Source: Nitrospirota bacterium
GTDB taxonomy: Bacteria; Nitrospirota; Nitrospiria; 2-01-FULL-66-17
Direction: 5' to 3'
Assembly: GCA_049325335.1 (NCBI GenBank)
Contig: JBMOMC010000043.1
Location: forward strand, 80,262-144,261
DNA length: 64,000 nt
In this document: piece by piece, positions 1-64,000 of the stretch
How the letters are laid out: each line of letters opens with the position of its first letter
Position numbering within the stretch: position 1 is the first letter of the stretch
Position numbers and translations under genes: made by a program
Notes under the pieces: generated by a model
The model's input: the letters and a program-made list of their open reading frames with translations, nothing else
The model's database searches: none
Told to the model about the DNA's origin: nothing

Positions 1-748
1 CGCGGGAATGACCCCGGGATTTGTCGGCGCGGACCTGGCCAATCTGGTCAATGAAGCCGCGCTCCTAGCGGTGCGCCGAGGGAAGGATCTGGTCGGGGCC
101 GCGGAACTGCAGGAGGCGGTGGAGCGCGTGATCGCAGGGCTTGAAAAACGGAATCGGGTGTTGAACAAGTTGGAGCGGGAACGGGTGGCGCACCATGAAA
201 TCGGACACGCATTGGTCGCCCTGTCCATCCCAGGCATGCACCCGGTGCAGAAGATCTCGATCATTCCGCGCGGGGTGGCCGCACTCGGCTACACGCTCCA
301 GTTGCCAACCGAAGATCGGTTTTTGATGACCAAGTCGGAACTCGAAGACAAGATCGCGATGCTCTTGGGCGGGCGTGTGGCCGAGGAGATCATCTTTCAC
401 GAGGTATCGACCGGCGCCCAAGACGATCTGATGAAAGCGACGGACATCGCCAAGAGCATGGTCAAGACCTACGGCATGAGCGGCAAGTTGGGCGGGGTGA
501 CCTTTGACGGCGCACGCCAACCGACGTTTTTGCCGACGGCGCACGCGGGCGGGCCCGCGGACTACAGCGAAGAGACCGCGCGGGAGATCGACTGCGAAGT
601 CCGCAATATCTTGGATGCCCAGTTCACGCGGGTGCGGAGCATCCTGCAAGCGCGCCAAGACGCCTTACGGACCGCCGCCATTGCGCTCTTGAAAACTGAG
701 ACGATGACGGGCGCCGAACTACAGGCGCTCCTCGGCGCGCCCGGATAA
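1..748 (+). CDS. ftsH: ATP-dependent zinc metalloprotease FtsH, C-terminal part (5' end outside window)
   Basis: [21 protein letters not shown] lid, HEIGH zinc motif, LGGRVAEE and STGAQDD M41 motifs; frame is open to the window edge. Confidence 0.95.
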
Positions 749-819
749 TCGTCGTGCGGCGGCCACGCCAGCGAAATCCCGCGGCCGCGATGCGTCCACG
801 CTTCTGATACAATCGCGCG

Positions 820-2628
820 GTGACTAAGGCCCTTCATTACCGGATCACGCCCAGGGATCCGGCGGCCCACCTGTTCGAAGTGCGGTGTACGATCCCGACG
901 CCCGACCCCGCGGGCCAACGGTTTTCCTTGCCGACGTGGATCCCGGGCAGTTATCTGATTCGTGATTTTGCCCGCCACGTGGTGCGGATTCGGGCCGAGT
1001 CAAACGGACGACTGGTCCCGGTCGACAAACTCGATCGCGCCATGTGGCAGTGCGAGCCGACTTCAGGGCCGCTCACGCTGATCAGCGAGGTGTATGCGTG
1101 GGATCTCTCCGTGCGCGCGGCTCATCTGGACGCCACGCACGGATACTTCAACGGCACGAGCGTGTTTTTTCAGATCCACGGCCGGGAGAACCGACCGTGC
1201 GTCGTGGACATCGAGGCCCCGGTCGGTGGGGGTGGGCAACGATGGCGCGTGGCGACCGCGATGCGACGCGACGGCGCGCCGCCCCATGCGTTCGGCCGAT
1301 ACATGGCCGCGGACTACGACGACCTGGTGGATCATCCGGTGGAGATGGGCGACTTTGCGTTGGCGACGTTTACCGCCTGCGGTGTGCCCCACGACGTAGC
1401 GTTGACCGGCCGACACCGGGCCGACCTCGACCGTCTGTGTCGCGACCTCACGACGATCTGCGAGCACCACATCCGGTTCTTCGGAGAGCCCGCGCCGTTC
1501 GACCGGTACGTGTTTTTGGTCACCGCGGTGGGCGAAGGGTACGGCGGCCTCGAACACCGGGCGTCGACCAGCCTCCTGTGTTCACGGGAGGATCTTCCCA
1601 AACCGGGAGACCGCGAGATCAACGAGAAATACCGAACGTTGTTGGCGTTGGCGAGTCACGAGTACTTCCACGCCTGGAACGTCAAACGCATCAAGCCCCA
1701 GGCGTTCATCCCGTACGATCTCACGCGCGAAGTGTACACGCGCTTGTTGTGGGCGTTCGAAGGCATCACGTCGTACTACGATGCGCTGGCGCTGGTGCGG
1801 ACCGGTCTGATTTCCCCGGCCAGTTACCTGGAGCTGGTGGGGCAAACCGTTACGCGGCTGCTCCGCGGGCCCGGTCGGTTGAAGCAGACGGTGGAGGAGT
1901 CCAGCTTTGACGCGTGGATCAAGTTTTACAAGCCGGACGAAAACACCCCGAACGCCGTGGTCAGTTACTACACCAAGGGCGCGCTGGTGGCATCGGCGCT
2001 CGACCTCACGATTCGACGCGAGACGCGGAACGCCAAATCGCTGGATGACGTGATGCGCGCGCTGTGGGAGCGGCATGGTAAAACCGGCGTGGGGGTCCCG
2101 GAAGACAGGATCGAACGGATCGCACGGGAAGTGTCCGGGGTAGATCTGCGGGCGTTTTTTGACCGCGCGCTCCGCACCGCGGAGGACCTTCCGCTCGCGG
2201 AGCTGTTCGCGGACGTCGGGGTGACGTTGGGCCTACGAACCGCCGAGTCCGACCAGGACAAGGGCGGAAAACCTGGGACCACGCCGCACGCCACGCGAAC
2301 AACCCTCGGCGTTCGGCTGGCCGAAAGCGGATCGGACGCGAAACTGGCAACGGTCCACGACGGAAGCGCGGCGCAGGCTGCGGGGCTTGCTGCCGGCGAT
2401 GTGATTATGGCCGTGGATGGACTCCGTGCCACGCGGGGCAATCTGGAATCCTTGATCGGTGCCTACCCGCCAGGTTCCACGGTCCACATCCACGCGTTCC
2501 GTCGCGACGAACTGATGGAGTTCGACCTTACGCCGGCGCCCGCGCCGCTGGACACCTGCTTTCTGACGCTCACCGTGGACCCTCCCGAATCCATACGGGC
2601 TCGCCGCGCGGCCTGGTTGGGGGGCTGA
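820..2628 (+). CDS. M61 family glycyl aminopeptidase with C-terminal PDZ domain
   Basis: WIPGSY, GGLEH, HEYFHAWNVKR, EGITSYY, SYYTKG motifs; PDZ-like SAAQAAGLAAGDVIMAVDG. Confidence 0.93.
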   Translation: MTKALHYRITPRDPAAHLFEVRCTIPTPDPAGQRFSLPTWIPGSYLIRDFARHVVRIRAESNGRLVPVDKLDRAMWQCEPTSGPLTLISEVYAWDLSVRAAHLDATHGYFNGTSVFFQIHGRENRPCVVDIEAPVGGGGQRWRVATAMRRDGAPPHAFGRYMAADYDDLVDHPVEMGDFALATFTACGVPHDVALTGRHRADLDRLCRDLTTICEHHIRFFGEPAPFDRYVFLVTAVGEGYGGLEHRASTSLLCSREDLPKPGDREINEKYRTLLALASHEYFHAWNVKRIKPQAFIPYDLTREVYTRLLWAFEGITSYYDALALVRTGLISPASYLELVGQTVTRLLRGPGRLKQTVEESSFDAWIKFYKPDENTPNAVVSYYTKGALVASALDLTIRRETRNAKSLDDVMRALWERHGKTGVGVPEDRIERIAREVSGVDLRAFFDRALRTAEDLPLAELFADVGVTLGLRTAESDQDKGGKPGTTPHATRTTLGVRLAESGSDAKLATVHDGSAAQAAGLAAGDVIMAVDGLRATRGNLESLIGAYPPGSTVHIHAFRRDELMEFDLTPAPAPLDTCFLTLTVDPPESIRARRAAWLGG

Positions 2629-2895
2629 CTTCCGCGCCTTGACAGACCGTACGCCTGTGTCACCTTCACCATGAATCGAGTCGTGGTGAAGGGGGGCGCG
2701 GATGAAACGGTGGGCGGTGTTCTGGGCGTGCCTGTCGGTGGTGCCGATTTCGTTCGACGCGAATCCGGAGCCGGCCCACCTCGATTCACCGCCCGTCCTC
2801 ACGCGGACGGTGTCGGTCCCGCCATCTCGACCATCGATCGACCGGGCGGAATCAGCCGATTCCAGGGCCGGTCTCATCGAGTCGGGCGTTCCTCA

Positions 2896-5163
2896 TCACA
2901 GCGTCGCGGCCCGGTAGCCCGGGCTGAGTCGACGCCGCGTCATCAGGTACAAAGCCACCCCGGCCAAAATCAGCAGGTCTGCGGCCTGCCACGGCCCCGG
3001 AGGGTCGCCGCCGTTCGGAATGATCATCCCGCACCCGCCGGCTTGGGGCGCGTCGGAAGACGGGGTGTTGTCCGAGACGAGCGAAGCGGACGCGTACACG
3101 GTGTTCTGCCGATTGCCGGACCGGTCGTACGACGCGGCCGAGTAGTAGTAGGTCACGTCGCTGACCAATCCGTGGTGCATCGTCTGCCCCGGTTCGTCCG
3201 GGTTCCCGGTAAAGTCGCCCAACAACACGCCGTCGGTCGGTCCTGACGGGTACCGATCGGTCCGGAACCGAATCTGCACGCCCGCAAAGTCCGCGTCGGA
3301 CGGGTTGGTCCACGTTAACGTGACGTGGGCCGACGCGCCGCTCGCCGAAAAATTCTGCACGTCTTGGGGCGGGGTGCTATCGGGCGATGAGGGAATCACG
3401 ACCGTGATGTCGCCGGACGCGGTCGAGTTGCCCACGGTATCCGCGCTCAACACGCGGAGGTGGTAGGTGGCGCCGGGGGTGAGTGCGGACAGGGGCTCAC
3501 GGTGCGCGGTCAACAGAGTGGCGTTGGCGACGGTGCGTTGCCCGTAGGCGGTGGTGAGGCCGTATTCAACCTGCGACGTGGCGGCTTCGTTGGTGGACCA
3601 GGTCACGACCGCGGAAGTGGGCGTGACGTCCGTGGTCGTCAGATTGAAAATCGACGGCGGGGTGGTGTCGGGCGCGGCGGAGGTGGTGAAGGTGCGGTTG
3701 CCGGAGACGGCGAGGTTGCCGGCGGCATCCGCGCTGCGCACACGGTAGTTGTAGGTGGTCGCGGCGAGCAGCCCGCTTACCGTCGCGCTATGGCTGGTCA
3801 CGAGCGTGGCGTTGAGCGTGGTGGAAGCGCCGTAGGCCGTGGTGGTGCCGTATTCGACCTGGGTGGTGGCGGCCTCGTTGGAGGTCCAGGTGATGCTGGC
3901 GCCGGTGCTGGTGATCGAGCCCGCGCTGATGCCGGTGAGCGTGGGCGGGGTGGTGTCGGGCGCGGCGGAGGTGGTGAAGACGAAATCCGAGGAGGACGCG
4001 TTGTTGCCGGCGGCGTCCACGCTGCGCACGCGGTAGTGGTACACCGTGGATGCGGTCAGGCCGGTCAGCGTGATGCTATGGCTGGTCACGCGCACAGCGT
4101 CCGAGGATGTCGCGCTGTAGGCGGTGGTCAGGCCGTAGTCGACCACGGAGGTGGAGACTTCGTTGGTGCTCCAGGTGATCACACTGCTGGTTGCGCTTAC
4201 GGTGCTGGCCGTGGTTCCGGAGATGACCGGCGGGGTGGTGTCGGGCGCGGCGGAGGTGGTGAAGGTGAAGTCGCCGGAGAGCGCGGCATTGCCCGCGGCG
4301 TCCGCGCTGCGCACGCGGTAATGATACAGGGTGGAGGCGGCAAGGCCGCTCACCGTCGCGCTGTGGCTGGTCACGAGCGTGGCGTTGAGCGTGGTGGAGG
4401 CGCCGTAGGCCGTGGTGGTGCCGTATTCGACCTGGGTGGTGGCGGCTTCGTTGGAGGTCCAGGTGATGCTGGCGCCGGTGCTGGTGATCGAGCCCGCGCT
4501 GATGCCGGTAAGCGTGGGCGGGGTGGTGTCGGGCGCGGCCGTTGTCGTGAACGTGTAGTCGGACGAGATGGCCACATTGCCGGTTGCGTCAAGACTGAGC
4601 ACGCGGAAGTGGTACAGGGTGGACGGCGTTAAACCGCTCAGGGTTCGAGCGTGGGTGGTGACCAGGGTGGAGTCAATGGCCGTGGACGAACCGTAACCGG
4701 TCGTGGTCCCGTATTCCGCCGCGGTGGTGGCGGCTTCGTTGGTGGTCCACGTGAGCGTGGCCCCGGTGGCCGTGATGCCGGATGCGGTGACCGAGGAGAT
4801 GGTGGGTGGCGTGGTATCGGTCACGATCTTCGTGCCTTCGTTCGAAGGGGTGCTGCTGTTTCCCACGAGGTCTTGCGCGGTCACGGCAAAGTAGTATGTC
4901 CCGGGGCCCAGTCCCGTCACCGTATAGGTGGTCACCATACCCACCGGGATCACGGAGGAGTAAACTCCCGAGCTGGTACCGTAGTGGACGGTGTAACCGG
5001 CCAAGTCGGACTCGGTGTTGGGGTTCCATGACAATATGGCGTCCGCTCCAAACGCGGGCGCGGCGCACAGTAGGAGTGACGCGAGGGCCCAAGGGGCCGC
5101 GGAGACACACCGGTTGTTCGGCGTATTCGGCGTGTGATGAGCGTTTTGACAATGACGATACAT
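2896..5163 (-). CDS. Secreted/surface multi-fibronectin type III repeat protein with C-terminal membrane anchor
   Basis: Signal peptide (…APAFG); about seven FN3-like modules (W.T.E…EYG.T…H..L.GL…Y.YRV.S.D..GN); C-terminal GGC + hydrophobic helix + RRR. Start 5163 chosen from an AAGAGG RBS. Confidence 0.85.
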   Translation of the reverse strand: MYRHCQNAHHTPNTPNNRCVSAAPWALASLLLCAAPAFGADAILSWNPNTESDLAGYTVHYGTSSGVYSSVIPVGMVTTYTVTGLGPGTYYFAVTAQDLVGNSSTPSNEGTKIVTDTTPPTISSVTASGITATGATLTWTTNEAATTAAEYGTTTGYGSSTAIDSTLVTTHARTLSGLTPSTLYHFRVLSLDATGNVAISSDYTFTTTAAPDTTPPTLTGISAGSITSTGASITWTSNEAATTQVEYGTTTAYGASTTLNATLVTSHSATVSGLAASTLYHYRVRSADAAGNAALSGDFTFTTSAAPDTTPPVISGTTASTVSATSSVITWSTNEVSTSVVDYGLTTAYSATSSDAVRVTSHSITLTGLTASTVYHYRVRSVDAAGNNASSSDFVFTTSAAPDTTPPTLTGISAGSITSTGASITWTSNEAATTQVEYGTTTAYGASTTLNATLVTSHSATVSGLLAATTYNYRVRSADAAGNLAVSGNRTFTTSAAPDTTPPSIFNLTTTDVTPTSAVVTWSTNEAATSQVEYGLTTAYGQRTVANATLLTAHREPLSALTPGATYHLRVLSADTVGNSTASGDITVVIPSSPDSTPPQDVQNFSASGASAHVTLTWTNPSDADFAGVQIRFRTDRYPSGPTDGVLLGDFTGNPDEPGQTMHHGLVSDVTYYYSAASYDRSGNRQNTVYASASLVSDNTPSSDAPQAGGCGMIIPNGGDPPGPWQAADLLILAGVALYLMTRRRLSPGYRAATL
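3660..4830. repeat. Intragenic tandem FN3 repeats (about 95-96 aa units); units 2 and 4 near-identical at DNA level
   Basis: PDTTPPTLTGISAGSITSTGASITWTSNEAATTQVEYG… occurs twice with a 573-bp offset (gatgccgg at 3928 and 4501). Confidence 0.9.
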
Positions 5164-5248
5164 GACACTGACCTCTTTTCGCATGCGGTGTACTCGTGTC
5201 CGGTGCGCCCAACCACGTCCCGGGCGCCTTGCTCAGGGCGTCTCTAAG

Positions 5249-5264
5249 AGCAAACCTGGTGCCA
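5249..5264 (-). promoter_or_regulatory. Sigma-54 (-24/-12) promoter for the FN3 gene
   Basis: Minus strand TGGCACCAGGTTTGCT matches TGGCAC-N5-TTGCW, about 85 bp upstream of the start. Confidence 0.75.
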
Positions 5265-5576
5265 GCAACCGCGCACGTTGAAAACCGCTGTATTGACGGC
5301 GCGATTGCCGCGCGGGCGCGCGTGAATCATGGTGGTGCGGAAGCGGTTGCTTTGAATTGGCGGTCGAAATCCGTGATTCGGATTACCGTTCAGTCGTTCA
5401 GTTTGAGGCCGTGGGTGTTGACCGGGGGGATGGGGCGCGGTGCGTGCGCTGCCGGAATCTCACCGATGGCCGGTGGATTCCGCCAGGTTTCCAGCACGGG
5501 CCGCGTTGAACGTGTGGGGCGTCTTCCGCCGATAGCCTCTCGATTTTTTCGTCGTGACATGATATGGGCAGGGGTG

Positions 5577-6134
5577 ATGCCGAGGTCGATTTCAGGGATC
5601 GGCGGATCGCCGCCGGGAGATCAAGACCGGACCACGGGCGCGGCCCATCGTCTTGCGGCGGCGCATATCGAGCCGCCGCCGATCACCGAGGCGCTGTCGG
5701 CTCACTGCGCGTGTATAGCCGCGAGTTTTCGTCGCTGGATCGGTCGCGACCTCATTGACGCTCCGGTAGCCGATCACGACCTCGTAGCCAGGTTGTTCGA
5801 CGCTCCATTTGCCCTACTCGCCCACGGAACCGAAGCGGACCCGATGCTGACTTACGGAAACCGGATGGCGTTGACATTGTGGGAGACGACGTGGGATCGG
5901 TTTACCCGCATGCCGTCCCGGCTCACGGCCGAACCCCAGGCGCGTGATGAGCGGGCGCGCGTACTCGCGGGCGTCACCCGACGAGGGTACGTGGAGAACT
6001 ATCGCGGGGTTCGCGTGTCGCAGACCGGGCGTCGGTTCCACATCGAGCGCGCGGTGGTTTGGGTGCTGGTGGATCCGTCGGGTCGAGCGGTCGGACAAGC
6101 CGCCATGGTCGATACCTGGACCGACCTGGGTTAA
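5577..6134 (+). CDS. MEKHLA (PAS-like) domain protein; start uncertain
   Basis: APFALLAHGTEADP..YGN..AL.LWE..W..F..MPSRLTAEP…Y.GVRVS.TGRRF.I..A.VW…GQAA pattern. Confidence 0.85.
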   Translation: MPRSISGIGGSPPGDQDRTTGAAHRLAAAHIEPPPITEALSAHCACIAASFRRWIGRDLIDAPVADHDLVARLFDAPFALLAHGTEADPMLTYGNRMALTLWETTWDRFTRMPSRLTAEPQARDERARVLAGVTRRGYVENYRGVRVSQTGRRFHIERAVVWVLVDPSGRAVGQAAMVDTWTDLG

Positions 6135-6146
6135 CCGTACCGACGC

Positions 6147-6440
6147 ATGGCGCGGTTGACCGTCAAAGTCGTTCCCAAATCATCTCGAAACCGTGTGGTC
6201 GGCCGGCTCGGTGATGCCGTGAAGGTGACGGTGACCGCTGCGCCCGAAGGCGGTCGAGCCAATGCCGCGGTGGCGGACCTGCTGGCCGCGTGCCTTGACG
6301 TGCCGGTCTCCGGCGTGCGGTGCGTTGCCGGGCACGCGTCCGCACGAAAACTCTTTGAGATCGCGGGACTCACCGAACGGCAAGTGAACGCGCGGCTCGA
6401 TGCCTTGATCGCCGACTCCGAGCACGCTACGTCTGAGTAG
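6147..6440 (+). CDS. DUF167/YggU family protein
   Basis: VKVVPKSSRN, VTAAPEGGRAN, GHASARK motifs. Confidence 0.88.
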   Translation: MARLTVKVVPKSSRNRVVGRLGDAVKVTVTAAPEGGRANAAVADLLAACLDVPVSGVRCVAGHASARKLFEIAGLTERQVNARLDALIADSEHATSE

Positions 6441-6707
6441 CCGAGACCCGCGTACGACCGTCACGTGTCGTCTTCATCGTTCCTTAATTATCTCCCTGGT
6501 ACACTCTGCGCGTGTTCGACGCCACCCGTATACCGGTGCGGTCAATGGTGCGCGGCGTCGTAGATGGGCCAAGAACTTGGCAACGTGGAGGTGCGGTTGA
6601 CGGAATGTTGATACTCTAGTCCGCGGAAATTTTCGTACTCCGAGCCGCCAAACCTGTAATTTCCATAGGAGGCGGGGCATGAGTTCGGCTCCTATCAAGA
6701 TTGGGGC

Positions 6708-6723
6708 TGGTACGCGAATTGCT
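6708..6723 (+). promoter_or_regulatory. Sigma-54 promoter upstream of the multiheme cytochrome/porin operon
   Basis: TGGTACGCGAATTGCT with GG-N10-GC spacing, in a 350-bp intergenic region. Confidence 0.65.
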
Positions 6724-6800
6724 TTCCTTACAGCCGGTGCTGTATCGACCAAACAGAATGAACAAGCAGTGATATCTAATACAATGTGAGGATCCGAAGA

Positions 6801-7934
6801 ATGTCCAGAGAGCGACAGACGATTCATTGGGGCGCACAGATCGGAGCCGTGGTTGTTGCTGGGTTCATGGCGTGGATCGGATGGGGGGCGCTGGTCGGGC
6901 ACGCGGCTGCGCCGTCTCCATCGTTCGACCATGACCGGACCTTGTTCCCGCTCACCGGGCAACATCGACAGGTCCAGTGCGAGGGATGTCATACCGGCGG
7001 ACGATACGAGAACCTGCCGACTCAATGCGTGGCCTGTCACAATGGCCAGCGCGCTCCAGGGAAGCCATCCAGTCATGTCGTGACCACGGCGCAGTGCGAT
7101 ACCTGCCATACCACGACAAGTTTTGCAGGAGCGGGATTTGCGCACGACGCGTCGGCGGCGGGGCGGTGCGACACGTGCCACAACGGACGGACGGCGATGG
7201 GGAAGCCGTCCAGCCATATCGCGACCACGGCGCAGTGTGACACGTGCCATACCACGCGGAGCTTCGAGGGCGCGGGGTATACGCACGACGCGAGCGCGAC
7301 GGGGCGGTGCGACACGTGCCACAACGGACGGACGGCGATCGGGAAGGGGTCCGGGCACATCGCGACCACGGCGCAGTGCGATACGTGCCATACCACGACA
7401 AGTTTTGCGGGAGCGGGATTTGCGCACGACGCGTCGGCGGCGGGGCGGTGCGACACGTGCCATAACGGACGGACGGCTCCCGGCAAGCCGTCCGGGCACA
7501 TCGCGACCACGGCGCAGTGTGATACGTGCCACAACACCAGGAGTTTCTCGGGGGCGACGTTTCGGCACGACGCGTCGGCGGCGGGGCGGTGCGACACGTG
7601 CCACAACGGACGGGCAGCTCCCGGCAAGCCGTCCGGGCACATTGCGACTACGGCGCAGTGCGATCAATGCCACCGGACAACGGCGTGGACGCCCGCGACC
7701 TACGCGAGCCATGCCAACCCGTTGCTGATCGGCGGACACTCCGGTCTCGACTGCAGTGTCTGCCATCCGCAATCGTTCACGTCCGCGTTTTATCGCGACG
7801 GCGTGCAATTCGGCTTTTGTTCCAATTGCCACCGCCGGGACTATGACCCAGGGAGGGATCAACACAACAACGCCAGCCTGCAGGTCAACGCCAACTGCGC
7901 CAATTGCCACGAACATGCGGGCTATCGGTGGTAA
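6801..7934 (+). CDS. Multiheme c-type cytochrome, 14 CxxCH
   Basis: 14 CxxCH counted; N-terminal hydrophobic/signal segment; extra His between motifs as likely distal ligands. Confidence 0.93.
   Translation: MSRERQTIHWGAQIGAVVVAGFMAWIGWGALVGHAAAPSPSFDHDRTLFPLTGQHRQVQCEGCHTGGRYENLPTQCVACHNGQRAPGKPSSHVVTTAQCDTCHTTTSFAGAGFAHDASAAGRCDTCHNGRTAMGKPSSHIATTAQCDTCHTTRSFEGAGYTHDASATGRCDTCHNGRTAIGKGSGHIATTAQCDTCHTTTSFAGAGFAHDASAAGRCDTCHNGRTAPGKPSGHIATTAQCDTCHNTRSFSGATFRHDASAAGRCDTCHNGRAAPGKPSGHIATTAQCDQCHRTTAWTPATYASHANPLLIGGHSGLDCSVCHPQSFTSAFYRDGVQFGFCSNCHRRDYDPGRDQHNNASLQVNANCANCHEHAGYRW
7040..7680 (+). repeat. 141-bp (47-aa) di-heme tandem repeat, about 4.5 copies
   Basis: Unit CDTCHNGR.A.GKPS.HIATTAQCDTCH.T.SF.GA.F.HDASAAGR repeats with high DNA identity. 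Confidence 0.92.
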
Positions 7935-9619
7935 TGAGACCCAAGGTCCATTGGTTGGCATCGGCGCTGCTGTGCGGCGCACTGGTGGTCCAGGGCTGCG
8001 GAGGGCCGACCAAACGGTTGCCGCCCGCGCCTCGATTCTCCAACGCCGAAATCGAAGCGTCGTATAAGAACGGGGAAGAGGCCTTGCTCAACGGTGACTA
8101 CGTGAAAGCTCGTCGGGTGTTGATGCAGATCATTTCTCGATTTCCCGGTGAAAACGATTTGGCGCAGGTCCAGTGGTTGATGGCCAAGACCTACGACATG
8201 GAGAACCGTCCGGTCGAAGCCGTGGCCGAATATAAGCGGTTCGTGGCCAACTACCCCGACCACCCCAACGCGCAGGACGCGGACGACCGAATCCGTCATC
8301 TGGAACAAGCGGCGCGGCCGAAGCCGAGCAAACCGGTCCGCGTGGTCGGGTCGCTGTCAACGGATTACGAATACGCCGAAGACTTGAGCCCAGAGCCCCT
8401 GACCACGCTGAACCGCGTGACCACGCGGCTCGACGCCCAGATTCGCAATCTTGACGAGGGACGGGGGAAAGTGGTGGTGAGCGCGCTGCGGTCATTCGAT
8501 TTGCAAGACCAGGGTGACGATCGCGCTCGGCTTCAGAAGTTGTATGGGGACTGGCGCAATCCGGCCGATCGATGGTCGGTGAGAATCGGGCGTCAGCCGT
8601 CCACCCCCGGAGCGCTTTCGACGCGGTACGACGGGGCCGAACTCCATTACCGAGTCATTCCAACGGTGGCGTTCGACGTTGCCGCGGGTTTCCCGGTGGA
8701 TTTTTTCCGCAGCGGCGCGTTGTCCACCGACGCGCGATTCTACGAAGCCGGGCTCACTGCGGCCGATGTCGGCGGCGCCACCGGCCGGATCTACGCAATC
8801 CGGCAGTTTGCCGAAGACGTCCTCGACCGTGAGGCGGTGGGCGGCAACTTCCAGGGGGGGTGGGGACGGTTCGGCGCGAACGGCAACGCGGACTACGATA
8901 TCAACTTCGGGGAGTTTAATGACCGGTTCCTTTCGATAGAGTACGCGCTCCGGGAATCACTCACCGTCACGCTCGCCCGCGATGCGCGAAACGATCCATA
9001 CCTTCAGATGAGCACCGCGCTGCTCGATGATACCGCCACGGCGGCGACCCCGCCCATTACCACCGTGTCTGATTTGCTGGCGCTGGCGGGACAAAACGAG
9101 GACACGGTCAGAGACATGGCTCGAAACCACACGATCGATTCAACCGACTCGCGGGTCGGGCTTCGGTGGACGATCGGCCCGCACTGGTTGTCCACGGCGG
9201 ATTATTCCCATACCGTCAGCCAGATCCCGCAGGCGGGCGGGGGCCGAACCCGACAAACGTTCGACCGGGTATCACTCTACGCGGCTCAGTCGAACGCGTG
9301 GCGCTTCCCGGATACGACATCCGCGTTGATCATCCATCAGACCGGGTCGGAGTTGGTCATCGACACGGTATCGCTCGTCGCCGGGGAACGGCTCGCGCCG
9401 TCGCTCCTGCTCCAACTAAAGGCCCGCGTGGAATACACGGGTTTTAAGAACGGAAGCGCGACAGATTCCATTCGGTACGTACCGGGCGTCGCGCTGAACA
9501 TGGAACCCACGCGGTTTCTGTTGTTGACGGCCGAGGGCGAGTATACTCACGAAAACCGGTTCTATATGCCCGGGCGTACCGCGATCTTGTCGCGGTTGAA
9601 CGTCACCGTGCTGTTTTAA
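7934..9619 (+). CDS. Lipoprotein with BamD/YbgF-like TPR domain fused to an outer-membrane beta-barrel (putative porin)
   Basis: Lipobox VQG-C; TPR motifs (YKRFVANYPDHPNA); amphipathic strands; ends LNVTVLF (terminal Phe); TAATG coupling to the cytochrome gene. Confidence 0.75.
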   Translation: MRPKVHWLASALLCGALVVQGCGGPTKRLPPAPRFSNAEIEASYKNGEEALLNGDYVKARRVLMQIISRFPGENDLAQVQWLMAKTYDMENRPVEAVAEYKRFVANYPDHPNAQDADDRIRHLEQAARPKPSKPVRVVGSLSTDYEYAEDLSPEPLTTLNRVTTRLDAQIRNLDEGRGKVVVSALRSFDLQDQGDDRARLQKLYGDWRNPADRWSVRIGRQPSTPGALSTRYDGAELHYRVIPTVAFDVAAGFPVDFFRSGALSTDARFYEAGLTAADVGGATGRIYAIRQFAEDVLDREAVGGNFQGGWGRFGANGNADYDINFGEFNDRFLSIEYALRESLTVTLARDARNDPYLQMSTALLDDTATAATPPITTVSDLLALAGQNEDTVRDMARNHTIDSTDSRVGLRWTIGPHWLSTADYSHTVSQIPQAGGGRTRQTFDRVSLYAAQSNAWRFPDTTSALIIHQTGSELVIDTVSLVAGERLAPSLLLQLKARVEYTGFKNGSATDSIRYVPGVALNMEPTRFLLLTAEGEYTHENRFYMPGRTAILSRLNVTVLF

Positions 9620-9679
9620 CGGCGACAATCGTCGCCCGCGGGTCCAGAGGGTCCGCGTCACCAACAAGGAGGATATGGG

Positions 9680-9985
9680 ATGCCGAAAGAATACGCCGTG
9701 GCCAAGGTCGCCGAGGTGGGACCGGGCGCGCGCAAGCTGGTGTCGGTGAACGGCGCCAACGTCGTGCTCGTGAATCAGGGCGGAGCATTCTACGCGATCA
9801 ACAACGAGTGCCCGCACGAGGGCAACCCCCTCTGCGACGGGGAGCTCAAGGGCTGCGCGATCGTCTGCCCCACGCACGAGTGGGAATTTTCGCTCAAGAC
9901 CGGGGAGTCCGACGAGCACCCGGGATTTCAGGTCGATACCTATCCCGTGCGCGTGGACGGCGCCGAGCTCAAAATCACGATGTGA
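9680..9985 (+). CDS. Small Rieske-type [2Fe-2S] ferredoxin, no export signal
   Basis: CPHEG…CPTHEW.F.L.TG motif; strong RBS AAGGAGGA. Confidence 0.93.
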   Translation: MPKEYAVAKVAEVGPGARKLVSVNGANVVLVNQGGAFYAINNECPHEGNPLCDGELKGCAIVCPTHEWEFSLKTGESDEHPGFQVDTYPVRVDGAELKITM

Positions 9986-10044
9986 CGGGGCTGGAACGAG
10001 CCGGGAATCATCACGGTCAGTGGGCCCGAAAGGAATAGCCTGAA

Positions 10045-10941
10045 GTGGATGCCGCAGTTTCTCAAACCGACGTTGCTCCGATCCGCCTGCAATGGATGCG
10101 GCCATCGTCCGCCGCGCTCACCGCGCTCAAGTACCTGGGGTTCACGCTCATCTGGGGCGTGGGCCCCGTGTATGTCATGGCGTTCGAACCGTATGAATCC
10201 GAATCCTGGTTCGGGTTGGTGCTCGGGATCGCGGGCCTCTCCTGCATGCTCGTGGGAGCGGTTATGTACGTGGTGCGTAAACATGTGGCCCGGTTCAAAA
10301 AAATCGGCAAACTGAACACGTGGTTGTCCGTCCACATCGCCTTGTGTTTGGCGGGGCCCACGTTCATCATGTACCATGCGACGTTTAATATTTTGGCGCC
10401 GAATTCCGGGGTCGCGATTTATAGCATGTTGATCGTGGTGGGCAGCGGCCTGTTCGGCAAGTACATCCACGGCCATGTCCTGCAGACCCTGGGCGGCGAA
10501 CGGGCGGGCCTCAAGCAAATCGAGAAACAGCGAACGCTGATCGACCTGGACGTTGCGGGTCAGAACGGCGTGCCGCAGAGCCTGCTGCAGAAGATCCAAC
10601 AGTTCTTCGAAGTCCGGACCACGAGCAAACACGTCGGGGTGGTCAAGTCGTTCTACCTGTTGGGCAAACTGGATTGGCTCGAGCGCCGGATTCTCCGGCA
10701 GGCCTCGGAGGAGTTCAAGGCCGTACTGCTCGCGCGTCGCGAGCTGCGGCCGCAGCAGCGGGCGACGCTCGAAGTCGACGGGCTCCAGGGCCTGGCGATC
10801 AAAACCGGTTTTGAAAAACGCATTGCCTTAATGGAGGCGACCGAACGTGCCTTTCGTTTCTGGCACCATTTGCACGTGCCGCTCTTGGTCGTCCTGGTGC
10901 TGACCGTGTTGGCCCACCTCACGGCGGTCCTGCTCTTCTAG
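10045..10941 (+). CDS. Inner-membrane protein, di-heme cytochrome b/ferric-reductase-like
   Basis: About 5 TM segments; two H-x13-H pairs (HIALCLAGPTFIMYH, HVPLLVVLVLTVLAH). Confidence 0.75.
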   Translation: MDAAVSQTDVAPIRLQWMRPSSAALTALKYLGFTLIWGVGPVYVMAFEPYESESWFGLVLGIAGLSCMLVGAVMYVVRKHVARFKKIGKLNTWLSVHIALCLAGPTFIMYHATFNILAPNSGVAIYSMLIVVGSGLFGKYIHGHVLQTLGGERAGLKQIEKQRTLIDLDVAGQNGVPQSLLQKIQQFFEVRTTSKHVGVVKSFYLLGKLDWLERRILRQASEEFKAVLLARRELRPQQRATLEVDGLQGLAIKTGFEKRIALMEATERAFRFWHHLHVPLLVVLVLTVLAHLTAVLLF

Positions 10942-10945
10942 CCGT

Positions 10946-12685
10946 GTGGGGTTGATCGCCCGGCGGGTGCTCCGCCGCCTTCCTGTCTTTCTGGTGGTGA
11001 TCGCGCTCTGGCCCGCCGTGGCCTACGGCCTCAGCCTGTTCAAAGGCGTGATGCCGGGCAAGGTCGCCGAACCGCACGCCAAAACCGAGGAGGAGTGCTT
11101 TGATTGCCACGCCGCATTGGGCAAGTCCTTTATCGCCAAGTGCGTGGCCTGTCACAAGGAAGTCGGCGTGGACCGACAGAAGAAACGGGGGTTCCACGGC
11201 AAAACCGACACGGAACGATGCGAGCGCTGTCACGCGGAGCACAAGGGGCGCGCGTTCCAGCTCATCACGTTCGACTCCAAAACTTTTGATCACACCAAGA
11301 CCGAATACCGCTTAGAGGGTAAGCACCAGGATGTGCGGTGCGAGCAGTGCCACGTGAAGCCCAAATTCCGCGAAACCCCCTCCGCGTGCGTGGCCTGTCA
11401 CCGCAAAGACGACTATCACAAGGGCACGCTCGGCGACGCCTGCCAGCAGTGTCACGTCCCGGCCTCGTGGAAGGAGATTCGTTTCGACCACGCCAAAACC
11501 AAATTTCCATTGGAGGGCAAACATCAGCCGGTCACGTGCGAGCAATGTCACGTGAAAGGGTTGGACGCGAAAGATACCCCGACCGACTGTGTGGCCTGTC
11601 ACCGCAAAGACGACCCGCACAAGATGATCTTGGGCGAGCGGTGCGAGAGTTGCCACACGGCGGCGGATTGGAAACGGAGCACGTTTAATCACGACACGAC
11701 CGACTACCCGCTGACGGGGAAACACCGGCCCGTCGAGTGCCTGGGCTGCCACAAAACGCCCAAACTCGCCGAAACCCCTCAATCCTGCTACGCGTGCCAT
11801 AAGAAGGACGATCGGCACAAGGGCTCGCTGGGAACGCAGTGCGCGGACTGCCACACGCCCACGGACTGGAAGCAATTTCGCTTTGATCACTCCAAGACCA
11901 AGTATCCGCTGCTGGCCAAACACCAGGAGGTGGTGTGTGAGAAGTGCCACGCCAACGAGCGGTACAAGAACACGCCGATGGAGTGCGTGGCCTGCCATAA
12001 GAAAGACGACGAGCATAAGGGGTTGCTCGGTCCGCGCTGCGAGAATTGTCACGTGGAGCGGGGATGGAAACAGACCACGTTCGATCACGACAAGACCGAT
12101 TTTCGTCTGCGCGACGCGCACGTGACGGTCAGATGCGACGCGTGCCACACCACGCCGAAGCTGAAGGAGACGCCGACGACCTGTCACGGCTGCCATCAGA
12201 AAGACGACGTGCACAAGACCAAACTGGGTGATCGCTGCGAGCAATGCCACGACGTCAAGACCTGGAAAAAGGCGCCGCGATTCGACCATCAGAAGACCGA
12301 GTTTCCGTTAAAAGGTAAACACGAACCCGTGCCGTGCAAGAAGTGTCACGCCACCAAGCTGTTCGCGGACGCGGCAAAGGTCTGCGTCGAGTGTCACAAG
12401 AAGGACGACGAACATAAGGGGCGGTTCGGAGCCCGATGTGAGCGCTGCCATACGGATCAAACCTGGGAGCGCAAGGACTTCGACCACAAAAAAGAAGCCG
12501 GGTACGCGCTGGACGGCGCGCACAAGAAGGTCAAGTGTCTGACGTGCCACACGCGTCCGCTGTTTAGCACCAAGACGTCGACGCTCTGCGGCGTTTGCCA
12601 CCGTAACGACGATGCCCACGACGGCGCGCTCGGCCCTCGCTGCGAACGCTGCCACACCGTGGAGACGTTCGTCATCCGGCGATAA
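10946..12685 (+). CDS. Periplasmic multiheme c-type cytochrome, 24 CxxCH
   Basis: 24 CxxCH counted; seven triheme repeats FDH.KT.FPL.GKH..V.CxxCH…CxxCH.KDD.H.G.LG..CxxCH; signal peptide. Confidence 0.95.
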   Translation: MGLIARRVLRRLPVFLVVIALWPAVAYGLSLFKGVMPGKVAEPHAKTEEECFDCHAALGKSFIAKCVACHKEVGVDRQKKRGFHGKTDTERCERCHAEHKGRAFQLITFDSKTFDHTKTEYRLEGKHQDVRCEQCHVKPKFRETPSACVACHRKDDYHKGTLGDACQQCHVPASWKEIRFDHAKTKFPLEGKHQPVTCEQCHVKGLDAKDTPTDCVACHRKDDPHKMILGERCESCHTAADWKRSTFNHDTTDYPLTGKHRPVECLGCHKTPKLAETPQSCYACHKKDDRHKGSLGTQCADCHTPTDWKQFRFDHSKTKYPLLAKHQEVVCEKCHANERYKNTPMECVACHKKDDEHKGLLGPRCENCHVERGWKQTTFDHDKTDFRLRDAHVTVRCDACHTTPKLKETPTTCHGCHQKDDVHKTKLGDRCEQCHDVKTWKKAPRFDHQKTEFPLKGKHEPVPCKKCHATKLFADAAKVCVECHKKDDEHKGRFGARCERCHTDQTWERKDFDHKKEAGYALDGAHKKVKCLTCHTRPLFSTKTSTLCGVCHRNDDAHDGALGPRCERCHTVETFVIRR

Positions 12686-12946
12686 CGTCCGAGATCATCC
12701 GATCGTCAGTCCCTCGCCCCCCTGACGGGACCATGTCCATACGCCACATCACGGGCCACCGCAGGTGATGGCAATAGTCGAAATTGGCAACCTCGTCTAC
12801 ACTATCCGCACAATTCTGTTGCGAAGAACATGTTCGGTGTCGGAGGCGTGCTGATGCGGCGATTCCCATTACAAATGGGGACGGTGACCGTGGAGGCGAG
12901 CGGTTGTGTCGATTTGTTTTACCCAGTCGGGAGATGACCGGGGGCC

Positions 12947-15900
12947 ATGCCGGTTGCCCGTAACACATCCATGACGGTTGTTGCGCTGGCCGCGGCGGTC
13001 GTGGTGTTTGCGATCGGCAACTACGGTCTCGGATTTTCGCAATGGACGGTCCACTGGTGGGCGGACATCGCGTGGACCCTCGCGTCTGCGCTTACCGGTT
13101 GGAAATGCCTCGACACCGCCAAGCGCCGGCAGGGGCCGTACCGAAAAGCCTGGATCCTGTTCGGGGCCGCGTGCGGGGCCTGGTTTCTGGGCATGCTCTA
13201 CTGGGACTATCGGGAATTGGTGTTGCGAGAGGTCACGCCGTTTCCCGCCTTCTCCGATGTCGGGTTCATGCTGTTCGCGCCGCTGTGTATGGCCGGGATG
13301 TTGTGGTATCGAGCCGAAACCCCGACCGCGCGGGTCACCCTGAAACAACTCTGCAACCTCGGAATCATCGTGTCCGCGATCACTATTTCCGTACCGGTCA
13401 CCGTGATCGGCGCCATGCGGGCCTCACCGGAGTCCCCGTTGTATCTGGCGGCGGCCGTGACCTATCCGATTCTCTATCTAACGGCGTTTGTGTTCGGCGT
13501 CGTCTGTCTGTGGCTGTACGTGTGGGGAGAAAATCGGAAGGTCTTTTTATTGCTTGTGGCCGGGGTAGCGGTTCACGCCGCGACGGACACGTTGTACGCG
13601 GCAGCCTTGTTGGGCCGGACCTATGAGGCCGGGAACTATCTGGACGTGTACTGGATCGCGGGGTTCGCGTTGATTTATGCGGCGGCCGCAACGCAGGACG
13701 CGGTGAGCGCCGACCTCGCCGGCCATGACCGGGCAGAAGAGGGTCGGCGGGGAGGCGAACTGGAGAACCTCGTCTCCGCGGCCACGCTTGTGGTTGTCGC
13801 CACCGTGTTGTACGTCTTTCGAGCGAACCTACAAGGCGGCATCGTCACCCATGTGTTTGCGTTCGGGGTGATCGGGATCGCCTTCGTGGGGATCAAGGAG
13901 TGGTGGGGAAATCGTGTCGAGCGGATTCTGCAAGGCGATCTCTCCTCATCGCTGAACGCCTTGGCGCGCAATGAAGCCCGACTGGCCGGTATCTTGGAGA
14001 TTGCTCCGGAGGGGATCATTTCCGTGGACGCCGGGCAGCGAATCGTGCTGTTTAATAAAGGCGCTGAAAGTCTCTTCGGCTATTCCGAACACGAAGCGCT
14101 CGGCCACCCCATCGACTTGTTGATTCCCGATCGCTTACACGCCGCGCACCGCGCTCACGTGGCTGCCTTCGCGGCGGCCCCCATGACGTCGCTTCGCATG
14201 GATGAGCGCCGGGAGATCGCGGCCCGCAGAAAAGACGGGACCGAGTTCCCGGCGGAAGGGTCATTGTCCAAACTGATCTTGGGTCGCGACGTGTTCTTCA
14301 CCGTGGTGATCCGGGACATCACCGAACGCCGACGCGCGGCGGAGCGGTTACAGCACCGGCTCGAACTGGAGCAGACCATTGCCGCGATTTCAGCCCGCCT
14401 CGTCAATCTCCAGTCGGAGACGGCGCATGACGGCATTCAAGATGCCGTGCGAACACTCGGCGAGTTCTTAGGGGGTGATCGGAGTTATGCGGGTCTGTTT
14501 TCCGTGGATCGCGAAACGATCGCGTACACCGTTGAGTGGTGCGCGGAAGGGGTCCAGCCCGGGAGCGAGCGGTTTAACGACGGGTCGCGCGAGCGGTTCC
14601 CGTGGTTCATGAACACGATGCGGAAGGCGGAGATCGCACGTGTTCCGCGTCTCTCGTCGTTGCCGTCCGACGCCGCCGTGGAGCAACGGGCTTTCCAAGA
14701 GGCGGGCGTGCGGTCCGCACTGTTTGTCCCGATGGTGCACGCGCACTCCGCCATGGGTTTCCTCGCGGTCGAGTCGGTTCGGGATGAAACGGCTTGGACT
14801 GAGGAGGACGTCAACCTGCTCAAAGTCGTGGGCGAGATGTTGACCAATGTCCTGCTCCGCAGGCAGGCCGAGCAAACGTTGGCGGAGCAAGTGATCCGCG
14901 ACCCCCTCACCAATCTCTATAATCGGCGCTATTTTGCCCATCGTATCCACGAGAGCCTCATGCTGGCGGAACGCAACGGCCAGTGCCTGGCGGTGTTGGC
15001 GTGTGACTTGGACCATTTTAAACGCGTCAACGATACCCAGGGCCATCAAGCGGGGGATCAGGTCCTGAAAGACGTGGCGGGACGGGTCAACGAGTCCATT
15101 CGAGGGGGGGACAGCGCGTTCCGGTGGGGAGGAGACGAGATCACCATCCTACTGACCAATACCAGTAAGGAGGGGGTACTGGTCGCGGCGCAACGCATCC
15201 GGGACAGCGTGAGAAAACTGAAGGCTGCGTCGGAGAGCGGCCTGGATATCAGCATCGGCATCGCTTTGTACCCCGAACACGGACGAACCGCGGACGAGCT
15301 GGTCCGCCTCGCGGACCGCGCGTTGTACATCGCCAAAAAAGGCGGCGACAAAATTCATATCGGGGAAGAGGAGTACGCCCTGAAAGAGGGCACCATCCGC
15401 GTGGTATTTCAACCGGTGCAGGATCTCCGTCTCAACGAGCCCACGGGATTTGAGGCGCTCAGCCGTGACGCCCAGGGCAAACTCAGCATCCTGGACTTGT
15501 TTAAGAAGTACCAGGCGATCGGGTTATTGGATGACTTAAAACGCCTCTGTTTTACGAGTCAGATGAAGACGGCTCAAGCCGTGGGCCTGAAGAAGGTCTT
15601 CATCAACGTGGATTTTAAGCTGCTCGGCAAACTCCAGCCGTCCCCCGTCCCGACGGGGTTGGACGTCGTGCTCGAGATTTCAGAGGCGGAAGCGCTGCAT
15701 GACGTGGAGAACCATCTGGCCATTGCCAAGCAGTGGCGGGCGTACGGCTATAAGTTGGCCATCGATGATTTCGGGGCGGGCTTCGTGTCCCTGCCGTTTA
15801 TCGCCCGGTTGATTCCCGAACACATCAAACTGGACCGTTCCACCGTGCTGCAGGCGGTGGAGTCCACGCGGTTCAGGAGAATCTTGAAAGATCTGCTGTT

Positions 15901-16084
15901 GGGGCTTCGCAATTGCTCGACCGAGGGGATCATTGCGGAAGGCATCGAGTCCGCTGAGGAGTTGGAAGTGATGCGGGAGTTGGGCATCTATTTGGTCCAG
16001 GGGTATCTGTTGGGCAGGCCGAAAGAGCTAACACCACTGGCTGAGTCCGATTTGCCGCAACAATCCGCGAAGAACGCCGCCTAG
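12947..16084 (+). CDS. Membrane sensor with PAS-GAF-GGDEF-EAL domains (c-di-GMP enzyme)
   Basis: Multi-TM N-terminus; PAS (FNKGAE…RRKDG.EFP…RDITE); GAF; DPLTNLYNRR, DLDHFKRVND, GGDEI; EAL, DDFGAG, IKLD, EGIE, QGY. Confidence 0.92.
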   Translation: MPVARNTSMTVVALAAAVVVFAIGNYGLGFSQWTVHWWADIAWTLASALTGWKCLDTAKRRQGPYRKAWILFGAACGAWFLGMLYWDYRELVLREVTPFPAFSDVGFMLFAPLCMAGMLWYRAETPTARVTLKQLCNLGIIVSAITISVPVTVIGAMRASPESPLYLAAAVTYPILYLTAFVFGVVCLWLYVWGENRKVFLLLVAGVAVHAATDTLYAAALLGRTYEAGNYLDVYWIAGFALIYAAAATQDAVSADLAGHDRAEEGRRGGELENLVSAATLVVVATVLYVFRANLQGGIVTHVFAFGVIGIAFVGIKEWWGNRVERILQGDLSSSLNALARNEARLAGILEIAPEGIISVDAGQRIVLFNKGAESLFGYSEHEALGHPIDLLIPDRLHAAHRAHVAAFAAAPMTSLRMDERREIAARRKDGTEFPAEGSLSKLILGRDVFFTVVIRDITERRRAAERLQHRLELEQTIAAISARLVNLQSETAHDGIQDAVRTLGEFLGGDRSYAGLFSVDRETIAYTVEWCAEGVQPGSERFNDGSRERFPWFMNTMRKAEIARVPRLSSLPSDAAVEQRAFQEAGVRSALFVPMVHAHSAMGFLAVESVRDETAWTEEDVNLLKVVGEMLTNVLLRRQAEQTLAEQVIRDPLTNLYNRRYFAHRIHESLMLAERNGQCLAVLACDLDHFKRVNDTQGHQAGDQVLKDVAGRVNESIRGGDSAFRWGGDEITILLTNTSKEGVLVAAQRIRDSVRKLKAASESGLDISIGIALYPEHGRTADELVRLADRALYIAKKGGDKIHIGEEEYALKEGTIRVVFQPVQDLRLNEPTGFEALSRDAQGKLSILDLFKKYQAIGLLDDLKRLCFTSQMKTAQAVGLKKVFINVDFKLLGKLQPSPVPTGLDVVLEISEAEALHDVENHLAIAKQWRAYGYKLAIDDFGAGFVSLPFIARLIPEHIKLDRSTVLQAVESTRFRRILKDLLLGLRNCSTEGIIAEGIESAEELEVMRELGIYLVQGYLLGRPKELTPLAESDLPQQSAKNAA

Positions 16085-16220
16085 CCACGCCCCGCGTGAG
16101 ATCGCTCGCGCGATCGTGAAGACGAGTCGACCGCCCTCGCGATATCGCGCCCCGCTTGACCCGTTGGGGGCGATTCCGTACGATTCCGCGCGACGTGAGG
16201 ATACGCCTGTTGCGTCTGCC

Positions 16221-16601
16221 ATGAGCCGAAGTCTCGCCGCGGTGGTCATCGGATACCTTGCGCTTGCGGTCGTCACCGCGGCCAAATGGCTGGCCCTTAA
16301 GCGGTTTGTCCCCCAGATTCTGCCGGCCCCGGGTGACGACGTGTTTCCCGACACGACGTGGCTCTTGGCCATGCTCGGCTCGGATCTGGGTCTGATGATC
16401 GGCGCGGGGTATGTCGCGGCCGTTATTGCCGGTCGCGCGCCGATCGCGCACGCGGTCGCGCTCGGCGCGGTCATCGTGACGCTCGGATTGACGTGGATGT
16501 TCGTGTTGTGGGGGTGGATGCCCCTGTGGTATCAGGTGATCGTGGTATCGGTCGCGGTGCCCGCGGCTGCGACCGGCGGGGCCCTGCGCGCGTCGTCCTG
16601 A
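16221..16601 (+). CDS. Hypothetical 4-TM membrane protein
   Basis: Four hydrophobic segments; GGY.AA.IA-like and P.WY motifs. Confidence 0.7.
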   Translation: MSRSLAAVVIGYLALAVVTAAKWLALKRFVPQILPAPGDDVFPDTTWLLAMLGSDLGLMIGAGYVAAVIAGRAPIAHAVALGAVIVTLGLTWMFVLWGWMPLWYQVIVVSVAVPAAATGGALRASS

Positions 16602-16620
16602 CGGTATCCGTTACCCGTTA

Positions 16621-16650
16621 TTGACACGCGCGCCGCGCCGCGCCTATCAT
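16621..16650 (+). promoter_or_regulatory. Sigma-70-type promoter
   Basis: TTGACA-N18-TATCAT upstream of the CDS at 16721. Confidence 0.55.
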
Positions 16651-16720
16651 CCCTCACCCGGCGCCCGACCCGTGGATGAGTCCGGCGCGCGGAACAGGCT
16701 GCTCGCACACGTTGAAAAGG

Positions 16721-17155
16721 ATGTCTCGCATGGTCGGACCGGTAAGTCGAGTGGTGGTCGTGGCGTGCTCGTGGGTAGTTCTCATGGCTGCGCCGGGTTT
16801 TGCGGCGGAGGCTCCGTCAAAGTCGTCCGAGAAGATGTCCGAGTTGGAGCGGTACGTTCGGATCCAAATCGAGATCGGCGCGGCCATGAAGGACTTCTTC
16901 GCCAGCATGGGGCCGGGCGCGGTGAATCCGCCCCCGGATCAGCGCGAAGCCATGGTGGAACAGGTGGATCAAACGGTGTCGTCGATCCTGAAAAAATACG
17001 GGCTGACCACCGAAGAATACAACCGGCGCAAACGCGAGGTGTTCGAAGACGACGCCGCGGTCGAATCCTTTCTCAACGCGCACCCGGATCTGAAAACCCA
17101 ATGGGACGCCTTGCCGTTCAAGGGCGCCGGCCACGGGCGGCGACCGTATCAATAA
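16721..17155 (+). CDS. Secreted helical protein (DUF4168-like)
   Basis: Signal peptide ending GFA-A; ILKKYGLTTEEYN motif. Confidence 0.65.
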   Translation: MSRMVGPVSRVVVVACSWVVLMAAPGFAAEAPSKSSEKMSELERYVRIQIEIGAAMKDFFASMGPGAVNPPPDQREAMVEQVDQTVSSILKKYGLTTEEYNRRKREVFEDDAAVESFLNAHPDLKTQWDALPFKGAGHGRRPYQ

Positions 17156-17158
17156 CGC

Positions 17159-17959
17159 TCAGGGCGCCCCGGCTTTGCCCGCCACGGTGTAAAGCCACAA
17201 CCCCACCCATTCGTTGATCGCCTCAGAACTGTTCCGGAACGCCCACAGCTCCGGGAGGTACTCCCGGATGCCAGCCGCGCGGGCGCCGGTCAAATACTCG
17301 CATGGAAACGCGGTGGGCGTCAGGTCTTGCCGCCTGAACAATGCCATCGCTCGCGGCATGTGGAGCGCGGACGTCACCAAGGCGATCCGTTTTCCGGGCC
17401 CGAGGATCCGGCTGGTCTCCACCGCGTTTTCGTAGGTGGTGCGTGAGCGCGGCTCGACGCGCACCTCGCCGGGCACGGGGCCGAGCAACTGGAGCGTGCG
17501 AGCCATGATCTCCGCCTCGGGTGTGTGTTCCGCGAACGGATCCACGTTGCCGCCGGAGAGAATCAGCCGTGGCGCGATCCGATCCGTCATGAGTGCCCGA
17601 CCGCACACGAGCCGATCCAGAGATTCGGGGGAGAGGCGATCCTCCATCCGGAGCCCGCCTTTACGGTGGACGCCGCCGGCAAGGACCACCACCGCGTCGT
17701 AGGTGGAGGTCCCGGAGCCTCCGCGGATCGCGGGCGGCACGGGGTAACGCTGTTCGATCGATCCGGTCAACATCCTCGCCGCAGGTGGGAGCGAGAGTCC
17801 GTACGCGATCACGAACGCCGTTATCAAACACGCGTGGAGCAATTTTCTGCGTCCGCGCCAGGAGGCGATCAACGCCAGGAGGAGCAGGATCAGGATCCAC
17901 GTGAGCGGATACACGGCGAGCTTGCTGATTTTGTAGACCGCGTACAGAAAGGGTGACAT
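17159..17959 (-). CDS. YdcF/ElyC (DUF218) family protein
   Basis: VVLAGG, LILSGG, EAEIM, SRTTYENA, LVTSALHMPRA, EWVG motifs; N-terminal TM segments. Confidence 0.9.
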   Translation of the reverse strand: MSPFLYAVYKISKLAVYPLTWILILLLLALIASWRGRRKLLHACLITAFVIAYGLSLPPAARMLTGSIEQRYPVPPAIRGGSGTSTYDAVVVLAGGVHRKGGLRMEDRLSPESLDRLVCGRALMTDRIAPRLILSGGNVDPFAEHTPEAEIMARTLQLLGPVPGEVRVEPRSRTTYENAVETSRILGPGKRIALVTSALHMPRAMALFRRQDLTPTAFPCEYLTGARAAGIREYLPELWAFRNSSEAINEWVGLWLYTVAGKAGAP

Positions 17960-18131
17960 ACGGCGTTTCCTGGTGGTAGGCACGCTTGTACCAGAAATCA
18001 CGGCGTGGAGGGAAGACGGTGCCCCCCCCGTGACGCGTGTCGCAGGAAATCCCTTGACAAGCCCGGACGCTTTTTGTAGAAATAGGGGCTTTGCAGGGGC
18101 GCAAGTTCTTTCTCGTGGGTAGGATGTGACG

Positions 18132-18587
18132 ATGAATCGGACATTTTCAGCGAAAAAGGCAGACGTGAAGGCGGCTTGGCACGTGATCGACGCCGAGGGA
18201 CAGATTCTCGGCCGGTTGGCGGTGCAGGCCGCGGTGTTGCTTCGCGGCAAACATAAACCCATTTTCACCCCGCACGTCGACACCGGCGATCACGTGGTGG
18301 TGATCAACGCCGAAAAAGTTCGGCTCACCGGCGACAAGCTGCGGCAGAAGATGTACCGCCGCCACAGCGGGTACCCGGGTGGCCTCAAGGAGGTGTCCGC
18401 GGGCACGTTGATCCGGGAGAAACCCGAACGACTGGTGACGCTGGCGATCAAAGGCATGTTGCCGAAAAACAAACTGGGCAAACAATTGGCGACCAAACTT
18501 CGGGTGTACCGCGGCGCGGAGCATCCCCACGTGGCGCAGGCACCGCAACCCTTTGCGATCAAGTCGCGCCGACAAGGAGCCGCGTGA
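18132..18587 (+). CDS. rplM: 50S ribosomal protein L13
   Basis: [42 protein letters not shown]. Confidence 0.98.
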
Positions 18588-18976
18588 TGGCCACACAGTA
18601 TGCTGGAACGGGACGGCGTAAGAACGCGGTGGCGCGGGTGATCCTGCGACCCGGCAACGGCACCATCCTCATCAACGAACGGCCGTACGAAGAGTACTTT
18701 CCGCGCGATGCCTGGAAACTGCAAGTTCGCCAGCCGTTGGAAACCACGGCCGTGATCGGTCGGTACGACGTGTCGGTCAACGTGGCGGGCGGGGGCTTGA
18801 CCGGACAGGCCGGGGCGGTGCGTCACGGTATCGCGAGGGCGCTGCTGGAGGTTAATGCCGCGTTGCGGCCCAAACTCAAGGCCGATGGCTTGCTCAGCCG
18901 CGATCCGCGGGTCAAGGAACGCAAGAAATACGGGCAGCGTGGCGCCCGTCGGCGGTTCCAGTTTTCGAAGCGGTAA
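18587..18976 (+). CDS. rpsI: 30S ribosomal protein S9
   Basis: [45 protein letters not shown]. Confidence 0.98.
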
Positions 18977-19000
18977 CGACCTCAGCCTGGATCTTTTCGA

Positions 19001-19033
19001 GGGGGAAGGTCGCCGGACCTTCCCCCATTTTTT
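19001..19033 (+). terminator. Rho-independent terminator after rpsI
   Basis: GGGGGAAGGTC-GCCG-GACCTTCCCCC stem-loop followed by ATTTTTT. Confidence 0.9.
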
Positions 19034-19088
19034 ATAAACCGGACGCTCCGCGGTACGTTGGAACGCGGGCGGTTTACTGAGAGAGTCG

Positions 19089-20150
19089 ATGGCGGTATCC
19101 ACCAAGTCGATTCGAGTCGCCGTGGTCGGCGCGACCGGGTACACCGGGGGCGAACTGCTGCGCTTGTTGGCCGGACATCCTCGGGCCACGATCGCGGCCG
19201 TCACGTCGGAGCAGTCCGCGGGCAAGCCGCTGGCCGACGTGTTCCCCTCGCTCGCGCGGATCATCAACTTGCCATTGGCCGCGTTCAACGCGGAAAAAGT
19301 CGGGGCCGACGTGGACCTGGCGTTCGTGGCGCTGCCCTCCGGCGCGGCGATGGACGCGGCGGCGGCGCTCGCAACATTAGGGTGCCGCGTGGTGGACCTC
19401 AGTCCGGATTATCGGTTTGTGGATTCCCGCGTGTACCAGCGCTGGTACGGCGGACCGCATCGACATCAGAAGCTCTTGGCCAAAGCCGTGTACGGACTCC
19501 CCGAACTACATCGCCGCCGGATTGCCAAGGCGCGCGTGGTGGGCAATCCCGGGTGTTACCCCACGGGCGCGATCATCGCGTTGGCTCCGCTCGCGAAACA
19601 AGGGCTGCTCGCGCCCAGAACGCCGATCATCGTCGACGCCAAGTCCGGCATCTCGGGTGCGGGACGGGGCGCGTCGTTGCCGTACCATTTTCCCGAGGCG
19701 AACGAGGGCATGATGGCGTATAAGGTCGGTCGGCACCGGCACCAACCTGAAATCGTCCAGGAAGTGTCGCGCCTGTCCAAGCGCGCGCAAGGCGTCCTGT
19801 TCACCCCGCATCTGGCGCCCATGACGCGCGGTATTTTCTGCACCATCTACGTGGAAACGGTCAAGCCGTTCACGTCGGAACGGCTGACGGCGTTGTATCG
19901 GACCGTGTACCGCGACGAGCCGTTCGTGCGGGTGCTCGATCCGGGCGAGTCACCGCAGACCAAGGCGGTGTGGGGTTCCAATTACTGCGACATCGGCGTG
20001 GTGTCCGATCCTGAAACCAAGCGAGTGGTGCTTATGACGGCGATCGACAACCTGGTCAAAGGCGCGGCCGGACAGGCCATCCAGAACATGAACATCATGT
20101 GCGGCTTTCCGGAAACCCTCGGCTTGACCGCTCCCCCGGTGTTCCCATGA
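19089..20150 (+). CDS. argC: N-acetyl-gamma-glutamyl-phosphate reductase
   Basis: GATGYTGGEL, YGLPE, NPGCYPT, SGISGAGR, IDNLVKGAAGQAIQNMN. Confidence 0.97.
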   Translation: MAVSTKSIRVAVVGATGYTGGELLRLLAGHPRATIAAVTSEQSAGKPLADVFPSLARIINLPLAAFNAEKVGADVDLAFVALPSGAAMDAAAALATLGCRVVDLSPDYRFVDSRVYQRWYGGPHRHQKLLAKAVYGLPELHRRRIAKARVVGNPGCYPTGAIIALAPLAKQGLLAPRTPIIVDAKSGISGAGRGASLPYHFPEANEGMMAYKVGRHRHQPEIVQEVSRLSKRAQGVLFTPHLAPMTRGIFCTIYVETVKPFTSERLTALYRTVYRDEPFVRVLDPGESPQTKAVWGSNYCDIGVVSDPETKRVVLMTAIDNLVKGAAGQAIQNMNIMCGFPETLGLTAPPVFP

Positions 20151-21370
20151 CACGGCAAGCGGACGCGCCGATTCACGTGCCGGGCGGCGTGACCGCGCCC
20201 AAGGGCTTTCGCGCCGCAGCCGTGTGCGCGGGGATCAAGAAACAGGAGCGGCCCGATTTGGCGCTGCTGGTTTCGGACGTCGAGGCCTCAGTGGCCGGCG
20301 TCATGACCACGAACCGGATCAAAGCCGCGCCGCTGCTGATCGATCAACCGCGTCTCAAGCGCGGGAAAGCGCGAGCGATCGTCATCAACAGCGGGTGCGC
20401 CAACGCGTGTACCGGAGCCGAGGGTCTGGAAGACGCCAAAGCCATGGCCGCGGAAACCGCCCGCGTCCTGTCGTTGGAGGAGCGCGACATATTGGTGGCG
20501 TCGACCGGCGTGATCGGCGCGCGCATGCCCATGGACCGAGTCCGCGGCGGGATCATGCGGGCGGCGGCGCAGCTCACGGCGTCCGGCGGGCCGCAAGCCG
20601 CGACCGCGATCATGACTACCGACACGATGCCCAAGGAAATCGCGATCCGCGAGACCGGCGCTCGGGTGGCGATCACGGTCGGGGGCATGGCCAAAGGGTC
20701 GGGGATGATCCATCCCCAGATGGGCACCATGCTGGCGTTTTTGACCACGGACGCGGCGGTCGCGCCGCGCACGTTGCACGCCGTGCTCAAACGGTGCGTG
20801 GACGCGACCTTCAACACCATCGACGTGGACGGCGAAACGAGCCCCAACGACCTGGTGATCTTCATGGCCAATGGGCTGGCCAAGAACAGCCCGGTCACCT
20901 CGGGCGCGGCATTGACCACGTTCGAGGCCATGGTGCGGCAGGTGTGCGAGCGGTTGGCGTTGATGATCGTGCGCGACGGGGAAGGCGCGTCCAAACTGGT
21001 GACGCTTCGCGTCAAGAGCGCGGCCAACGCGGCCGCGGCCAAACACGTGTTGCTCGCGGTCTCGCGCTCGCCGTTGGTTCGTACCGCGTGGCACGGGGAG
21101 GACGCGAACTGGGGCCGCACCATCTCCGCGATCGGCAACGCGGGCGTGCCCATCCGTCCCGACCGCATCGCGCTCTATATCGGTCCCGTGGCCGTGGTGA
21201 AACAAGGGGTCGGGGTGGGCGCCTCCGCCGAAGCCCAGGCCGCGGTGATTCTCAAACAATCCGAATTCAGCGTGACCGTGGACTTGGGACAGGGCAAGGC
21301 GGAAGCCGTAATGCGGACGTGCGATTTGTCGCAGGACTACGTCCGCATCAACGCGTCCTACCGCTCCTGA
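20147..21370 (+). CDS. argJ: Glutamate N-acetyltransferase / ornithine acetyltransferase
   Basis: NSGCANACTG, STGVIG, IMTTDT, KGSGMIHPQMGTML, DGEGASK, DANWGR, INASYRS. Confidence 0.97.
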   Translation: MTRQADAPIHVPGGVTAPKGFRAAAVCAGIKKQERPDLALLVSDVEASVAGVMTTNRIKAAPLLIDQPRLKRGKARAIVINSGCANACTGAEGLEDAKAMAAETARVLSLEERDILVASTGVIGARMPMDRVRGGIMRAAAQLTASGGPQAATAIMTTDTMPKEIAIRETGARVAITVGGMAKGSGMIHPQMGTMLAFLTTDAAVAPRTLHAVLKRCVDATFNTIDVDGETSPNDLVIFMANGLAKNSPVTSGAALTTFEAMVRQVCERLALMIVRDGEGASKLVTLRVKSAANAAAAKHVLLAVSRSPLVRTAWHGEDANWGRTISAIGNAGVPIRPDRIALYIGPVAVVKQGVGVGASAEAQAAVILKQSEFSVTVDLGQGKAEAVMRTCDLSQDYVRINASYRS

Positions 21371-21491
21371 CCGACAATAAGGGGGCGTCTGCTGCGTTGT
21401 CGCGGCGGAGTCGCCTCCTCACGTACGATACAGTACGCTCCGGGGCGCCCCCTTGTTCCGCCTTGCAACCACCGCCCTTCTTGTCTGTCAG
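21367..21491. repeat. MITE-like palindromic intergenic element
   Basis: Imperfect terminal inverted repeat CTGACCGACAATAAGGG / CCCTTCTTGTCTGTCAG; 28-bp core shared (2 mismatches) with the element at 56160. Confidence 0.65.
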
Positions 21492-21509
21492 CGTTTTTCA
21501 ACGAATTTC

Positions 21510-21532
21510 GTAGGGGCGCACTGCGTGCGCCC
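21510..21532. repeat. GTAG-type REP-like palindrome
   Basis: GTAGGGGCGCACTGCGTGCGCCC; related to the copy at 43884. Confidence 0.65.
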
Positions 21533-21549
21533 GCTTCTTCGAAGCGACA

Positions 21550-21888
21550 CTAGGCGTTACTGAAAGCGCGGTCGGCTTTCGCCGCCAGATAGAAATCGCT
21601 TTCCGTCAGGCCGTTGATCTTGTGCGTCCAAATCTCGACGCGGCAGCGGCCCCAGCCCACGTGCAGGTCCGGGTGGTGGCCTTCTCTCTCCGCGATCTCG
21701 CCCACGCGGTTGGCAAAGACCAGGGCGTCGGCGAATTCTTTGAACTGATACGCGCGTTCGATCCGCGTGCCCTCGTGCGTCACGGTCCAGCCGGGATCGA
21801 GTTGTTTGAGCAGCACGGTGATGCGCTCGCTCGGCAGCGGGGGCACGCCGCCACGGCAGGGTATGCAAGCATTGTCGGCAAGTCCCAT
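21550..21888 (-). CDS. phhB: Pterin-4-alpha-carbinolamine dehydratase
   Basis: CIPCRGG, AEREGHHPDL, WTHKINGLTESDFYLAAK; GAGGAGG RBS. Confidence 0.92.
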   Translation of the reverse strand: MGLADNACIPCRGGVPPLPSERITVLLKQLDPGWTVTHEGTRIERAYQFKEFADALVFANRVGEIAEREGHHPDLHVGWGRCRVEIWTHKINGLTESDFYLAAKADRAFSNA

Positions 21889-21905
21889 GGTCACCTCCTC
21901 AAGGG

Positions 21906-22745
21906 TTACGCTCCGAGTCCCCAGTGCGCGCCCACCCAGCTTTTGAGCGCGATCACGGCTTTGGTGGGCGCGGTGAGGCGGATCGGCGCGTCCATTACCC
22001 GGTAGCCGGACGCTTCGATCCGATCCAAGAGCGCCTCGTACGTGCGGCCCATGATCTCGGGCGCAAGCAGTTTCCGACGGTCGGGGACCAGGCTGCGGGC
22101 GCGCGCGTGGGCTTCGCGTGCCCGGCGGCACTCAAACGCCATCAGGCGTTCGAACGCCGGTGTGTGGCGGCCGGCCAAGACATCCTCCTCGCCGCAGCCG
22201 AAGGCTTTCAGTTCGTCGAGCGGCAGGTAAATCCGCCCCATCGCTGCGTCGACTTTCACGTCGCGAATGATGTTGGTCAGTTGCAGCGACAGCCCGCGTT
22301 CAATCGCATAGGCGCGCGCCTGTTCGCTATCGACTCCAAAGATCGGCAGACACAAGAGTCCCACCGTGGACGCCACACGATAGGTGTACCGCGACAGCTC
22401 CTGGATCGTCTGATAGCGCGGGCGGCCGATGTCCATGGCCACGCCCAGCAACAACTCATCGAAATGTTCGCGGGGCAGGTGGAGCGACGTCACCACCGGC
22501 GCGAGTGCTTGGCCCACCGGCGTCTCAGGGTTCCCGGCATAGATCCGATCCAATTCACGCCGCCAGGTCAGCAGCGCGGCGCGCGCGGCATCCGGAGACG
22601 CCGCGTGATCCACCGCGTCGTCCGCCGCTCGGCAGAACCCATATACCGCGTCCAACGCGTGACGTTGCGGCCGCGAGAGCACCAGGAAGGCGTACCGGAA
22701 ATTGCTGCCGCTGGACGCGGGGCGGTCCATGACCACGGCGTTCAC
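21906..22745 (-). CDS. hpnD: Presqualene diphosphate synthase HpnD
   Basis: SGSNF.YAF, YGFCR.ADDAVD, YRVASTVG, LQLTNIIRDVK.D, GRIYLP. Confidence 0.88.
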   Translation of the reverse strand: MNAVVMDRPASSGSNFRYAFLVLSRPQRHALDAVYGFCRAADDAVDHAASPDAARAALLTWRRELDRIYAGNPETPVGQALAPVVTSLHLPREHFDELLLGVAMDIGRPRYQTIQELSRYTYRVASTVGLLCLPIFGVDSEQARAYAIERGLSLQLTNIIRDVKVDAAMGRIYLPLDELKAFGCGEEDVLAGRHTPAFERLMAFECRRAREAHARARSLVPDRRKLLAPEIMGRTYEALLDRIEASGYRVMDAPIRLTAPTKAVIALKSWVGAHWGLGA

Positions 22746-23659
22746 GGCCTGACTCGGCGGCGGGACCCGAGCGCGGCCTTGGCCAGTAACATGGCCTTGG
22801 CGCCGACTCCCAATGTGGGCCGTGCGCGAAACACGTCGTAGCCGCGCGACTCGATGCGATCCAGGATCGCGGTGCCGCCAAGCCAGACCAGGCGCAGTTC
22901 AAACGCGAGGTCTTGTCCTACGCGATCGAGCAATGGCTGGCCCTGGTCGAACAGTGCGCGGGTGCGGCCAACCAGGTCCGCCATCATCCCACGATACGCG
23001 TGGTCCGCCACGTGGGAGTGCAGGCGCGTTTCATCATAGCCGTGGCGCTCCATGTCCTCGATCGGCACGTAGATCCTGGGCTTCTTCGCGTCAATGGCCA
23101 TGTCCTGCCAGTGGTTGGTCAGTTGCAGCGCGGTGCAGATCGAATCCGACAATTCGTGCAATGCAGGGTCGCGGTACCCGAACACCGACAACACCAGTTG
23201 GCCTACGGGGTTCGCGGACAAGCGGCAGTACCCGAGCAAATCATCGTAGGTCTTGTAGCGCTCCACGAACACGTCCATCTTAAAGGCCATGAGCAGGTCT
23301 TGGAACGGTTCGACCGGCAAACGGAACGTCTCGATCGTGTCCTTGAGCGCGATGAACACCGGGTGCTGGGGCTTGCGCCACATGCACTGCAGGAGCTGGC
23401 CTTCCCAGTTCTCCAGCAACGGCAGGCGCAGATTGTCGAGGTATTGCGCTTCATCGGCAAAGTCGTCCGCCATGCGCGCAAACGCGTAGATAGCCCACAG
23501 GTATTTGCGTTTATCCGCGGGCAAGAGCCACGAGCCCACGGGAAAGTTCTCGTAATGCGCGCGCGCGACCTGCTCGCAATGCGCGTAGGACTCGTCCAGG
23601 CTCCAGACCTTTTCCTCCTGGAGTCCGAAGTCGCGGGGCACGGACGGGAGGTTGCCCAT
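22742..23659 (-). CDS. hpnC: Hydroxysqualene synthase HpnC
   Basis: HYENFPVGS, YAFARMADDFADE, YCRLSANPVG, ICTALQLTNHWQD. Confidence 0.92.
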   Translation of the reverse strand: MGNLPSVPRDFGLQEEKVWSLDESYAHCEQVARAHYENFPVGSWLLPADKRKYLWAIYAFARMADDFADEAQYLDNLRLPLLENWEGQLLQCMWRKPQHPVFIALKDTIETFRLPVEPFQDLLMAFKMDVFVERYKTYDDLLGYCRLSANPVGQLVLSVFGYRDPALHELSDSICTALQLTNHWQDMAIDAKKPRIYVPIEDMERHGYDETRLHSHVADHAYRGMMADLVGRTRALFDQGQPLLDRVGQDLAFELRLVWLGGTAILDRIESRGYDVFRARPTLGVGAKAMLLAKAALGSRRRVRP

Positions 23660-23766
23660 GCGCTGGTGATACCACAGGCTTTCCAACAGGGTCAACGTGC
23701 AGCGCGCGGCTTTCGTGGTTCCCGCGCGCCGTGCTATGATCCCACACTCTCCCCGGAGGTTGGTCC

Positions 23767-24969
23767 ATGCGCATCGGCACACCTTTGAGCCCCTCGGCTA
23801 CGCGCGTCATGTTGTTGGGTGCGGGCGAGTTGGGCAAAGAAGTCATCATCGCGTTACAGCGGTTCGGCGTGGAGGTCATTGCCGTGGACCGTTACCCCAA
23901 CGCGCCGGGGCATCAGGTGGCGCACCGCCACCACGTCATCAACATGGCCGACCCCGCGCAGTTGCGCGCGGTGATCGAACAAGAACGGCCGCGCCTGGTC
24001 GTGCCCGAGATCGAAGCCATTGCCACCGACGCATTGGTGGAGATCGAACGTGAAGGCTGGACCGAGATCATCCCCACCGCCCGCGCCGTGCGCTTGACCA
24101 TGAACCGTGAAGGCATCCGCCGCTTGGCCGCCGAGGAACTCAAACTACCCACCTCGCGCTACGCGTTCGCGGAAAGCCGCGACGCATTGCAGCAGGCGAT
24201 CGATTCCGGCATCGGCTACCCCTGCGTGGTCAAACCCGTGATGTCCTCATCGGGCAAGGGCCAATCCGTGATCAAATCGCGTGCCGACGTGGACACGGCC
24301 TGGAGTTACGCCATGACCGGCACGCGGGTGAGCCTGGGCAAGGTAATCGTGGAGGCGTTCATCGATTTTGACTTTGAGATCACGCAATTGACCGTGCGCG
24401 CGATGGGCGAATCGGGCAAGGTCGAGACATTCTTCTGCGACCCCGTGGGCCACGTGCAGATCAAGGGCGACTACGTGGAGAGTTGGCAGCCGCAAGCCAT
24501 GACGCCCACGGCCTTGGCCACGTCGCGCGAGATCGCCAAGCTCGTCACCGACAACCTAGGCGGCCGCGGCATCTTCGGCGTGGAGCTGTTCGTCAAAGGC
24601 GATCAGGTCTGGTTCTCCGAAGTCAGCCCACGTCCGCACGACACCGGCATGGTCACGATGATCAGCCAATGGCAAAGCGAGTTCGACCTGCACGCCCGCG
24701 CCATCCTGGGCCTGCCGGTCTCCACCGCGCTGAAAGCGTCGGGCGCCAGCGCGGTGATCTATGGCGGGGTGGAAGCGAAGGCCATCGCGTTCGACGGCGT
24801 GGCCGGGGCCTTGCGCGTGCCGCAAACCGAAATACGCCTATTCGGCAAACCCGAATCCTTTACCAAGCGACGCATGGGCGTGGCACTGGCGATCGGGAAG
24901 GATACGAATGAGGCTAGGCAGCGCGCGAAGTTAGCCGCGAGCCTGGTGCGACCGGTGGCGGAGGGTTGA
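23767..24969 (+). CDS. purT: Formate-dependent phosphoribosylglycinamide formyltransferase
   Basis: [53 protein letters not shown]. Confidence 0.97.
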
Positions 24970-25883
24970 TGGCCGCGACGGTTTCAGTGGCGTCGGGCAA
25001 GGGCGGCGTCGGCAAGAGCGTGGTCGCGAGTAACCTGGCCTTACTCTTGGCCAGACGGGGAAAGCGGGTCGTGGTGGTTGATATGGATGTTGGGGGCGCC
25101 AACATCCATATCTTGTTCGGGATGGTGAACCCTCCCGGAACCCTCACGGATTTCCTCGCTCGTCGGGTGGAGTCGCTGGAGGACGTGGCCTATCCCTTTG
25201 AACCCTGCCCGACCCTCCGGATCATTCCGGGAACCGGCGACACGCTGGCCACCGCGAATATGCCGTATGCGAGAAAGAAGCGCCTGATCAAGCACCTCAA
25301 GCAATTGTCGGCGGACGTGGTGCTGATCGACGTGGGGCCCGGCACCAACTATCATTCGCTGGATTTTTTCCTGATGGCGGATCACTACCTGATGGTCGCC
25401 ACGTCCGACCCCACGTCGGTGCTCGATCTGTACCGGTTCATCAAGCTCGCCGCGATCCGCCGGGTCCTGTCCGCCTTTGCGGCGCGCGGAGGCGTGGCCG
25501 AGGCGCTTGTAGATCGGGACTTCACCAGTATGGAAGAAGTGTTAGAGGCCGCGGGCAAGGCCGAGGAGAATGCGCTGACCGTGGGACGGGATCTCCTTAA
25601 AACGTTCCATCCCGGCCTCATCGTGAACCGCGTATCCGGCGGGCAACGGATGAACACGCTCAAACTCAAAGCCCTGTTGAAAGAGTACGTGGGCGGGGAA
25701 TTGACGGCCGTGGGAGAAATACCGGAAGACGCCGCCGTGGGGCGCTCCGTCAGGGCCTACCTCCCGGTGATCGAACACGCGCCGGAGTCACCGGCGGCCA
25801 AGGCCTTCGAGCGTATTGCAGATTGGGTAGTGGCTCACGTGGACGCTGGGTGCGACGTTGAGGCGAACAGTGAATCTGCCTGA
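24969..25883 (+). CDS. MinD/FlhG-family P-loop ATPase
   Basis: Deviant Walker A SGKGGVGKS; D.D.GGAN.H; DFF…PTS pattern of FlhG/FleN-like proteins. Confidence 0.88.
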   Translation: MAATVSVASGKGGVGKSVVASNLALLLARRGKRVVVVDMDVGGANIHILFGMVNPPGTLTDFLARRVESLEDVAYPFEPCPTLRIIPGTGDTLATANMPYARKKRLIKHLKQLSADVVLIDVGPGTNYHSLDFFLMADHYLMVATSDPTSVLDLYRFIKLAAIRRVLSAFAARGGVAEALVDRDFTSMEEVLEAAGKAEENALTVGRDLLKTFHPGLIVNRVSGGQRMNTLKLKALLKEYVGGELTAVGEIPEDAAVGRSVRAYLPVIEHAPESPAAKAFERIADWVVAHVDAGCDVEANSESA

Positions 25884-25905
25884 GTCTTCGACAAGGAGGG
25901 ATCAA

Positions 25906-26520
25906 ATGATGAAGTCCATAACTTGGATGGGTCTTATTTTCCTCGGATTGACTGCATGTGCGACGATGCGTGCGCAAACCATGACGGTTGCCACGTCCAG
26001 CGGCACGCCCGGCACCGGCCAACACGTCACTTTCAAAGGCGACGCCTTGGCGCTGGAAGGCATGGCGATTAAAGTCGGCGACACGCTGCCGTCCGCCGTG
26101 GTCACCGGCAATGACCTCAAGCCCGTGAACCTGGCCGAGGCCAAGGGCAAGGTCCGGATCATCAGCATCGTCCCCTCGATCGACACGCCCGTGTGCGAAG
26201 AGCAAACCCACGAACTGTCCGAGAAAAACGGCGGCCTCGATAAACAGGTCGAACTCATCACCGTAAGCATGGACCTGCCGTTCGCCCAGAAGCGTTTTGC
26301 CAAGGAAGCCAAGATCCACAACGTGACGTTCCTTTCCGACTACAAAGCCGGGGAATTCGGCAAGAACACCGGCCTGCTGATCCAACCCCTGCACCTCCTG
26401 GCCCGCACCGTGTTGGTGGTGGACAAGGACAATGTGATTCGCTACATGCAGGTCGTGCCGGAGATCACGAACCTGCCGGATATGCAGGCGGCGATGACGG
26501 TGACGAAGGGGCTGCTCTAA
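25906..26520 (+). CDS. tpx: Thiol peroxidase (Tpx family), putative lipoprotein
   Basis: VPSIDTPVC, SMDLPFAQKRF, LLAR.V.V.D motifs; lipobox LTA-C. Confidence 0.9.
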   Translation: MMKSITWMGLIFLGLTACATMRAQTMTVATSSGTPGTGQHVTFKGDALALEGMAIKVGDTLPSAVVTGNDLKPVNLAEAKGKVRIISIVPSIDTPVCEEQTHELSEKNGGLDKQVELITVSMDLPFAQKRFAKEAKIHNVTFLSDYKAGEFGKNTGLLIQPLHLLARTVLVVDKDNVIRYMQVVPEITNLPDMQAAMTVTKGLL

Positions 26521-26576
26521 AGATGATCGCAGGGCAGATGTTGGAGGTTTGCTTAACAACTGTCGCATGGCGGGAC

Positions 26577-26608
26577 TTGACAGACTCAATATATCAATAT
26601 ATATTGAT
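26577..26608 (+). promoter_or_regulatory. Sigma-70 promoter with overlapping palindromic operator (likely ArsR-family site)
   Basis: TTGACA (26577)-N17-TATATT (26600); perfect palindrome ATCAATATATATTGAT at 26593-26608 covers the -10. Confidence 0.8.
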
Positions 26609-26612
26609 CAAT

Positions 26613-26972
26613 ATGAAACACGGCGATCTCTTGGCGGCGCAAGTTGGGCTCTTTGCCGCGCTGGCGGACCCGACCCGGCTTCAGATTGTGAGCCTGTTGC
26701 AGGCAAAGGGCCCCATGCACGTGACCGAGATCTACGAGACCCTGGGCCGGCGGCAGAACCTTGTCTCCCACCACTTGAACTGCCTGAGGACGTGCGGCCT
26801 GGTCACGGTGGAGAAGCAGGGCCGGCTGGCCATTTACGGCTTGGCGCATCCCGAGATCGCGCGGATGCTGGAGTGGGCCGAGAAGCGGGTGCTGGACCAG
26901 GCGGAGCGCATCCTGTCGTGCCGGATCGTCGGCAAGCACCAGGGCCACGACCGCCCATCGAGAAAACGGTGA
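26613..26972 (+). CDS. ArsR/SmtB family metal-sensing repressor, CmtR-like
   Basis: FAALADPTRLQI; SHHLNCLRTCGLV CxxxC site plus a C-terminal Cys. Confidence 0.9.
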   Translation: MKHGDLLAAQVGLFAALADPTRLQIVSLLQAKGPMHVTEIYETLGRRQNLVSHHLNCLRTCGLVTVEKQGRLAIYGLAHPEIARMLEWAEKRVLDQAERILSCRIVGKHQGHDRPSRKR

Positions 26973-27226
26973 TGGCGAACGGGGACCGGCTGGTCAAGGC
27001 GGGCGCAATCGGTGCGATCATTGCGGCGCTCTGCTGTTTCACTCCGCTGCTGGTCATCCTGCTGGCTGCCGTTGGTCTGACCGCGTTCTCGGGCTACCTC
27101 GACGCTGTGCTGTTCTCCGCGCTCGCGATCTGCGTGGCGATCCTGATCTGCGGCCTGATCCTCCAGCACCGCGCCCGCGCGGCCTGCTGCCCTCAGGATC
27201 ACCGGCAGTCGGAAGGGCCTCGATGA
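26972..27226 (+). CDS. merF: Mercury transporter MerF
   Basis: AALCCFTPLLVILL…GYLD.VL; C-terminal CC; 2 TM segments. Confidence 0.88.
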   Translation: MANGDRLVKAGAIGAIIAALCCFTPLLVILLAAVGLTAFSGYLDAVLFSALAICVAILICGLILQHRARAACCPQDHRQSEGPR

Positions 27227-27576
27227 GCCGCGGCTGGACCGCCGGCGGCCTTCTGTCCGCCGCGCTGTCTTCGATCTGTTGCACAGGGCCGCTGCTCTTC
27301 TCGGTGCTGGGCGTGGGCGCCGGCGCCACGGGATTTCTGGGCGAATCGGCGCGGTTCGCCGCGGCCCTCGCGCCGTACCGGCTCTTCTTTATCGCGCTGG
27401 CGGTAGTCTTTCTGGCCCTGGGATTCCGCTCGGTCTATCGACAGCAACGGGCCTGCGCTCCCGGTTCCGGCTGCGCGCCGGCTCGGCTCAAACACACCAA
27501 AGCCTTGCTGTGGGTGGCTACGTTCATCATCGTGGCGTTCGCGCTCGCTCCCTTCTGGTTGGCTATCGGGTCTTGA
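27223..27576 (+). CDS. merT: Mercury transporter MerT
   Basis: SSICCTGPLL, LAPYR..FI, cytoplasmic C-x5-C loop, 3 TM segments. Confidence 0.9.
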   Translation: MSRGWTAGGLLSAALSSICCTGPLLFSVLGVGAGATGFLGESARFAAALAPYRLFFIALAVVFLALGFRSVYRQQRACAPGSGCAPARLKHTKALLWVATFIIVAFALAPFWLAIGS

Positions 27577-27595
27577 TCGTGAAAGGAGGCGTGTG

Positions 27596-27949
27596 ATGCG
27601 TGCAATTCAACAGACGGCGCATGCCGTGGTGATGCTCTTCGCCGTGGCCGCGGGATTGACGACCGTTCCCTCGCTCGCCTGGGCTGCTGACGCAGCCCCA
27701 AGCGAGCCGTCCACGCAGGTGACCCTTGAAGTGGACGGCATGGAGTGCCGGAGCTGCGTGAAGGACATCCGGAAGGCATTGCTGCGCGTGCCGGGCGTCT
27801 CGTCCGCGGATGTCCGATTCAAGGAGGGACGCGCGGTGGTGCGATACGATCCCCGGAAAGCCGGGGAACAGGATCTGGTGCGCGCAGTGGAGTCGGCGAG
27901 CAACGCGATATATACGTACCGGGCCAGGGTGCTGGCCCAGGGAGGCTGA
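27596..27949 (+). CDS. merP: Periplasmic HMA metal-binding protein, MerP-like
   Basis: Signal peptide AWA-A; GMECRSC HMA motif; position in the mer operon. Confidence 0.8.
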   Translation: MRAIQQTAHAVVMLFAVAAGLTTVPSLAWAADAAPSEPSTQVTLEVDGMECRSCVKDIRKALLRVPGVSSADVRFKEGRAVVRYDPRKAGEQDLVRAVESASNAIYTYRARVLAQGG

Positions 27950-27963
27950 TCGTGGCCCGGAAT

Positions 27964-28656
27964 ATGAGTTGGCAGGTGAATAGCATGGCCAGCCTGGCCA
28001 ACGAGGTGGCCAGCTGGTTTCCGAAGCTCTCCAACGAGGAACAGCAGCTCTCGATTCATCTCTATCGGCTGCTGGCCCAAGGCAGCCCGGTGGCGCCGGA
28101 ACAGCTCGCGGCGCGACTGGATCTGCCGCCGGAGCGGGTGCGGCAGACGCTCCTGGGGTGGCCCGGGGTCTTCTACGACGAGCGCGAACGCGTCATCGGC
28201 TACTGGGGCCTCGCGCTTCCCGAGATGGCCCATCGGTTTATCGTCAACGGCCGGACGCTCTATACCTGGTGCGCCTGGGACAGCCTCTTCCTTCCTGAGC
28301 TAATCGGGGAAACGGCTCGCGTGGAATCGACCTGCCCCGTGACCGGCCACGTGGTCCGGCTGGTGGTCTCCCCACAGCAGATCATTGAGACGGACCCCGT
28401 GGGTGCGGTGATGTCGTTTCTCACGCCGGAGGCGGCCCGGGTTCAAGAGGACGTGATCACCCATTTCTGCCACTTTGTTCATTTCTTTCGTTCGGACGAG
28501 GCTGGTCAGCAATGGGTATCCGAACACGAGGGGACCTTTCTGCTCTCAATGCCGGACGCGTTCACCCTGGCGCGACGGAAGAACGCGATTCGATATCCGG
28601 ATACCGGCTTGATCGCCGGGAACCTAAACCGAGGCGCGCATGTCCAAGATCGCTGA
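27964..28656 (+). CDS. merB: Organomercurial lyase (start uncertain)
   Basis: LYTWCAWDSL (catalytic Cys/Asp), STCPVTG, FCHFVHFF; N-terminal HTH. Confidence 0.9.
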   Translation: MSWQVNSMASLANEVASWFPKLSNEEQQLSIHLYRLLAQGSPVAPEQLAARLDLPPERVRQTLLGWPGVFYDERERVIGYWGLALPEMAHRFIVNGRTLYTWCAWDSLFLPELIGETARVESTCPVTGHVVRLVVSPQQIIETDPVGAVMSFLTPEAARVQEDVITHFCHFVHFFRSDEAGQQWVSEHEGTFLLSMPDAFTLARRKNAIRYPDTGLIAGNLNRGAHVQDR

Positions 28657-29014
28657 AACCCCTGAGGCGGAATCATCCCTCTTTGCGGAGATGCGAAGGC
28701 TCAGCCCGAAGGTCACGGGAGGCATCCTGCGGGCGCGGGAGGCCTCCTATGAAGACGGAGCCGTGGCCGGCAAGTACAAGCTGCTGACCGCGCTGGCCAT
28801 CTCGATCGCCATCCGGTGCGAGCCCTGTATCCGGGCCTACGTGAAATCGGCCGTGCAACGAGGGGCGACGAAAGACGAACTGATCGAATTTTTGAACGTC
28901 GCGATGACCATGCAGGGCTGCCCCGGCGAAGAGTGGGCGATCAAGGCGTATGCGGCCTACAAAGAGCTGACCGCGGGCAACGCCCACACGACCGACGGGA
29001 CGTCCTGCTGTTGA
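28640..29014 (+). CDS. Carboxymuconolactone decarboxylase/AhpD family protein with CxxC and terminal Cys-Cys
   Basis: KYK.L.ALAISIAIRCEPCI…GAT..E..E…A..MQGCP; ends DGTSCC. Confidence 0.85.
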   Translation: MSKIAETPEAESSLFAEMRRLSPKVTGGILRAREASYEDGAVAGKYKLLTALAISIAIRCEPCIRAYVKSAVQRGATKDELIEFLNVAMTMQGCPGEEWAIKAYAAYKELTAGNAHTTDGTSCC

Positions 29015-29056
29015 GGTGACCCCAGGACCCGATAGCGGACCCGATAGGGAGCCGAT

Positions 29057-30140
29057 AGGGGACGTTCCTAAGTAATTAAGTAATTTTTTCTTTACACGGT
29101 CTTGGTGAACATGTTATAGCGTCGGCCATGCCACGCGGGCCGCGTCTCGATGCTCCGGGAGTGGTGCACCATGTGATGGCGCGGGGCATTGAGCAAGGCA
29201 ACATTTTCCGGAGCGACGAGGATCGCAGTGATTTTGTCCGGCGACTGGCCCGTCTGCTGCCGGACACTCAGACCACGTGTTTGGCGTGGTGCCTCCTCTC
29301 CAACCATCTCCATTTAGTCCTGCGCTCAGGACCCCAGGGCTTGGCGCACCTGATGCGCCGGCTATTGACTGGGTACGCGGGCGCGTTTAATCGCCGCTAC
29401 GGCCGCGCGGGACATCTCTTTCAGAACCGCTATCGCTCCCTTATCTGCGAGGAAGATCTCTACCTGCTGGTATTGGTGCGGTATGTCCATTTGAATCCCA
29501 TACGCGCAGGCCTTGTGCTGAGCGTCAAGGCATTGGCCGACTACCCGTGGTGCGGGCACGGCGCGTTGGTGGGAAGAGGCCGTCACGCGTGGCAGGAGAC
29601 TGCGGAGGTTCTGGAGCGATTTGGTCAGGAGGCTGAGCAGGCGGGTCGGGCCTATGTCAGCTTTGTCGCGGAGGGGTTGGAGCAGGAGCAAACCCCGGAA
29701 CGGCGCACTGGAGCGAGCGGCCGAGAACTTACGCGCGTGATCAAGGAAGCGACAGCTCGCTCGACTGATGGGGTGGGCTCAACGACGATCTTGGGAAGTC
29801 CAGAGTTTACGGTGAACCTCCGTTCACAGCTAAAACAGGCCACTAGGCGAGAGTCGGTCGACTGTCAGACCGTGGTGGACGAGGTGTGCCGCGTGTTAGG
29901 GCTCTCGCCGAAGGCTCTGGCATCGCGGCGCCGCACGCGGCCGCTCTCCAATGGACGCGCCGTGGTTGCGTACGTGGCACGCACGCGGTATCACATCTCG
30001 TGCGCAGACCTTGCCGACGCACTGGGCACGAGCGCGCCCGCCATCACATTGGCCGAGCGTCGAGGCGCCAGACTGGTGATGCAACGGATAGACTTGAGAA
30101 CAGGTCTCAAAAATTACTTAATTAGTTAGGAACGTCCCCT
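29057..30140 (+). mobile_element. Y1/HUH transposase-like element bounded by a 32-bp inverted repeat
   Basis: Left AGGGGACGTTCCTAAGTAATTAAGTAATTTTT (29057-29088) and right reverse complement (30109-30140) differ by 1 mismatch. Confidence 0.8.
29128..30129 (+). CDS. Y1 (IS200/RAYT-like) HUH transposase with C-terminal DnaA-like HTH
   Basis: HHVMARG, NHLHL (HUH), GHLFQNRYRS, RYVHLNP, YPW; C-terminal R…S.GR.V.AY…A..LG pattern. Confidence 0.9.
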   Translation: MPRGPRLDAPGVVHHVMARGIEQGNIFRSDEDRSDFVRRLARLLPDTQTTCLAWCLLSNHLHLVLRSGPQGLAHLMRRLLTGYAGAFNRRYGRAGHLFQNRYRSLICEEDLYLLVLVRYVHLNPIRAGLVLSVKALADYPWCGHGALVGRGRHAWQETAEVLERFGQEAEQAGRAYVSFVAEGLEQEQTPERRTGASGRELTRVIKEATARSTDGVGSTTILGSPEFTVNLRSQLKQATRRESVDCQTVVDEVCRVLGLSPKALASRRRTRPLSNGRAVVAYVARTRYHISCADLADALGTSAPAITLAERRGARLVMQRIDLRTGLKNYLIS

Positions 30141-30170
30141 TTGTGTGTGTGGGGGGGGCAGGGGGTTGTA

Positions 30171-30674
30171 GTGTCCAAGGTTGGGTTCGACAGCCCTTTA
30201 CTTGATAAGACGTACGCCGCGTTCCTTGGCGGTCCGGTGGCGATCAATGTGGCGTCGTGCGACGCGAAGTGTATGCCATCGGTCGCTCGCGGGTATGGTT
30301 GCCGGATCTCCAGTGACCGGCGGCGCGTCACGGTCTTTCTCTCGGTGTCTCAGGCCTCGCCGTTGCTGCGTGATCTGCGTGCGGGTCGACCGGTTGCGGT
30401 TGTGTTCACTCGGCCCAAGACGCACCAGACTATTCAACTCAAAGGCACCGACGCCAAGGTCGCGCCGCTGGGCCGTGGGGATCGCGCGATCATGACCGCG
30501 TATGCCGAGGCGTTCGCGGTAGAAGTCGGCGCGCTTGGGTTCACGGACTGCTTTTCGTCTGCGATCGTGTCCGGTACAAGCGAAGCGGCGGTGGGGGTGA
30601 CGTTTACCCCCACCGCCGCGTTCGTGCAGACCCCGGGGCCGACCGCGGGTCAGCGTTTGGAGCCCAAGCCGTGA
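30171..30674 (+). CDS. Pyridoxamine 5'-phosphate oxidase-like (split-barrel) protein
   Basis: VAS.D…P.VARG.G, AVVFT.P.TH.TIQLKG, QTPGP.AG. Confidence 0.7.
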   Translation: MSKVGFDSPLLDKTYAAFLGGPVAINVASCDAKCMPSVARGYGCRISSDRRRVTVFLSVSQASPLLRDLRAGRPVAVVFTRPKTHQTIQLKGTDAKVAPLGRGDRAIMTAYAEAFAVEVGALGFTDCFSSAIVSGTSEAAVGVTFTPTAAFVQTPGPTAGQRLEPKP

Positions 30675-32014
30675 TCGCGCGGTTGGGGGATCTGCGCAAC
30701 TGCTTTGAGGGCGCGGTGCCGTCGGCGTTCGCCACGTGTTCCAAGGATGGCACGCCGAACGTGGCGTATCTGTCGCAGGTGCATTATGTGGACGGCGACC
30801 ACGTGGCGTTGACGTATCAGTTTTTCAACACCACACGCAAGAACATCTTGGCCAACCGGCGCGCGACCGTGCAGGTGGTGGACCCGGACACGGCCGCCCA
30901 CTACCGCCTGCACCTCGAGTACTTGCGCACCGAAACCGAGGGGCCGTTGTTCGAGAACATGAAGGCCAAGCTCGCCGGCATTGCCTCGCACACCGGCATG
31001 AGCAAGGTGTTCCGGTTGCTTGGTTCGGACATCTACAAGGTGCTGAAGATCGACCACGTGTTTGGCGAACCCGCACTCGATGCCTCGCGGAGCCAATGTC
31101 TGCTCTCGTCCCTTCGGACCTGTCTGACGGAGGTGGGCCGGTGCGGGGACCTGGCGCGGCTGTTCGACGAGGCGCTGGAAGCGCTCGAACGGAATTTCGA
31201 CATTCGGCACGTGATGCTGCTTATACATGACGAGCGCCGGAACCGGCTGTATACCGTGGCCACGCGCGGTTATCAGCAATCAGGCGTGGGATCGGAGATT
31301 TGCGTGGGCGAAGGCATTATCGGCGTGGCCGCGCGCGAGCGCACGCCGATCCGCATCGGGTATGTGGCGAACGAATACCTGTACGGCCGCGTGGCGCGCG
31401 AGGGGTTTGCCCAGAGTGGCGGGGTGGATGCGCTTGAAACCGAAATTCCCTTCCCCGGTTTGCGCAATTCGAGCAGTCAACTCGCCGTGCCGTTGACGCG
31501 CGACACGCGTCTGCTGGGTGTGCTCTACATGGAAAGCCCGCAGGAGCGGCGGTTCACCTATGAGGACGAGGACGCATTGGCGGTGCTGGCAAGCCAATTG
31601 GCCTTGTTGATCGAGGTCTTGTCCGAGGCTCCCGAGCCGCAGGACGAACCCGCGATGGCTGCGACGCCCGCGCCGGTGCAAGGCGCACCGGTGGCGATCC
31701 AGCATTTTGCCGCGGACCACAGCGTGTTCATCGACAATGAATACCTTATTAAAGGCGTTGCCGGTGCGATCCTGCGTAAACTGGTGGGTGACTACGTTGA
31801 AGCCGGCAGAACCGAGTTCACCAACCGCGAGCTGCGGCTCGATTGCACGCTGGGGCTGCCGGACATCACGGACAATCTGGAGGCCCGGCTGATTCTCCTA
31901 CAACGTCGGCTGGCCGAGCATTGCAAGTTCCTGGGTCTTGAAAAGACCGGGCGCGGCCGCTTCCGCCTGAACGTGTCACGGCCCCTGCGGCTCACGGACG
32001 CGCCCGGTCGCTGA
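30671..32014 (+). CDS. PNPOx-like + GAF + putative winged-helix regulator
   Basis: ATCS.DG.PNV.YLSQV…QFFN.TR.NI; GAF (GEGIIG…LAVPL…LGVLY.ES); C-terminal NLEARL.LL.RRL…GRGRF. Confidence 0.78.
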   Translation: MIARLGDLRNCFEGAVPSAFATCSKDGTPNVAYLSQVHYVDGDHVALTYQFFNTTRKNILANRRATVQVVDPDTAAHYRLHLEYLRTETEGPLFENMKAKLAGIASHTGMSKVFRLLGSDIYKVLKIDHVFGEPALDASRSQCLLSSLRTCLTEVGRCGDLARLFDEALEALERNFDIRHVMLLIHDERRNRLYTVATRGYQQSGVGSEICVGEGIIGVAARERTPIRIGYVANEYLYGRVAREGFAQSGGVDALETEIPFPGLRNSSSQLAVPLTRDTRLLGVLYMESPQERRFTYEDEDALAVLASQLALLIEVLSEAPEPQDEPAMAATPAPVQGAPVAIQHFAADHSVFIDNEYLIKGVAGAILRKLVGDYVEAGRTEFTNRELRLDCTLGLPDITDNLEARLILLQRRLAEHCKFLGLEKTGRGRFRLNVSRPLRLTDAPGR

Positions 32015-32031
32015 TCAGCGGTTCGGCGCGA

Positions 32032-32538
32032 TTACCTTCCCGCCTGCTTAGGCAGGTTTTTGGGAAAGAATTCGATATACGGCGTCGTGACGGCCACGCC
32101 TGGTCCCACCGCGTCGGGCGCCGGCTCCCCCTTCGGGCCAAGCGAGCGAATGAAACTGTAGACAGCGATCAGATCGCTGTCGGTCATGTCTCGGAGATTG
32201 AACCAGGGCATGGGCGGACCCATGGGTTTGCGGACCCGCGCGAGCCACTGCTCCTCGGAGATGTTCTGCATATAGAGTCGCAGATTCTTGGGATAATTCG
32301 TGCCCCACGGTCCCTGAAACCCGATCGGGTTGCCGGTGAGCCACCGCTCCTGCGGGATCATGCCGGCCGCCTCGGGGAAGCCGGGGGTGTGGCAGTCGTT
32401 GCATCCCCCGATCCAAACAAGGTACCGGCCGCGGTCAAGGACCGCTTGGTCCACCGCCGCCGGCGCCCCGGCCAAAGCGTTGTAGGTTAGGAATGCGATG
32501 GCTGACAAAACAATGGAACTGATGAGACGGATCTTCAT
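32032..32538 (-). CDS. Periplasmic monoheme cytochrome c
   Basis: Signal peptide; RGRYL…GCNDCHTPG, GPWG..Y..NL, PMPW, DL.AVY.FI.SL. Confidence 0.9.
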   Translation of the reverse strand: MKIRLISSIVLSAIAFLTYNALAGAPAAVDQAVLDRGRYLVWIGGCNDCHTPGFPEAAGMIPQERWLTGNPIGFQGPWGTNYPKNLRLYMQNISEEQWLARVRKPMGPPMPWFNLRDMTDSDLIAVYSFIRSLGPKGEPAPDAVGPGVAVTTPYIEFFPKNLPKQAGR

Positions 32539-32608
32539 GGTGTGTCCTCCTTCGGTTGAGGGTTAGCCTTCATGCAGGGCCTAGCATACGCCGCTTGCCG
32601 AGGACGCG

Positions 32609-32643
32609 TTCTTAAATGATGCCTAGGAAATTCTTAAGAATTT
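32609..32643. promoter_or_regulatory. Palindromic operator candidate between divergent genes
   Basis: Perfect AAATTCTTAAGAATTT (32628-32643) plus a second TTCTTAA 22 bp earlier. Confidence 0.55.
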
Positions 32644-32791
32644 CGTAAACGGCAGGAATCTGGCGGAGATGGAGCAAAAATCAGTGACAACCGATATGAT
32701 CCGATCACACTGGAACCACGTGTTGGATTCGCCTTGGCACAGAGGTACTCGAAGTTTCGGATGATCAGGCGACTGAACGAGGTGAGGAGCG

Positions 32792-33256
32792 ATGGACACT
32801 GATGTCTCGCGACGCGGCCATGAAGTCACCCGCTGGAGCGGACAGCCGGCGTGGAGCCAGTATGTGTTTCTCTGGTTCATCACGGTGGTGTTTGGTGTTC
32901 GGGCCGGTCTGTCGGTGTGGTGGGGGCAGTGGGGGATCGTGGCGATCCACGTGGCGGGCATGGCCGTGTTCGTGGGCCTGGCGCAGTTCTTTCGGCGTAC
33001 GACACGATACACACTCACCCAAGAGGCGATCTACCGGACGACCGGTATAGTCGGTCGAACGCAAGCGCGGTTGCCGTTGTCCGAGGTGGAGTCGGTGAGC
33101 GTGGGACAGAGTCGGTTGGACCAACTGCTCGGCATCGGCACGGTGTTGCTTCACCGCGAGAACGGGACTTCCGAGCGCCTCGATGGTCTTCGCGATCCCG
33201 AGGTGATCCAGCGCAAGGTCGATGCGCTGCTCAAGAGCCCGCGGGCGCGCTCTTGA
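32792..33256 (+). CDS. Bacterial PH-domain (bPH_2) membrane protein
   Basis: 2 TM segments, then YTLT…TGIV.R…V.V.QS.L..LLGIGTV. Confidence 0.8.
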   Translation: MDTDVSRRGHEVTRWSGQPAWSQYVFLWFITVVFGVRAGLSVWWGQWGIVAIHVAGMAVFVGLAQFFRRTTRYTLTQEAIYRTTGIVGRTQARLPLSEVESVSVGQSRLDQLLGIGTVLLHRENGTSERLDGLRDPEVIQRKVDALLKSPRARS

Positions 33257-33282
33257 GAACAGGTGGTCGTCGCATCGGCCGC

Positions 33283-34224
33283 TTAAAACGCGACCGCTCC
33301 GAGGATGCCGCCGCCGGCTGCGTGGTGTTTGCTCTGGCGTGAATACGTGACGGAGTGCGCGGAGACCGCGATCCCCCAACGGGCTGCGGTGTACCGCACG
33401 CCGGCGATGAGCGTGATGGAGTCGTCATACGTGGGCGCGCGGTCGCCGCGAAAGTAGGTTCCCGCCGCTTCCAGGGTCACGGCGTACCGGCCGTCCGCGC
33501 CGCGTCCGAACAGGCCGGTATCGCGATCAAACAACCCGCCCATCTCTTTCGGCAGCAACACGTGAGCGCCGACGGCGTACAACAGGATTTCATCTCGTTC
33601 CACCCGCAATTGATCCTTGAGCAATGCGCCGAGGTTCCCGGTGACGGTGACGGCCTCGGCCCAGGGTGAGCGTAGGGCTCTGGTGGATTGCAGCGCGACC
33701 GCGAATCGATACGCATCGTGCGTGACGGTGTTCACCGAGCGATCTCGGGCCGCGGTAGCGGCCACGTAGGATGCGGATACGGCCACGGCGGGCCGTTGCG
33801 GGCCCGCGTTCCACACGCGCTGTTTGAGCGAGAGGCCGAGATCGCCGCGTCCGCCGGTCCCGCCGCGGTCTTCCGGCGTGAGTTGGACGTAGGGCGCCAT
33901 GACCGCGATCTCGGCGTCGCGGGCCAATCCGAGGGCCAGGGTTCCGCGCGCGAGTCTGGCGGTGCCGCTGTCCGCGCCTGGTTCATCCAGGCCGTCGAGG
34001 GGATTGCCGCTGCCGCCGTTTGTGCTCATCACGTGGAGCCCGATCCGCCGCGCGCCATGGGCGAGGACGTCGGTTGCCTCGGTCAGCGTGGCGCCGGTCA
34101 ACCCCCACACCGTGGAGGAGCACATGCACGGCGTCTGCGCCGCACGTGCGGGCGCGGGCATCGCGACGCTCGCGACGATCAGCGCGATGAGCCAGGAGCG
34201 TTGAGAGAACATGACACCCGACAT
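33283..34224 (-). CDS. Putative outer-membrane beta-barrel (transporter-like)
   Basis: Signal peptide APARA-A; LGL…E…PYV, G.GDLGL.LK.R strands; terminal Phe. Confidence 0.55.
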   Translation of the reverse strand: MSGVMFSQRSWLIALIVASVAMPAPARAAQTPCMCSSTVWGLTGATLTEATDVLAHGARRIGLHVMSTNGGSGNPLDGLDEPGADSGTARLARGTLALGLARDAEIAVMAPYVQLTPEDRGGTGGRGDLGLSLKQRVWNAGPQRPAVAVSASYVAATAARDRSVNTVTHDAYRFAVALQSTRALRSPWAEAVTVTGNLGALLKDQLRVERDEILLYAVGAHVLLPKEMGGLFDRDTGLFGRGADGRYAVTLEAAGTYFRGDRAPTYDDSITLIAGVRYTAARWGIAVSAHSVTYSRQSKHHAAGGGILGAVAF

Positions 34225-34451
34225 GCCGATGCGGTCATCGAATGAGCCCGAACACCTTGATGGCGATGCGTTCGTTAAGCGTACCGTCTTTGCGATGATG
34301 CGCAAGCCGGAGGAGCGCTCTGACCGGCGGCGCATGGGTCGGTTGCGGATCACGAACCGTCGCGGCCGGCTTTACTCGCGCGGGGACGCCGTGTTAGCCT
34401 CGCGCGAAACGGCACGGTTCGAGCACGGTCTGTCCACCCCGAGGACTGGTG

Positions 34452-35156
34452 ATGACCAAAACCGGTAATCATCGGCGCACGTGCGCCATTTGCGGCAAGA
34501 CGTTCCCGCCGCGCGACGTGGTCAACGGGGCGTTTATTCGCGACGCGGTGGTCGACGAGATTCGGCGCGACCATCCCGGGTGGTCTCCCGAGAGCGTCAT
34601 CTGTCGGCCGGATCTGACCATCTACCGTACCAAATACGTGCAGGCCATTCTGGCGTCTGAGAAGGGCGAGGTGACCTCGCTGGAGCAGGAGGTGCTCCAC
34701 AGCCTGCGCGAGCACGACATTCTCGCCACGAACGTGGACATGGAGTTTGAGCGCGAGTGGTCGTTCGGCGAGCGGATGGCGGATCGCATCGCGACCTTCG
34801 GCGGGAGCTGGATGTTCCTGATGTGCTTCGGCCTGTTCGTGGCGCTCTGGATCACGATGAACTCCCTCGTGCTCCTCTGGCGACCTGCTGATCCGTATCC
34901 CTTCATCCTGTTGAACCTGGTGCTGTCGTGTTTGGCCGCGATTCAGGCGCCGATCATCATGATGAGCCAGAATCGGCAAGAGGTGAAGGATCGCCTGCGC
35001 TCGCAGCACGACTACCAGGTCAATCTGAAGGCTGAATTGGAAATTCGGCACTTACACGAAAAGGTCGATCATCTGTTGTCGCACCAATGGGAGCGCCTGG
35101 TGCAGATTCAGGAGATTCAGCTCGAACTGTTGGCGGAACTCGACCGGCGGCGATAA
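34452..35156 (+). CDS. DUF1003 membrane protein
   Basis: GER.AD.IA.FGGSW, DPYPFILLNL.LS.LAAIQAPIIMMSQNRQ, NLKAELEI. Confidence 0.92.
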   Translation: MTKTGNHRRTCAICGKTFPPRDVVNGAFIRDAVVDEIRRDHPGWSPESVICRPDLTIYRTKYVQAILASEKGEVTSLEQEVLHSLREHDILATNVDMEFEREWSFGERMADRIATFGGSWMFLMCFGLFVALWITMNSLVLLWRPADPYPFILLNLVLSCLAAIQAPIIMMSQNRQEVKDRLRSQHDYQVNLKAELEIRHLHEKVDHLLSHQWERLVQIQEIQLELLAELDRRR

Positions 35157-35254
35157 CCAGTAGGCGATCGGGCGGCCGCTGGGGACCATGACCCGTCGTG
35201 CTACCATGCGGCGCGCCGCATTCGGCGATCGGGAAGCATCTCACCGGGGGAGGC

Positions 35255-35744
35255 ATGATGATCACGGAAGTCAGGGGGGGATATCTTGCTCAGCACCGCG
35301 GCGGTGGCCCACGGGGTCGCGCCGAACGACAGCTTTGCCAGCGGGTTGGCGCTCGCGTTGCGCACGCGTTGGCCCGGGATGTACAAGGACTTTCGGCACT
35401 ACTGCCAGGTCTCGTCCCCCAAAACGGGCGCGCTGTGGGTCTGATCCGGGGCCGGGGGCGTTCGAATCGTGAGCCTCTTGACCCAGGATCCGCCGCCCGC
35501 GCATGGTGAGAACCCCGGCAAAGCCCGTCTGGAGTCGGTGAACCATTGTCTCAGAGCGCTTCGCAAGGCGATCGACAGCGAGAAATTGACCAGCCTCGCG
35601 CTCCCGCGGCTGGCCACGGGCGTGGGCGGGTTGGACTGGAAGGACGTGCAGCCGTTGATCGAAAAACACCTAGGCGACGCATTGATTCCGATCTTCGTCT
35701 ACTCCACGTACCAACCCAACGTGAAAGCCCGTGAGGTGGGATGA
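35255..35744 (+). pseudogene. Macro-domain (ADP-ribose processing) protein, disrupted
   Basis: MITEVRGDILL…AHGVAPND.F..GLA…WPGMYKDFRHYC…LALPRLATGVGGL.W can be rebuilt only across an extra G in the G7 run (35274-35280) and an in-frame TGA (35442-35444). Confidence 0.82.
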
Positions 35745-35796
35745 GCGCGACGTAGCCGACTGATGCGGACCCTCCGATCCATACCCCGCCGCCCGC

Positions 35797-36567
35797 ATGT
35801 TTGAGTTCGTCGGCCGCGCGCTCGCGCGTTACCTGACCAAGCCGCATCGCCGTGGGGCGCAGGCCTCCACCAGCCGCCCGGGGGCGCTCGCGAGCGTGAT
35901 TCGTAAGGGAGACGTGCTCTTGGTCGAGGGCAACAGCCGCGTCAGCGTGGCGATTAAATACTTGACGCAATCGAGCTGGTCCCATGCCGCGCTTTGCATC
36001 GGCGACGCGCTCGGGCCTCCGCAGCCTGAGGAGGACGCCAAGATACTGGTGGACGCGGATATGCTTGACGGGGTGCGGGCGATTCCGCTGAGCATGTATG
36101 CGGCATTGAATACCCGCGTGTGCCGGCCGGTGGGGTTGTCGGCGGCGGAGATCGACCGGGTGGTCGCGTTCGCGGTGTCGCGGGTGGGGTATCGCTACGA
36201 CCTGAAGAACGTCTTTGACCTCACGCGGTACGTCCTGCGCACGCCGCCGGTGCCGGCGCGGTTCCGCCGTCGGTTGCTGCGCCTGGGGAGCGGGGACCCC
36301 ACCCGCGCGATCTGCTCGTCGCTGATCGCGCAGGCGTTCGAGTCGGTGCGATATCCGATCCTGCCCGAAGTGGTATTCGAGCGATCAGATGACCCCGCGT
36401 GCGTGGAGTGTTATCGCGAGGTGTTGCACATCCGACACCACAGCCTGTTCGTGCCGAGGGATTTTGACGTGTCTCCGTATTTTCAGATCATCAAGCCGAC
36501 GATCGAACGGGGATTCGATCCGCACGCAGTGACCTGGGAGTTGGCCGAGGACCCGGGCGCGTCGTGA
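35797..36567 (+). CDS. Permuted papain-like NlpC/P60 (YiiX/YebB-like) protein
   Basis: GDVLLVEG, LTQSSWSHAAL, G.RYD, ICSSLIAQAF, PRDFD. Confidence 0.85.
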   Translation: MFEFVGRALARYLTKPHRRGAQASTSRPGALASVIRKGDVLLVEGNSRVSVAIKYLTQSSWSHAALCIGDALGPPQPEEDAKILVDADMLDGVRAIPLSMYAALNTRVCRPVGLSAAEIDRVVAFAVSRVGYRYDLKNVFDLTRYVLRTPPVPARFRRRLLRLGSGDPTRAICSSLIAQAFESVRYPILPEVVFERSDDPACVECYREVLHIRHHSLFVPRDFDVSPYFQIIKPTIERGFDPHAVTWELAEDPGAS

Positions 36568-36579
36568 CAGTCCGCGGGG

Positions 36580-37398
36580 TTAGGGGATGCGGCCGGACTT
36601 GAGGGTTTCGACCGTGAACACCCGGTCGGCCGGACTCGTATTCAGCGCGATGTCGCGCAGCTCCACGATGGTTTTCCCTGAGCCGTCCGCCGGCTGAATT
36701 TCGGTGCGTTTCCACACCCACGCGTCGCCGAGGCGCTCCCAGACGATGCGCTGGGTGCGGGCGAGGCGTCCGTCCGCATGGCGGTACTCGATTTTCCCGA
36801 TCGTCCAATCCGCGGCGGAGATCCAGAAGCGGCGCAGCGGCAGCAGGTCGGCGCTGGCGCTGGAACGGTCTTCGAGGATCACGTGCGGGACCCCGTCCAG
36901 GACCTCTTTCCCGATCAGGGAGCCGGTAACGCCGGTGAGCCGGGTTCCGAGTTGTTCGAACCCCAGGTTCAGGTCCGCGGTCGAATCAGGGCCATGCGCG
37001 TGTTCGTCATGTCCGGCGACCGCCACCCGGCGGACCTGGCGTAAGTCGGGCAAGTACAACCATGCCTGCGACTCGTTGGCGCGCGCGGCCTGCCACAACA
37101 AGAAGCCTTCTCCACGTTTTTCCACCGGAGAAAGGGACACCAGCAGGGTTTTCCCGAGCAGCCCGTTGTTGCCGACGAGGTTTTTCCAGTACAGCCGGTG
37201 CGTGCTCACGCGTTCCTCGCCGGACGCGGCGATGCGCCGGATCTCCACCAGCGCGGTTTGATCCCGCACCGCGTCATCTTGCGCCATGACGCGCGCGACA
37301 ATGTCTTCCACAATGACGTCGCCGGCTGCCGCCTGAGGAGGCGGTCCGATCGTCACGAGTGCGGCGACGAGCAAGGCGACACGTATGGGTAGTTTCAA
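36580..37398 (-). CDS. LolA-like outer-membrane lipoprotein-sorting protein
   Basis: SP…G.GFL, QAWLYLPDLRQVRRVA, KIEY…G.L.R motifs; signal peptide; start uncertain. Confidence 0.75.
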   Translation of the reverse strand: MKLPIRVALLVAALVTIGPPPQAAAGDVIVEDIVARVMAQDDAVRDQTALVEIRRIAASGEERVSTHRLYWKNLVGNNGLLGKTLLVSLSPVEKRGEGFLLWQAARANESQAWLYLPDLRQVRRVAVAGHDEHAHGPDSTADLNLGFEQLGTRLTGVTGSLIGKEVLDGVPHVILEDRSSASADLLPLRRFWISAADWTIGKIEYRHADGRLARTQRIVWERLGDAWVWKRTEIQPADGSGKTIVELRDIALNTSPADRVFTVETLKSGRIP

Positions 37399-37552
37399 CG
37401 GATTCCCTCGCGCAAAGGCCAGTGGGCGCCGCGCGACCACGGCGGCTGCGACGCGCCGTCCCGGAGGCCATCCGAACAGCACGGTCAAACGGGAGCCAGT
37501 GTAGGACGCTTGGGCCGTGGAGCGCAAGCCGTCGCGCGGGGATCGGCGGAGG

Positions 37553-38752
37553 TTACGCGGGCGCGCCGCCGGCCGGCTCGGTGCTCGGGGTCGCGGCCAC
37601 GGGCTCCGTCATCGCGCCGGATGGATCGTCCGCGGGCGCCGGAGAGGTTGCTGGTGCTTGGGCCGTGAGGTGCTGCACGACGCGAACCCTGATCGATTGC
37701 GCCACGTACAAGTTCACCGAATCCGCGCCCGCCTGATCAGCCGCCTGCCCGACCAGCGCGTCCAGAAAGTGAGTGATCGTGTCGAACAAACTGGACGTCA
37801 GATGCCGCGCGCTCATCACGGCCGCGGAAATCTGTGACGCGGCGGCCTGCGCCACGGCATCCAGCGGCGATGCGCTGACTACGGGCGTCATGGGCGCGGG
37901 TGATCCGGCCGCGGGTGCGGGCGTGGGCGGTGCAACAGGATCCGCCTTGGCGGAGGCGGCGCCCGCAACGTCGGGCGCCGGGGACGGCGGCGTCAACGGC
38001 GCAACCGTCGTGTCCGCGACCGGAGGTGCGCTGTCGGCGGGTGCGGTCATCGGCGAGGACGCCGGATCGGGTCCTGGTGCGGGCGCGTGCTCCGCCGCCT
38101 GCCGATAAAATGCGATTTGTTGCGTGACCTGATACGAACTCTTCACGCGCACGAGAAGATCCAGCGCGCCGGACGGCGCGGGCGCGCCCGTGCCGCCCGC
38201 GGTTTCCGACGGAACGGGATCACCCGCTTCGGCGGCCGGGGGCTCGGCCGGTGTCGGCGCGGGAACCACGTACGTGGCGCTCACCTTGCTCGAATAGGTC
38301 AAGGCCCCGGTGACCGCGGAGATGGAGTCGAGCCCGTCCAGGGCGCTCAACGACAACCCGGCCGCCGAGGCCCCGTCCGGTGCCGCGCTCATGGCGCGGT
38401 TGAAGACCTCTTCGATGGTGCCGAGAAGGCTGTCGATATCCGCGAGTTCCTGATCGCTCAAGGTGCCTTGGATGGAAAGACTGAACTGTTGTCTCAACGA
38501 GGCGCGGAGCACGGTGGTGCCGGCGTCGTCCCCGTAGCGACCGCACCGATCATAGGTGCCGCAGGAGACGCGAAGCGATGAGCGCCCGGAGATCGTGACC
38601 ACATCGCCTTCCGTGGTCAGCACGGTGAGCTGCGCCCCGACCTTGGTTTTGAGTTTGGCCCGGATCGGGTCACCCAACAACGACGGGGCGCTGCCTGTTC
38701 CCGCTGCGGGGAGTGAGACGCTGGTTGTGGTCGGATCTGCGATGGTGCTCAT
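37553..38752 (-). CDS. Pro/Ala-rich hypothetical protein (possibly flagellar regulon)
   Basis: L.V.T.EGDVVTIS…FSLSIQG.L…EL.DI core; GGAGG RBS; sigma-28-like promoter upstream. Confidence 0.65.
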   Translation of the reverse strand: MSTIADPTTTSVSLPAAGTGSAPSLLGDPIRAKLKTKVGAQLTVLTTEGDVVTISGRSSLRVSCGTYDRCGRYGDDAGTTVLRASLRQQFSLSIQGTLSDQELADIDSLLGTIEEVFNRAMSAAPDGASAAGLSLSALDGLDSISAVTGALTYSSKVSATYVVPAPTPAEPPAAEAGDPVPSETAGGTGAPAPSGALDLLVRVKSSYQVTQQIAFYRQAAEHAPAPGPDPASSPMTAPADSAPPVADTTVAPLTPPSPAPDVAGAASAKADPVAPPTPAPAAGSPAPMTPVVSASPLDAVAQAAASQISAAVMSARHLTSSLFDTITHFLDALVGQAADQAGADSVNLYVAQSIRVRVVQHLTAQAPATSPAPADDPSGAMTEPVAATPSTEPAGGAPA

Positions 38753-38798
38753 GGCGTGCCCTCCGTGGTCGCCGGTTGCGCGGATGGTCCTGCTCTCT

Positions 38799-38825
38799 TT
38801 ATCGGAGGCGGGAGGAAAAACTTGA
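38799..38825 (-). promoter_or_regulatory. Sigma-28 (FliA)-like promoter
   Basis: Minus strand TCAAG-N14-TCCGATAA (consensus -10 GCCGATAA). Confidence 0.65.
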
Positions 38826-38845
38826 GGACGAAGCGGGATCGAACG

Positions 38846-39595
38846 CTAGAACGAGTACGTGACGCTGAAAATCATGCCGATGAACGTGTCGGAATCGTCA
38901 CTTGAGCTATCCGCAAACCGTTGGTACTTGTACGCTTCGGCGATCGTGACCGGCCACGTCTGGAGTCGGTACGCGACACCGATTTCACCGGAAGGACCGC
39001 CGAACGAACTCGTGGCGCTCCCGGTGTTCCGCTGGAGGAACACGTAGGTGGCGTTGCCGTACAACGCGAACCGAGTGCGCCCGAGCGCGTAACTTCCTAA
39101 GGCGCCGATAAACGGGCCGGATGACGTGACGTTGCTGCGCGTGCCGGACCCACTGGCGCTTGTCTGGGGCGGGGTGAAGTAGTCGTAGGTGACCTGCTTG
39201 TACCCGGCGATTGCCCCGAAATTTGGCGTCAGGTAGTACCCCGTGGTCAGGTCAAGATCCGTACGCGTGGCAACGATGGGCGCGTCATTCACCCCGACGG
39301 GACTGGTCGTGAGGTCGATCTGTGTGTATGGGAACAACATTTCGCCGGTGAAATACGTTGCACCAACAAAAGCCTTCTTGTACCGCGCGATGGCCACGGG
39401 TCCATACATCACACCCAGGAAAGATCGAAGCTCTCCGCTACTGTTCACGGCAACCCAGTCAGCCGCCCATGCCTTGACTCCCACGGAGTACCGGATCGGT
39501 TCGGCCCGGCTGAGGGACGAGGTGATGACGACGAGCGTAACCACCGTGAGTAGTTGGATCCAGAGTATCACGCGATTCACGATCACTCTCCTCAT
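38846..39595 (-). CDS. Outer-membrane beta-barrel protein
   Basis: Signal peptide SRA-E; amphipathic aromatic strands; C-terminal beta-signal FSVTYSF. Confidence 0.75.
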   Translation of the reverse strand: MRRVIVNRVILWIQLLTVVTLVVITSSLSRAEPIRYSVGVKAWAADWVAVNSSGELRSFLGVMYGPVAIARYKKAFVGATYFTGEMLFPYTQIDLTTSPVGVNDAPIVATRTDLDLTTGYYLTPNFGAIAGYKQVTYDYFTPPQTSASGSGTRSNVTSSGPFIGALGSYALGRTRFALYGNATYVFLQRNTGSATSSFGGPSGEIGVAYRLQTWPVTIAEAYKYQRFADSSSDDSDTFIGMIFSVTYSF

Positions 39596-39601
39596 CGAGA
39601 A

Positions 39602-41287
39602 TTAGGGTAGCAGCGGAAGCGGGGCGTCCTCGTGGATCGGAGGTGTCACCGGTGAGGCGGTGGTGGTCGGCGGCGTCACACGCGCCGGAACCGGCGGTGC
39701 GGTCGGTATGGGTTTGGCTTGTAATACCGGTTTAGGCGCACTGGCCACCGGGCGACTCGTGGTGGATGGCGTGCTCGACGTGGCCGCGGCCGGCCGCGGG
39801 ACAGTCGGGGTCGTAGCCGCGGCCTCACGCGTGGTCACGGGAACATCCCGGGCCGCGGCCTTTGCCCGCACGATGTCCCGCACGCGTTTGGGACGTTTGG
39901 CGGGCGCGGGAGACACGGTTTCGGTTGCCGGTACGTCGGGCTCCGGCGGCGTGGTAACCAGGTCCACGGATGGTTCGTCAGCGGTCGCGTTGATAGGCGG
40001 CTCCTCGATCAATGGGGCCGTTGTCGCAACCGACTGCGCGGGCGGTTCAACAATCGGCTGGGCGATCGGTTCGGGGGCCAATGCCGCCGGCGCGGCGGTT
40101 GGTTCCACGGTCGAAGGTCGTTTGAGCGACCAGGCGCCGACCGCGGTCAACGCGATCAACGCGACCACGCCCAGTCCGATCACGGCCTGTCGCCCTCGGC
40201 CGGCGGGTTTCGGCGGTGGAACCGGGGCCGAGACCGGCTGCGGTTTCGGCATGGCGCGAGCCGGTTCAGCGGGCGTCTCGGGCGTCGGCCGTTTCACGGT
40301 CGGCGTGGCCGTGGTCTTGGTGACCGTGGTGACCTGTTGATACGCCGCGGTATCGGTCTCGATGTCCTTTTCAAACAGCGTCCGCACGTACTCGGCCAGC
40401 TCCCGCGCGCTCGGTGGAGCGGCGAGACGGCGCAGGTAGTTCTGGAGCGCGTCTTCGAACGCCTGGCCGTGCGGATACCGATCATCCGGTTGTTTGGCCA
40501 GGGCTTTGAGCACCACCGCGTCCAACTCCGGCGGGACCTGGGTGTTCACGCGCGACGGTGGGGTCACGTCCGCGGTCCGTACGCGCTCCAGCGTGCTGAA
40601 TTCGTTCTCGGCCTTGAACAGGCGCTGCCCGGTCAACATTTCGTGCAACACGATGCCGAGCGCAAAGAGGTCCGAGCGGTGGTCGATGGTTTTGCCCCAG
40701 GCCTGTTCCGGCGAGAGGTACGCGAGTTTGCCTTTGAGCACGCCGGTCTGCGTGTGGGTGGACGAGGACCCGGCCTTGGCGATCCCGAAGTCCACCAATT
40801 TCACGTCCCCGTTGTACCCGATCAAGATGTTCTGCGGACTGATATCGCGGTGGATGATCCCGAGCGCGGCGCCGGAAGCCGTGGCGCCGCGATAGGCGTG
40901 ATCGAGCCCCGCCGCGATCCGTGCCGTGACGTACGCGGCCGCGGAGACCGGGACGGGTTTGCCGAGCTTGTGGCTCTGGGCCAGGACAGCCGCGAGGCTC
41001 TTGCCCATCACGTATTCCATCGCGATGTAGTAGGTGCCGAGCACCGCGCCGAAGTCATAGATCTGGACCACGTTGGGATGCGTAATTTGGGCCGCGAGTT
41101 TGGCCTCGTTCACGAACATCTGCACGAACTCGCGGTCTTCGGTGAGGTGCGGTAGGATCCGCTTGATGGCGACCACGCGTTCGAATCCGGCCACGCCGGT
41201 CTGGCGCGCCAGGTACAGCTCGGCCATGCCGCCGCGGCCGATCTTCTTCAATAAATGGTACGGTCCGAACCGTTCCGGAGTGGTCAC
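39602..41287 (-). CDS. Hanks-type Ser/Thr protein kinase with TM helix and Pro-rich C-terminus
   Basis: IGRGGMAELY, VAIK, HRDISPQN, DFG, YLSPEQ, SDLF motifs. Confidence 0.95.
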   Translation of the reverse strand: MTTPERFGPYHLLKKIGRGGMAELYLARQTGVAGFERVVAIKRILPHLTEDREFVQMFVNEAKLAAQITHPNVVQIYDFGAVLGTYYIAMEYVMGKSLAAVLAQSHKLGKPVPVSAAAYVTARIAAGLDHAYRGATASGAALGIIHRDISPQNILIGYNGDVKLVDFGIAKAGSSSTHTQTGVLKGKLAYLSPEQAWGKTIDHRSDLFALGIVLHEMLTGQRLFKAENEFSTLERVRTADVTPPSRVNTQVPPELDAVVLKALAKQPDDRYPHGQAFEDALQNYLRRLAAPPSARELAEYVRTLFEKDIETDTAAYQQVTTVTKTTATPTVKRPTPETPAEPARAMPKPQPVSAPVPPPKPAGRGRQAVIGLGVVALIALTAVGAWSLKRPSTVEPTAAPAALAPEPIAQPIVEPPAQSVATTAPLIEEPPINATADEPSVDLVTTPPEPDVPATETVSPAPAKRPKRVRDIVRAKAAARDVPVTTREAAATTPTVPRPAAATSSTPSTTSRPVASAPKPVLQAKPIPTAPPVPARVTPPTTTASPVTPPIHEDAPLPLLP

Positions 41288-41415
41288 CACGCCTCCCTGC
41301 TTCGGGACGGTGAGTAAGAATAGCACACGATTTTTAAACGTCTTGTTCCCCTTGATCGCACCATGGGGCGCGTCTACAATGCCGCGGATTCCATTCGTTC
41401 GTACAGGGGGGACCT

Positions 41416-41757
41416 ATGCCTATCACGCTCCAGACCGTACTCCTCCTCACGCTCTCGAACGTCTTCATGACCTTCGCGTGGTATGCCCACCTCAAAAATC
41501 TGAGCGGCCATCCCTGGTACATCGCGGCCCTAGTCAGTTGGGGGATCGCGTTGTTCGAGTATCTGCTGCAGGTGCCCGCCAATCGCATTGGATACCAGGC
41601 GTTGAGTCTGGCGCAGCTCAAGATTCTCCAAGAAGTGATTACGTTGGTCGTGTTCGTCCCGTTTGCAATGTGGTTCATGGGACAGCCCCTGAAATGGAAC
41701 TTCCTCTGGGCGGGGTGCTGCCTGGTGGGCGCGGTGTACTTTATGTTCAAAGGGTGA
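41416..41757 (+). CDS. DMT family membrane protein (DUF486-like)
   Basis: SNVFMTFAWYAHL, SWGIALFEY.LQVPANRIG, QLKILQEVITL. Confidence 0.92.
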   Translation: MPITLQTVLLLTLSNVFMTFAWYAHLKNLSGHPWYIAALVSWGIALFEYLLQVPANRIGYQALSLAQLKILQEVITLVVFVPFAMWFMGQPLKWNFLWAGCCLVGAVYFMFKG

Positions 41758-41829
41758 GTGCGCGGGGCGCGTTGCCTTGACCGGTTTGCGTTGATCGTGC
41801 GAAGATGCGGCGCTTTGGGGGGGCGGATT

Positions 41830-42585
41830 GTGCGGTATTTGCGCGTAGCGCAGCAGGATGGGGCGACGTACGGGCGGCTCGACGGCGACGTCATTCGCTT
41901 GATCGAGGGCGACTTGTTCGGGGCGTATCGGGTCACCGAGCGAACCGTGCCGCTGGCGTCGGCGCGGCTGTTGACGCCCTGTGTGCCGACCAAAATCGTG
42001 GCCATCGGCGTCAACTACAAAGATCACGCCGCGGAGTTCAAGAAAGATTTGCCGGAGGAACCGTTGATGTTCCTCAAGCCCCCGAGCGCGCTGCTGGCGC
42101 CGGAGGAGGCGATCGTGTATCCGGAAGGCATGACGCGCCGGATGGACTTTGAGGGTGAACTCGCGGTGGTGATCCGCAAGCGCATACGTCACGCCACGAT
42201 GGAACAGGCCGCGGCCGCGATTTTGGGCTACACCTGCTGCAACGACGTCACGGCGCGTGATCTACAGAAAAAAGACGGGCAGTGGAGCCGGGCCAAGGGG
42301 TTCGATACATTCTGCCCGTTGGGGCCGGTGATCGCCACCGAGCTCGACCCGTCGCAGTTGCGGATTGAAACGCGGCTCAATGGGGAGGTCAAACAGGACG
42401 CGCCGGTGTCGGCCATGATTTTCGACGTGCCCACGCTGATCAGCCGCGTATCCGCGGTGATGAGCCTGATGCCCGGCGACGTGATCACCACGGGCACGCC
42501 GTCCGGGGTGGGGCCGATGAAGCCGGGCGACGTGGTCGAGGTGCGTATCGAGGGGATCGGTACGTTGCGCAATCGAGTAGTGTAA
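41830..42585 (+). CDS. Fumarylacetoacetate hydrolase family protein
   Basis: KIVAIGVNY..H, FLKP, DFEGEL, NDVTARD, KGFDTFCPLGP, TGTPSGVG. Confidence 0.95.
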   Translation: MRYLRVAQQDGATYGRLDGDVIRLIEGDLFGAYRVTERTVPLASARLLTPCVPTKIVAIGVNYKDHAAEFKKDLPEEPLMFLKPPSALLAPEEAIVYPEGMTRRMDFEGELAVVIRKRIRHATMEQAAAAILGYTCCNDVTARDLQKKDGQWSRAKGFDTFCPLGPVIATELDPSQLRIETRLNGEVKQDAPVSAMIFDVPTLISRVSAVMSLMPGDVITTGTPSGVGPMKPGDVVEVRIEGIGTLRNRVV

Positions 42586-42612
42586 CGAGTTCACGCGAGC
42601 ACGAGGAACCGT

Positions 42613-43848
42613 ATGGCTGCATCCTATATTCAGAAAACGTTTGCCGAGCGAATCGGCGGGGCCAGGTTCGGCAAATCCACCAAGATCTACAAGTTCGAGA
42701 AGATCAAACGCGCCAAAGCCGCTGCGCAGAAGGCGCACCCCGGCGTTGAGTTGCTCGACTTCGGGGTGGGTGAGCCGGATGACATGGCGTTTCCGGGCGT
42801 GGTCGAGGCGCTCCAGCGCGAGGCCGCGCGGTGGGAGAACCGCGGGTACGCGGACAACGGGATCGCGGAGTTCAAAGATGCCGCGGCGCGTTATCTGGAT
42901 CGCGTGTTCGGCTCGTCGGGCATTGACCCGCCGACCGAGGTGATCCATTCGATCGGCTCCAAGCCTGCGTTGGCCATGCTCCCGGCGTGTTTTATCAATC
43001 CGGGCGACGTGGCGATCGTCACCGTGCCCGGGTATCCGGTGATGGCCACGCATACCAAGTGGTACGGCGGACGCGTGGTCGAGCTGCCGCTCACACAGGA
43101 ACGCAATTACCTGCCGGACCTCGGCGCACTCAAGGCGTCGGATCTCAAGCGGGCCAAACTCTTGTACCTGAATTACCCCAACAATCCCACGGGCGCGTCC
43201 GCGACCCGCGAGTTCTATCAAGACGTCATCAAGTTCGCAAAAAGACACAAACTGATCGTGGTGGTCGATGCGGCCTACGCGTCCCTGACATACGGCGAGA
43301 CGCCGTTCAGTTTTTTGTCGCTCCCTGGAGCCAAGGACGTGGGTGTTGAACTGCATTCATTGTCCAAGGCGTACAATATGACGGGCTGGCGCCTTGGGTT
43401 TGTCGCGGGTAATCCCCTGGTCGTGTCCGCGTTCGGCATGGTCAAGGACAACTGCGACTCGGGGCAGTTCAAGGCGATCCAGCGCGCGGGCATCCACGCG
43501 TTGGAGCACCCCGAGATCACGGCCGCAATCGGCCGCAAGTACGAGCGCCGATTGCGCCGCATGGTGGACGCGCTCGGTGCGGTGGGATTCGACGTGACCA
43601 TGCCGCGCGGCTCGTTCTTTCTGTATACGCGAGCGCCCAAAGGGGTCACCGGCGGTCGGAAATTCAAGAGTGCGGAGGACGTCTCGGAGTTTTTGATCAC
43701 GGAGAAATTGATCTCCACGGTGCCGTGGGACGACGTGGGTCGGTATCTGCGGTTCTCCGCCACGTTCTTGGCGAAGGATGAAACGGACGAGCGGCGGGTG
43801 CTGGATGAGTTGAAGAGTCGGCTGTCGGATTTGGGATTAATGTTTTGA
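42613..43848 (+). CDS. dapL: LL-diaminopimelate aminotransferase
   Basis: FAERIGG..FG…YKFEKIKRAK N-terminus; NYPNNPTG, DAAY, SLSKAYNMTGWRLG. Confidence 0.85.
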   Translation: MAASYIQKTFAERIGGARFGKSTKIYKFEKIKRAKAAAQKAHPGVELLDFGVGEPDDMAFPGVVEALQREAARWENRGYADNGIAEFKDAAARYLDRVFGSSGIDPPTEVIHSIGSKPALAMLPACFINPGDVAIVTVPGYPVMATHTKWYGGRVVELPLTQERNYLPDLGALKASDLKRAKLLYLNYPNNPTGASATREFYQDVIKFAKRHKLIVVVDAAYASLTYGETPFSFLSLPGAKDVGVELHSLSKAYNMTGWRLGFVAGNPLVVSAFGMVKDNCDSGQFKAIQRAGIHALEHPEITAAIGRKYERRLRRMVDALGAVGFDVTMPRGSFFLYTRAPKGVTGGRKFKSAEDVSEFLITEKLISTVPWDDVGRYLRFSATFLAKDETDERRVLDELKSRLSDLGLMF

Positions 43849-43883
43849 GGGTGCATTCTCGGGAGCCATTGACGGTCTGGCAG

Positions 43884-43911
43884 GTAGGGGCGCACGGCCG
43901 TGCGCCCCTAC
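43884..43911. repeat. GTAG-type REP palindrome
   Basis: Perfect 28-bp palindrome GTAGGGGCGCACGGCCGTGCGCCCCTAC. Confidence 0.8.
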
Positions 43912-43918
43912 AACGGCG

Positions 43919-44437
43919 ATGACCACAGCAATTCGGGCGTACATCGGCATCGGGTCGAACGTGGGCGATCGGTTCGCACACTGTTTGGCCGCGGTCGAGG
44001 CGCTCAATCGCTTGGGCGGGACCCGGGTAATGGCCTGCTCGCGCTGGTACGAAACCGAGCCGGTTGGCGAAGTGGCGCAGGACTGGTTCCTGAACGGGGC
44101 GGTGGGCGTCGATACCGCGTTGTCGCCACACGAGTTGCTGGCGCGCTGTCGGGACATCGAAGGCACGCGCGGCCGGGACCGCGCGCGAGAAATTCCTCGC
44201 GGCCCGCGCCCCTTGGACCTGGACATCCTGTTGTTCGGGGATCAAGTCATTACCACGCCCGACCTCCGCGTTCCCCACCCGCGCATGACGGAGCGCGCGT
44301 TCGTGCTGGTTCCGCTGGATGACATTGCGCCGCGCGCCATGCATCCCGCGTTCACACGGACCATCGGTGAGTTGCGCGCCGCGCTCGTCGACACTCACCA
44401 GATACGGTTGTATGAGGCGGTGCCTCGGTCCGCGTGA
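43919..44437 (+). CDS. folK: 6-hydroxymethyl-7,8-dihydropterin pyrophosphokinase
   Basis: YIGIGSNVG, YETEP, FLN, GPRPLDLDIL, PHPRM.ERAFVL.PL. Confidence 0.95.
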   Translation: MTTAIRAYIGIGSNVGDRFAHCLAAVEALNRLGGTRVMACSRWYETEPVGEVAQDWFLNGAVGVDTALSPHELLARCRDIEGTRGRDRAREIPRGPRPLDLDILLFGDQVITTPDLRVPHPRMTERAFVLVPLDDIAPRAMHPAFTRTIGELRAALVDTHQIRLYEAVPRSA

Positions 44438-44458
44438 CCGGGGTCGTTCGATCGAGGG

Positions 44459-45091
44459 ATGGAGCCGAAGTACCTGGTGGTGGAAGGGCCGATCGGCGTT
44501 GGGAAGACCAGCCTGGTCACGCTGCTCGCGGAACAGCTCAACGGCACCGCGATCCTGGAGGAATCCGAGAATAACCCGTTTCTGGTCCGGTTTTACCGCG
44601 ATCAGCGGCGGTGGGCGTTCCAGACCCAGTTGTTCTTTCTGCTGTCGCGGTATCGGCAGCAGGACGAAATGGCGCAGCACGACCTGTTTTCCAGCGTCAC
44701 CATCACCGACGTATTCCTACCCAAGGATCGGATCTTCGCCGTGCTGAACCTCACCCCGGACGAGATGGTGCTCTACGACCAAGTCTACGGGTTGCTGCGC
44801 AGCCGGTTGCCCAAGCCGGATCTGGTGATCTACCTGCACGCGGAGACCGACGCGCTCATGCGGCGGGTGAAACAACGGGGCCGGGAGTACGAGAAAGACA
44901 TCACGTGGGAGTACCTCGACGAACTCGGCCGGGCGTATAACGAGTTTTTCTTCTCATACAACGACACGCCGTTGCTGGTGATTCAAACCACGGATATCGA
45001 CTTCGTGAACAATCCGAGCGACCTCTCGGACCTGATTCGGCAAATCCGCCAGATGAAGGGCGGGGTGCAATACTATGTGCCGGCGGGGTGA
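44459..45091 (+). CDS. Deoxynucleoside kinase
   Basis: VEGPIGVGKT, NPFL..FY, FQTQLFFL, PDLVIYL.A, RGREYE. Confidence 0.93.
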   Translation: MEPKYLVVEGPIGVGKTSLVTLLAEQLNGTAILEESENNPFLVRFYRDQRRWAFQTQLFFLLSRYRQQDEMAQHDLFSSVTITDVFLPKDRIFAVLNLTPDEMVLYDQVYGLLRSRLPKPDLVIYLHAETDALMRRVKQRGREYEKDITWEYLDELGRAYNEFFFSYNDTPLLVIQTTDIDFVNNPSDLSDLIRQIRQMKGGVQYYVPAG

Positions 45092-45963
45092 GTGCGCCTG
45101 ATCGGGTCGTGTTGACGCTGCCCACGGCCGCGGACATGCGACGTTGGTCGGATGCGGAACGTCGCGCGGGCCGAACCATCGGATTCGTGCCCACCATGGG
45201 CGCGCTCCATCACGGGCACGCCAGCCTCATACGCGCGGCCCGGACCGCATGCGATCGGGTCGTGGTCAGCATCTTTGTGAATCCCACCCAGTTCGGGCCC
45301 ACCGAAGATTTCGGCCGGTATCCGAGAACGTTCGACGCCGACCGCGCCCTGTGCGAACGCGACGGCGCGGACGCGGTGTTCGCGCCGTCGGTCGAGGACA
45401 TGTACCCGCCGGGCGGCGAGACCTTCGTAGACGTCGGGCCGCTTGGTGCGGTCCTGTGCGGGGCCTCGCGCCCAGGGCATTTTCGCGGCGTGGCCACGGT
45501 CGTCGCCAAACTGTTCGCCATCGTCACACCCCATCGGGCCTATTTTGGACAAAAAGACTACCAACAGACCGTGGTGATCAGGCGGCTGGCCCTGGATCTC
45601 CGGCTGGGTATTGATATTGTGGTCTGCCCCACGGTGCGGGATGCCGACGGCCTGGCGGCCAGTTCCCGCAACGCGTATCTCACGCCTGAGGAACGAAAAC
45701 TCGCGCTCCAGGTGCCCGCGGCATTGGCTGAAGCCGGCCGGCTGATCGCGGCCGGGGAGCGATCGGGCGGGAAGATTCGGCACGCGCTGGAGGTCTTCCT
45801 GACGAATGCGCCAGGGGTCCGCGTGGACTACGCGGCCGTGGTGCATCCGGACACGCTGCAGCCGCTGGAGCGGCTGGCCGGCCGGGTGGTCGTAGCGCTG
45901 GCCGTGCGGGTGGGCAACACGCGCTTGATCGACAACGGGGTATTCGAGGTACACGATGCGTAA
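45088..45963 (+). CDS. panC: Pantothenate synthetase
   Basis: VPTMGALH.GH, SIFVNPTQF, RPGHF.GV, FGQKDYQQ, SSRN, RLIDN. Confidence 0.97.
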   Translation: MSAPDRVVLTLPTAADMRRWSDAERRAGRTIGFVPTMGALHHGHASLIRAARTACDRVVVSIFVNPTQFGPTEDFGRYPRTFDADRALCERDGADAVFAPSVEDMYPPGGETFVDVGPLGAVLCGASRPGHFRGVATVVAKLFAIVTPHRAYFGQKDYQQTVVIRRLALDLRLGIDIVVCPTVRDADGLAASSRNAYLTPEERKLALQVPAALAEAGRLIAAGERSGGKIRHALEVFLTNAPGVRVDYAAVVHPDTLQPLERLAGRVVVALAVRVGNTRLIDNGVFEVHDA

Positions 45964-47467
45964 TATGACGGGCGGTTGGAGACGGTGGGCCAAAGGGGCC
46001 GCGATCACCTTGTGCTCCGCGCTGGTCGCGTGCGGCGGCGGAGGGGGTGGTGGGGGCGGCAACAACTCCGGCGGAGGCGTTCAGATTTCGCCGAGTAATG
46101 CCACGGTCCCTGCCGGCGGACGTTTGCAGTTTACCGGCCCGAGCGGATCAACGACGTGGTCGGTCGACAACATCCCGGGCGGGTCGTTGTCCGTCGGGGG
46201 CATCAGCGGAACCGGCTTGTATCTGGCCCCGGTCAAGGTCCCCAGCGCCAATACCGTGGCCGACCCTCAGGTATCAGCCGCGCTGACGATCACGGCCGAC
46301 GGGGCGGACAATGCCGCGACCGTGACGTTGGTCAGCCGGTTCGAGGCTCCATCCACGCTCAATGTGTGTGCACCCGGACCGTGCTCCGCCGAACGGCCCA
46401 ACGCGGTAGTGATGGCGGATCTCAATTCCGATGGTCGTTCCGATATCGCGACGGCAAATGTAGGGACCGGGACTGTGTCCGTGCTCCAATCCGTGGCCGC
46501 CGGTTCCTTTGCCGCGCCGCTTCGCTACGACGTGGGCGATGCATTCGTCTCGGAGCCCCAAGCTCTGGCAGCGGCGTACGTTGACGGCGATGTGGTGATG
46601 GATCTGGTGATGGCGGACGCGAACTTTTCCGACCCCTCGGTATCGGTTCGCTTGGGAAACGGGGATGGAACGTTACAGGCCGAACAGAAGGCGGGCCTTC
46701 CGCCAGGGAGTGATCCATTGTCCATGGCGACGGGCGTATTGATGAACGGCGACTTGATGCGCGACGTCGTGATCGCCAATTTTTCCGCCAACAGCGTGAT
46801 GGTGCTCACCGGCGACGGGTCGGGGCAGCTTGTAGCGCCGACGCCGATATTGGCGGGTTATGTTGATGGCCCTTTAGGCGTAGCGGTCGGCGATTTGAAC
46901 CACGACGGGTTGGATGATGTCGTGATCGCGAACAGCGGCGTGATGACGGGATCTCCGGGGGCTGGGTTAGTGGTTGGACTCAACGCGGCGTCGGATCCGT
47001 TCGCGACTCCTGGAAACTATCCCGTGGCCGGCTCCCCGAGCGCGGTCGCGCTGGCAGACCTGAATGCGGACGGTTATCTGGACGCCTTGGTGACGGACGC
47101 TGCCGGGTACACCTTGACTGTGTTTCTGAATCAGAAGACATCGGGATCCGCGACGATCTTGCTCGAATCGCCGGCCGGGCCCATCCAGACCGGCCGGGAA
47201 CCCATTGCCGTTGCCGCCGCGGATATCAACCTCGATGGAGCTCAGGACGTGGTGGTTGCCAATCGCCAAGACAATTCCGTGACGATCTACTTCGGCCTGA
47301 ACGACGGCACGCTCGCGCTTGCCGAAACGTATCGGGTGGGCGCGGCGCCTCAGGCCGTGGCCATGGGCGACGTGGACGCGGACGGCTGGTTCGATCTGGC
47401 GGTGGTCAATCGCGACGACGGCACCGTGTCGGTGTTGCATAACCGTGGCGGCGCGACGACCCCCTGA
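45956..47467 (+). CDS. Lipoprotein with Ig-like domain and FG-GAP/VCBS repeats
   Basis: Lipobox LVA-C + poly-Gly; repeated D.N.DG..D…AN motifs. Confidence 0.87.
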   Translation: MRNMTGGWRRWAKGAAITLCSALVACGGGGGGGGGNNSGGGVQISPSNATVPAGGRLQFTGPSGSTTWSVDNIPGGSLSVGGISGTGLYLAPVKVPSANTVADPQVSAALTITADGADNAATVTLVSRFEAPSTLNVCAPGPCSAERPNAVVMADLNSDGRSDIATANVGTGTVSVLQSVAAGSFAAPLRYDVGDAFVSEPQALAAAYVDGDVVMDLVMADANFSDPSVSVRLGNGDGTLQAEQKAGLPPGSDPLSMATGVLMNGDLMRDVVIANFSANSVMVLTGDGSGQLVAPTPILAGYVDGPLGVAVGDLNHDGLDDVVIANSGVMTGSPGAGLVVGLNAASDPFATPGNYPVAGSPSAVALADLNADGYLDALVTDAAGYTLTVFLNQKTSGSATILLESPAGPIQTGREPIAVAAADINLDGAQDVVVANRQDNSVTIYFGLNDGTLALAETYRVGAAPQAVAMGDVDADGWFDLAVVNRDDGTVSVLHNRGGATTP

Positions 47468-47552
47468 CAGGTTTGACATCACCCCGTTGTCTTGATAGGG
47501 TACGCCCGGCGCGCGGGGCGGCCCGCGCAGACTGATTTGGTATCCTGAGGGT

Positions 47553-48512
47553 ATGCCCACCGTTCTTGTCACCGGAAACGCGGGGTTCATCGGATCGCAC
47601 TTGACCGAACGCCTGTTGGCCTTGGGCCACGCGGTGGTCGGGTTCGATAATTTCGATCCGTTCTACGACCCCGCGATCAAACGCCGAAATCTCGCGACCG
47701 CGTCATCGCACCCCCGCTTCACGTTGATCGAGGGCGATCTGCGTCGTCGGGAAGACGTGGACGCGCTGTTTGTCGGGCGACGGATCGACCGCATCTTTCA
47801 CGGCGCCGCGCGCGCGGGCGTTCGCCCGTCGCTCAAGGACCCCCTGTTGTACGAAGACGTGAACGTGCGCGGCACGCTCCACCTCTTGGAAGCCGCCACG
47901 CGGCATCGCGTGGGGAATTTCGTGTTCGCGTCGTCCTCGTCGGTGTACGGCGAGCAAAAGAAGGTGCCGTTTTCCGAAACCGACCCGGTGGATCATCCGA
48001 TTTCGCCGTACGCGGCCACCAAGAAGGCGTGCGAGTTGATGTGTTTTACCTACCATCATCTGTACGGCCTGCCCATGACGTGCCTGCGCTTTTTCACGGT
48101 GTACGGCCCGCGCCAGCGACCGGAGATGGCCATTCACGCGTTCACCCGGGCGATCGCGCGCGGGGAGCCGCTGAAATTGTTCGGGGACGGCAGCGCGCGA
48201 CGGGATTTTACGTACATCGACGACATCATCGCGGGCGTGATTGCGGCGCTCGACCGGCCGCACCCCTACGAGGTCATCAACTTGGGCGAGTCGCAGACCG
48301 TCGCGGTACGGGACGTGATCGCGCGCTTGGAGCGATTACTCGGCACACCCGCGACCGTGCAGGCCTTGCCGCCGGAGCCCGGCGACGTGCCCGTGACGTA
48401 CGCGGACGTGTCCAAGGCCAAGACCCTGTTGGATTATGCGCCGTCAACCTCGATCGACGACGGCCTGACGCGTTTTGTCGCGTGGTATCGCGAGACCGCG
48501 ATCGGCATGTAA
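47553..48512 (+). CDS. NAD-dependent epimerase (UDP-glucuronate 4-epimerase-like)
   Basis: GNAGFIG, AARAGVR.S, ASSSSVYG, YAATK, RFFTVYGP.QRPEMA. Confidence 0.9.
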   Translation: MPTVLVTGNAGFIGSHLTERLLALGHAVVGFDNFDPFYDPAIKRRNLATASSHPRFTLIEGDLRRREDVDALFVGRRIDRIFHGAARAGVRPSLKDPLLYEDVNVRGTLHLLEAATRHRVGNFVFASSSSVYGEQKKVPFSETDPVDHPISPYAATKKACELMCFTYHHLYGLPMTCLRFFTVYGPRQRPEMAIHAFTRAIARGEPLKLFGDGSARRDFTYIDDIIAGVIAALDRPHPYEVINLGESQTVAVRDVIARLERLLGTPATVQALPPEPGDVPVTYADVSKAKTLLDYAPSTSIDDGLTRFVAWYRETAIGM

Positions 48513-48531
48513 CGTGTAGAATGGACCTGAT

Positions 48532-49461
48532 ATGCGAATCTTAGTGACGGGCGGGGCGGGGTTCATCGGATCGCACTTGGTGGATCGCTTGATCGAGGAA
48601 GGGCACGATGTCTCGATCGTGGACGATCTGTCCACCGGGAAGAAAAAGAACCTCAACCCCAAGGCGGAATTTTTTAAGCTCGACATCCTGAGTCCGAAAA
48701 TCGAACGCGTGTTCGGCAAACAGCGGCCGGAGGCGGTCTTTCATCTGGCCGCGCAGATGGATGTGCGCCGGTCGGTGAAAGACCCCATCTTTGACGGACA
48801 GGTCAATATCCTGGGCACTGTGAACCTGTTGGAGCAGGCGGTCAAGATCGGGACCAAACGCGTGATCTTTGCGTCCTCCGGCGGCGCGATTTACGGCGAA
48901 CAAGAACGATTTCCCGCGACCGAGGAGCACCCCACGCACCCGGTCAGTCCCTATGGGATCAGCAAGCTGGCGGCGGAGCACTACCTGTATTACTACGGCA
49001 AGACCTACGGCCTCCAGTGGGCCAGTATGCGATTCGCCAACGTGTACGGCCCGCGCCAGGACCCGTTCGGGGAAGCAGGGGTGGTTGCGATCTTCACGCT
49101 CAAGTTGCTGCAGAACGAACAACCCGTGATCAACGGCACCGGCAAACAGACGCGCGATTATGTGGCGGTGGACGACGTGGTGGAAGCCAACATGGCGGTG
49201 CTCAACAGCGGGGTGAACGACACGTTCAACGTGGGCACCGGCCAGGAGACCTCGGTGAATCAACTGTTCCACCTGCTGGCGGAGGCGGTCGGGTCTCCGA
49301 CCAAAGAGCGGTTCGGGCCCGAACGCCGGGGCGAACAACTGCGTAGTTGCCTGGACGCGGGCAAGCTGTCCCGGGCCGTGGATTGGGAGCCGCGGTTGAG
49401 TCTGGCCGCGGGCCTGAAAAAAACCGTGGAGTACTTCCGCGAATCGGTGAAGGACCGATGA
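48532..49461 (+). CDS. NAD-dependent epimerase (UDP-glucose 4-epimerase-like)
   Basis: GGAGFIG, HLAAQMDVRRS, SSGGAIYG, YGISK, NVYGPRQ. Confidence 0.9.
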   Translation: MRILVTGGAGFIGSHLVDRLIEEGHDVSIVDDLSTGKKKNLNPKAEFFKLDILSPKIERVFGKQRPEAVFHLAAQMDVRRSVKDPIFDGQVNILGTVNLLEQAVKIGTKRVIFASSGGAIYGEQERFPATEEHPTHPVSPYGISKLAAEHYLYYYGKTYGLQWASMRFANVYGPRQDPFGEAGVVAIFTLKLLQNEQPVINGTGKQTRDYVAVDDVVEANMAVLNSGVNDTFNVGTGQETSVNQLFHLLAEAVGSPTKERFGPERRGEQLRSCLDAGKLSRAVDWEPRLSLAAGLKKTVEYFRESVKDR

Positions 49462-51455
49462 CCGGTCGATCCGCACGGCGGTCGTGGACCAGGGGCGCGG
49501 CGTGGCTCGTCGTGTTCGTCCTCGCGGTCGGGTGCACGCCCCGGTCCGTGCGCGTGGCGGACCAATTCGCGCGCGAGGGAAACTGGGACGGCGCGATCTT
49601 GATCTATCAGGAAGCCGTGGCCAAGCGGCCGGACGACGCGGCGCTGCAGGACAAATTCAATCGCGCCAAAGAGCAGGCCGCCAAACGCCATCACGAGCGC
49701 GGCGAGGCGTTATTGGAACAACAGGCCTGGCCCCAGGCGGTGGAAGCCCTCAAACAGGCCGTGGCGTTGGCGCCCAACACCGAGGCATATCGGGTCACAC
49801 TCAGTCGCGGCGTCAAACTCAAGGACGCGGAAGACCGGTACCAAGCCGGCCTGCAACTGCTCAAAACCGAAAAATATCAAGACGCGACTCGCGAGTTTGA
49901 ACGCGCGGTGGAGTTATCGCCGAGCCACGCGGGCGCGGCCAAGGCGATCGCGGACACGCGGGCGCGGAAAAAACTGTTGGATGCGTCGGATGAATTGACC
50001 CTCACGTCCACCCAACCCATTACGCTGCGTTTTCAGAACGCGAAGCTCAAAGAGGTGTTCGATCTGCTGTCGAAAACCTCCGGGGTGAACTTTCTGTTTG
50101 ATCGCGACATCCGCGACGACCCCATCACGATTTTCGTGAAAAACACCACATTTCGCGACGCGCTCAATCTGGTGCTCACCACCAACAACCTCTTCATGAA
50201 ACGCGTGGCCGCGGACACCATCCTGATTCTGCCCAAGACCAAGCAGAAAATCGACCAGTACCAAGACCTCATGATCCGCACATTTTACCTGTCCAGCGCG
50301 AAAGCCAAAGACATGGTGAATTTGTTGCGGACCATGCTCGAGACGCGCCGCATGTTCGTCAACGAAGACCTCAACACGATCGTGATGCGCGATACGCCGG
50401 ACAAGATCCGGCTCGCCGAGAAAATCATCGAAGCCAATGATCGGCAAGGCGCGGAGGTGATGTTCGAGGTCGAGGTGTTGGAGATTTCTCGCAACCATAC
50501 CATCAAGTACGGGTGGAATTTTTTCCGCGGCGATCAAGCCGGCGCGTCGGCCAACCTGAGCCTCAAGACCAATCCGCTCACGTTGGACGCGCTCCAAGAA
50601 ATCGGGCGGGGGGAGGTGTTGATCACCTTGCCCAGCGTCCTGGTCAACTTCATCAAGCTGGATTCCAACGCCAAGACCCTGGCCAATCCCAAAGTTCGCG
50701 TGCTCGACAACAAGTCCGCCAAGATCAATATCGGCGATAAGGTGCCGATTCAACTGTCCACCACTACGTCGGCGCCAGCCACCGCCACGTCAACCGGCGT
50801 GCCCACGACCACCCAGACCACCGAGTTCAAGGACGTGGGGATTAAATTGGAGATCAAGCCGAGTATTCGACTGAACAACGACGTGACCATGGATTTAAAG
50901 CTCGACGTGACGTCCATCGGGGACTTGGATCCGCAGGCCAAACAGTTTCGATTCGGCACCCGCACCACCGACACCACCATCAACGTCCGGGACGGGGAAA
51001 CCGTGGTGCTCGGCGGCATGATTCGCGACGAAGACAGAAAATCCATGAACAAGGTGCCGATCCTGGGGGACCTGCCGATCTTGGGGAAGTTGTTTTCCTC
51101 GACCGACACGCAAAAGGTCAAGACCGACGTGGTGCTGACCATCACGCCCCATGTGATTCGCGGATTGTCTGCGCCGGATGGCGGCGTGCAGTCGTTCTGG
51201 TCCGGCACGGAAGAAGGCTTCGCGACCCAGCCGCTGTTTACCCCGTCCGAAGCCGTGAGCCAACCCAGCAACGGCGGCCCGGGTGAAACCGTGCCCATGG
51301 GCGGAACCCTGACGGCGCCGTCATCGGGCGGCGCCTCCAGTCCGACGACGCCGGGCCGGTCGACCGTGGCCCCGCCCCCGCCCTCTCGCCAGGGCACTCC
51401 GCCGGTGGTGTTTCCGGTCAGGCCCGACATTCCGGCGCCCTCGACCGCGCAGTAG
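49458..51455 (+). CDS. TPR-containing lipoprotein secretin (type II secretion GspD-like)
   Basis: Lipobox AVG-C; TPRs; LANPKVR, GDKVP, DVGIKL.I.P, DGETVVLGG, KVPILGDLP.LG.LF, ITPHVI. Confidence 0.92.
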   Translation: MTGRSARRSWTRGAAWLVVFVLAVGCTPRSVRVADQFAREGNWDGAILIYQEAVAKRPDDAALQDKFNRAKEQAAKRHHERGEALLEQQAWPQAVEALKQAVALAPNTEAYRVTLSRGVKLKDAEDRYQAGLQLLKTEKYQDATREFERAVELSPSHAGAAKAIADTRARKKLLDASDELTLTSTQPITLRFQNAKLKEVFDLLSKTSGVNFLFDRDIRDDPITIFVKNTTFRDALNLVLTTNNLFMKRVAADTILILPKTKQKIDQYQDLMIRTFYLSSAKAKDMVNLLRTMLETRRMFVNEDLNTIVMRDTPDKIRLAEKIIEANDRQGAEVMFEVEVLEISRNHTIKYGWNFFRGDQAGASANLSLKTNPLTLDALQEIGRGEVLITLPSVLVNFIKLDSNAKTLANPKVRVLDNKSAKINIGDKVPIQLSTTTSAPATATSTGVPTTTQTTEFKDVGIKLEIKPSIRLNNDVTMDLKLDVTSIGDLDPQAKQFRFGTRTTDTTINVRDGETVVLGGMIRDEDRKSMNKVPILGDLPILGKLFSSTDTQKVKTDVVLTITPHVIRGLSAPDGGVQSFWSGTEEGFATQPLFTPSEAVSQPSNGGPGETVPMGGTLTAPSSGGASSPTTPGRSTVAPPPPSRQGTPPVVFPVRPDIPAPSTAQ

Positions 51456-51474
51456 CCCGGGCTGTCGTACGGCG

Positions 51475-51993
51475 ATGACGGGCAGCCGCGACGAATCAGG
51501 CGTCACCTTCCTTGAACTGCTCGCCACCATGGCGATTATCATGGTTTTAGTCTCCGTGGCCATGCCGCTGTCAAAAATCACGGCCAAACGCGCCAAGGAA
51601 ATCGAACTCCGCCAGGCGCTGCGTGAGATACGCACCGCGCTCGACCAGTTCAATTACGATTGGAACCGCGACGGCGACCGACTGATCGGCCCCTTGTGCC
51701 AAACCAATCAGTTAAGTTGCCGCGAGGTGTCCAGCGTCAACGGGTATCCGAAGACCCTCGAAACCTTGTTGCGGGTGGATCTGTCCGGGGAGGCCGCGAC
51801 GATCCGGGGCACGACCGTGAAGCGGTATTTGAGAAAAGTTCCCACCGACCCCATGACGGGTAAGGCGGAATGGACCGCGCGCTGTTATACCGACGACCCT
51901 GATGAGACCAGTTGGTGCGGGGACGACGTGTTTGACGTGCATTCGGAGAGCGAGGGCACGGGACTCGACGGCACGCCCTACCTGGAGTGGTGA
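51475..51993 (+). CDS. Type II secretion pseudopilin (GspG-like)
   Basis: Prepilin site G|VTFLE; KE.ELR..L.EIR.ALD, YP..LE.L, YLR..P.DPMTG. Confidence 0.88.
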   Translation: MTGSRDESGVTFLELLATMAIIMVLVSVAMPLSKITAKRAKEIELRQALREIRTALDQFNYDWNRDGDRLIGPLCQTNQLSCREVSSVNGYPKTLETLLRVDLSGEAATIRGTTVKRYLRKVPTDPMTGKAEWTARCYTDDPDETSWCGDDVFDVHSESEGTGLDGTPYLEW

Positions 51994-52040
51994 CGGCGGG
52001 ACGGGTTGACATGATCGGGGTCCATTTTCTACGCTCAGGT

Positions 52041-52427
52041 ATGATGAACGGTCGCTTGACCAGGTTTAGCGCGGGTGCGGTGGCGCTGTGCGTCGCGATC
52101 GGTCTTGGCGCGCTCGCTCCCCCAGAGGTCCGCGCCGAGTACGGCGACATTGTGATGAACCGCGAAGCGGAAAAGGCCGAGATGCCGCCCGTCATCTTCC
52201 CGCACTGGTTTCACCGGATTCGGTTCAAGTGCAAGGTGTGCCACGAAGACATCTTCCTGATGAAAGCGGGCGCCAATGAAGTGACCATGATCAAAATTAT
52301 CAAGGGCGAATATTGCGGCAAGTGCCACAACGGCCGCATCGCCTGGGCCCCGCTGTATTGCGACCGCTGCCACTCCGGCAAGAGCCAGTACAGTATTACG
52401 CCGTCCGAAGGCGGGTCCTCGCCGTAA
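52041..52427 (+). CDS. c7-type triheme cytochrome c
   Basis: Signal peptide; FPHWFH, CKVCH, CGKCH, CDRCH. Confidence 0.9.
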   Translation: MMNGRLTRFSAGAVALCVAIGLGALAPPEVRAEYGDIVMNREAEKAEMPPVIFPHWFHRIRFKCKVCHEDIFLMKAGANEVTMIKIIKGEYCGKCHNGRIAWAPLYCDRCHSGKSQYSITPSEGGSSP

Positions 52428-52431
52428 CCCC

Positions 52432-53109
52432 GTGCGCCTTCGGCACGGAATCGAGCGGTGGGTCGTCGGCCTCCCGCTCCTGGTTGCGGTCGGGACCGTG
52501 TTGCCCGGCGGGACGAAGGCCCAACCGCCGGCTCCTCCCCCGGTCGGCGCCCCGCAATCATCCGCCGACACCGACCAGGAACGTCTGCAGCGGATCAAGG
52601 AAAAATTGAAGTCCGTTGATCCGTCGATGGTCATTTATCTGGACAGTCGGGGCAACATCGCGGGAACCGGCGATCCCGGGGGAGTGGTGGGGCGCGCCGA
52701 GATTGTGGGCAAGGGGGCGCATCCGCCGGCGTTGGAGCTTGCCGGGTTCCCCAAGGACCGCTACGATTTGGTGGATTGGGCCGCTTCCGTGTTGCAAGGC
52801 AAGATCAAACCGCGCGACGCCGTAGACCCGAGCGTTCCCGAGGTCCCGCCGTTCGATCTGGACGTGGTCATCATCACCAAGAGCAAGTTCCAACCCGACG
52901 TGTTGTTCTCGCACAAGGTCCACACGTTGTGGTTGGCGTGCGAGAATTGCCATGAGAAAATTTTCAAGAAAAAAGCGGGGGGGAATCCCGAAATGCACAT
53001 GACCAAAATCGCGGCGGGTCAATACTGCGGGCGTTGCCACGACCGCGTCGCGTTTCCCTTGACCGATTGTTTGCGGTGTCACGTCTTGGACAAGGACCGA
53101 CCGAAATGA
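52432..53109 (+). CDS. c7-type triheme cytochrome c with N-terminal extension
   Basis: FSHKVH, CENCH, CGRCH, CLRCH; P.D…VDW motif. Confidence 0.9.
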   Translation: MRLRHGIERWVVGLPLLVAVGTVLPGGTKAQPPAPPPVGAPQSSADTDQERLQRIKEKLKSVDPSMVIYLDSRGNIAGTGDPGGVVGRAEIVGKGAHPPALELAGFPKDRYDLVDWAASVLQGKIKPRDAVDPSVPEVPPFDLDVVIITKSKFQPDVLFSHKVHTLWLACENCHEKIFKKKAGGNPEMHMTKIAAGQYCGRCHDRVAFPLTDCLRCHVLDKDRPK

Positions 53110-53474
53110 GGCGACTGCGGCGCGCGACGGTCGGACTGGGTCTGGTCATCACCGCGTGGCTGCCGGTCGCGGTCTCGAGCGGTCAGGAAGCCCGAACCGT
53201 GGACGTGATTATTGCCAAGGACAGTTACGCGTTCGACCCCGCGCGCGTTGCGATCGAGGTCGGCGACACCGTCCGGTGGCGCAACGAAGACACCCGCCGG
53301 CACCTGACATCGAGTATCCCGGGGTTCGGACCGGATACGAACCTGGAAATTTTCTGCGAAGACTTGTATGCGGGCAAGACCTGCAGCCACACCTTCGAGA
53401 AGCCGGGTCGGTATCCCTACTTTTGCTTCGTGCACAACCGAATGCAGGGCGAGGTCGTTGTCGTTGATCGGTAA
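53106..53474 (+). CDS. Cupredoxin (plastocyanin/azurin-like)
   Basis: F.P…I.VGDTV.W.N.D…H; PG.Y.YFCFVHNRM.G.V.V type-1 Cu ligands. Confidence 0.9.
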   Translation: MRRLRRATVGLGLVITAWLPVAVSSGQEARTVDVIIAKDSYAFDPARVAIEVGDTVRWRNEDTRRHLTSSIPGFGPDTNLEIFCEDLYAGKTCSHTFEKPGRYPYFCFVHNRMQGEVVVVDR

Positions 53475-54144
53475 GGGTGGCGCCGGTCGGCGCGCGCGAT
53501 TGCTCCTGATCGTCATCGCACTGGGCGTCACGGTTCTCGGCTGTCGGAGCGCGCCGCAGTCTCCCAAAACGCCGTTGGAGTCCGCGCTTGAATCCGTCAC
53601 CGCGCCGGCCGAGGGCGAAACGCCCGTGCTGCCGCCCGGCGTGACGTTGGGCGAGGAGCCGGTGGAAGGGTTGTCGCCGACCGCGGTGGGGGTGCCGTCT
53701 CAGGATCCGGTCGAAGCCGCGGAGGGATCGGGGATCGAGCCGCATCCGCTGGCGTTCGCCTTCCTTCCGAAAACCGAACAGGGATACGTGGATTGGGTCG
53801 GCGCGGTTGAGTTGGGCGTGATCCGTCCCATAGACTCCCTCGATCCCCTGCGCATGGTGTTGGAGCCGATGAACTTCGACGTCGTGTTCCCGGTGAAGGG
53901 CGACCTGCCCGACGTGGTCTATCCCCATTACGGACACACGTTGTGGTTGGATTGCAAAAACTGCCACCCCGGTATTTTCGTCATGCGCGCGGGCGCCAAT
54001 CGCGTGACCATGGCGGCCATCGCCAAAGGGGAGTTTTGCGGCCGCTGCCACGGCAAAGTGGCGTTTTCGTTGGCCGACTGTAACCGCTGCCATTCCCGTC
54101 CCAAGCCGGGCGGACCGTTTATCATCCCACGCGCCGACGGATAG
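53464..54144 (+). CDS. c7-type triheme cytochrome c lipoprotein
   Basis: Lipobox VLG-C; YPHYGH, CKNCH, CGRCH, CNRCH; TTG start inferred. Confidence 0.88.
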   Translation: MIGKGGAGRRARLLLIVIALGVTVLGCRSAPQSPKTPLESALESVTAPAEGETPVLPPGVTLGEEPVEGLSPTAVGVPSQDPVEAAEGSGIEPHPLAFAFLPKTEQGYVDWVGAVELGVIRPIDSLDPLRMVLEPMNFDVVFPVKGDLPDVVYPHYGHTLWLDCKNCHPGIFVMRAGANRVTMAAIAKGEFCGRCHGKVAFSLADCNRCHSRPKPGGPFIIPRADG

Positions 54145-54152
54145 GGCGCGTC

Positions 54153-56159
54153 ATGGCGCGGTGGCCCAGGTGGGTCCCGGTTCTTATCGGGTCGCTCGCG
54201 ATCCTCGTGTACGTCGAAAGCCTCTCCGGCCCGTTTCAGTACGACGATTGGTTGACCGTGGCTGCCAAACCGGCGTCAGGCGCTCCGGCGCAACACGCGG
54301 CGGATTCGGCCGACGGGTTTCGGCCCGTAACCGCGGCCTCGCACGCGATCGACCGCGCGTGGACCGCGCTGGCGCCGAATTTAGCCGAATACGGACCAGC
54401 GGCCGGGCATCACCTCACCGCCGTCGCGCTGCACGCGCTCGCCGCGGTGCTGGTGTGGTGGATGGCGCGGTTGTGGTGGGCCGACGACCTGGCGGCCGCG
54501 GCCGCCGGCGTAGTGTTCGCGGTGCATCCGTTCAACGCCGAGGCGGTCAACTACATCAGCGCGCGCTCGTCCGTCCTGTCCGCCTGCGCGGAGCTCCTTG
54601 CGCTCGGCGCGTACACCGCGTGGCGCCGAAGAGGAGGCCGATGGTGGCACGCTGCGTCGCTGGTCGGCGCGGCCCTTGCGTTGGGCGCGAAGGAATCCGC
54701 GCTCACGATACCCGTCTTGTTGTGGCTGATCGACGCGACCGTCATCTCCCCTCGGGATTCGTGGCGAGACCGTGCGGGCCGGCTGTGGCCGTGGGGCGCC
54801 TTGGTCGCGGTGTACGCGGTCGCGCGATGGTTCGCGGTCTCGGACGTGAGCGGCGGAGCCGACTATTCGGCTGGGGATCGTGTGGCGGCGCTGGCTACGG
54901 GTGTGTGGATCATCGGGCTCGCGGCCCGGGATTTCTGGTGGCCGATGTGGCTGAGCGTTGAACACGGGGTTGAACCGCTGCACGGCGTGGCCGGCTGGGT
55001 GGTCCTGGCTGGCGCGGCCGCGGCGTGCGGGGTTCTCCTCATCGCGCGGCGCCGCGGTCGCGCCGGAGCCGATGGGGGGCAGTGGGCCGTCTTCAGCCTG
55101 GCGTGGTGGACCGCGGCTGCGTTCCCCGTGCTGGCGTTGCCGTTTATCACCCACGTCGCGCTCTATCTGGAGAACCGGTTTTATTTGGCCGCGGCGGGGT
55201 TTACCCTGTTCGCGGGCCGGGTCGCAGCCTCCGGATGGCGGGCGGTCGCGCTGCGCGCGGGCGTCCCGGTGTCCGCCGGCCTTGCCCTGGCTGTTGTCCT
55301 GGGGCTTGGCGCGCTCAGCCATGCCCGGACCACGGTGTGGCAATCCGAAATCGCGTTATGGCGCGACGCGACCGCCAAAGCGCCCCGAAGCGCCTTGGCC
55401 CATGCCATGCTCGGGGCCGCGTATCTGGATCAGAACCGGCCGGATCTGGCTGTCGAGCCGTTGGAGCGCGCCACGCGCCTTGATCCGCGGTATCCGCTGG
55501 CCGCGACGAATTTGGGAGCCGCCTACGTCGGGGTGGACCGCTGGGGCGACGCCATCGCGCAATTCCAAAGCGCGTTGGCGGTTGACCCCGACTATCACCA
55601 GGCCCGGCGCAATCTGGCGCTGGCGTACCAACAGGCGGGTCAATGGGCGGAGGCCATCGCGCAGTACGAAGCGCTCGCGCTCCGCGCGGGCGAAGACGAC
55701 GACGTCCGATTGCGGATCGGGGCGTTGGCCTTGCAAATGGGGGATCTCGACAGGGCAAGCTCGTCGTTGACCGCGGCGCTGGCGCGCGATCCGAATTTGT
55801 ACCCTGCGTGGTTCAACCTGGGGCTTGTGGAGGCTCGCAAGGGCCGGGTGTCGGAGGCGGAGCGCGCGTTTGAACGCGCCCGATCTCTCAATCCGAACGA
55901 CGCGGACGTGTACTACCAGCTCGGCGTGCTCGCAACGCACGCGGGTCGCGCGGACGAGGCTGCGCGGGCCTTCGAGGCCGCCCTCGCGCGGAACCGTCGG
56001 CACTTCCTTGCGTATTTTGATCTGGCCCGTCTTGAAGACGCGCGCGGTCGCCGCGACGCGGCGACGGAGCACTACCGACGGTTTTTGGAGACGGCCCCGA
56101 CCGTCCCGGCTTGGGCTTCCGCGCGCGCGGAGGCCCAAGCGCGGGTCAATTCAGAGTAG
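54153..56159 (+). CDS. TMTC-like GT-C membrane glycosyltransferase with TPR repeats
   Basis: FQYDD, FRPVT, FAVHP..AEAV.YIS.R, KE, ENRFY, W.SE..LW, then TPRs. Confidence 0.82.
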   Translation: MARWPRWVPVLIGSLAILVYVESLSGPFQYDDWLTVAAKPASGAPAQHAADSADGFRPVTAASHAIDRAWTALAPNLAEYGPAAGHHLTAVALHALAAVLVWWMARLWWADDLAAAAAGVVFAVHPFNAEAVNYISARSSVLSACAELLALGAYTAWRRRGGRWWHAASLVGAALALGAKESALTIPVLLWLIDATVISPRDSWRDRAGRLWPWGALVAVYAVARWFAVSDVSGGADYSAGDRVAALATGVWIIGLAARDFWWPMWLSVEHGVEPLHGVAGWVVLAGAAAACGVLLIARRRGRAGADGGQWAVFSLAWWTAAAFPVLALPFITHVALYLENRFYLAAAGFTLFAGRVAASGWRAVALRAGVPVSAGLALAVVLGLGALSHARTTVWQSEIALWRDATAKAPRSALAHAMLGAAYLDQNRPDLAVEPLERATRLDPRYPLAATNLGAAYVGVDRWGDAIAQFQSALAVDPDYHQARRNLALAYQQAGQWAEAIAQYEALALRAGEDDDVRLRIGALALQMGDLDRASSSLTAALARDPNLYPAWFNLGLVEARKGRVSEAERAFERARSLNPNDADVYYQLGVLATHAGRADEAARAFEAALARNRRHFLAYFDLARLEDARGRRDAATEHYRRFLETAPTVPAWASARAEAQARVNSE

Positions 56160-56358
56160 CAGGTTGCTGAAAAAGTCCATCCGCGGCGTTCTCACTCGTC
56201 GGAAACCGCACCGTGTCCCGTACGGGACACGGAACACGATCTGTGTCGAAGACACGACCATTCGGTTCGCCGCCCTCGGCAAATCCTCACGTACGACCCA
56301 GTACGCTCCGGTTTCCTCCTCGCTGCGGCCTTGCGGCTGGAGCTTTTTGAGCAACCTG
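56160..56358. mobile_element. MITE-like non-autonomous element, 199 bp
   Basis: Terminal inverted repeat CAGGTTGCTGAAAAAG / CTTTTTGAGCAACCTG (1 mismatch); internal 22-bp perfect palindrome at 56211-56232. Confidence 0.78.
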
Positions 56359-56366
56359 TGAGTTTT

Positions 56367-57353
56367 TCAGTAACCTGCCAGGGATCGATCACCCGCGGCG
56401 TGGTTCGCCCGGACCGTCGCGGCGTTGCGCGCTAATTGTTTGGGTGTGACGCGGCGCACCGCCGTGCCCTGGAAACGGTCGCGATGTCCGCCGTGTGATC
56501 GTGGGGCTTCGGCCTCATCGAGCGTCAGCCACGGGTCCAATCCGTTGCCTTGCGTGGCGTCGGCGTCCGCGGCGTGGTCTCGCGCGGCGGGTATCGCGGA
56601 CGCCTGATTGTATGGGCAGGCTTCCTGGCAGATATCGCAACCAAAGAGCCACTCACCGACCAATGGGCGCAGGGCGTCGGTCACCGCGCCCTTGTGCTCG
56701 ATCGTGAGATACGCGATGCAGCGGCCGGCGTCGAGTTGAAACGGTCCGGTTAAGGCGGTGGTGGGGCACGCGTCCAGACACCGCGTGCAGCTTCCGCACC
56801 CGCCGAGGGCCGGGGCGTCGGGCGGCAGCTCCAAGTCGGTGATCAGTTCTGCGAGCAGGACCCACGAACCGTGGTCGGGCGCGATAAGCAAGGTGTGTTT
56901 GCCGATAAACCCGATCCCGGCCGCCTGCGCGTAGGCGCGTTCCAACACCGGCGCGTGGTCCACCGCGCAGCGAATGGCGGCGTCCGGCCGCCGCGAGTGG
57001 ATAAAGGTTTTCAGGCGTTCCAGGCGCGGCTCGATCACCGCGTGGTAATCGGGTCCCCACGCGTACCGGGCGATTTTTCCCGACGGCGCGTCCGGCGGCG
57101 GGGGATGGTCGCCGTGATCGTACGCCCATGCGAGCGCGATCACGCTGTTGGCGCCGGGGAGCACCCGGCCCGGGTCCTCCCGGCGTTCGGGCTCTTGAGC
57201 CAGGTACGCCATGCCGGCGTGGCGGCCCTCCGCCAGGTACCGGCGAAACGCGCGTTGGTGGTCGGGGAGCGGCGCGGCGGAGGCGATGCCGACGCCGGAA
57301 AAGCCCAAGGCCAGGGCTTCACGTTTGATCGAGTCAGCGAGCGAGGTCGGCAT
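56367..57353 (-). CDS. queG: Epoxyqueuosine reductase
   Basis: IARYAWG.DYH, VLER.YA..AG.G.IGK, CGSCTRCLDACPT, RCIAYLTIE, FGCDICQEACPYN. Confidence 0.95.
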   Translation of the reverse strand: MPTSLADSIKREALALGFSGVGIASAAPLPDHQRAFRRYLAEGRHAGMAYLAQEPERREDPGRVLPGANSVIALAWAYDHGDHPPPPDAPSGKIARYAWGPDYHAVIEPRLERLKTFIHSRRPDAAIRCAVDHAPVLERAYAQAAGIGFIGKHTLLIAPDHGSWVLLAELITDLELPPDAPALGGCGSCTRCLDACPTTALTGPFQLDAGRCIAYLTIEHKGAVTDALRPLVGEWLFGCDICQEACPYNQASAIPAARDHAADADATQGNGLDPWLTLDEAEAPRSHGGHRDRFQGTAVRRVTPKQLARNAATVRANHAAGDRSLAGY

Positions 57354-58179
57354 CGGCGGGATCGGCGCCGAGCGGAGGCCGGAATCCGTCGCGTTGCGCG
57401 GCGTGATCCAGCGGCACCGTGATCAAGTCTTCCAGGGCAGGGTCGATCTCGCGGCCCATTTCATGGGGGTGCGCGGTCTTGAGGTACCCCCTGCAGTCCG
57501 TGCAAATCGCGACGTGATACCCGGGTTCCACGTCTTCGATCGAACAGGCCAAGTGTTGGTCCGCCGCGTTGCCGCAGAACGGGCAGCCCGGTCGCGTGAA
57601 GATCCACGAGGTCGGGCAGACGCTGCAAAATAAGCGGCGGTCGCGGTCGCGCTCCTCCGCCATCCCGGGGGGAAACCCGCACAACGGGCACAAGGGGCGG
57701 TTCCACGCGCGGTCCGTGAACACGTCGCGTAACGTCGGGAGGAGCGCGGCGAGCGACGGACGCAACGCGAGTCGGACCGCGTACCCCACGAACTCGACGG
57801 GCGCGCCCGCCGGCGGCTGGGCCTCGCCCCCGAACAAGCGCGCGAGCCATCGGGCGCGCGCCGAGCCCTGGCCCGCCGCGGCCTCGAGCGCATCTGCCGC
57901 GTGGGCCAACCCGGGGTTGCGGGCGCGCAGGACGGCGAGCAGGCGAGCGAACGTCTCGGCCGTGTGCGTGAGGTCGGCCGACCCGAACCGCGTAGGGTCG
58001 AGCAAGGGCAGGCCGCGGGCCAGTCGCAGCGGGCGTTCATCGAGCGGCGCCAGCACCGCGGTCAGATCGTCCGGGACCGCGTCCTCCCATAGATCGGACA
58101 CCCGGCGGTAAAATCGCAGCGGTTCGCGCAAGTGCGGTCGCTCGCGCATCAATCGTTTGATCAGGTTCGCGGAAGCCAT
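57334..58179 (-). CDS. FdhE-like formate dehydrogenase accessory protein
   Basis: CPLCG..P, R.LFCSVC.T.W…R..CPFCG, C.DC.GYLK, LD..A..DGF. Confidence 0.82.
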   Translation of the reverse strand: MASANLIKRLMRERPHLREPLRFYRRVSDLWEDAVPDDLTAVLAPLDERPLRLARGLPLLDPTRFGSADLTHTAETFARLLAVLRARNPGLAHAADALEAAAGQGSARARWLARLFGGEAQPPAGAPVEFVGYAVRLALRPSLAALLPTLRDVFTDRAWNRPLCPLCGFPPGMAEERDRDRRLFCSVCPTSWIFTRPGCPFCGNAADQHLACSIEDVEPGYHVAICTDCRGYLKTAHPHEMGREIDPALEDLITVPLDHAAQRDGFRPPLGADPADADLAR

Positions 58180-58304
58180 CGGGACTGCATCGTACCGGCC
58201 CCCGTACGGGCCGGTCAAGGCCCGCGGCGTTGGTTGACCGTGTTCCGGGGTTGCTCTTATAATCCTACTCGTGCCCGCCGTGTTCCCGCCGCTTGGAGAT
58301 CGTC

Positions 58305-59750
58305 GTGACTGAACGTGCTTTGGTGCCGCAACGCTTTTTCGAATCTCGCTTCGGTGTGACCGCGCGCGACGTGGAGCGCGTCATGGCCCGCGCCATGGAG
58401 CGGCGGGTGGACTACGCGGACCTGTACTTTGAATACGAGGTGTCCGAAGGCGTCTCGCTCGAAGAAGGGTTGGTCAAAACCGCCTCGCGCGACATTTCGC
58501 AGGGCGTGGGCGTCCGCGCCATCGCCGACGATCGCACCGGCTACGCGTATTCCAACGATATCAGCATTCCCCAGATCGACGTCGCGGCTCAGACCGCGCG
58601 CTCCATCGCGGACGCGGGCGCTTCGGCGACCGCCCCGGTCCCGGGCGGGGACGCCTCGATTCGGGACCTCTATGCCGTGGACCATTCGATGTTGGACGCG
58701 CCGTTGCCCGCGCGGATCGACCTGCTTCAAGAGATCGACCGACTGGCGCGCGCGTACGACCCGCGCATCCGCAACGTGATGGCGAGCCTGTCGTGCGAGT
58801 CCAAGGTGGTGTTGGTCGTCACGTCGGACGGAACCGAGGTGGGTGACGTGCGGCCGCTGGCGCGCTTGAACGTCACGTGTATCGCGCAGGACGGGAGCAA
58901 CCGGCAAATCGGCAGCTACGGCGGCGGCGGGCGCATCGGGTGGGAGTTCTTCTTCGACGAGGACCGGTGGCGCACGTTCACGCGCGAGGCGGCGCGCCGC
59001 GCCATCGTGAACTTATCGGCTCGTCCCGCGCCGGCGGGCACCATGACCGTGGTGTTGGGGCCTGGATGGCCCGGCATCTTGTTGCACGAAGCCATCGGCC
59101 ACGGGTTGGAGGCGGATTTTAACCGCAAGGGCGTGTCCGCGTTCTCCAATCGTCTGGGACAACGGGTGGCGTCCGAACTCTGCACCATCGTGGACGACGG
59201 CACGATCCCGTGGCGCCGCGGCTCGCTCAACGTGGACGACGAAGGATCCCCCAGCGGGCGGACGGTGCTGATCGAACACGGTATTCTCAAGGGGTATTTG
59301 CAGGACAAACTCAACGCCCGCTTAATGAAGATGCCGGTCACCGGCAACGGCCGTCGGGAAAGTTTCGCCCACGCGCCCATGCCGCGCATGACCAACACGT
59401 TTATGCTCCCAGGCGCCTCAACGCCGGAGGAAATCCTGGCCTCGGTGGACCACGGTCTCTACGCGGTGTCGTTCGGCGGCGGGCAGGTGGACATCACCAG
59501 CGGCAAGTTTGTGTTTTCGGCGAGCGAAGCGTACCTCATCGAAAAAGGCCGCGTGACGCACCCGGTGAAAGGCGCGACGTTGATCGGCAACGGTCCCGAC
59601 GTGTTGACGCGCGTGTCCATGGTGGGCAACGATCTGGCGTTGGACCCCGGCGTGGGCACCTGCGGCAAGGAGGGGCAGTCCGTCCCGGTCGGGGTCGGGT
59701 TGCCCACGATCAGGATCGACGGGTTGACCGTCGGAGGCACGCAGGGCTGA
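58305..59750 (+). CDS. tldD: TldD metalloprotease
   Basis: ADLYFE, GILLHEAIGHGLEADFNRK, GNGRRES, PRMTN, GTCGKEGQ.VPV. Confidence 0.96.
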   Translation: MTERALVPQRFFESRFGVTARDVERVMARAMERRVDYADLYFEYEVSEGVSLEEGLVKTASRDISQGVGVRAIADDRTGYAYSNDISIPQIDVAAQTARSIADAGASATAPVPGGDASIRDLYAVDHSMLDAPLPARIDLLQEIDRLARAYDPRIRNVMASLSCESKVVLVVTSDGTEVGDVRPLARLNVTCIAQDGSNRQIGSYGGGGRIGWEFFFDEDRWRTFTREAARRAIVNLSARPAPAGTMTVVLGPGWPGILLHEAIGHGLEADFNRKGVSAFSNRLGQRVASELCTIVDDGTIPWRRGSLNVDDEGSPSGRTVLIEHGILKGYLQDKLNARLMKMPVTGNGRRESFAHAPMPRMTNTFMLPGASTPEEILASVDHGLYAVSFGGGQVDITSGKFVFSASEAYLIEKGRVTHPVKGATLIGNGPDVLTRVSMVGNDLALDPGVGTCGKEGQSVPVGVGLPTIRIDGLTVGGTQG

Positions 59751-59751
59751 C

Positions 59752-61098
59752 ATGCCGATGGATCGGGCGCTCGCGGAGGATCTGCTGACCAAGGCCCGCC
59801 GTCTCGGCGCGACGGACGCGGACGTGATGGCCGTGGAGGGCACGACCTTCTCAACCCGGGTCCGGCTCGGGGCGGTCGATAAACTCGAACAGGCGCGCGA
59901 GCGTCGCCTGGGACTGCGCGTGATCGTGAATCAGCGGACCGCGGTCAGTTCCACCGCGGACCTCTCGCGCGCGTCGCTCGAGGATCTGGTGTCGGAGACG
60001 TGCGCCCGCGCCGCGCGCATGGCGCCTGATCCGCACGCGGGTCTTCCCGCCAAGGGGCAGGGGATCACGTCCGTCCCGGATCTGGATCTGTGGGACGGCA
60101 GTTACGGCGATCCGCACGCGGACGAAAAGATCGAGTTGGCGCGGGCGACCGAAGCCGCGGCGCTCGGGTATGACCCGCGCATCACCAACTCCGAGGGCGG
60201 GGAATTCGATCACGGTTTTTCGGAGATCGCGTACGCGGATACCAACGGCGTGTACGGCCGGTATCGCAGCTCGTCGTTTTCCCTGTCCGCGGTAGTGATC
60301 GCGTCGCGGGAGGCCTCCATGCAGCGCGATTACTGGTATTCAGCGAAACGCAAGTTTCGGTTGCTCGACCCGCCCGAAGCCATCGGGAAGGTCGCGGCGC
60401 AGCGCGCGTTGGCTCGACTGGGCGCGCGCAAGGTCAAGACCCAAGAGGCGCCGGTGGTATTCGACCCGCAGATGGCGGCGCGACTGGTCGGCACGCTGGC
60501 GGGCGCGGCGTCTGGGTACGCCTTGTACAAAGGCGCGTCCTTCCTGGGCGGGGCATTGGGCCAAGTCGTGGCCTCCCCGTTGGTCACGATCGTGGACGAC
60601 GGGACCCTCCCCACGGGATTGGGCTCCAAGCCGTTTGACGGCGAAGGATTGCCGACACGCCGGACCGTGATGGTGGACCACGGCGTATTGACCAGTTACC
60701 TGCTCGACACGTACTCCGCGAAAAAGCTCGGCCTGGCCACGACCGGCAACGCCGCCCGCGGGATTGGCGACACCCCGAGCGTGGCGCCGACGAATTGTTA
60801 TCTGGCGGCCGGCGCGTCCTCCCCGCAAGACATCATCGCTTCGGTGCGCAGCGGATTGTACGTGACCGATCTGATCGGCTTCGGCGTCAACACCGTGACC
60901 GGCGACTATTCGCAGGGCGCGGCGGGGCTGTGGATCGAAGGCGGCGAAGTCGCGTTTCCGGTGGAAGAGATCACCATTGCCGGGAATCTCCAAGACATGT
61001 TGCGGCACATCGACATGGTTGGCAATGATTTGGATTTTCGCTCGCGGACATGCGCGCCCACCATCAAAATTTCTTCCATGACGATCGCGGGGATATAA
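59752..61098 (+). CDS. pmbA: PmbA/TldE
   Basis: MQRDYWY, FDGEG, GVN.VTGDYS.GA.G, EITIAGN; directly follows tldD. Confidence 0.93.
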   Translation: MPMDRALAEDLLTKARRLGATDADVMAVEGTTFSTRVRLGAVDKLEQARERRLGLRVIVNQRTAVSSTADLSRASLEDLVSETCARAARMAPDPHAGLPAKGQGITSVPDLDLWDGSYGDPHADEKIELARATEAAALGYDPRITNSEGGEFDHGFSEIAYADTNGVYGRYRSSSFSLSAVVIASREASMQRDYWYSAKRKFRLLDPPEAIGKVAAQRALARLGARKVKTQEAPVVFDPQMAARLVGTLAGAASGYALYKGASFLGGALGQVVASPLVTIVDDGTLPTGLGSKPFDGEGLPTRRTVMVDHGVLTSYLLDTYSAKKLGLATTGNAARGIGDTPSVAPTNCYLAAGASSPQDIIASVRSGLYVTDLIGFGVNTVTGDYSQGAAGLWIEGGEVAFPVEEITIAGNLQDMLRHIDMVGNDLDFRSRTCAPTIKISSMTIAGI

Positions 61099-61130
61099 CC
61101 GGCTGGAACAAGCGCCCGTCGGCGCGTTGA

Positions 61131-62111
61131 TTACGGCCAGCGAATCAGCGCCGTGCCCCACGTAATCCCGCCGCCAAACGCCGCCAACAGCACCCACTCT
61201 CCGGATTTGATCCGGCCGTCGGCGACAGCGTGGTGCAGCGCGATGGGGAGGGCGGAGGAGGAGGTGTTGCCGTAGCGGCCGATGGTGACCGGAACTTTTT
61301 CCGCGGGCAGACCGAGTCGGCGTTGCACCTGCTTGAGGATGCGGAGGTTCGCCTGATGGAAGATGAAGTGGTCGATCTGGTCCAGGCTCAGATCAAACCG
61401 CGCGGCTTGGTCGCGCACCGCGTGTTCGATGGTGCGGACCGCGGTCCGGAACACCGCGGACCCGTCCAGACGCATGGCGTGATGGTTGGCGGCGAGACTC
61501 GATTCGGACAACGGCTCGCGACTGCCCCCGGCCGGCAGATGGATCAGCGGCCAGCGCGCGCCGTCCGCGTGTAACGCCACGTCGAGCACGCCGCGGTCAC
61601 CCGGTCCGGCGGTCACGATCACCGCGCCCGCGCCGTCGCCGAACAGGATCGCGCTCGCGGGATCGCGCCGGTCGATAAAACGCGATTTGACCTCGGTCGC
61701 CGCGAGCAGGACGGTCCGGGCTTGTCCGGTTCGGAGAAACGCCTGGGCGATCGAGAGCCCGTACAAAAATCCCGTGCACGAGGCCGCCAGGTCAACGCTC
61801 GGACAGCCGGGAACCTTCATGTCCCGTTGCAGGAGGCACGCGGTCGAGGCAAACCCCATGTCCCCGGACGTGGTGGCCACGAGCATCAAATCAACGTCCG
61901 ACGGAGATCGGCCAGCGGCCTGAAGCGCGCCGCGCGCCGCGGTGGCGGCAAGATCCGACGCGGCTTCGTGCTCCAAGACCCACCGGCGGGCGGTGATGCC
62001 GGTACGCCGAAGGATGGCGCCGGCCGGCAGATCAAGATCGGATTCGAGTTCCTCGTTGGTGACGACCCGGCCGGCCAAGCCGATCCCGGTGCCCGCGATG
62101 ACTGCGCCCAC
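61131..62111 (-). CDS. fabH: 3-oxoacyl-ACP synthase III family
   Basis: ASCTGF, LFGDGAGA, FHQANLRI, YGNTSS, FGGG.TWG. Confidence 0.9.
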   Translation of the reverse strand: MGAVIAGTGIGLAGRVVTNEELESDLDLPAGAILRRTGITARRWVLEHEAASDLAATAARGALQAAGRSPSDVDLMLVATTSGDMGFASTACLLQRDMKVPGCPSVDLAASCTGFLYGLSIAQAFLRTGQARTVLLAATEVKSRFIDRRDPASAILFGDGAGAVIVTAGPGDRGVLDVALHADGARWPLIHLPAGGSREPLSESSLAANHHAMRLDGSAVFRTAVRTIEHAVRDQAARFDLSLDQIDHFIFHQANLRILKQVQRRLGLPAEKVPVTIGRYGNTSSSALPIALHHAVADGRIKSGEWVLLAAFGGGITWGTALIRWP

Positions 62112-62121
62112 GGAATTCTCG

Positions 62122-62781
62122 CTACGACGCGAACGCCGTCCCGACGAGATCGGGAAGTTCATCCGGCCGGCGCGCGACGAAATCTGGGTGCTCGTCGGGG
62201 TGGTCCGCGTAGCCCCACGCGCACCAGATCGTGGCGGCGCCGAACGCGCGCCCGAGCCGGATATCTGCGGTGCTGTCGCCGATCATCACGGCCCGGCCGC
62301 GTCCCGCGACGAATCCGCAGCGCGCTGCGGCCTCCGACAACACCCGGGGGTCGGGTTTACTCGCGGCGCACGTGTCCCCGCCGATGATCGCGCTGATGCG
62401 CTTGCCGACGCCGAGCACGTCGAGCAATCGATGCGAAATGCGTTCGGGCTTGTTAGTGATCACGGCCAGCCGTCCCTGGTCCGCGAGGAGCGTCAAGGCG
62501 TCCGCGATACCCGGGTACAGTCCGGTTTCGTGCGCCACGTTGGCCCCATAATCCGCCTCGTACCGCTCGCGCACCACGGCCAACCGCGAGTCATCCCCGT
62601 TGAGGTAATCGTCAAAACACGCCCGATACAAGTGATCCATCCCGCGATTGACCCACGGCCGGATCGCATCGTGGGACCGGGGCGCCAAGCCGAGCGCGGC
62701 GCGTACGCGTTTGACCGCGGCGGCCATATCGGCGCGGCTGTCCTCCAGGGTGCCGTCCAGATCCAGGCCGATCAGGTTCAC
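62122..62781 (-). CDS. HAD hydrolase (phosphoglycolate phosphatase-like)
   Basis: DLDGTL.DS, TNKP, KPDP, MIGDS..D. Confidence 0.9.
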   Translation of the reverse strand: MNLIGLDLDGTLEDSRADMAAAVKRVRAALGLAPRSHDAIRPWVNRGMDHLYRACFDDYLNGDDSRLAVVRERYEADYGANVAHETGLYPGIADALTLLADQGRLAVITNKPERISHRLLDVLGVGKRISAIIGGDTCAASKPDPRVLSEAAARCGFVAGRGRAVMIGDSTADIRLGRAFGAATIWCAWGYADHPDEHPDFVARRPDELPDLVGTAFAS

Positions 62782-63200
62782 GCGCGGCGCGCCCCCTGCG
62801 CGGCGAGTTGCTCCACGCTGCCTTTGGCGTCGCCGTGTTCCGTCACCGTGCGGTGCCCGCTCAACGAACCCTTGTACGCGGAAAACGGACGGTTGTTGTG
62901 GCTGATCACCTCGTGCGCGAGGCCGCCTGGGATCAACAGGATATCGCCGGCCTCGATGGTGATCGGAAACTCGTCGAAGTGAAACGTGATCGCGCCCGAC
63001 ACCGCGCCCCGAATTTCCGGCTCATCGTGCGCGTGGCGGCTGCGTTCAAACCACGGCGCCACGGTTTGCAGGTCGTACACCGCGTACCCGAACCCCCGCA
63101 TGGCATTCGCCACGGAGTCCGCGGTCGGCTCCTCGGTCCGCGCCCACTTGATGAGTTTAACGCCGTTGGGAAACGTCGCTGTTCTCGCTCGTTCGCTCAT
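62778..63200 (-). CDS. Cupin domain protein
   Basis: HAHDEPE…GDILLIP.G.AHEV; AGGAGG RBS. Confidence 0.85.
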   Translation of the reverse strand: MSERARTATFPNGVKLIKWARTEEPTADSVANAMRGFGYAVYDLQTVAPWFERSRHAHDEPEIRGAVSGAITFHFDEFPITIEAGDILLIPGGLAHEVISHNNRPFSAYKGSLSGHRTVTEHGDAKGSVEQLAAQGARRA

Positions 63201-63462
63201 GGTCGGGCCTCCTTTGCGGCCCCACGATAACGCGTTCGCGAGGCCGATGTCCATGCCTCAGCACGCGGCGAGAGTCACACGGATAGCCTCGGATGGCGGC
63301 CGCCTCGAATGCCCGGACAGGCGGTTACGCACGCGACGTGCTGTGCGGTTGCATCGGTCAAGCTGCCGTGGTATGGTAGACGTCATTCCGACACGGGTTG
63401 TTCCGGTGGTCAGCGCGCCACGCACATCCTCCAGCCCGTATGGACTCCAACGTGTGAGGTGA

Positions 63463-64000
63463 TTGATGGCGTCACGCCTCAAGGGCACAAGGTCGACCCC
63501 GTTGGCCTCCCTTGCCAAACGCGACCTGTGCGAACTCTTGGGGACCATCGAGGCCTCGCTCGCCGTCAACACGATTGAAGAACTCAAAACCGTTATCCGT
63601 CGTGTGACGCGGTTAGTCCCGTGCGACTACGCCATCGCCACGTTGTCGGACTGTGATAGCCGCGGTCGGCCGCATGGACTGAGCACCATCGTGAACGTGA
63701 GCTATCCCGCGCCGTGGACCTCGCTGTATCTGGCCCGCGGGTACGCCGAGATCGACCCTATTTTGCAGGCGCATTTTCAGCGGCCGCGCACGCAGGTGTG
63801 GTCCGATACATACCGCTCGGCCAAATTGCCGCGTGAGCGAGATTCGTCGGCGCCGCGAGCGCCTTTGGGTTGACGCAGGGCGTGACGTTGGGCGTGCCGG
63901 GCCTGCCGTTCACGCGAAGCAGTTTGTTTTCGTTCGCGGGTGCGGCGATGGGGGAACACGAACGCCATCCGCAACTCCTCGAACGCGCGCTTCCGCACCT
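63463..64000 (+). pseudogene. LuxR-type autoinducer-binding regulator with apparent frameshift (3' end outside window)
   Basis: YPAPW…Y…Y..IDP…W motif; LuxR-like sequence (FVGAASAFGLTQGVT…SLFSFAG…LPHL) resumes in a shifted frame at 63843. Confidence 0.75.

Follow-up and report, generated by a model that had tools for sequence, protein, structure and literature searches.

We identified a porin-cytochrome cluster of the PCC3 type in a 64,000-nt window of a Nitrospirota genome (hereafter, G000), in which a soluble Rieske ferredoxin lies between the porin and the inner-membrane protein (IMP). The cluster type, a putative heme wire that spans the cell envelope, is known; the presence of a Rieske protein in place of the usual cytoplasmic partner appears to be new. 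The best explanation overall, to which we give about an even chance, is that the cluster forms a cytoplasm-fed PCC3 conduit that would export electrons from NAD(P)H to the cell surface.

Composition of the PCC3 cluster

Five co-oriented ORFs make up the cluster:

6801..7934, + strand: 14-heme c-type cytochrome of the PCC3 extracellular type (cytochrome A), 377 aa, 14 CxxCH motifs
7934..9619, + strand: probable outer-membrane porin, 561 aa, lipobox-like VQGC (Cys22), C-terminal Phe
9680..9985, + strand: soluble Rieske [2Fe-2S] ferredoxin, 101 aa, C44-x-H46 and C63-x-x-H66, pI 4.9
10045..10941, + strand: PCC3 IMP, probable trans-membrane di-heme b protein, 298 aa, five membrane helices
10946..12685, + strand: 24-heme c-type cytochrome of the PCC3 periplasmic type (cytochrome B), 579 aa, 24 CxxCH motifs

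ORF and motif counts bore out an earlier note on this DNA, which had described five closely spaced, co-oriented genes with 38 CxxCH motifs in total, except that its cluster start had to be moved: position 6708 is a TGG codon followed by two in-frame stops, and the true start is ATG 6801 (or GTG 6786). The spacers in gene order are a 1-base stop/start overlap, 60, 59 and 4 nt, and from this spacing the five genes probably form one transcription unit. A sigma-70 scan returned 0 promoter-like sites. Terminator-like sites numbered 13, vs 6.7 ± 3.0 in shuffles, with none of the intergenic ones convincing and a weak terminator-like hairpin at 9591-9610, shortly 5' of the Rieske gene. A GGDEF/EAL sensor gene lies 3' of the cassette, and the IMP had no match in the plasmid collection.

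The four PCC3 components (porin, extracellular and periplasmic multiheme cytochromes, and an IMP with all published motifs) occur together here, and the same four protein families, as defined by BLAST, cluster in other Nitrospirota and at metagenome loci. The PCC3 arrangement recognized in the earlier note is thus upheld, and the cluster is almost certainly a PCC3 member. Its cytochromes match published PCC3 features in heme number (24, range 21–27), T/S/A/G-rich repeats and spacing (23–24 residues per heme), and their motif counts far exceed those of 2000 residue shuffles (mean 0.17 for cytochrome A and 0.32 for cytochrome B; maximum 2 and 3). Cytochrome A, with 43% Thr/Ser/Ala/Gly, tandem repeats, a hydrophobic segment at the N-terminus and relatives that differ in heme number (12, 14 and 28), is predicted to be extracellular by the criteria of He 2017. 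Cytochrome B has about 23 residues per heme and 25 His besides those in CxxCH motifs, sufficient for bis-His ligation of all 24 hemes.

The porin has an N-terminal BamD/TPR-like domain (about 41–115; PF13525, E 1.5e-9), and its C-terminal part is probably a beta-barrel of about 420 residues ending in Phe. A barrel is suggested by profile alternation (24 windows vs 18.4 ± 2.6; 8/500 permutations), Atlas neighbours that include barrel families at 0.91–0.92, and the C-terminal Phe. Single-sequence alternation (16 vs 15.2), a single-sequence AlphaFold2 model (pLDDT 35.5) and barrel Pfam hits, all sub-threshold, in 3/18 members were neutral on this point, and a profile search of PDB sequences with the porin alignment found nothing significant.

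The two H-x13-H pairs that the earlier note had seen in the membrane protein are H97/H111 and H277/H291, within the motifs W93-x3-H97-x13-H111 and W273-x3-H277-x13-H291; a third motif is S134-G-x-x-G138 (S134/G135/G138). Length (~300 aa) and motif positions (WX3HX13H on helices 3 and 5, SGXXG on helix 4) are those of PCC3 IMPs. Three of these four His are invariant in an alignment of 133 sequences and H291 is present in 132/133. In an AlphaFold2 model (pLDDT 88) the five helices coincide with uncharged segments, helix 1 being weak if judged by hydropathy alone. The four His lie as two pairs on helices 3 and 5, as in ferric reductase-like domains, and the IMP probably binds two trans-membrane b hemes. 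Loop 78–91 and a conserved 130-residue helical insert (140–272) are both basic and are predicted to be cytoplasmic. The IMP matched no Pfam family at E ≤ 0.01, including PF01794, for which a search of G000 matched two other proteins. When the IMP model was used in fold searches, nothing reached E ≤ 0.001 and the hits were unrelated long helices, a background within which cytochrome b561 (4o6y; Z 7.8, rmsd 3.2, 133 aligned) also falls; a profile search of PDB sequences with the IMP alignment yielded nothing significant.

Candidate cytoplasmic partners at PCC3 loci

The Rieske protein scored 65.7 bits against PF00355 (cut-off 20.3) and, having no hydrophobic segment, export signal or anchor, conforms to a soluble Rieske ferredoxin. 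Its nearest solved relatives are dioxygenase ferredoxins, and it falls below the equivalog cut-offs for NirD (49.1/74.65) and HcaC (64.2/113 and 48.1/150). Searches retrieved 13 homologues. Among seven genomes of the family, all four that bear PCC3 (G000, G108, G231 and G402) carry the Rieske gene in the porin-IMP slot, and in each of the three comparisons it is better conserved (95/81/80%) than the other four genes (IMP 91/80/76%, porin 76/68/56%), with 24 synonymous and 5 non-synonymous codon changes relative to G108. Neither a Rieske orthologue nor the cassette was found in the sister genome G171, which is 98% complete and has intact cassette flanks. The four Rieske genomes belong to a single family and so count as one evolutionary event. 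We consider it likely that the Rieske protein functionally belongs to the PCC3 system.

Beyond this family, a Rieske gene was present at 0/80 metagenome IMP loci, and He 2017 (PMC5566968) never names a Rieske protein in its main text, though the figures and image tables of that paper could show neighbouring genes; we found no publications on a Rieske protein replacing the PCC3 cytoplasmic partner. These results agree with the earlier note, which did not count Rieske as a standard PCC3 part. That note had also named absence of the Rieske gene from homologous loci as grounds for refuting its proposal, and such absence was found at the distant loci but not within the family, where 4/4 carry the gene.

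Most PCC3 loci instead encode a membrane-anchored FeS-flavoprotein, found at 36/39 metagenome IMP loci having at least 3.6 kb upstream (24/26 clusters after clustering at 60% identity) and lacking in 3/39. In a survey of 401 Nitrospirota genomes it occurred in 25/32 with a full-length IMP vs 2/369 others, a count of 32 that excludes weak partial IMP matches (23/55 genomes, E > 1e-9), those inspected being pentaheme or PCC4-like loci. The four Rieske-bearing genomes had no full-length FeS-flavoprotein match, and the Rieske protein looks like a family-specific replacement. In G269 the same slot is occupied by a Fer4 ferredoxin and an FAD reductase, with an unlinked FeS-flavoprotein also encoded; in G321 the slot is empty and the flavoprotein unlinked; and neither cytoplasmic partner was seen in G146, G020, G029 and G011 (4/32 IMP genomes). 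Two natural fusions (P0288 and P0289) carry a 4Fe-4S domain on the N-terminus of a full IMP. P0285 and P0286, in which the IMP runs into cytochrome sequence, were dropped as fusions because they appear frameshifted.

The proposal that the Rieske protein is the cytoplasmic partner of the b-heme protein gains indirect support, and a wider scope than the earlier note gave it, from the finding that most PCC3 loci encode another cytoplasmic FeS carrier, the FeS-flavoprotein; direct Rieske-IMP contact is putative. The acidic Rieske protein (pI 4.9) is opposite in charge to the basic IMP loops predicted to be cytoplasmic; a complex prediction with hemes and 2Fe-2S included scored 0.00, which weighs neither for nor against. 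On balance we favor a direct partnership. An exchange of the partner for an FeS carrier unrelated to it amounts to a natural experiment, one that favors a cytoplasmic over a quinone connection. This apparent replacement by a small soluble protein suggests that the wire exports NADH electrons rather than taking them up from iron.

A candidate reductase for the ferredoxin, of the BphA4/TodA FAD type, is encoded unlinked in G000 (C2:432156-433370), its nearest solved relatives being ferredoxin reductases from the electron chains of P450s and dioxygenases. Matches to the in-operon reductase of G269 at E ≤ 1e-70 were found in 5/401 genomes (G269, G000, G108, G231 and G377), and a reductase match is also present in G402. 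G000 yielded no ring-hydroxylase alpha subunit, and it has two more soluble Rieske proteins that the reductase could serve. The reductase is present in G377 (97% complete) and G401 (65%), where no PCC3 cytochrome was found.

Proposed electron export and competing explanations

In the chain we propose, NAD(P)H would reduce the unlinked reductase, which would pass electrons to the operon Rieske ferredoxin and from there to the cytoplasm-side heme b of the IMP (H97/H277). Electrons would then move to the periplasm-side heme b (H111/H291), the 24-heme periplasmic wire, the porin with its 14-heme surface cytochrome, and an outside acceptor, candidates being Fe(III)/Mn oxide, humics or a partner cell. 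The Rieske protein and soluble reductase would stand in for the membrane-anchored FeS-flavoprotein of most PCC3 loci, and the chain would act as a split NOX/ferric reductase or MsrQ-Fre. NOX hemes have potentials of about -225 to -265 mV; if the IMP hemes are NOX-like, the Rieske-to-heme step would be uphill and need the membrane potential.

The earlier note held that direction cannot be read from sequence; we infer that carrier type and energetics lean to export, which is likely if the Rieske protein is the direct IMP partner. Dioxygenase Rieske ferredoxins, which receive their electrons from NAD(P)H, have potentials of -112 to -173 mV (PMC4814904), and both PCC3 clusters of Sideroxydans ES-1 are down-regulated on Fe(II) (PMC8788666). 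As counter-evidence, the IMP of one PCC3 copy in Sideroxydans CL21 was higher in iron-oxidising cells, and the published PCC3 model ties the IMP to quinone (He 2017, PMC5566968). The sampled host metabolism (no COX1, one bd-like oxidase, three molybdopterin-family matches, and weak, partial NiFe-family matches) leaves the direction unfixed.

Di-heme b subunits of hydrogenases couple to quinone, and the IMP could likewise be a quinone-active cytochrome b through which the conduit exchanges with the quinone pool, the Rieske protein being an accessory (sensor, repair or cofactor supply, or passenger). Quinone coupling was proposed in He 2017 (PMC5566968), a cytoplasmic partner is missing at some IMP loci, and MsrQ binds ubiquinone as well as its flavin (PMC12525009); Rieske ferredoxins are able to relay signals (PMC4814904), and the sensor gene lies nearby. 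This account, which we hold to be unlikely while giving it appreciable weight, leaves unexplained why three unrelated FeS carriers (flavoprotein-fused 4Fe-4S, Fer4 and Rieske) recur beside or fused to the IMP, and it gives no reason for the conserved basic insert. A further, very improbable account takes the Rieske protein as a displaced NirD, unrelated to PCC3, for the NirB-like nitrite reductase (C7:252843-255812); no Rieske gene adjoins nirB and there is a weak NirD match, but the score is below cut-off, the Rieske orthologue tracks the PCC3 cassette, and two other Rieske proteins are available.

Inward flow from extracellular donors through the wire, IMP and Rieske protein to a reductase making NAD(P)H, or to cytoplasmic enzymes, would fit the commonness of PCC3 in iron oxidisers, the reversibility of heme wires, and another porin-cytochrome cluster in the genome (C1:236-247 kb). 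Inward electron movement, however, works against the inside-negative membrane potential. Since, in addition, Fe(II) near 0 mV (PMC9040806) is unable to reduce a carrier near -150 mV, very low-potential donors would be needed; with the lower PCC3 on Fe(II) in ES-1, we regard inward flow as improbable. We are just as doubtful of a non-respiratory, low-flux export service, whether for assimilatory iron reduction, repair of the envelope or defence against oxidants, or as a redox overflow valve. Electron transfer from NADH to the outside would spend membrane potential and conserve no energy, such jobs are done by NOX/FRE/MsrQ relatives, and ES-1 PCC3 proteins are at middling levels whatever the substrate; yet 38 hemes and a surface cytochrome would be costly for maintenance, and we saw no genes for iron uptake or repair next to the cassette.

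Relation to known systems and implications

The cluster shares with described PCC3 systems (He 2017, PMC5566968; Hoover 2023, PMC9900912) the porin, the T/S/A/G-rich repeat cytochrome, the 21–27-heme periplasmic cytochrome and the ~300-aa five-helix IMP with two WX3HX13H motifs and SGXXG, and PCC3 copy 1 of Sideroxydans CL21 also has 24 + 14 hemes. It differs in gene order (cytochrome-porin-Rieske-IMP-cytochrome), a shorter porin with a lipobox, a Nitrospirota host and an IMP on a long branch, and the usual FeS-flavoprotein neighbour was not found; those papers propose a quinone link, unlike the cytoplasm-fed reading here. PCC4 (He 2017) has a related IMP with an Fe-S gene upstream, annotated as fused in one genome, and a decaheme PCC group has a ferredoxin-NADP+ reductase gene near 7/11 PCCs, "suggesting potential functional coupling" (PMC13264449). 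Both have other cytochromes (4/5/10 hemes or a large decaheme); the sections consulted describe no soluble Rieske ferredoxin, and an NAD(P)H-fed mechanism for PCC3 is derived in neither paper. Compared with NOX/FRE and MsrQ-Fre (PMC5676040, PMC12525009), the IMP has no PF01794 match, five helices and a long helical insert, its proposed donor is an FeS protein rather than flavin, and its acceptor would be a multiheme wire. The dioxygenase chains (BphA4-BphF, TodA-TodB, ThnA4-ThnA3) contain the closest solved relatives of the Rieske protein and unlinked reductase, but here no ring-hydroxylating oxygenase was found in the genome and the ferredoxin gene is within a cytochrome operon.

We tentatively suggest, at somewhat less than even chances, that PCC3 in general is a quinone-independent NAD(P)H-to-surface wire in Gram-negative bacteria, with a split NOX-like gate, a 30–60-heme conduit and swappable cytoplasmic plugs, that this family co-opted a dioxygenase-type reductase and Rieske protein, and that PCC3 marks export. 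The 101-residue soluble ferredoxin, soluble reductase and 298-residue membrane protein make a simple test system and could be assayed together. PCC3 is widely named among candidate iron oxidases; should the chain carry electrons from NAD(P)H to the outside, it would be a new electron-export route, and genomic iron-oxidation calls based on PCC3 would need revision.

A Rieske gene within a porin-cytochrome cassette

Five genes lie on one strand in the same orientation, as the earlier note had proposed:

6801..7934, +, cytochrome A, 14 CxxCH motifs
7934..9619, +, probable porin, with lipobox-like Cys22, a BamD/TPR-like N-terminus and a terminal Phe
9680..9985, +, Rieske protein, a 101-aa Rieske domain without hydrophobic segment
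10045..10941, +, inner-membrane protein (IMP), with H-x13-H pairs H97/H111 and H277/H291
10946..12685, +, cytochrome B, 24 CxxCH motifs

The readings of 14- and 24-heme cytochromes, a lipoprotein TPR start, a signal-less Rieske protein and two His pairs were all borne out; the gene start placed at 6708 was not, as that frame holds two stops and the true start is ATG 6801 (or GTG 6786). Shuffled sequences reached at most 2 (cytochrome A) and 3 (cytochrome B) CxxCH motifs, and the 17 and 25 His outside these motifs are, by count, sufficient for wire-like bis-His ligation of every heme. Spacers in gene order are a 1-base overlap, 60, 59 and 4 nt, and those flanking the Rieske gene in three relatives are 52–74 and 32–59 nt; we infer that the five genes are co-transcribed, the sole hint to the contrary being a weak hairpin at 9591–9610. 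The source genome (G000; 3.25 Mb, 99% complete) carries one copy of the cassette. Immediately downstream (12947–16084) is a membrane sensor with PAS, GAF, GGDEF and EAL domains, also found in G108 and not at the corresponding site in G231, G402 or G171; divergent from the cassette (2896–5184, −) is a secreted fibronectin-III repeat protein, syntenic family-wide including G171.

PCC3 conduits, in the available text of He et al. 2017 (PMC5566968), combine a porin with multiheme cytochromes outside the cell and in the periplasm and with a five-helix IMP of ~300 aa that carries SGXXG and two WX3HX13H motifs. Every published IMP motif is present in this IMP, which upholds the proposed PCC3-like arrangement, and SGXXG and both WX3HX13H are near-invariant across 133 aligned homologues. 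Cytochrome A (43% T/S/A/G) agrees with the T/S/A/G-rich extracellular subunit as described there, and cytochrome B with the periplasmic subunits of 21, 24 and 27 hemes in the accessible part of Hoover et al. (PMC9900912). In an AlphaFold2 model of the IMP (pLDDT 88), five helices span the membrane and a long insert is also helical. Read by the positive-inside rule, its charge distribution (loop 78–91 has six K/R and no acid) would place this loop and insert 140–272 in the cytoplasm, so that a heme on the cytoplasmic side would be ligated by H97/H277 and one on the periplasmic side by H111/H291. The IMP did not match the ferric reductase-like profile PF01794, and may work like such a domain without belonging to that profile. 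The porin is probably a beta-barrel: its Atlas neighbours carry outer-membrane barrel families, and alternation in the family profile was 24 against 18.4 ± 2.6 in permuted columns (8/500 permutations), although the single sequence had no excess (16 against 15.2).

The cassette occurs in four of seven family genomes (G000, G108, G231 and G402), in all of which the Rieske gene lies between porin and IMP. It is the best conserved of the five genes in every comparison (95, 81 and 80%), with mainly synonymous changes. In G171 (98% complete) the flanking genes remain in place, and neither cassette nor Rieske orthologue was found. Among 401 Nitrospirota genomes, orthologue-level matches (at least 80%) were confined to G000, G108 and G231, the next being at most 48%. 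Co-occurrence of the Rieske gene with PCC3 held within the family and not outside it: the gene was found in none of the other Nitrospirota PCC3 loci fetched and in 0/80 metagenome loci, the best 80 of 498 confirmed, a sample that favours the canonical clade because the search patterns came from 20 consensus-like IMPs. This agrees with the earlier view of the Rieske protein as a non-standard component.

Other electron-transfer loci were observed in the source genome:

C1:236334-246983 (L077), a second porin-cytochrome cluster, resembling the Uet/undecaheme type and encoding doubled-CxxCH cytochromes of 5, 4 and 11 hemes, a pair of NHL-repeat proteins, a candidate porin of 670 aa and what may be a peptidyl-prolyl isomerase
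window 51987-54144, genes for three small c7-like triheme cytochromes plus an ORF resembling a cupredoxin, immediately following secretin and pseudopilin genes like those of type II secretion
C43:176913-177913 and C7:276196-277005, similar triheme genes
C43:350768-357932, two similar tandem genes (~1150 aa, 5 CxxCH each)
C7:252843-261163 (L076), a nitrate/nitrite reduction cluster that encodes a molybdopterin protein, a Fer4-DmsC fusion and a NirB-like protein of 989 aa without adjoining NirD gene
C2:148606-149271, a Rieske domain prolonged at its C-terminus by ~90 residues; all four genomes of the genus conserve it

Cytoplasmic partners of PCC3

Most PCC3 loci carry a gene for a flavoprotein of ~435 aa. 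In this protein a single membrane helix at the N-terminus, with basic residues behind it, precedes a ferredoxin-like domain and then an FAD/NAD(P) domain that is TrxB/YpdA-like. Of the metagenome loci, 39 extend at least 3.6 kb upstream, and 36 of these have the flavoprotein gene (33/36 clusters at 90% identity, 24/26 at 60%). Among the 401 Nitrospirota, 32 genomes had a full-length IMP, 27 the flavoprotein and 25 both, which are patterns rather than statistics because related genomes are not independent. Both flavoprotein-only genomes are 78–81% complete, and in one a 38-heme gene adjoins the flavoprotein. Seven IMP genomes lacked it: G000, G108, G231 and four (G146, G020, G029, G011) with no partner gene in the fetched stretch. 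With all candidates scored, no full-length flavoprotein match was found in G000, G108, G231, G171 or G402, the last having a 33% partial match within an 834-aa frame. IMPs of one Nitrospirota family (L052:7189-9498, L053:7022-9184, L045:7291-8928) have low-complexity Ala/Pro-rich N-terminal extensions of 250–480 residues, and a Sel1/ankyrin-repeat gene is coupled to the flavoprotein gene at these loci. Family f22 loci L050, L051, L055 and L057 encode single cytochromes with 48–68 CxxCH motifs, in which the periplasmic and the outer cytochrome are apparently joined as one polypeptide.

What looks like a second replacement occurs in G269, whose IMP falls in the sister group (96/84 support): its partner position is taken by a Fer4 ferredoxin of 76 aa together with an FAD reductase of 413 aa. 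A 4Fe-4S domain is fused to a complete IMP in two of eight longer homologues (hhalign 99.5–99.7%). The G269 reductase had matches at E ≤ 1e-70 in 5/401 genomes (itself, G000, G108, G231 and, more weakly, G377); within the family it also occurs in G402 and G401 and was not found in G171 or G403. The G000 copy is unlinked to the cassette and 46% identical. Its closest solved relatives are ferredoxin reductases, among them 3lxd, TodA and BphA4, and the Rieske protein is closest to ferredoxins of the naphthalene, biphenyl and toluene dioxygenases. A search of G000 for the alpha subunit of a ring hydroxylase found none. This reductase likely serves the Rieske protein.

A tree of 51 IMPs, rooted only at its midpoint, sets the Rieske clade on a long stem (1.13) between lineages that go with the flavoprotein, so that the Rieske arrangement is likely, rather than certainly, derived. 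Strict replacement is opposed by the unlinked flavoprotein retained in G269 and G321, the empty partner position of G321, the reductase of G377, where no PCC3 cytochrome was found, and two further soluble Rieske proteins in G000.

Electron source and direction

Three unrelated FeS carriers recur beside or fused to the IMP. On the simplest account NAD(P)H, by way of a flavin, would reduce an FeS protein, which would in turn pass electrons to the cytoplasmic face of the IMP. Split NOX-like systems offer a parallel, MsrQ-Fre among them in the available text of PMC5676040 and PMC12525009. We give such NAD(P)H-fed export through an FeS carrier and the IMP an even chance. NADH lies at −320 mV, and an inside-negative membrane potential helps outward electron movement. 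With dioxygenase Rieske ferredoxins at −112 to −173 mV (PMC4814904, in part), the step from NADH to the Rieske protein would be downhill, and electrons moving inwards from Fe(II), at about 0 mV, would be opposed by both carrier and membrane potentials, which favours export. The main rival, in which the conduit follows the quinone model and the Rieske protein is accessory, seems to us rather unlikely. Expression reports, as far as their available portions go, bear on direction: the two PCC3 clusters of Sideroxydans ES-1 had lowered expression on Fe(II) (PMC8788666), and PCC3 proteins in this strain were substrate-independent or undetected (PMC11429942); in strain CL21 one PCC3 IMP increased in iron-oxidising cells (bioRxiv 2025.02.27.639646), which points against export.

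Published context and meaning

PCC3 itself is already known. In a search that left most subscription literature outside, only He 2017 connected it with Nitrospira, and no publication was found that joins porin, multiheme cytochrome, Rieske ferredoxin and extracellular electron transfer, or that describes such a conduit with a ferredoxin-NADP link. One relevant paper was found on PCC3 and 4Fe-4S, and in its available part it draws no link between them; the accessible text of PMC13386937 and PMC9040806 gives PCC3 no additional partner. The nearest published hints, from partial texts, are the Fe-S gene among those of PCC4 (He 2017, PMC5566968) and the reductase gene adjoining 7/11 decaheme porin clusters (PMC13264449). 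The Rieske variant offers soluble components with which the direction of PCC3 and its inner connection can be tested.

Follow-up and report, generated by a model that had tools for sequence, protein, structure and literature searches.

A merA-less organomercury cassette of a Nitrospirota genome carries a conserved five-cysteine AhpD-fold gene

Introduction

What could a small AhpD-fold protein contribute to a mercury operon that encodes importers and an organomercurial lyase and lacks the reductase gene merA? This question is raised by six genes in a 64,000-nucleotide stretch of a Nitrospirota genome, the whole of which is referred to here as the window. The occurrence of MerB without MerA is an already published puzzle: the available part of Christakis et al. 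2021 (PMC8261052) describes numerous MerB-only genomes with activity unreported and proposes thiol sequestration as a way out. Likewise, Nitrospirae are placed among the merB-only lineages in the accessible sections of PMC12874090, and merA was detected by HMM in 91 of 93 merB MAGs according to the portion of PMC9948709 at hand. The merA-less state of a single genome is not in itself new. Here, we describe a broad-spectrum mer cassette from which merA is missing and which includes a widely conserved, so far unrecognised accessory gene.

Results

The cassette consists of six co-directional open reading frames on the plus strand, which abut or overlap between positions 26613 and 29014 and are all intact with their Cys motifs. 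This layout, together with the profile matches, bears out the tightly coupled arsR-merF-merT-merP-merB-cmd order given in a preliminary description of the locus, with merP being only MerP-like. The first gene, arsR (26613–26972), encodes an ArsR/SmtB-family repressor with a CxxxC motif and a C-terminal Cys (NF033788, 87.4 bits against a cut-off of 55), orthologues of which, 44–46% identical, head the operons of loci L029–L033. It is followed by merF (26972–27226; NF033565, 71.2 against 50), with two Cys-Cys pairs, and merT (27223–27576; Pfam MerT, 59.9 against 32.9, under the NCBIfam MerT equivalog cut-off), whose product has a Cys-Cys in helix 1 and a loop with CxxxxxC. The MerP-like HMA protein (27593/27596–27949) contains the motif GMECRSC and an N-terminus resembling a signal peptide; it passed Pfam HMA and reached 52.3 with TIGR02052 MerP, under 92.55. 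The lyase gene merB (27964–28656) scored 194.5 with PRK13239 (cut-off 193) and 180.9 with NF033555, under 200. Its residues C103/D106/C124/C169 align with C96/D99/C117/C159 of R831b, retaining the catalytic Cys/Asp/Cys; Cys96, Asp99, Cys117 and Cys159 are the residues listed as defining canonical MerB in the available text of PMC12874090. Curated NCBIfam cut-offs were thus passed by MerF, MerB (PRK13239) and ArsR, and those of Pfam only by MerT and the HMA protein. The last gene, cmd (28640–29014; Pfam CMD, PF02627, 55.2 against 23), overlaps the end of merB by 17 nt and belongs to a mer-associated five-Cys clade of the CMD/AhpD fold.

A sigma70-like promoter, TTGACA-17-TATATT (26577–26605, plus strand), matches 11 of 12 consensus positions, and two such promoter matches were found against 0.3 expected. 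It is overlapped by a perfect 16-bp palindrome, ATCAATATATATTGAT (26593–26608, plus strand), which is likely the ArsR operator; similar dyads, ATATCAA...TTGATAT, precede all five of the displayed arsR-led homologous operons. The arsR start codon lies 7 nt past the -10 box, and the arsR transcript is likely leaderless.

To the left, tpx (thiol peroxidase; 25906–26520, plus strand) marks the conserved backbone. To the right lies a RAYT-type Y1 element (29058–30139, plus strand; transposase 29128–30129), a neighbour and not a member of the cassette, with the transposase between inverted REP-like ends and three tandem CCGATAG units in front. The codon GC3 of the cassette (0.77–0.88) equals that of its flanks, so that a donor signal is absent. 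In the same-genus genome G001, the same RAYT element with its flanking inverted repeats (90% aa identity) lies 32 bp after tpx, with no mer genes, and beside the tpx of G002, G003 and G004 there is neither element nor cassette. In the simplest reading, the cassette would have entered beside a pre-existing Y1 element; alternatively, it may have been lost in G001. The earlier suggestion that the Y1 element displaced merA is unlikely, because G001 bears this element at the same site without the cassette. A deletion adjoining the element may have occurred.

The host genome (3.25 Mb, 99% complete, 45 contigs) was searched for merA by several routes. A profile scan gave no match to a flavin disulfide reductase anywhere in the window, as the preliminary description had stated. 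Across the genome, all but 1732 bases of which were covered, the MerA HMM yielded eight matches, none of them over the cut-off, so that the other suggestion of that description, a merA elsewhere in the genome, found no counterpart in the assembly. The best of these matches (388.9 against 454.45 bits) is a PRK06370-type oxidoreductase without a Cys-Cys tail. tblastn searches of the genome with the MerA of two relatives returned only matches of at most 33% identity and short non-significant ones, and the C-terminal 60 aa of MerA, used alone as query, retrieved no MerA-like fragment from the assembly. In a contig of the likely source run, merT through to the repeat is covered at 100%, and the cmd–Y1 junction is continuous in contigs of this run, a support that is not independent of the assembly. 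The sequencing runs X2–X4 contribute small shares, with pieces of X2 covering about 26570–29025 and skipping merF, and none of the runs listed as containing this sequence is an RNA run. HgcA was absent from this one genome (0/1).

The same-family genome G004 (L029) harbours the same six genes in the same order (merB 85%, cmd 76% identity). Behind its cmd come an HD-GYP gene and a multiheme cytochrome and then, at a distance of 2.2 kb downstream, a true merA (545 bits). This arrangement indicates that the window cassette likely derives by truncation from an operon with merA. At another locus, L038, a merA stub of 58 aa stands immediately after cmd. The absence of merA from the assembled genome is thus likely due to loss.

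The CMD protein comprises 124 aa with PF02627 as its sole domain and no cofactor-binding domain. Its five Cys are C60/C63 (CEPC), C94 (GCPG) and C123/C124 (the TSCC end), in agreement with the CEPC, further Cys and terminal TSCC reported earlier. We counted these motifs in the best 120 of 1165 homologues and in a second set of 120. CEPC was present in 116/120 and 117/120, respectively, and the third Cys in 120/120 and 117/120, with GCPG in 120/120 of the best 120 of 1165. The terminal CC, the conservation of which had been proposed as a check, was kept among the last 30 residues in 119/120 of the best 120 of 1165, and as a CC tail in 120/120 of the second set. The linker ahead of this tail is hypervariable, and in the predicted structure the tail has a pLDDT below 50. 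A selenoprotein variant was considered and rejected, as the lone internal TGA case (L014) lies upstream of the matched core.

The proton relay of AhpD consists of Glu118, Cys130, His132, Cys133 and His137 (PMC3141380, available part). In the CMD protein, Leu48, Pro62 and Tyr67 replace Glu118, His132 and His137. The His137 position is Tyr in 120/120 proteins of the Nitrospirota type and 120/120 of the proteobacterial type, and none of these 240 has Glu at the Glu118 position, whereas generic AhpD matches kept the His in 71/88 and the Glu in 66/88 cases. The score with TIGR00778 was 22.5, under the cut-off of 27.8, and the nearest structures of the fold were Lpg0406, TM1620 and RclX. A quick IQ-TREE with 133 rows, comprising every eighth match of both homologue lists and further matches of 100–170 aa with a usable CxxC, united the window protein with the Nitrospirota and proteobacterial proteins in one 57-row clade (SH-aLRT 100). 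By its sequence, the CMD protein is a member of a separate clade within the AhpD fold, in which five Cys are conserved and the catalytic Glu/His have been lost. The FAD/NADPH domains with CxxxxC typical of MerA are missing from it; a C-terminal Cys-Cys, predicted to be flexible, is present as in MerA, which is a resemblance only.

The gene neighbourhoods of this clade were mapped for 117 loci, 37 from genomes and 80 from metagenomes, of which 83 are non-redundant (95% identity). Of these, 69 extend at least 600 bp upstream, and every one has merT/P/F, a metal regulator, merA or merB no further than 2 kb from cmd. In 55 of these 69 a merT, merP or merF (transporter/HMA) gene is near; the CMD gene is a regular member of mer clusters and not a chance neighbour. 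By record name, the hosts include Nitrospirota, Calditrichaceae, Zixiibacteriota, Eisenbacteria, Latescibacterota and KSB1. A separate proteobacterial branch, 43–47% identical, is found in merR-merT-merP-cmd modules with no merA in the stretch, carried by C. metallidurans pMOL30, Methylocapsa pRX1 and a Ralstonia megaplasmid. Within the 117-locus set merR also occurs directly before cmd, and 22 loci hold a reduced merR-cmd-DsrE-like module. Adjacent co-directional MerR proteins show the three-Cys MerR pattern. A strict TTGAC..GTA..TAC dyad promoter, which we take to be merOP-like and to resemble that of Tn21/Tn501, was found with 37 of 59 of them against 28 of 2340 background windows, and the displayed misses are near-matches. 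The cmd clusters repeatedly contain thioredoxin-like genes and DsrE-like genes, the latter with no Pfam or NCBIfam match. Nitrospira modules often adjoin arsM/arsS and CusA-like efflux genes, so that Hg is maybe not the sole metal concerned.

As exceptions, four distant Nitrospirota homologues have no merT/F neighbours, one of them with a MerR-type regulator on one side and an HMA P-type ATPase on the other. No mer genes were found near a Legionella plasmid homologue, next to a partial Paraburkholderia match, or beside weaker Vibrio and Aeromonas matches, which are candidate relatives. A scan of viral contigs gave one weak match of 25 aa.

The position of merA relative to cmd varied. In 15 of 37 long loci merA lies within 3.5 kb of cmd, the other 22 being without it. 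In 11 of the 83 non-redundant loci, the L038 stub included, the start of merA is no more than 120 bp from cmd. Among eight neighbouring reductases scanned, seven passed the MerA cut-off and that of L034 failed. MerB is encoded in four of the 83 loci besides the window, three of them with merA; L060, from genome G070, is the other merB+cmd locus without MerA genome-wide.

To place these loci in a wider frame, we took a census of 201 Nitrospirota genomes with a completeness of at least 90%, a sample not selected for any of these features, scoring seven MerA candidates per genome and MerB by match strength. The CMD clade was present in 20 genomes (2 partial), MerA in 15 and strong MerB in 12 (17 at E<=1e-10). 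MerA occurred in 5/20 CMD-positive versus 10/181 CMD-negative genomes. Ten of the 15 MerA-positive genomes are without CMD, as are the merA operons of G003; merA operons thus function without cmd, which is non-essential. In a Nitrospiraceae-like family, MerA was found in 5/15 CMD-positive versus 0/27 CMD-negative genomes, a contrast whose Fisher p=0.004 is overstated since kin are not independent. Ten census genomes are strongly MerB-positive and MerA-negative, and only that of the window has CMD (1/10). MerA is present in 16 of the 37 genomes that were chosen for their CMD loci, many of which are fragmented. These counts and those of the neighbourhoods point to CMD as an accessory that accompanies MerA and is often retained after MerA has gone, and not as a general substitute.

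Discussion

Our best account of the locus, held with moderate confidence, is that of a mer cassette from which merA was likely lost and in which the CMD protein likely buffers or carries Hg(II) in the cytoplasm rather than reducing it. The loss of the relay, the third core Cys, the flexible Cys-Cys arm and the near-constant place after Hg importers all suggest metal handling, and CMD is likely an undescribed mer accessory of this buffering or carrying kind, close to the sequestering role named among the options of the preliminary description. Upon arrival of the metal, ArsR would let go of its palindromic operator. Hg(II) would be imported via the MerP-like protein, MerT and MerF, and organomercurials would be cleaved by MerB. 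The flexible Cys-Cys tail of CMD would catch the Hg(II) and pass it to the site formed by the CxxC and the third Cys. Where MerA is present, CMD would hold the ion and then hand it on; where MerA is missing, as in the window, the protection provided by CMD would be merely capacity-limited and stoichiometric. A bolder version, which we put forward tentatively and consider doubtful, regards the five-Cys CMD as a new mer gene encoding an oligomeric Hg(II) sink, whose MerA-like arm would take Hg from MerT, MerF or MerB and thereby provide a reductase-independent resistance by sequestration, with the layout merR/arsR-T-P-[B]-cmd, in Nitrospirota and Proteobacteria.

The preliminary description had considered that CMD stands in for MerA, be it as a non-flavin Hg(II) reductase or as a terminal acceptor letting MerB run without MerA. 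This is consistent with the 15 of 20 CMD-positive census genomes without MerA over the cut-off, the 22 of 37 long loci without merA within 3.5 kb, the proteobacterial merRTP-cmd modules without adjacent merA and the merB+cmd locus of G070, but homologous operons with merA right behind cmd (11/83), which that description had itself named as counter-evidence, leave the idea mostly unsupported. It also sits badly with the absence of CMD from nine of the ten MerB-positive, MerA-negative genomes, with the family in which MerA was found only alongside CMD (5/15 versus 0/27, kin not being independent) and with the lack of a cofactor-binding domain, so that we regard it as highly improbable. Almost as improbable is that the organism has merA in unassembled sequence or in the 1732 bases outside the search, and that its broad-spectrum system is an ordinary one, split between loci. 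The division of the assembly into 45 contigs, these 1732 bases, the merA located about 18 kb from the merB-cmd cluster of G233 and the three merA of the same-genus G003 speak for such an arrangement, yet completeness is 99%, MerA-like fragments were absent even with the 60-aa C-terminal query, and the cmd–Y1 junction is continuous in the run contigs, although these are not independent. A hidden merA would be compatible with CMD being a buffer or carrier.

Two further explanations concern the chemistry of CMD. It is unlikely, though worth weighing, that CMD is a thiol-disulfide redox or repair enzyme like AhpD, recruited as damage control, which would re-reduce or demercurate protein thiols via dihydrolipoamide. 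The AhpD fold, the CxxC and the nearest structures Lpg0406, TM1620 and RclX would fit such a role, as would the recurrent thioredoxin-like and DsrE-like genes and the protection against thiol-reactive oxidants ascribed to RclX (PMC7950407, available part). However, three of the five relay residues (Glu118, His132, His137) are replaced, the last by an invariant Tyr, and the extra Cys and flexible CC tail are more metal-ligand-like. There is also a small chance that the cassette is a remnant in decay, or that it is a module for stress by soft metals in general (Cd, Cu, Ag, As), with CMD not being mercury-specific. Stepwise loss of genes, which in 22 of the 117 loci has left merR-cmd-DsrE-like, the few homologues that neighbour a P-type ATPase or lie outside mer surroundings, and MerT and MerP scores under the equivalog cut-offs agree with this, whereas the six intact ORFs with their Cys motifs, the curated cut-offs passed by MerF and MerB, and the MerR-type regulators and operators of the clade argue against it.

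As mer operons belong to the resistance systems that have been studied best, a member which is conserved across several phyla, defined by motifs and still unnamed would be a real addition. If CMD buffers Hg(II), it would provide a testable route for part of the MerB-without-MerA puzzle set out in the available part of PMC8261052, and surveys based on merA only would overlook part of the way in which nitrifier and groundwater communities deal with mercury. Were CMD a sink, this would give a concrete answer to how MerB runs without MerA, covering one in ten of such Nitrospirota genomes sampled.

Comparison with known systems places the CMD protein close to Lpg0406 (5DIK), TM1620, RclX and Mtb AhpD, with which it shares the six-helix-type fold and the CxxC at about 27–32% identity. 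It differs from them by Leu/Pro/Tyr in place of Glu118/His132/His137, by GCPG instead of GGGP, and by the added Cys-Cys tail. Within its own clade, the 'ahpD' gene Rmet_5993 of C. metallidurans CH34 encodes a protein that is 44.8% identical over its full length, has the five Cys and follows merP with no adjacent merA. The pMOL30 locus (Rmet_5990–5992) is without merB and merF, unlike the window, and the merA of CH34 is located elsewhere. In the accessible part of PMC2864759 this cluster is tabulated as merRTΔP, leaving out the ahpD gene. The available supplement of PMC9045368 lists Rmet_5993 ahpD and merP in the predicted operon Op1826r_2, transcribed with an NPKM of 52 under non-challenging conditions. 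The CH34 proteome in the portion of PMC11647595 at hand is without products of the pMOL30 mer1 locus, and the available supplements of PMC11647585 and PMC7563307 hold no metal-induction rows for Rmet_5993. In PMC6505155 (SCT), 'ahpD' occurs once in the accessible text, a match by gene name alone. The copy is unstudied in this model strain, which makes it easily testable.

In the literature searched, which left most subscription papers outside, the CMD gene is not named among the mer genes. Like the MerB-without-MerA genomes described before, that of the window has merB without merA, but here a candidate gene lies within the operon. With broad-spectrum mer operons the window shares MerF, MerT, the MerP-like protein and MerB, their motifs intact. 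Relatives' versions of such operons include a true MerA over the TIGR02053 cut-off, whereas the window genome is without merA. ArsR-type mer repressors occur in Streptomyces and Sulfolobus, and the window cassette likewise has an ArsR-family regulator instead of a MerR-family one, together with the extra conserved CMD gene.

Gene neighbourhoods of cmd

Across the 117 loci with cmd homologues, a minimal module in which merR lies immediately 5' of cmd was found in 22, including L041, L044, L047 and L050. This merR-cmd module and arsenosugar-type arsM-arsR-arsS genes often run divergently, and TolC/CusB/CusA-like genes often come after the module. In the closest relative, at locus L029, cmd and merA are separated by a gene for an HD-GYP protein whose N-terminus bears a Cys cluster and by one for a multiheme cytochrome c (L029:8405-10541).

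A Nitrospirota protein of ~175 residues with a hydrophobic amino terminus is encoded at 56 of the 117 loci (for example L050:3033-3572), very often downstream of cmd or merA, and its gene lies within 200 bp of cmd (≤200 bp) in 40 of the 117. Pfam and NCBIfam scans of this unnamed protein returned no match, and Atlas features suggest that it is DsrE-like. The gene may represent a second unnamed mer accessory gene. Many Nitrospirota mer clusters further contain, between merR and merT/merF, a gene whose small thioredoxin-like product carries CxxC, CPSC and a CC pair (L054:537-815 and related loci); this gene is also present in the mer cluster of G003, a same-genus genome without cmd.

The RAYT element and adjacent genes

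The RAYT transposase element beside the cassette (window 29021-30139) encodes a DnaA_C-like HTH and is flanked on both sides by inverted REP-like ends. The 12-mer of its end occurs in 10 copies in the window's own genome, among which two pairs enclose just ~96 bp and are MITE-like. Three tandem CCGATAG repeats precede the left end at the window copy only. To the right follow two pyridoxamine-oxidase-like ORFs, the second with a fused GAF domain (window 30141-32014), whose synteny is kept in G003.

Related proteins elsewhere

The profile search also yielded three secreted-looking proteins (P0135, P0151 and P0152) in which CMD/AhpD stretches are repeated in tandem, up to six of them. MerB-like matches in Nitrospirota genomes (L179, L182-L184 and L186) contain one or two in-frame TGA codons and are possibly SaoL-like selenoproteins.
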